A stretch of DNA of 6,136 nt, taken from IMG/VR virus record IMGVR_UViG_3300029541_000072, positions 1 through 6,136 of that record; one strand, written 5' to 3'. The stretch comes from a virus. How positions within the stretch are numbered: position 1 is the first letter of the stretch; every line of letters begins with the position of its first letter. The notes beneath the pieces were generated by a model. The model was not told the origin of the DNA and did not search any database. It saw only the letters and a program-made list of their open reading frames with translations. Below are positions 1-6,136 of this stretch, piece by piece. Made by a program: the position numbers and the translations under genes.

Positions 1-1305
1 TATGGTTCTTGTAAGATTTTGGATTTATTGGGTTATGGTTCATTTCTTGCTAGTGATAATATTTCTAAAAAGGCAATTACCAAATCATATTTAGGTCTTG
101 CTGATGTTGCCGATGTTGATAATCCTTTGGTTTATAAGTCTTCTCAGGTTGTAAATTTGCTTCCGCTATTGGCGTACCAGAAAGTCTATTTTGATTTTTT
201 CAGTAATTCTCAATGGGAAAAACATTTGGCCTATTCTTATAATGTTGATTATTGGGATGGAACGTCACAGTTGGCTGTTGTTCCTGATATGTTAAAGCTC
301 CGGTATGCTAATTACCCTAAAGACTATTTTATGGGTATACTTCCTAGTTCTCAGTACGGTTCGGTAGCGCTTCTTTCACCTCTTGACAGGACGCAACCGT
401 CTAATGTTGTTTTGGCTCGTACTACTGATGGCATAAGTACCTCGCCTGTTCGCAATCCTTCTGGCGGTGATATTGTTCAGACAACTTCATCTAATTCTGC
501 TAAATCCGATAGATTGCTTCGTGTTAATACCGACCTTTCTGCCCTTTCACTTCGTGCTACAGAATATCTCCAGCGTTGGAAAGAAGTAGTCCAGTTCTCT
601 AGTAAGGACTATTCTGATCAGATGTCAGCTCAATTTGGCATCAAGGCTCCTGAATATATGGGCAATCATTCTCATTATATTGGTGGTTGGTCTAATGTAA
701 TTAATATTAATGAGGTTCTTAATACAAATCTTTCTGCTGATAATTCTCAGGCTGTTATTGCTGGTAAAGGTGTTGGTTCTAATTCCGGCCATACTATTAC
801 TTATGATTGTGGTGCCGAGCATCAGGTGATTATTTGTGTTTATCATGCTGTTCCTTTGGTTGATTGGAATTTGACAGGTCAAAATCCTCAATTGACCGTT
901 TCTTCTATATCTGACTTTCCTCAACCTGCCTTTGATCAGTTGGGTATGCAGCCTGTCCCCGGCTTGAATCTTCATAATAATCCTAGTCGTTCTGTTTCTA
1001 CCTCAATTGGATATAATTTGCGTTATTGGCAATGGAAATCTAATATTGATACAGTTCATGCTGGTTTCCGTTCCGGTCTGGCTTACCAGTCTTGGTCCGC
1101 TCCTATTGATGGTTGGGATGTTTTGACTTCTTCTGGTTCTTGGTCTTATCAGTCCATGAAAGTCCGTCCTCAGCAATTGAATTCTATTTTTGAGCCTCAG
1201 GTTTCAGGCCAGAATTCTTCTGTTGCCTTTGATCAGTTATTGTGTAATGTTAATTTCCAAGTATATGCTGTCCAAAATTTGGACAGAAATGGTTTACCTT
1301 ATTAA
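1..1305 (+). CDS. Major capsid protein (Microviridae VP1/F family), C-terminal part. It continues in frame from 5603..6037 across the circular junction; the full protein is about 579 aa.
   Basis: Position 1 is in frame with the ORF starting at 19 and with 5603 (6038-5603 = 435, divisible by 3). The N-terminal part shows the typical microvirus MCP start (basic residues, F-x-L-S, G-E-I-L-P, P-G-N-K-Y, Y-D-F-Y-A-V-P-L-R). The track ORF 19..1305 is just the in-window tail. Confidence 0.88.
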   Translation, partial: YGSCKILDLLGYGSFLASDNISKKAITKSYLGLADVADVDNPLVYKSSQVVNLLPLLAYQKVYFDFFSNSQWEKHLAYSYNVDYWDGTSQLAVVPDMLKLRYANYPKDYFMGILPSSQYGSVALLSPLDRTQPSNVVLARTTDGISTSPVRNPSGGDIVQTTSSNSAKSDRLLRVNTDLSALSLRATEYLQRWKEVVQFSSKDYSDQMSAQFGIKAPEYMGNHSHYIGGWSNVININEVLNTNLSADNSQAVIAGKGVGSNSGHTITYDCGAEHQVIICVYHAVPLVDWNLTGQNPQLTVSSISDFPQPAFDQLGMQPVPGLNLHNNPSRSVSTSIGYNLRYWQWKSNIDTVHAGFRSGLAYQSWSAPIDGWDVLTSSGSWSYQSMKVRPQQLNSIFEPQVSGQNSSVAFDQLLCNVNFQVYAVQNLDRNGLPY

Positions 1306-1310
1306 TTTAG

Positions 1311-1757
1311 TTGATTATGAGAAGTTTTGCTTATATTAATCCCGATTTTATTCAGGATACTTATGTTCCTGTTAGTGTTGAAGATAATCCGTGTTATCAG
1401 CCGTCTGTTTATGATTCGGTTCTGTATGACGAACTTCCTGACGGTGATTTGATTCAGTGTGATATGACACAGATTCTTTTGAATCAGGAAAAATATCGTA
1501 ACCTGCTTGGTGATATGAATGTTCAGAACATTCTTGCCCAGATGCATCCTACTTCGTCTACTGCTATGGATAATATGACTGATGAAGAACGATTTAATTG
1601 TGTTATTTCGCGTCACTGTCAGACTATGTCTGAACGTCAGGCTGTTCTTAGAGAGTTGGCTAGCGAGCATTCTGAATTGTCTTCTTATGCTGAGTCTTTA
1701 TTGGCAGAGCAAAAGGCAGCGCCGTCTTCGGATCCCGCCCCTGCCTCTGCTGAATAA
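1311..1757 (+). CDS. Hypothetical 148-aa acidic protein between the MCP and pilot genes. It may be an internal scaffolding protein (VP3-like) or a spike/decoration protein; function unknown.
   Basis: Clean ORF on the coding strand with protein-like composition, rich in D/E and with a low-complexity A/P/S C-terminus. Its TAA stop at 1755-1757 shares a base with the ATG of the next gene (TAATG). Its position matches the small gene between F and H in phiX-like genomes and VP3 in gokushoviruses. Confidence 0.6.
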   Translation: MIMRSFAYINPDFIQDTYVPVSVEDNPCYQPSVYDSVLYDELPDGDLIQCDMTQILLNQEKYRNLLGDMNVQNILAQMHPTSSTAMDNMTDEERFNCVISRHCQTMSERQAVLRELASEHSELSSYAESLLAEQKAAPSSDPAPASAE

Positions 1758-2899
1758 TGGGCTTATTTGATGCTATTGCTTCTTCCGTAGGTAATCTTAC
1801 TGATAATGTTGTTGGTATGATTAACCAGAATCACCAGAATAAAGTCAATTTACGTATGATGCGCGAGCAAAATGATTTTAATGCAAAACAGGCTAGTCTA
1901 CAGCGTGATTGGCAAGAAGATATGTGGAATAAGAATAACGAGTATAATTCTCCTGAAGCAATGATTTCTCGAGGTTTAAACCCTTTTGTTGGTTCTTCTG
2001 CTGGTGCTGGTGTTTCTCGTTCTCCTGCCTCTGGTGGTGCTGCTGCTACCGCTGCTCCTGTTCCTAGTATGCAGGCATTTAAGCCTAATTTTTCCAATGT
2101 TTTTCAGTCACTCGCCTCTCTTGCTCAAGCCAGAGCTTCTAATGCTTCTGCTGGTGAGTCTGGTGCCCGTTCTAATCAGGTTGATACATTGACTCCTCTA
2201 TTGTCAGATTATTATAGAGGTCTTACTAATTGGAAGAATTTAGCGGTTGGTGAATCCGGTTATTGGAATAAGACGACAGGTCGTATATCTGCTGCCCTTG
2301 ACCAGTCTACTGAAGCTCAGAATTTGAGAAACGCTCAGTTCGCTGAACGTATTTCGGCCGCACAGGAAACGCAGATTTTGCTTAATTCTGAAGCTCAGCG
2401 TATTATGAATAAATATATGGACCAGAACCAACAAGCTGATTTGCTTATTAAGGCTCAAACCTTAGCCAATCTCCATTCCCAAGGTGCTCTTACTGAGAAG
2501 CAAATACAGACTGAAATTCAGCGTGCTATTCTTACTGCTGCTGAGGCTTCTGGTAAGAAAATTGACAATCATATAGCTTCCGAGACGGCTGACTCTTTGA
2601 TTAAGGCAGCTAAGGCCTCTAATGAATTGCAATATCGTGATTATACGTACGATTATGAGAATGTTAAGCTTCGTAAACATGCGGAGTATAAAACTTCTAT
2701 GGCTAATCAGAAAGCTGCTGAGTATGGTGCGGAATTGGCTCGTAAACAAGGACGTACTCATTATTGGGAATCTGTTGCTCGTGGTCTTGGTAGTATTGCT
2801 GCTGGTGCTGGTAATTTTATTGGCGCATTTCGTCCCGGTGCTAATATCTTTCGTAATGATTATGGTTCTCGTAATACTACTATTTATAATGGTCGGTAA
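1757..2899 (+). CDS. DNA pilot / minor capsid protein (VP2/H-like)
   Basis: The N-terminal block 'NDFNAKQASLQRDWQEDMWNKNNEYNSPEAMISRGLNP' fits the conserved gokushovirus VP2 signature (F-N-A..Q..R-D/E-W/F-Q-E..M..N..Y......G-L-N-P). It is followed by a Gly/Ala/Ser-rich low-complexity segment, a long Q/A/E-rich predicted coiled coil, and a C-terminal glycine zipper (GLGSIAAGAGNFIGAF). Confidence 0.8.
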   Translation: MGLFDAIASSVGNLTDNVVGMINQNHQNKVNLRMMREQNDFNAKQASLQRDWQEDMWNKNNEYNSPEAMISRGLNPFVGSSAGAGVSRSPASGGAAATAAPVPSMQAFKPNFSNVFQSLASLAQARASNASAGESGARSNQVDTLTPLLSDYYRGLTNWKNLAVGESGYWNKTTGRISAALDQSTEAQNLRNAQFAERISAAQETQILLNSEAQRIMNKYMDQNQQADLLIKAQTLANLHSQGALTEKQIQTEIQRAILTAAEASGKKIDNHIASETADSLIKAAKASNELQYRDYTYDYENVKLRKHAEYKTSMANQKAAEYGAELARKQGRTHYWESVARGLGSIAAGAGNFIGAFRPGANIFRNDYGSRNTTIYNGR

Positions 2900-2976
2900 A
2901 CATTCTTTAGGACTAGAAGCCCATCGCGGCGTTTGAGCGATATACACCCGCCGCCCGCGTAGGGCCTGATCGAAAA

Positions 2977-3102
2977 ATGGAGCGGAGCGACTTCCTTAGA
3001 GAAGCGTTCCGCTTCGGTATTTTAGCGCGTAGGCGCGCAAAGGCAAGACAGTTCCTGCCTTGCCGTGCCTATACACCCTGTATACATCCACTTGCTAATT
3101 AA
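2977..3102 (+). CDS. Candidate 41-aa arginine-rich micro-ORF (MERSDFLREAFRFGILARRRAKARQFLPCRAYTPCIHPLAN). It may be a J/VP8-like DNA-binding packaging protein.
   Basis: Hand translation gives ATG at 2977 and TAA at 3100-3102, with 9 Arg + 1 Lys against 3 acidic residues. Microviridae normally encode a very small basic DNA-binding protein (phiX174 J, gokushovirus VP8), and no other candidate is evident in this genome. Caveat: a GC-rich sequence will yield Arg codons by chance. Confidence 0.2.
   Translation: MERSDFLREAFRFGILARRRAKARQFLPCRAYTPCIHPLAN
3001..3024 (+). terminator. Candidate intrinsic terminator/hairpin: GAAGCG-TTC-CGCTTC followed by GGTATTTTA
   Basis: A perfect 6-bp GC-rich stem with a 3-nt loop lies about 100 nt downstream of the pilot-gene stop and is followed by a short T-tract. 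The T-tract is short and interrupted, so this is weak. Confidence 0.25.
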
Positions 3103-3129
3103 GCGAAGCCCCTAGTTGTGTGCGAAGCA

Positions 3130-3152
3130 AATCCGAGTTATCCTCTCGGATT
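3130..3152. repeat. Perfect inverted repeat / stem-loop AATCCGAG-(TTATCCT)-CTCGGATT
   Basis: An 8-bp perfect stem with a 7-nt loop, read directly from the sequence. It could be a complementary-strand origin, a primosome assembly site or a transcript-processing signal. Confidence 0.6.
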
Positions 3153-3219
3153 CTCCCTTCCCTTGTCCATAAACGCACAACTCACACTCCACGGTAGAAT
3201 CTAAAAAAAACAGTTTTTC

Positions 3220-3250
3220 TTTGGAATTATGATTTTAGTTCGTATATTTG
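3220..3250 (+). promoter_or_regulatory. Candidate Bacteroidetes sigma(ABfr)-type promoter: -33 TTTG (3220-3223), 19-nt spacer, -7 TAtaTTTG (3243-3250).
   Basis: It matches the published Bacteroides consensus TTTG-N19-21-TAnnTTTG. It lies about 50 nt upstream of the first ORF after the non-coding region (ATG 3302). It is consistent with the absence of Shine-Dalgarno motifs before every gene in the genome. Confidence 0.35.
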
Positions 3251-3301
3251 CTCCCAGTTAGAAGTTACAACTATTATTAACATTTTAAACATTTTACAAT
3301 T

Positions 3302-3514
3302 ATGCAAAGATTTATTATTTCTATTAAAGACAAAAATACTGGTCGTGATTTTATTTCGCCTTTTACTATCGATTCTCTTGATGGTTTTGGAGATTTTGTT
3401 GAGAGATTTACTTCATATGGTTGTCTTGTCATTATTGACTCGATTAAGGAGGAAAATGATTTCTTTGAGCTTTCACGTAAATTTGAACTATCTAAACCTG
3501 CTACTCATGAATAA
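3302..3514 (+). CDS. Hypothetical 70-aa acidic protein
   Basis: ORF with balanced, protein-like composition (13 D/E, 9 K/R) immediately downstream of the candidate promoter. Its stop overlaps the ATG of the next micro-ORF (ATGAATAA). I recognise no family. Confidence 0.5.
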   Translation: MQRFIISIKDKNTGRDFISPFTIDSLDGFGDFVERFTSYGCLVIIDSIKEENDFFELSRKFELSKPATHE

Positions 3515-3590
3515 GACTAATATTTGGAAAATCGTTATCGGTGCTGTTTCTGCTGCCTTAGGTTACATTCTTAATGCTATTGGACTATGA
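3507..3590 (+). CDS. Candidate 27-aa single-pass membrane peptide (MNKTNIWKIVIGAVSAALGYILNAIGL), a possible holin-/spanin-like partner of the downstream peptidase.
   Basis: ATG at 3507 overlaps the stop of the 70-aa ORF. Its own TGA (3588-3590) overlaps the ATG (3587-3589) of the peptidase gene (ATGA). It has a polar N-terminus (MNKTNIWK) followed by a roughly 19-residue hydrophobic helix. It is the C-terminal part of track ORF 3345..3590; the upstream Leu-rich portion overlaps the 70-aa ORF and is discounted. Confidence 0.3.
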   Translation: MNKTNIWKIVIGAVSAALGYILNAIGL

Positions 3591-3898
3591 ACTATACTCT
3601 TATGCATTTTCTTGAGTATTTGTTGTACTCTAATGTTCATTTTTCGGTGACTAGTGCTAGACGTACTCCTGAACAAAATAAGGCTTGCAATGGTTCCCCG
3701 AATTCTCAGCACCTTGTAGGCGAAGCTGTTGATATTAAGCCCTTTGGCTCTACTACATTTAATAAGTTGCTTGAAATGATTCATCTTTTTTCGGATAATG
3801 TTTCGCCATTTGACCAACTTATTATATATCCAACATTTATTCATATTTCGTTTTGCTCGCGTAACCGTCACCAAGTGATTGACAAACGTAATTATTAA
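3587..3898 (+). CDS. Zinc D-Ala-D-Ala carboxypeptidase-fold peptidase (Peptidase_M15 / LAS superfamily, M15_3-like); probable cell-wall hydrolase (endolysin).
   Basis: 'VHFSVTSARRTPEQNKACNGSPNSQHLVGEAVDI' fits the M15_3 core (S-x-x-R-s/t-P-E-x-N-x-A-x-G-G-x-x-N-S-Q-H-L-x-G-x-A-x-D-I), with the H-x6-D zinc-ligand pair. The C-terminal 'TFIHISF' matches the final His motif (fvHvD/S). Confidence 0.72.
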   Translation: MNYTLMHFLEYLLYSNVHFSVTSARRTPEQNKACNGSPNSQHLVGEAVDIKPFGSTTFNKLLEMIHLFSDNVSPFDQLIIYPTFIHISFCSRNRHQVIDKRNY

Positions 3899-3903
3899 TA
3901 ATT

Positions 3904-5583
3904 ATGAAATATTCTCCTGAATTGTTGAAAGCGGTTGACCATTGTCAACATCGTTCATTTATTACGAATAAGTACACTGGTACACGTATTGCCGTTGATT
4001 GTGGTCAATGCGATTATTGTATCCATAAGCGTGCTAAAAAAGCGTCCATACGAGTGAAGACTGCTGGAAGTGCTTTCAAGTATTCTTATTTTGTTACTCT
4101 TACGTATGATAATGCGAATCTTCCTCTTATGTATTGCAAGGTACTCCATAGTGAATATGAGGACGCTGTCGGCATTTCGGGAGATGTTCATTTTGGAAAT
4201 GAATACCATAATTACATTCCTGTTTCCGACTATCAATGTGATGATAACTCCGCGTTGCGTCATATATTCTTCGATCAGGTACAAGGTACTGTGCCGTTTG
4301 ACCGTGAGCTTAAGGAATATGTTCCTGTTAAGGATAATTGGTTTCTTTCTATGGATGCTATTCGTAGTTTTATCCATAAGACGCAAGCCCTTAACAAAAC
4401 GGACTATCCCGTTTCTGAACAATACGGCCGTGATAACCTTATTCCCTTTCTGAACTACGTTGATGTCCAGAACTATATAAAACGTTTACGTAAACATTTA
4501 TTTAAAAAATTAGGTTCTTATGAGACGTTACATTTTTACGCTGTGGGCGAGTATGGTCCTGTACACTTCCGTCCGCATTTCCATTTGTTATTATTCTCGA
4601 ACTCGAGCGAAGTCGCAAAGGTATTACGAGAATGTCACGATAAGAGTTGGAAACTCGGTCGTTCAGATTTCCAACATTCCGCTGGCGGAGCTGCGTCGTA
4701 CGTTGCGAGTTACGTTAACAGCCTTTGCTCTGCTCCCTTATTATATCGCTCATGCCGCTCGTTTAGACCCAAGTCGCGAGCATCTATTGGATTCTTTGAA
4801 AAAGGTTGCGATTTCGTGGAAGACGATGATCCTTATGCGCAAATTGAGGCAAAAATCGATTCTGTCGTTAATGGAAGATGCTACAACTTCGGCGGTTTCT
4901 GTGTTCGGTCAACTCCACCCATGTCGTATATCCGTACCTTACTCCCCCGATTCTCGTCTGCTCGCAATGACGATAGTACTGCGATTGCTCGAATTCTTTT
5001 CGCTGTTCACTCAACGCCAAAAAGGATTGCAAAATTCGGATTTGTAGATTATAAACAAGATTCGATTTTAGATCTTGTCCGTGTTTATTATCAATATCTT
5101 AAACTTAATCCTATTCTCACTGATGATGATAAGATTATATTACATAATGCTCGGTGCCTTACTAGGTTTGTTAACTTGTCTAGTGATGTTGACGTTCAGG
5201 CTTTTATTTCTAAGCTTTATCGGCTTTTCCTTTACGTTCATAAATTTTTTCGTAACTGGCATTTGCCTGATTTTGGTTCTAATATCGATTCTCGCTATGG
5301 TCGCGTTATGTTTATACTTAAAAAAGGCATAGAATATGAAACGAAAAAGAATTATGAAAGTTTACGAGATGCATATAGCCTCCGTTCCCAATACCCTGAT
5401 ATCTCAGATTGTATGTTTGCGTTGCCTCAGAATGGGCAGGAAATTGATGTCTTGCAGGCCGTATCGAGTGAAACGGTTCAACTCCTTGAGCAACTCCGGT
5501 ACCGTAGTTCGACATTCTGTCGTGATATGATTAAGCACAAAAAACTTAATGATGCTAACAATATATTTAACCGTATGGTCTAA
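3904..5583 (+). CDS. Rolling-circle replication initiator protein (Microviridae VP4/A-like, HUH superfamily I Rep)
   Basis: Motif I FVTLTYD (nt 4090-4110). Motif II HUH PHFHLLLF (H225 at 4576-4578, H227 at 4582-4584). Motif III with two catalytic Tyr, YVASYVN (Y266 at 4699-4701, Y270 at 4711-4713), is near-identical to phiX174 protein A YVAKYVN. The N-terminal Cys/His cluster (HCQH...CGQCDYCIH) is typical of VP4. Confidence 0.92.
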   Translation: MKYSPELLKAVDHCQHRSFITNKYTGTRIAVDCGQCDYCIHKRAKKASIRVKTAGSAFKYSYFVTLTYDNANLPLMYCKVLHSEYEDAVGISGDVHFGNEYHNYIPVSDYQCDDNSALRHIFFDQVQGTVPFDRELKEYVPVKDNWFLSMDAIRSFIHKTQALNKTDYPVSEQYGRDNLIPFLNYVDVQNYIKRLRKHLFKKLGSYETLHFYAVGEYGPVHFRPHFHLLLFSNSSEVAKVLRECHDKSWKLGRSDFQHSAGGAASYVASYVNSLCSAPLLYRSCRSFRPKSRASIGFFEKGCDFVEDDDPYAQIEAKIDSVVNGRCYNFGGFCVRSTPPMSYIRTLLPRFSSARNDDSTAIARILFAVHSTPKRIAKFGFVDYKQDSILDLVRVYYQYLKLNPILTDDDKIILHNARCLTRFVNLSSDVDVQAFISKLYRLFLYVHKFFRNWHLPDFGSNIDSRYGRVMFILKKGIEYETKKNYESLRDAYSLRSQYPDISDCMFALPQNGQEIDVLQAVSSETVQLLEQLRYRSSTFCRDMIKHKKLNDANNIFNRMV

Positions 5584-5602
5584 TTTTAAATTTTAATTAA
5601 TT

Positions 5603-6136
5603 ATGAGTGATTTTAATCCTTTGGACCGAGCTAAAATTAATGTTCATCGCTCGTCGTTCGATTTAAGTTCAAAGAAACTATTTTCCGCTAAAGTTGGTGA
5701 AATTTTACCTTGTTATTGGCAGATTGCTATTCCCGGTAATAAGTATCGTATTTCTTCTGATTGGTTTACCCGTACTGTCCCTGTTAATACGGCTGCTTAT
5801 ACCCGTATTAAAGAGTATTATGATTTTTACGCTGTGCCGTTACGTCTGATTTCCCGTGCTCTCCCGCAGGCATTTACCCAGATGTCTGATTATATGACCT
5901 CTGCCGATAGCGGTACTTCTAATACTAAGATGTTGTCTTCTGTACCTAATACATCTTTGCTTAATATTAGTAATACTCTTGCTCTTGCTGTCGGTTCTGG
6001 CTCTGATTTGCTTGATGATGCCGGTCTTCCGTTTTCATATGGTTCTTGTAAGATTTTGGATTTATTGGGTTATGGTTCATTTCTTGCTAGTGATAATATT
6101 TCTAAAAAGGCAATTACCAAATCATATTTAGGTCTT
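5603..6136 (+). CDS. Major capsid protein, N-terminal part. It runs off the window end into the duplicated region and continues at 1..1305.
   Basis: It starts 'MSDFNPLDRAKINVHRSSFDLSSKKLFSAKVGEILPCYWQIAIPGNKYRISSDWFTRTVPVNTAAYTRIKEYYDFYAVPLRL', the canonical microvirus MCP N-terminus. There is no in-frame stop before the window end, and 6038..6136 is identical to 1..99. Confidence 0.9.
   Translation, partial: MSDFNPLDRAKINVHRSSFDLSSKKLFSAKVGEILPCYWQIAIPGNKYRISSDWFTRTVPVNTAAYTRIKEYYDFYAVPLRLISRALPQAFTQMSDYMTSADSGTSNTKMLSSVPNTSLLNISNTLALAVGSGSDLLDDAGLPFSYGSCKILDLLGYGSFLASDNISKKAITKSYLGL
6038..6136. repeat. Terminal redundancy: 6038..6136 is an exact copy of 1..99, which fixes the circular genome unit length at 6037 bp.
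   Basis: Direct comparison of the first and last 99 bases of the window (tatggttcttgtaagattttggatttattgggttatggttc...ggtctt). Confidence 0.95.

Follow-up and report, generated by a model that had tools for sequence, protein, structure and literature searches.

The stretch of DNA analysed here (the window) comprises 6,136 nucleotides, positions 1 to 6,136 of the microvirus record IMGVR_UViG_3300029541_000072. The gene of the pilot protein VP2 (ORF 1757-2899, whose homologue is annotated as DNA pilot protein in relatives) is followed by about 400 nt that, as a sequence-only reading of this DNA had noticed, hold no long open reading frame; indeed, in the ORF list no frame from the end of VP2 at 2899 up to 3302, where the following gene lies, exceeds 41 aa. 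A search for tRNA and tmRNA found none. Within this gap, a conserved non-coding core of 276 nt begins 13 nt past the VP2 stop. Its GC content is 0.536 over 2912-3187 (0.506 over 2900-3219), compared to 0.396 for the genome, which ranks it 10th among 6037 segments of 276 nt; the 57-58% counted by hand over 2941..3060 was reproduced at 0.575. Further downstream lies a promoter of Bacteroidota type, recognised with the consensus of Bacteroides promoters, which we take to be established. It adjoins the element, outside the fold, and its TAnnTTTG is kept at the equivalent place in relatives and in distant clades. The host of this microvirus is probably a member of the Bacteroidota. The features of the locus are the following:

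2897..2899, plus strand: stop codon of VP2 (pilot protein)
2912..3187, plus strand: conserved non-coding core, 276 nt, the best-conserved part of the genome (alignments A1 and A2)
2923..2941, plus strand: hairpin H1 (ATCGC/GCGAT), replaced by ATCAC/GTGAT or ATCCC/GGGAT; 99.3% of cells pair
2939..2952, plus strand: invariant unpaired block GATATACACCCGCC, invariant columns in A1 and A2
2953..2965, plus strand: hairpin H2 (GCCC-GCGTA-GGGC), GCCC/GGGC replaced by GCCT/AGGC; 100% of cells pair
2982..2988, plus strand: mini-hairpin m1 GCGGAGC, a 2-bp stem with a GNA triloop; GCGAAGC in some relatives, the stem being invariant and the middle loop base alone varying
3001..3015, plus strand: hairpin H3 (GAAGCG-TTC-CGCTTC), followed by GGTATTTTAG; replaced by GGAGCG/CGCTCC or GGAC/GTCC, with loop TTC, CCC or CTC
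3025..3036, plus strand: hairpin H4 (GCGC-GTAG-GCGC), 100% of cells pair, with GCAC/GTGC in place of GCGC/GCGC in 41 of 56 sequences
3037..3068, plus strand: composite hairpin H5 (GCA..GGCAAG...CTTGCC.TGC) with a variable tip; outer pairs conserved and covarying, two alternative tips in relatives
3070..3093, plus strand: variable linker with a second TATACACC copy and the palindrome TGTATACA; absent from Dulem 242-type genomes
3098..3189, plus strand: 3' module, a three-way junction common to many microvirus clades (covariance model R1 and covariation)
3103..3109, plus strand: mini-hairpin m2 GCGAAGC; GCGAAGC, GCGTAGC, ACGAAGT, ATGAAAT or GTGAAAC according to the clade, with a covarying stem; 96.4% of cells pair
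3114..3121, plus strand: 5' strand of helix Pa, AGTTGTGT, pairing with 3175-3182
3122..3128, plus strand: mini-hairpin m3 GCGAAGC with a C-GAA-G core; outer pair covarying (GC 20, CG 32, AU 2)
3130..3152, plus strand: hairpin Pc (AATCCGAG-TTATCCT-CTCGGATT), an inverted repeat (I7); 8 of 8 pairs change on both sides across clades
3153..3168, plus strand: pyrimidine tract (3153-3161), then CTTGTCC (3162-3168), unpaired in the consensus structure; a candidate priming start or Rep nick site
3175..3187, plus strand: 3' strand of helix Pa (3175-3182), then the tail CACAC (3183-3187); a [G/C]ACA[C/G] tail is conserved
3220..3250, plus strand: Bacteroidota-type promoter for the downstream genes p70, peptidase and Rep, with TTTG at 3220-3223 and TATATTTG at 3243-3250, as seen in the sequence

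When folded both as RNA and as ssDNA, as had been suggested, a 316-nt stretch gave z = -4.3 with RNA parameters and -4.5 with DNA parameters, more than chance would give. Ten helices are backed by compensatory changes, and such substitutions occur in more than 100 genomes, so that the structure is kept with covariation in relatives. Across the whole element, 96.6% of cells pair, compared to 22-44% with slid partners, and for 17 pairs both sides change; similarly, the 3' module compared across clades pairs in 96.2% of cells, against 28-43%, with both sides changing in 16 of its 20 pairs. The fold belongs to the plus strand, since G.T cells exceed A.C cells in the module alignment (49 vs 8). A mutual-information scan of the element revealed no further helices, and a pseudoknot stem between 2916-2921 and 2928-2933 is weakly supported (80.7% of cells pair). 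Long-range pairings proposed by RNAalifold or by single-sequence folding, such as GCCC 2919 with GGGC 2962, came without covariation support and were discarded.

A hidden gene is ruled out, as no ORF is conserved and the frames are inconsistent among relatives. In the element alignment, the longest stop-free run in any frame has a median of 63 codons, and the lengths of gap runs modulo 3 equal 1 in 1091 cases, 0 in 264 and 2 in 255. The lack of a conserved ORF, indels that are mostly not multiples of three and the strong covariation thus place the constraint on nucleic-acid structure instead of coding, as the sequence-only reading had proposed. What would have spoken against that proposal, namely a poorly conserved and structure-free region or a divergent coding one, is not what the relatives display: the region is conserved and folded and contains no intact ORF. 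The individual elements it had listed are all present where it had placed them, including the hairpins at 3001-3015 (GAAGCG/CGCTTC) and 3042-3064, the perfect 8-bp stem at 3130-3152, the 9-bp direct repeat TATACACCC at 2941 and 3070, the palindrome TGTATACA at 3079-3086 and the GCGAAGC duplication, with copies at 3103 and 3122. A hairpin was rightly placed at 3025-3038, but its pairing had been given as GCGCG/CGCGC; relatives with GCAC...GTGC show that the true register is GCRC/GYGC (3025-3028 with 3033-3036). Two aspects had escaped attention, the division of the region into a 5' domain confined to the clade and a 3' module of 92 nt with a wide distribution, and the motif CTYGTC, which resembles a nick or priming site.

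In the 5' domain, TATACACC lies within the invariant block GATATACACCCGCC and recurs at 3070-3077 (direct repeat D1), in the linker 3070..3093, where about 17 of 115 relatives carry an extra covarying hairpin of 27-45 nt. In the 3' module, helix Pa changes from GTTGTGT/GCACAAC to GTTCAAT/GTTGAAC and ACTTTTGC/GCAAAAGT among relatives, while a T.G pair at its inner end is invariant within the clade. The closing C-G of m3 is invariant in 55 of 55 sequences, and the outer pair of the same mini-hairpin has the top mutual information of the whole element. The unpaired motif CTtGTc, located 10-13 nt 3' of Pc, is conserved at at least 90% across clades, and CTYGTC is found here in essentially all 110 clade genomes. 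In 53 of 56 modules, the end of the [G/C]ACA[C/G] tail is reached 22-23 nt past the G of CTYG.

Mini-hairpins of the form XCGNAGX' are 16-fold enriched in the element, with 9.4 per kb compared to 0.59 per kb outside it in the 110 genomes; the window itself has three in 276 nt for 0.26 expected (P ~0.002). Their stems covary and the C-GNA-G core is kept. As DNA, d(GCGAAGC) and d(GCGAAAGC) form extraordinarily stable mini-hairpins, whereas the RNA form is much weaker, r(GCGAAAGC) having a Tm of 39 C, and fragments bearing such mini-hairpins are poor SSB binders (PMC13037366). They are known at the primase origins of G4, St-1 and alpha3, at RSF1010 ssiA and at the N4 single-strand promoters (PMC13037366).

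The invariant block GATATACACCCGCC served as search pattern for relatives, and the element was found at the same position after VP2 in 34 GenBank microviruses and 109 IMG/VR microvirus contigs; in all relatives it lies between VP2 and the Rep-side genes. The gene modules flanking it have been reassorted among relatives. Across 110 genomes its DNA is 76-99% identical, and the proteins of these genomes are 44-60% (VP1), 43-87% (VP2) and 58-85% (Rep) identical. More distant clades were gathered with a reordered Rep alignment, single-protein Rep queries from distant clades having yielded few loci. The covariance model of the 3' module, R1, scores 101.3 bits at 3098-3189. Of 53 distant microvirus genomes, whose Rep is 25-40% identical, 45 have a single full-length match to it, on the plus strand. 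These clades carry, at the equivalent place, non-homologous regions rich in mini-hairpins, each ending in the shared 3' module. The module is present wherever these related Rep proteins occur, and the 5' domain (2912-3097) is an accessory specific to the clade.

Outside these phages, R1 found no match in 736 kb of bacterial DNA and nothing real in the gokushoviruses Chp2 and phiMH2K or the coliphages phiX174 and G4, and no homologue was present among 72,556 plasmids. A metagenome scan with a strict module pattern gave nine chance matches, none of which was confirmed by R1. Likewise, a search of bacterial genomes with a 16-nt pattern showed the element in none of the 120 loci among the matches listed, and where a contig exceeds the length of one genome, it is a concatemer of related genomes and not a prophage. 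We found no paper describing the element.

In the mammalian gut, microviruses count among the most abundant phages. Nearly all of those that infect Bacteroidales are uncultured, and we know of no replication start site for them. We give about an even chance to the reading in which the island is a replication-origin region that works as folded ssDNA on the packaged (plus) strand; it would probably be a minus-strand priming signal and may also hold a Rep nick site. Among the four roles that had been put forward for the island, that of a minus-strand origin or primosome hairpins is the best supported, on account of the GNA mini-hairpins, the plus-strand-specific fold and an anatomy similar to that of G4.

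The G4 oric, as those of St-1 and alpha3, is intergenic on the viral strand of a microvirus and includes several stable hairpins, one of which bears a GCGAAAGC or GCGTTAGC mini-hairpin, compared to three mini-hairpins here. Viral-strand hairpins including a GCGNAGC or GCGNNAGC mini-hairpin, at a non-coding location of the packaged strand, thus characterise both. In the annotated G4 record, hairpin I with GCGAAAGC is followed by TCCCTA, then by CTG, and the RNA primer copies 3970-3997. The order of hairpin, pyrimidine tract and CT(N)G is also that of the present element, with Pc and m3, the pyrimidine tract and CTTG. However, in G4 primer synthesis starts at a CTG directly 3' of the hairpin and runs back into the latter, whereas the motif here is CTYGTC and not CTG; two mini-hairpins belong to the three-way junction that forms the present core, the element has about twice the length of the G4 origin, and its host is probably a Bacteroidota. 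The R1 search brought no sequence or profile homology to the G4 oric, and since R1 run without filters returned nothing significant in G4, the element is an analogue of G4-type complementary-strand origins and not a member of them.

The F-G intergenic region of phiX174, which we take to hold the PriA (n') primosome assembly site, is also a hairpin-forming viral-strand stretch with GCGAAGC. The long non-coding hairpin regions of other ssDNA replicons, the f1/M13 intergenic region and the sso of rolling-circle plasmids, function on one strand only and are recognised by RNA polymerase through promoter-like hairpins, but have no sequence or architectural homology to the element. The phiX174 F-G region starts complementary-strand synthesis (PMC9865509); it consists of one hairpin, about 55 nt in length, to which PriA is directed, and differs by the lack of a three-way junction, of CTYGTC and ACAC motifs and of homology. 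In the reekeekee- and roodoodoo-microviruses, intergenic hairpins next to Rep that show compensatory substitutions were proposed as minus-strand origins (PMC9865509). These are one or two simple hairpins of 13-64 nt in the smallest microviruses, compared to 276 nt, ten helices and a 92-nt junction shared across clades here.

We infer that the folded molecule is DNA and that it takes part in priming. After entry, the viral strand would be coated by host SSB, and the hairpins should withstand melting, in particular the mini-hairpins with GNA loops, which are very stable. The junction 3098-3189 would keep a pyrimidine-rich stretch of about 22 nt with CTYGTC (3153-3174) open and fixed in position. 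Complementary-strand synthesis might begin there through host primase, the PriA primosome or RNA polymerase, the machinery copying leftwards through the pyrimidine tract; the exact start that we propose for the primer is a guess. CTYG may double as the nick or termination site of Rep (VP4), which would make a combined origin comparable to the intergenic region of filamentous phages. In f1, that region combines the minus- and plus-strand origins. Some observations go against the origin reading. Variants of m2 such as ATGAAAT and GTGAAGC would not be unusually stable as DNA, because their stems have A-T/T-A or T.G pairs, and the invariant T.G of Pa is more typical of RNA. Furthermore, the motif CTTG and its spacing suit nicking by Rep just as well as priming.

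It is conceivable, though on balance unlikely, that the 3' module is mainly a plus-strand origin at which Rep (VP4) nicks after G3165 of CTYG. Rep would recognise the following 22-23 nt ending in ACAC and, once the site is regenerated, would terminate every round by cutting it again on the plus strand that has been displaced and folded, which is compatible with a minus-strand origin in the 5' domain. The viral-strand origin of phiX174, GCTCCCCCAACTTG^ATATTAATAACACTATAGACCAC (nick annotated at 4305/4306), is directly followed by the mini-hairpin CCCCGAAGGGG. Its 30 nt resemble the present site in that CTTG comes after a run of pyrimidines and before AT-rich sequence, about 23 nt extend to the end of GAC(C)AC, and a CGAAG mini-hairpin adjoins. 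The layout here, TTCTCCCTTCCCTTG-TCCATAAACGCACAACTCACAC, is of this kind, and 22-23 nt separate the G from the end of ACA[C/G] in 53 of 56 modules; in phiX174, the roughly 23 nt 3' of the nick that recognition requires end in GACCAC. In addition, CTYG lies in the sole long unpaired strand of the junction, CTTGATA is conserved nowhere else in the clade, and the module accompanies related Rep proteins wherever they are found. On the contrary, the phiX174-type core CAACTTG^ATA is lacking, as CTTG (3162-3165) is followed by TCC and the bases after the G are thus TC and not ATA as in phiX174 and pC194. For the pC194 nick site, ATA after the G is our assumption. The intervening bases here covary as a helix, and the stretch that Rep would have to recognise is the 3' strand of Pa, which varies freely provided that the pairs are maintained. 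Extruding a three-way junction that is particular to one strand from the double-stranded RF is also hard. The phiX174 origin lies within gene A instead of between genes and has no covarying junction, and after the G the likeness to it amounts to 9 of 22 bases, a level that chance might produce.

The island could also be a structured non-coding RNA, which would form the 3' UTR of the VP1-VP2 transcript or be cut from that transcript as a small RNA. It might confer stability on the message or interact with a factor of the host or the phage; we regard this reading as rather improbable. The folded strand is the transcribed one and no terminator separates the VP2 stop from the element. Since the plus strand is also the mRNA-sense strand, the covariation and the tolerance of G.T pairs, one of them invariant, fit RNA equally well. 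The 276-nt core has a complex architecture that combines numerous helices with unpaired blocks that are invariant, and folding with RNA parameters is significant (z = -4.3). However, none of 4227 Rfam families matches; a permissive scan of 2700-3500 with Rfam 15 gave at best mir-383 (17.5 bits, gathering score 70, E = 0.72). Triloops on 2-bp stems, which make up the majority of the hairpin loops, are a motif of DNA stability that is much weaker as RNA (PMC13037366), and loops dominated by GNRA or UNCG are absent. Upstream of the element there is no conserved promoter that would serve it, the position of the conserved module is immediately 5' of a promoter and outside known mRNA leaders, and the closest parallels are origins of ssDNA replicons. 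For a structured ncRNA, one of the roles suggested earlier, a match in Rfam is thus lacking and the triloop mini-hairpins are a poor fit. Should a structured RNA of about 276 nt be real, it would be the first ncRNA family of the Microviridae, its 92-nt junction binding a host or phage factor. In a variant reading, also fairly improbable, this junction would have two uses as DNA, one in priming on the strand that enters and one in nicking and termination by Rep; a compact dual origin of this kind is not known for microviruses.

It is very unlikely that the element consists of terminators closing the structural-gene operon. The location between the last structural gene and the next promoter would suit them, and H3 (3001-3015), which with the following GGTATTTTAG matches a terminator scan, is weakly terminator-like. 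However, its T-run is short and interrupted, Dulem 241-type relatives lack the hairpin, and the remaining nine helices have no T-run. The window contains four terminator-like sites compared to 4.5 in shuffles, and termination requires neither invariant unpaired blocks nor a three-way junction. We rejected this reading, which could at most cover the hairpin 3001-3015 and fails for the other hairpins.

A dif site is 28 bp long, with two 11-bp arms around a 6-bp centre. The suggestion that the element is a dif-like attP for lysogeny through host XerC/D, or another recombination site, is hardly credible and was rejected: prophages of Bacteroidales microviruses flanked by dif-like sites do exist (PMC3091885), the flanking gene modules are reassorted and the element contains TGTATA, but the 28-nt consensus with up to three mismatches has no match in the window, its 14-nt core matches only outside the element at the chance rate, the TGTATACA segment is deleted in several relatives and hence dispensable, no prophage context was seen, the longer contigs being concatemers, none of the 120 bacterial loci among the matches listed contains the element, and a 28-bp site cannot account for 276 nt of covarying structure. 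We take TGTATA to be the central hexamer of the E. coli dif.

The element thus offers a precise and testable origin candidate, whose 92-nt junction occurs once per genome across clades with Rep identities of 25-40%, and it extends the GNA mini-hairpin, so characteristic of the origins of the classic coliphages, to a host phylum far from theirs. These phages can be detected sensitively with R1, and the element might be of use as an origin cassette for ssDNA vectors in Bacteroides. Hypothetical proteins that have been annotated automatically over the element could be corrected.

The window spans a complete microvirus genome, circular and 6037 nt long; bases 1-99 recur at 6038-6136 as a 99-nt terminal overlap from assembly. 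All its genes are carried by the plus strand:

Spanning the window end, plus strand: major capsid protein VP1
1311-1757, plus strand: 148-aa protein
1757-2899, plus strand: pilot protein VP2
2900-3301: gap without a gene
3220-3250: Bacteroidota-type promoter (TTTG at 3220-3223, 19 nt, TATATTTG at 3243-3250), about 35 nt downstream of the 3' module of the gap
3302-3514, plus strand: 70-aa ORF (p70)
3587-3898, plus strand: Peptidase_M15 protein of 103 aa (Pfam Peptidase_M15_3, E = 1.3e-08)
3904-5583, plus strand: replication initiator Rep (Pfam REP_ORF2-G2P match)

The peptidase gene, which sits between the non-coding element (2912-3187) and Rep and is missing in some relatives, probably encodes a cell-wall hydrolase for lysis or entry. 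The promoter keeps its place behind the element both in this clade and in distant ones, and by its position the element marks the boundary between structural and Rep-side genes. This conserved Bacteroidota-type promoter suggests that the host belongs to the Bacteroidales.

A sequence-only reading had singled out the gap as GC-rich, hairpin-dense and devoid of long ORFs, and the features that it listed were all found in the window, save the register of one hairpin. Indeed, no ORF exceeds 41 aa in 2900-3301, and GC content, 0.396 in the whole genome, rises to 0.575 over 2941-3060 and to 0.536 over the core 2912-3187, which ranks in the top 10 among 6037 windows of the same size. The hairpin at 3025-3038 is present, but it pairs as GCRC/GYGC (3025-3028 with 3033-3036) and not in the register proposed.

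Among GenBank phages, the region was matched by blastn in 34 microviruses (identity 70-91%) from dog faeces, lemurs and one human vaginal sample, and in the two closest genomes its identity exceeds the genome-wide value of 78-79%. A 21-nt pattern from the element matched 109 IMG/VR microvirus contigs. In 110 of 110 genomes analysed, the element lies between VP2 and the p70/peptidase/Rep block with 76-99% DNA identity to the window, compared to protein identities of 44-60% for VP1, 43-87% for VP2 and 58-85% for Rep, so that conservation in these genomes peaks in this non-coding island. A hidden gene is ruled out by short stop-free runs in inconsistent frames and by indels that are mostly not multiples of three, as expected from the earlier suggestion of a constraint other than coding.

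The proposed constraint on structure is likewise borne out, both by folding of a 316-nt stretch (z = -4.3 as RNA and -4.5 as DNA vs shuffled controls) and by covariation in related genomes. Ten helices are supported in an alignment of 56 sequences of less than 91% pairwise identity, with standard pairs in 96.6% of cells, falling to 22-44% after sliding of the 3' partners by 1-3 columns, and with two-sided changes in seventeen pairs (166 cells). A mutual-information scan of 115 sequences recovered the same helices and none beyond them; a pseudoknot candidate at 2916-2933 received weak support. Helices are separated by invariant unpaired blocks, such as GATATACACCCGCC at 2939-2952, and the linker 3070-3093, with the palindrome TGTATACA (3079-3086), is variable and deleted in some relatives. 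About 17 of the 115 relatives (e.g., L002, L012, L044, L048) carry in this linker, at a place matching window position ~3093, a hairpin insertion of 27-45 nt (CCTAGATCTATTAGTAATGGATCTAGG) that shows compensatory changes of its own.

In microvirus clades that share the gene order but have a Rep only 25-30% identical, the post-VP2 gaps of 175-820 nt are non-homologous to the window for the greater part of their length, yet end in the architecture of 3098-3189. This 3' module comprises, in order, mini-hairpin m2 (3103-3109), the 5' strand of helix Pa (3114-3121, pairing with 3175-3182), mini-hairpin m3 (3122-3128), hairpin Pc (3130-3152), a pyrimidine tract, CTYGTC, an AT-rich stretch, the 3' strand of Pa and a tail [G/C]ACA[C/G]. 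A covariance model of 93 positions built on it, R1, gave a single full-length plus-strand match in 45 of 53 distant-clade microvirus genomes (E 1e-6 to 1e-17), no match in 736 kb of bacterial DNA at a cutoff as lax as E = 10, none in phiX174 and other phage loci, and nothing real in G4, Chp2 and phiMH2K. In the cross-clade alignment, which was fitted to R1, 96.2% of cells pair (28-43% when slid) and 16 of 20 pairs changed on both sides; an independent MAFFT alignment gave 93.2% (25-42% when slid). Single sequences of four clades, folded thermodynamically, yielded Pa and Pc unaided. The excess of G.T over A.C cells in the module (49 vs 8) assigns the fold to the plus strand.

The 7-mer X-C-G-N-A-G-X' (X' being the complement of X), a 2-bp stem with a GNA triloop, has a density of 9.4 per kb within the element vs 0.59 per kb outside (110 genomes), and is present three times in the 276 nt of the window element against 0.26 expected. 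Its stems covary (GCGAAGC, CCGAAGG, ACGAAGT), and m3 has the same closing C-G in 55/55 sequences. Such mini-hairpin motifs are known from G4, St-1 and alpha3, at whose primase origins they occur, and are also present in RSF1010 ssiA (CCGAAGG) and in N4 single-strand promoters (PMC13037366). In the G4 record, hairpin I with GCGAAAGC is followed by TCCCTA and then CTG, the RNA primer being annotated over 3970-3997; the element has the same order of stable hairpins, single-stranded pyrimidine tract and CT(Y)G, for CTG in G4. GCGAAGC is also held by the phiX174 F-G intergenic region (2357-2363 of L347, the phiX174 sequence). As a candidate origin, the element is of a known kind, the mini-hairpin-bearing hairpin origins of ssDNA phages; new in this family, of which no description was found in the literature searched, are its architecture and its occurrence in a different host phylum.

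That the module is a plus-strand origin, a reading compatible with a dual origin region, appears possible although rather unlikely. In 53 of 56 modules, the pyrimidine tract and CTTG precede 22-23 nt ending in ACAC, much as 23 nt follow the nick (^) in the phiX174 origin GCTCCCCCAACTTG^ATATTAATAACACTATAGACCAC, directly after which comes the mini-hairpin CCCCGAAGGGG (L347 4331-4341), and the clade conserves no CTTGATA at any other place. However, the G is followed by ATA in phiX174 and by TC in the element, and the presumed recognition sequence shows the covariation of a helix.

As the plus strand is packaged and also has mRNA sense, covariation does not distinguish between folded DNA and folded RNA. 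What points to DNA is the loops: extraordinary stability is described for d(GCGAAGC) and d(GCGAAAGC), compared to a much weaker RNA form (Tm of 39 C for r(GCGAAAGC)), and SSB binds mini-hairpin-carrying DNA poorly (PMC13037366). A structured RNA, which these loops fit poorly, is doubtful, the family being absent from Rfam and a promoter of its own not being conserved. A terminator, also suggested at first, would account for one weak hairpin at most and is highly improbable; the proposed dif-like attP or Xer site was rejected.

In the best-supported reading, a hairpin origin that primes the complementary strand, the module would act on an incoming viral strand coated by SSB, on which the junction and the mini-hairpins would stay folded and expose 3153-3174. 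The host priming machinery would then begin at CTYGTC and copy the pyrimidine tract leftwards, yielding a purine-rich primer. The 5' domain (2912-3097), which contains the TATACACC repeat (2941 and 3070), would be a clade-specific accessory and might offer additional landing sites free of SSB, or be bound by Rep or a host protein.

The 5' domains of other clades (L252 3529-4162, L251 3581-3971, L305 upstream of 6564) are non-homologous to the window, and are also GC-rich and packed with mini-hairpins; bajarodmic virus 466 has 6 in its 634-nt 5' domain vs 2 in the remaining genome. GAAG of m3 is able to pair with CTTC of the pyrimidine tract (3153-3160); similarly, in CCGAAGG-type relatives (L004-type), CCG can pair with CGG at 3153-3155, and position 3122 correlates with 3154. 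This alternative could be a conformational switch or a mere by-product of composition. Behind the module (window 3188-3215), this clade has three types of tail, namely GGTAGAATCT or GTAGAATAA followed by an A-run, and ATCAYAAATGGTCCTCTCCCCACAATT.

In Dulem virus 242 (L004 1458-1784, PP511392.1), the element is covered in the GenBank annotation by a 109-aa hypothetical protein (XCD03858.1), an ORF that is not kept in relatives and is probably spurious. Dulem 254 and 255 (L006, L007 1360-1512) harbor upstream an extra insert of ~160 nt that contains a 51-aa ORF and a promoter-like TATCTTTG of its own. In genomes L012-L120, VP1, VP2, peptidase and Rep differ independently of one another in their identity to the window (84% for VP1, 50% for VP2 and 91% for Rep in L029; 45, 86 and 82% in L022). 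These genomes are mosaics with the element between reassorting modules, and it may be a recombination hotspot. IMG/VR contigs of this clade above ~6.5 kb (L023, L027, L032, L042, L064, L120, L275, L276, L314) combine two related genomes as concatemers or chimeras, in some cases with two different copies of the element, and represent assembly artefacts of co-occurring strains.

Follow-up and report, generated by a model that had tools for sequence, protein, structure and literature searches.

Layout of the locus

The window, i.e., the whole 6,136-nt stretch of gut microvirus DNA analysed here (positions 1 to 6,136 of IMG/VR record IMGVR_UViG_3300029541_000072), carries a peptidase gene with the accessory genes on one side and Rep on the other (Table 1). 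Between the 70-aa ORF and the peptidase lies a 27-codon micro-ORF, the ATG of which sits inside ATGAATAA and creates an 8-nt overlap with the end of the 70-aa ORF. Its product is MNKTNIWKIVIGAVSAALGYILNAIGL, and its TGA stop codon (3588-3590) overlaps the peptidase ATG (3587-3589) as ATGA. Both of these overlaps had been described in an earlier note on this DNA, and direct reading of the sequence confirms that the layout is real. The window is T-rich (35% T).

Table 1. Features of the peptidase locus, in window coordinates
Feature	Position	Strand	Description
Promoter-like motif TTTGGAATTATGATTTTAGTTCGTATATTTG	3220..3250	+	Bacteroidota-type consensus TTTG-N19-TAnnTTTG
70-aa ORF	3302..3514	+	Conserved soluble protein; function not assigned; ends ...CAT GAA TAA
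27-codon micro-ORF	3507..3590	+	Predicted single-pass membrane peptide; candidate holin-like partner of the peptidase
103-aa peptidase	3587..3898	+	LAS / MEROPS M15 / Pfam Peptidase_M15_3; 12.0 kDa; probable endolysin
Rep	3904 (start)		After the peptidase ORF

The promoter-like motif, which precedes the 70-aa ORF by ~52 nt, falls within the single large non-coding stretch of the window. Its consensus, which we take to be specific to Bacteroidota, matches the window twice against 0.40 matches expected. In 52 of 87 related genomes, this two-part motif recurs at the same offset relative to the peptidase ATG (-311 to -336), with a variable spacer and a -7 box that comes in two versions, TATATTTG or TACCTTTG. 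The motif likely starts a transcription unit comprising the 70-aa ORF, the micro-ORF, the peptidase, and possibly Rep. Scanning of positions 2850-4000 for sigma-70 promoters and terminators gave results near chance, and an Rfam scan of the window returned nothing meaningful. From the promoter motif, together with the identity of VP1 (34%) and Rep (29%) to those of the B. fragilis microvirus phiHBP1, we infer a Bacteroidota host; a profile scan of bacterial genome contigs with the peptidase alignment, aimed at prophage copies for host identification, yielded no relatives.

The peptidase is a LAS enzyme without an export signal

The assignment of the enzyme to the M15/LAS peptidases in the earlier note holds. 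The protein matches Pfam PF08291 (Peptidase_M15_3) at 35.4 bits (E 1.3e-8; gathering cut-off 23.2), with residues 19-87 aligned to profile positions 43-107 of 108, and PHROG 894 ("endolysin") at E 1.2e-14; PF08291 was also present in 120/120 homologues among the matches listed. The structural model predicts a central antiparallel sheet with flanking helices, as in the LAS fold, and the alignment points to H42, D49, and H86, invariant in 31 homologues, as putative zinc ligands in a His-x6-Asp ... His pattern. A PDB sequence search with the peptidase profile gave only a weak match to the T5 endolysin 2mxz (E 0.45), in which H42 and D49 align with positions 66 and 73, presumably zinc ligands of that enzyme; the LAS fold had to be recognised by a fold search. 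Annotated GenBank genes of 50-90% identity carry the label "peptidase" in related genomes.

As had been stated earlier, the peptidase has no signal peptide of its own; a search for an N-terminal SAR domain was equally negative, with a maximum KD17 of 0.79, Glu10 present, and the N-terminus forming a packed helix in the model (pLDDT 85-95). In the absence of an export signal, the enzyme needs a membrane lesion in order to act. It probably cleaves peptidoglycan peptide stems or cross-links as an endolysin, and homologues of 37-45% identity are annotated in recognised lysis cassettes, beside the holin/spanin genes of phages Siara and BS-TP2.

The micro-ORF is a constrained gene

Taken by itself, the micro-ORF is not beyond chance, as 5 of the 13 ATG-initiated ORFs of 25-60 aa in the window are equally hydrophobic; it rises above chance because it is conserved. 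The ORF is intact in 92/92 testable relatives (78/78 from IMG/VR and 14/14 inspected GenBank genomes), and its 23-codon core occurs in 82 distinct nucleotide versions versus 22 amino-acid versions. Variability at codon positions 1, 2, and 3 is 0.084, 0.004, and 0.216, respectively, and Ser15 is retained across TCN and AGY codons. At a dS of 0.61, dN/dS is 0.073 for the micro-ORF versus 0.224 for the peptidase, indicating that the peptide is encoded by a gene under stronger constraint than its neighbour. The +1 alternative frame of the micro-ORF contains stops in 54/84 genomes. The conservation in related microviruses on which the earlier note had staked its proposal is therefore seen, accompanied by abundant synonymous change. 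Together, these data support a real gene under strong constraint that encodes a predicted single-pass membrane peptide and is physically coupled to the peptidase.

The peptide is annotated in 0/14 of the GenBank records inspected and is not mentioned in the literature searched. At 84 nt, the gene is shorter than the default length limits of gene callers. A database protein search with a 44-aa, upstream-extended version of the peptide showed that it has been predicted as a gene in scattered cases only: 165 database proteins (counted as protein clusters), all listed on short virus-sized contigs and under spurious names. With these 165 clusters and the 1,411 clusters of the partner peptidase, the micro-gene is present in hundreds of public genomes. 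It is a clear example of a functional micro-gene overlooked by standard annotation.

Features of the peptide

The peptide (MNKTNIWK-IVIGAVSAALGYILNAIGL) consists of a Lys-containing N-terminus and Trp7, followed by a 19-residue Gly/Ala/Ser-rich helix that runs to the C-terminus; the N-terminus is predicted to be cytoplasmic, with Trp7 at the membrane interface. The 19-residue hydrophobic stretch has a mean KD of 2.0 and a summed Hessa dG of ~ +1.6 kcal/mol, and the only charges are those of Lys3 and Lys8, both N-terminal. At least one predicted TM helix and a small gene encoded next to an endolysin, here overlapping the peptidase start, are features expected of a phage holin. The hydrophilic charged C-terminal tail of holins is missing, since the C-terminus (...NAIGL) is the end of the helix itself. 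No lipobox Cys or cationic amphipathic character was found that would suggest a spanin or disruptin; the peptide has no Cys, two Lys, and a uniformly hydrophobic composition, and a spanin reading was rejected on these grounds.

Residues G12, S15, A16, G19, N23, and G26 are invariant and fall on one helix face, with all variable positions on the opposite face (permutation p = 0.004), as expected of a specific helix-helix interface. Such a face is compatible with, and not diagnostic of, inhibition of a host membrane protein. A Pfam search with the peptide gave no match. Among PHROG searches with six peptides, the best holin matches, obtained with two of the six, were phrog_689 (E 0.026) and phrog_443 (E 0.13), neither of which is significant after multiple testing; these weak, non-significant matches were mostly to holin families.

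Peptide and peptidase stay together across rearrangements

All peptide homologues found adjoin an M15 peptidase, in four arrangements. In group A, comprising ~90 loci and 35 GenBank records, the peptide lies upstream in the +1 frame with an ATGA overlap, and the peptidase always follows immediately. In group B (L010-L013), the peptide is likewise upstream and shares the peptidase frame, with the stop plus one codon in between; mar62 (L096), listed with this group, has an ATGA overlap between the two genes. In mar56, 14 nt separate the two ORFs, which are in different frames. In group C, the peptide is downstream of a full-length, 131-aa peptidase, either overlapping its 3' end or ~100-150 nt beyond, an arrangement found in 13/13 porcine microvirus records, including those with peptidases only ~37% identical. 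In group D (MG945494), it follows the peptidase at ~300 nt.

Profile comparisons hint at homology among the peptides of the four groups, with weak E-values and short hydrophobic peptides throughout: a search of 1,346 six-frame ORFs with an HMM of the group A peptides alone placed the group D peptide at the top (E 0.013) and a group C peptide next (E 0.19), and in the converse search of 1,006 ORFs with an HMM made solely from group C, the top three ranks went to group A peptides. IMG/VR searches with the group C peptides and their peptidase gave no matches, nor did tblastn with the group B peptide, probably owing to low-complexity masking.

Two comparisons bear on the boundaries of the unit. 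A ~700-nt peptidase region was reported by Kirchberger et al. to have been exchanged between the microvirus families of MG945328 and MG945336 (PMC9239249); in our alignment of the two, the exchanged region measures 766 nt at 75.8% identity and runs on as far as the end of the ORF for the peptide. Logan contig L104 resembles the window at the nucleotide level from precisely the peptide ATG onward. Adjacency in groups A and B could be mere inherited synteny. However, the occurrence of similar peptides by M15 peptidases in at least four arrangements, upstream or downstream, speaks for a two-gene lysis module that is portable.

A homologue of the peptide was not detectable in seven other peptidase-bearing microviruses, including the Bacteroides fragilis isolate phiHBP1; the peptidase is therefore not strictly dependent on this peptide. 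Several small hydrophobic ORFs occur near the peptidase in the more distant microviruses L097-L103 and phiHBP1, but most of them are embedded in other genes, and for none could homology or conservation be demonstrated.

Comparison with known lysis systems

The earlier note had started from the premise that microviruses possess no muralytic enzyme, which is contradicted by the "peptidase" annotations in GenBank and by published work: M15_3 peptidases of Alpavirinae and Gokushovirinae were proposed to be horizontally acquired endolysins (Roux et al. 2012; PMC3394797), later surveys counted microvirus M15 peptidases among the accessory genes associated with lysis (PMC9239249; PMC11499846), and the microvirus peptidoglycan hydrolase Gp7 of Ebor was shown to be active in 2025 (PMC11980548). 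The new element at this locus is the membrane peptide. The Alpavirinae and Gokushovirinae enzymes, like those of the Dulem, bajarodmic, marmot, and dog-faeces microviruses, share with ours the Pfam family, the virus family, and the site between the accessory genes and Rep. They differ in that an adjacent membrane micro-ORF is not mentioned in the reports and annotations, and in that our enzyme, at 103 aa, is a minimal form lacking ~30-40 N-terminal residues that are present in those of 126-178 aa. Overprinted genes were omitted from the analysis of Kirchberger et al., as stated there (PMC9239249). Ebor, a member of the Tainavirinae, is by description similar in pairing the active hydrolase Gp7 with a 45-aa predicted membrane protein, Gp1; however, its host is alphaproteobacterial, the Gp7 and Gp1 genes are not described as adjacent or coupled, and Gp1 was given no role (PMC11980548).

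By annotation, the M15_3 homologues in dsDNA phages serve as endolysins within canonical cassettes. The M15_3 endolysin gene of Bacteroides phage BS-TP2 is directly preceded by a holin gene with a 4-nt overlap, matching the geometry seen here, and the cassette of Stenotrophomonas phage Siara comprises endolysin, holin/antiholin, and spanins. Common to both and to our locus are a homologous endolysin (43-45% identity to ours) without a signal peptide and a membrane-protein gene directly beside it. The membrane proteins themselves differ, with a 149-aa holin in BS-TP2 and holin/antiholin genes of ~104 and 124 aa in Siara, whereas the partner here has 27 aa, one TMD, and no charged tail, in a 6-kb ssDNA virus without antiholin or spanin genes.

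Very small lysis proteins are known from other phages. The MraY inhibitor E of phiX174 (91 aa) and the MurJ inhibitor LysM of levivirus M (37 aa) resemble the peptide in being very small, single-TMD proteins of tiny phage genomes with sequence-specific conservation along one helix face; in contrast, a muralytic enzyme is absent from those systems, in which the lysis genes are overprinted on others, whereas the micro-ORF has coding space of its own and always accompanies a peptidoglycan peptidase. Cystovirus phi6 lyses with the 42-aa membrane protein P10 and the lytic endopeptidase P5, both virion/envelope components. By description, a tiny hydrophobic protein is again required alongside an endopeptidase that acts on peptidoglycan, in a phage that has no tail and infects a Gram-negative host; the virus, enzyme fold, and sequences are unrelated to those considered here.

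A candidate two-gene lysis module

We consider it about an even call that the locus encodes a two-gene lysis module of holin-endolysin type, with the 27-aa peptide as one component and the 103-aa LAS peptidase as the other. In this module, (i) the Bacteroidota-type promoter upstream of the 70-aa ORF would transcribe both genes, with translation coupled by the ATGA overlap; (ii) the signal-less, folded 12-kDa peptidase would build up in the cytoplasm; (iii) the peptide, too short for co-translational targeting, would therefore insert into the membrane post-translationally with its N-terminus inside; (iv) it would oligomerise via the invariant Gly12-Ser15-Ala16-Gly19-Asn23-Gly26 face; and (v) at a critical concentration, the oligomers would permeabilise the inner membrane and allow the peptidase to cut peptidoglycan peptide links. 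This proposal draws directly on the reality of the gene, purifying selection on it, the one-sided conservation of its helix, the LAS fold and metal ligands of the enzyme, the physical coupling of the two genes, and their linkage across rearrangements. A holin-like role would be the best reading of the peptide, and the holin or membrane-partner idea of the earlier note, which gained support from the conserved linkage across rearrangements and none from significant holin-family similarity, appears plausible. Its pinholin option is rejected; a pinholin/SAR-endolysin system calls for a SAR or signal-anchor domain, which the peptidase lacks, and for two TMDs, whereas 27 aa leave room for a single helix. 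Nor was any spanin-like component that would disrupt the outer membrane found.

Further points count against a holin. Holins are usually fast-evolving, whereas the peptide is nearly invariant, which a conserved host target would explain at least as well; known holins also measure ~60-150 aa, far above the 27 aa of the peptide.

Among the alternatives, the one that fares best, which we regard as unlikely, is that the peptide is a membrane protein unrelated to peptidase release, e.g., a burst-size modulator like K of phiX174, a superinfection-exclusion protein, or a helper in DNA entry or replication, with adjacency resulting from genome compaction and shared descent. Tiny genomes are tightly packed, so adjacency within a clade is weak evidence; some peptidase-bearing microviruses have no peptide, and the 45-aa protein of Ebor is not adjacent to the hydrolase gene. 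Yet the adjacency of peptide and peptidase survives the upstream/downstream flip, the change of frame, and the divergence of peptidase lineages, and the boundary in L104 at the peptide ATG likewise speaks against this reading.

Somewhat less probable still is that the peptide is a protein antibiotic of the single-gene-lysis type that blocks a conserved host membrane protein of envelope biogenesis, with the peptidase an accessory that, e.g., clears sacculus debris after lysis. The very small size and single TMD of the peptide would fit, single-TMD lysis proteins of ~37 aa being precedents, and the low dN/dS with a single invariant face suits a fixed host target better than it suits typical holins. 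If the peptide alone sufficed, however, the M15 peptidase beside every homologue would be unexpected; known genes of this type are typically overprinted inside other genes and belong to phages without a muralytic enzyme, whereas the micro-ORF has its own space and is directly coupled to an M15_3 gene. No similarity of the peptide to E, L, or LysM was seen.

We give little credence to recoding, whereby a -1 frameshift in group A and read-through in group B would generate a SAR-like, Sec-exported, signal-anchored peptidase with the free peptide as a by-product. The peptide does resemble an orphan signal or anchor in its basic N-region, Gly/Ala/Ser-rich helix, and Hessa dG, and the group B ORFs are in frame with one stop codon between them. 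The requirement for a different event in each group is nevertheless inconsistent, a conserved slippery heptamer is absent (Gly26 is encoded with any of the four third bases, and TTA, CTA, and ATA all occur as the last codon), and the 14-nt gap and different frames of mar56 and the downstream peptides of groups C and D also speak against a fusion. The extended "peptidase" CDS of Dulem virus 238, 243, and 226, considered as candidate TM-peptidase fusions, are frame-0 longest-ORF artefacts in which the helix is absent.

Least probable of all is that the micro-ORF has no function as a protein, being a chance ORF of the kind common in a T-rich genome, or a leader/uORF that uses the coupling implied by ATGA to load ribosomes onto the peptidase start; this is disfavoured by the substitution pattern, i.e., amino acids kept through synonymous change, almost invariant second codon positions, and Ser across codon families, given that a pure coupling uORF would leave the peptide sequence unconstrained.

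Implications for microvirus lysis

Microviruses other than phiX174 count among the most abundant phages in the mammalian gut. The peptidase cannot account for lysis by itself, having no means of crossing the inner membrane; the coupled, conserved 27-aa membrane peptide is a concrete candidate for this missing step. Overall, the interpretation in the earlier note is partly supported. More tentatively, and with slightly less confidence than in the holin-endolysin module itself, we suggest that the 26-30-aa peptides may constitute a family of minimal lysis effectors that has so far gone unrecognised. Its members would be the smallest known holins or, alternatively, would specifically inhibit a Bacteroidota envelope protein, and they would move together with an M15 endolysin, the two genes making up a portable lysis module of ~400-700 nt exchanged between distant microvirus families of the gut virome. 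Should the peptide permeabilise membranes, it would provide a minimal model of hole formation and a possible lead for lytic tools against Bacteroidota.

Genome and gene layout

The window carries an exact 99-nt terminal repeat (nt 1-99 = nt 6038-6136; an assembly overlap) and so represents a full circular genome, 6,037 nt in length. The closest relatives in GenBank are uncultured microviruses of the gut, sampled from dog, lemur ("Dulem virus"), rodent ("bajarodmic virus"), marmot, and human, the best of these at 82% nucleotide identity. End-to-end identity to the Bacteroides fragilis microvirus phiHBP1, described as the first microvirus isolate infecting Bacteroidota (PMC13064476), is 34% for VP1 and 29% for Rep.

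Gene layout of the window (all genes on the + strand)
Feature	Position	Strand	Family match
VP1 major capsid, 579 aa	5603 to 1305, spanning the circular junction	+	Pfam Phage_F, PHROG 514
148-aa ORF	1311-1757	+	
VP2 pilot protein	1757-2899	+	
Non-coding stretch, ~400 nt	between VP2 and 70-aa ORF		
70-aa ORF	3302-3514	+	
27-codon ORF (micro-ORF)	3507-3590	+	
Peptidase	3587-3898	+	
Rep/VP4	3904-5583	+	PF23343, PHROG 942

The micro-ORF is a protein-coding gene

The coordinates and the two translations reported in the earlier note match the sequence exactly, as do the start/stop overlaps ATGAATAA and ATGA. Taken by itself, the micro-ORF is unremarkable: T makes up 35% of the genome, and 5 of the 13 ATG-initiated ORFs of 25-60 aa are equally hydrophobic; it is comparative substitution data, rather than hydrophobicity alone, that mark it as a real gene. 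Across 80 IMG/VR loci (peptidases 65-97% identical to that of the window) and 14 GenBank loci (50-90% identity), the micro-ORF is intact wherever sufficient upstream DNA is present. Both apparent exceptions were resolved: one uses a GTG start, while in the other (IMGVR_UViG_3300029238_000092) the junction of micro-ORF end and peptidase start is duplicated in tandem, over 33 nt and ~33 nt before the peptidase start, a change that leaves both ORFs intact and may add 11 N-terminal residues to the peptidase.

The 23-codon core occurs as 82 distinct nucleotide sequences and 22 protein sequences, with non-consensus frequencies of 0.084, 0.004, and 0.216 at codon positions 1, 2, and 3, respectively; leucine codons alternate between CTN and TTR, and those for Ser15 between TCN and AGY. 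The dN/dS ratio (Nei-Gojobori) is 0.073 (dS 0.61), compared to 0.224 (dS 0.73) for codons 3-68 of the peptidase gene in these genomes, and the alternative +1 frame contains stops in 54 of 84 genomes. The micro-ORF thus encodes a protein, on which purifying selection is stronger than on the neighbouring peptidase, and this amino-acid-level constraint means that a pure leader-ORF role is insufficient.

The peptidase and its expression context

Membership of the peptidase in the M15/LAS family, as first proposed from the sequence, is upheld by matches to PF08291 (above the gathering threshold) and PHROG 894 ("endolysin," E 1.2e-14). Among 31 homologues, H42, D49, and H86 are invariant, as is the set S-A-R-R ... 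N ... S-Q-H ... D-Q; H42/D49 align with T5 endolysin positions 66/73, in a weak match (E 0.45). The protein is a minimal form, with its Pfam match beginning at profile position 43, other microvirus versions being 126-178 aa. It indeed has no signal peptide, its maximum 17-residue hydropathy being 0.79 and its N-terminus a well-packed helix containing Glu10. For its virus group, this peptidase is ordinary, and GenBank relatives of the window already carry the label "peptidase." In Dulem viruses 238, 243, and 226, the GenBank CDS at 838-1212 ("peptidase" or "hypothetical") is 21 codons too long; the excess stems from annotation of the longest ORF in the peptidase frame, which runs back over the micro-ORF and masks it, the true micro-ORF being in the +1 frame.

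A promoter is predicted at 3220-3250, ~52 nt before the 70-aa ORF, from the motif TTTG-N19-TAnnTTTG, which we take to be the Bacteroidota-type consensus; in 52 of 87 relatives the two boxes recur at this offset, with differing spacer. Between the 70-aa ORF, the peptide gene, and the peptidase gene, sigma-70-like promoters and terminators were no more evident than expected by chance, so these three genes most likely share a single predicted transcript, probably extending through Rep, and the two ORF overlaps would couple their translation. The 70-aa protein is conserved (187 database clusters) and yields a confident small alpha/beta model, with neither a family match (Pfam, PHROG) nor a significant fold match.

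The interval between VP2 and the 70-aa ORF also contains a non-coding GC-rich island of ~300 nt (2900-3200; GC 0.51-0.54 versus 0.34-0.37 nearby) with several stable hairpins (ssDNA folding -58.3 kcal/mol, z = -3.8 versus shuffles), which may be a complementary-strand origin or regulatory region. Window positions 2910-3334, including this island, are ~76% identical to Dulem virus 243, which megablast matched to the window there only. A repeated GC-rich segment lies upstream of the peptidase in microviruses MG945328 and MG945336.

The peptide accompanies M15 peptidases across rearrangements

We label the peptide versions groups A-D, the window's own type being group A. In tblastn against 50,697 phage records, the group A peptide was found in 35, all microviruses with the peptidase immediately downstream. 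The group B peptide (MKSETKSKIWSAIIAAAVSLLTSIAQIFS) occupies the same position in bajarodmic viruses 410 and 1134 and Dulem viruses 236 and 257, where peptide and peptidase share a frame with a stop and one codon between them; in marmot microvirus mar62, it overlaps the peptidase by ATGA. The A-to-B relationship is one of position, size, and pattern alone, without sequence-statistical backing.

The group C peptide, M[L]TKE..L..ISN..CALISA[VI]CAA[LI]SYF.S (cf. IIGAVSAALGYIL), is encoded by a 29-30-aa membrane ORF in MG945328 (5404-5490) and MG945336 (5730-5816), where it comes after a full-length peptidase (131 aa) and is overprinted on the 3' end of the peptidase gene. By tblastn it occurs in 13 porcine microviruses, each time overlapping the peptidase gene or ~100-150 nt after it, including genomes with a peptidase only ~37% identical to that of MG945328. 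Group D (MEASKKQKLWQIVINAVISVVSLLTGMSL, in MG945494) lies ~300 nt downstream of the peptidase. Of 1,346 six-frame ORFs, an HMM built from group A only placed D at the top (E 0.013) and C next (E 0.19), while the top three hits of a group-C-only HMM among 1,006 ORFs were group A peptides (E 0.14-0.56). These matches are reciprocal and each adjoins a peptidase; their E-values are weak, as expected for peptides so short.

Kirchberger et al. (PMC9239249) described exchange of a ~700-nt peptidase-containing region between the distant microvirus families of MG945328 and MG945336; in our alignment, the common segment is 766 nt (75.8% identity) and reaches the end of the peptide ORF. In a 24.7-kb Logan contig (SRR29466483), nucleotide similarity to the window starts exactly at the peptide ATG, and contig positions 9921-12224 (micro-ORF, peptidase, Rep) are ~80% identical to window 3507-5346 and 5509-5664. 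The surrounding genes are dsDNA-phage-like (dUTPase, D5_N/DUF5906 primase, Bro-N, T5orf172), with no capsid gene within 10 kb; the contig reflects either chimeric assembly or genuine capture of the module. No peptide homologue was detected in seven other peptidase-bearing microviruses, including phiHBP1. Unrelated small hydrophobic ORFs occupy the VP2-peptidase interval of other peptidase-bearing microviruses, at loci L098 (202-324, 40 aa) and L102 (202-291, 29 aa), and may act as analogous partners or have arisen by chance in T-rich DNA.

A candidate two-gene lysis module

The peptide consensus, M-K-S-N-N-I-W-K-I-[VI]-I-G-A-[VI]-S-A-A-L-G-Y-[IV]-L-N-[AS]-I-G-L, comprises two lysines and one tryptophan followed by a 19-residue helix that reaches the C-terminus, is 42% Gly/Ala/Ser/Thr, and has a marginal summed Hessa insertion energy (~+1.6 kcal/mol). 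On a helical wheel, invariant G12, S15, A16, G19, N23, and G26 fall inside a 100-degree arc centred on 340 degrees; positions 10, 14, 21, 24, and 25, which account for all variability, face the opposite side (164 degrees), with a moment of 0.83 of 0.99 (permutation p = 0.004). Such one-sided conservation is the predicted signature of a specific helix-helix interface with a lipid-exposed opposite face, the invariant side resembling a glycine-zipper or small-xxx-small face with a membrane-buried Asn. Insertion is predicted to be post-translational because a 27-aa product would leave the ribosome before its helix emerges, with the N-terminus cytoplasmic by the positive-inside rule.

The peptide probably takes part in lysis, in whatever way. 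The best-supported specific reading, to which we give an even chance, is that peptide and peptidase form a minimal holin-endolysin-type module. A signal-less peptidase would require an inner-membrane lesion, which neighbouring holins would supply for its tailed-phage homologues; here, the peptide is the sole membrane protein adjoining the peptidase and appears built for helix-helix packing. Similarly, Bacteroides phage BS-TP2 encodes a holin directly upstream of a homologous endolysin, with a 4-nt overlap. Against a holin-like model count the size of the peptide (far smaller than described holins), the absence of their charged tail, the lack of any significant match to holin families, and its unusual conservation.

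This conservation keeps two other readings alive: (i) a membrane role outside lysis, which we judge unlikely, and (ii) an Sgl-like mode, less likely still, in which the invariant face would bind a host envelope protein. A recoded signal-anchor fusion of peptide and peptidase is disfavoured by the data and highly improbable, and a non-functional micro-ORF, also contrary to the data, is scarcely credible. The defining features of a spanin are absent. Of the two-component cassette proposed in the earlier note, the micro-ORF, peptidase, and overlaps stand and the holin-like role is partly supported; the pinholin option falls, as the peptidase has no SAR domain and the peptide a single TMD.

The novelty claimed for an endolysin-type strategy in a microvirus falls as well; the peptidase is real, but Roux et al. 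(2012) already reported M15_3 peptidases in 11 human-associated Alpavirinae/Gokushovirinae genomes, inferring horizontal acquisition and proposing an endolysin role (PMC3394797). Later surveys treat them as lysis-associated accessory genes (PMC9239249, PMC11499846), and the purified peptidoglycan hydrolase of microvirus Ebor degrades peptidoglycan, reported as the first verified ssDNA-phage case (PMC11980548). A peptidase-coupled membrane micro-ORF is mentioned neither in those papers nor in the results of full-text literature searches; it is annotated in 0 of 14 GenBank records inspected, and gene-called copies are nameless or bear spurious automatic names, e.g., "HdeD (DUF308)" or "ThiT component." The interest lies in this overlooked 27-aa gene and in how persistently it stays with M15 peptidases despite rearrangement.
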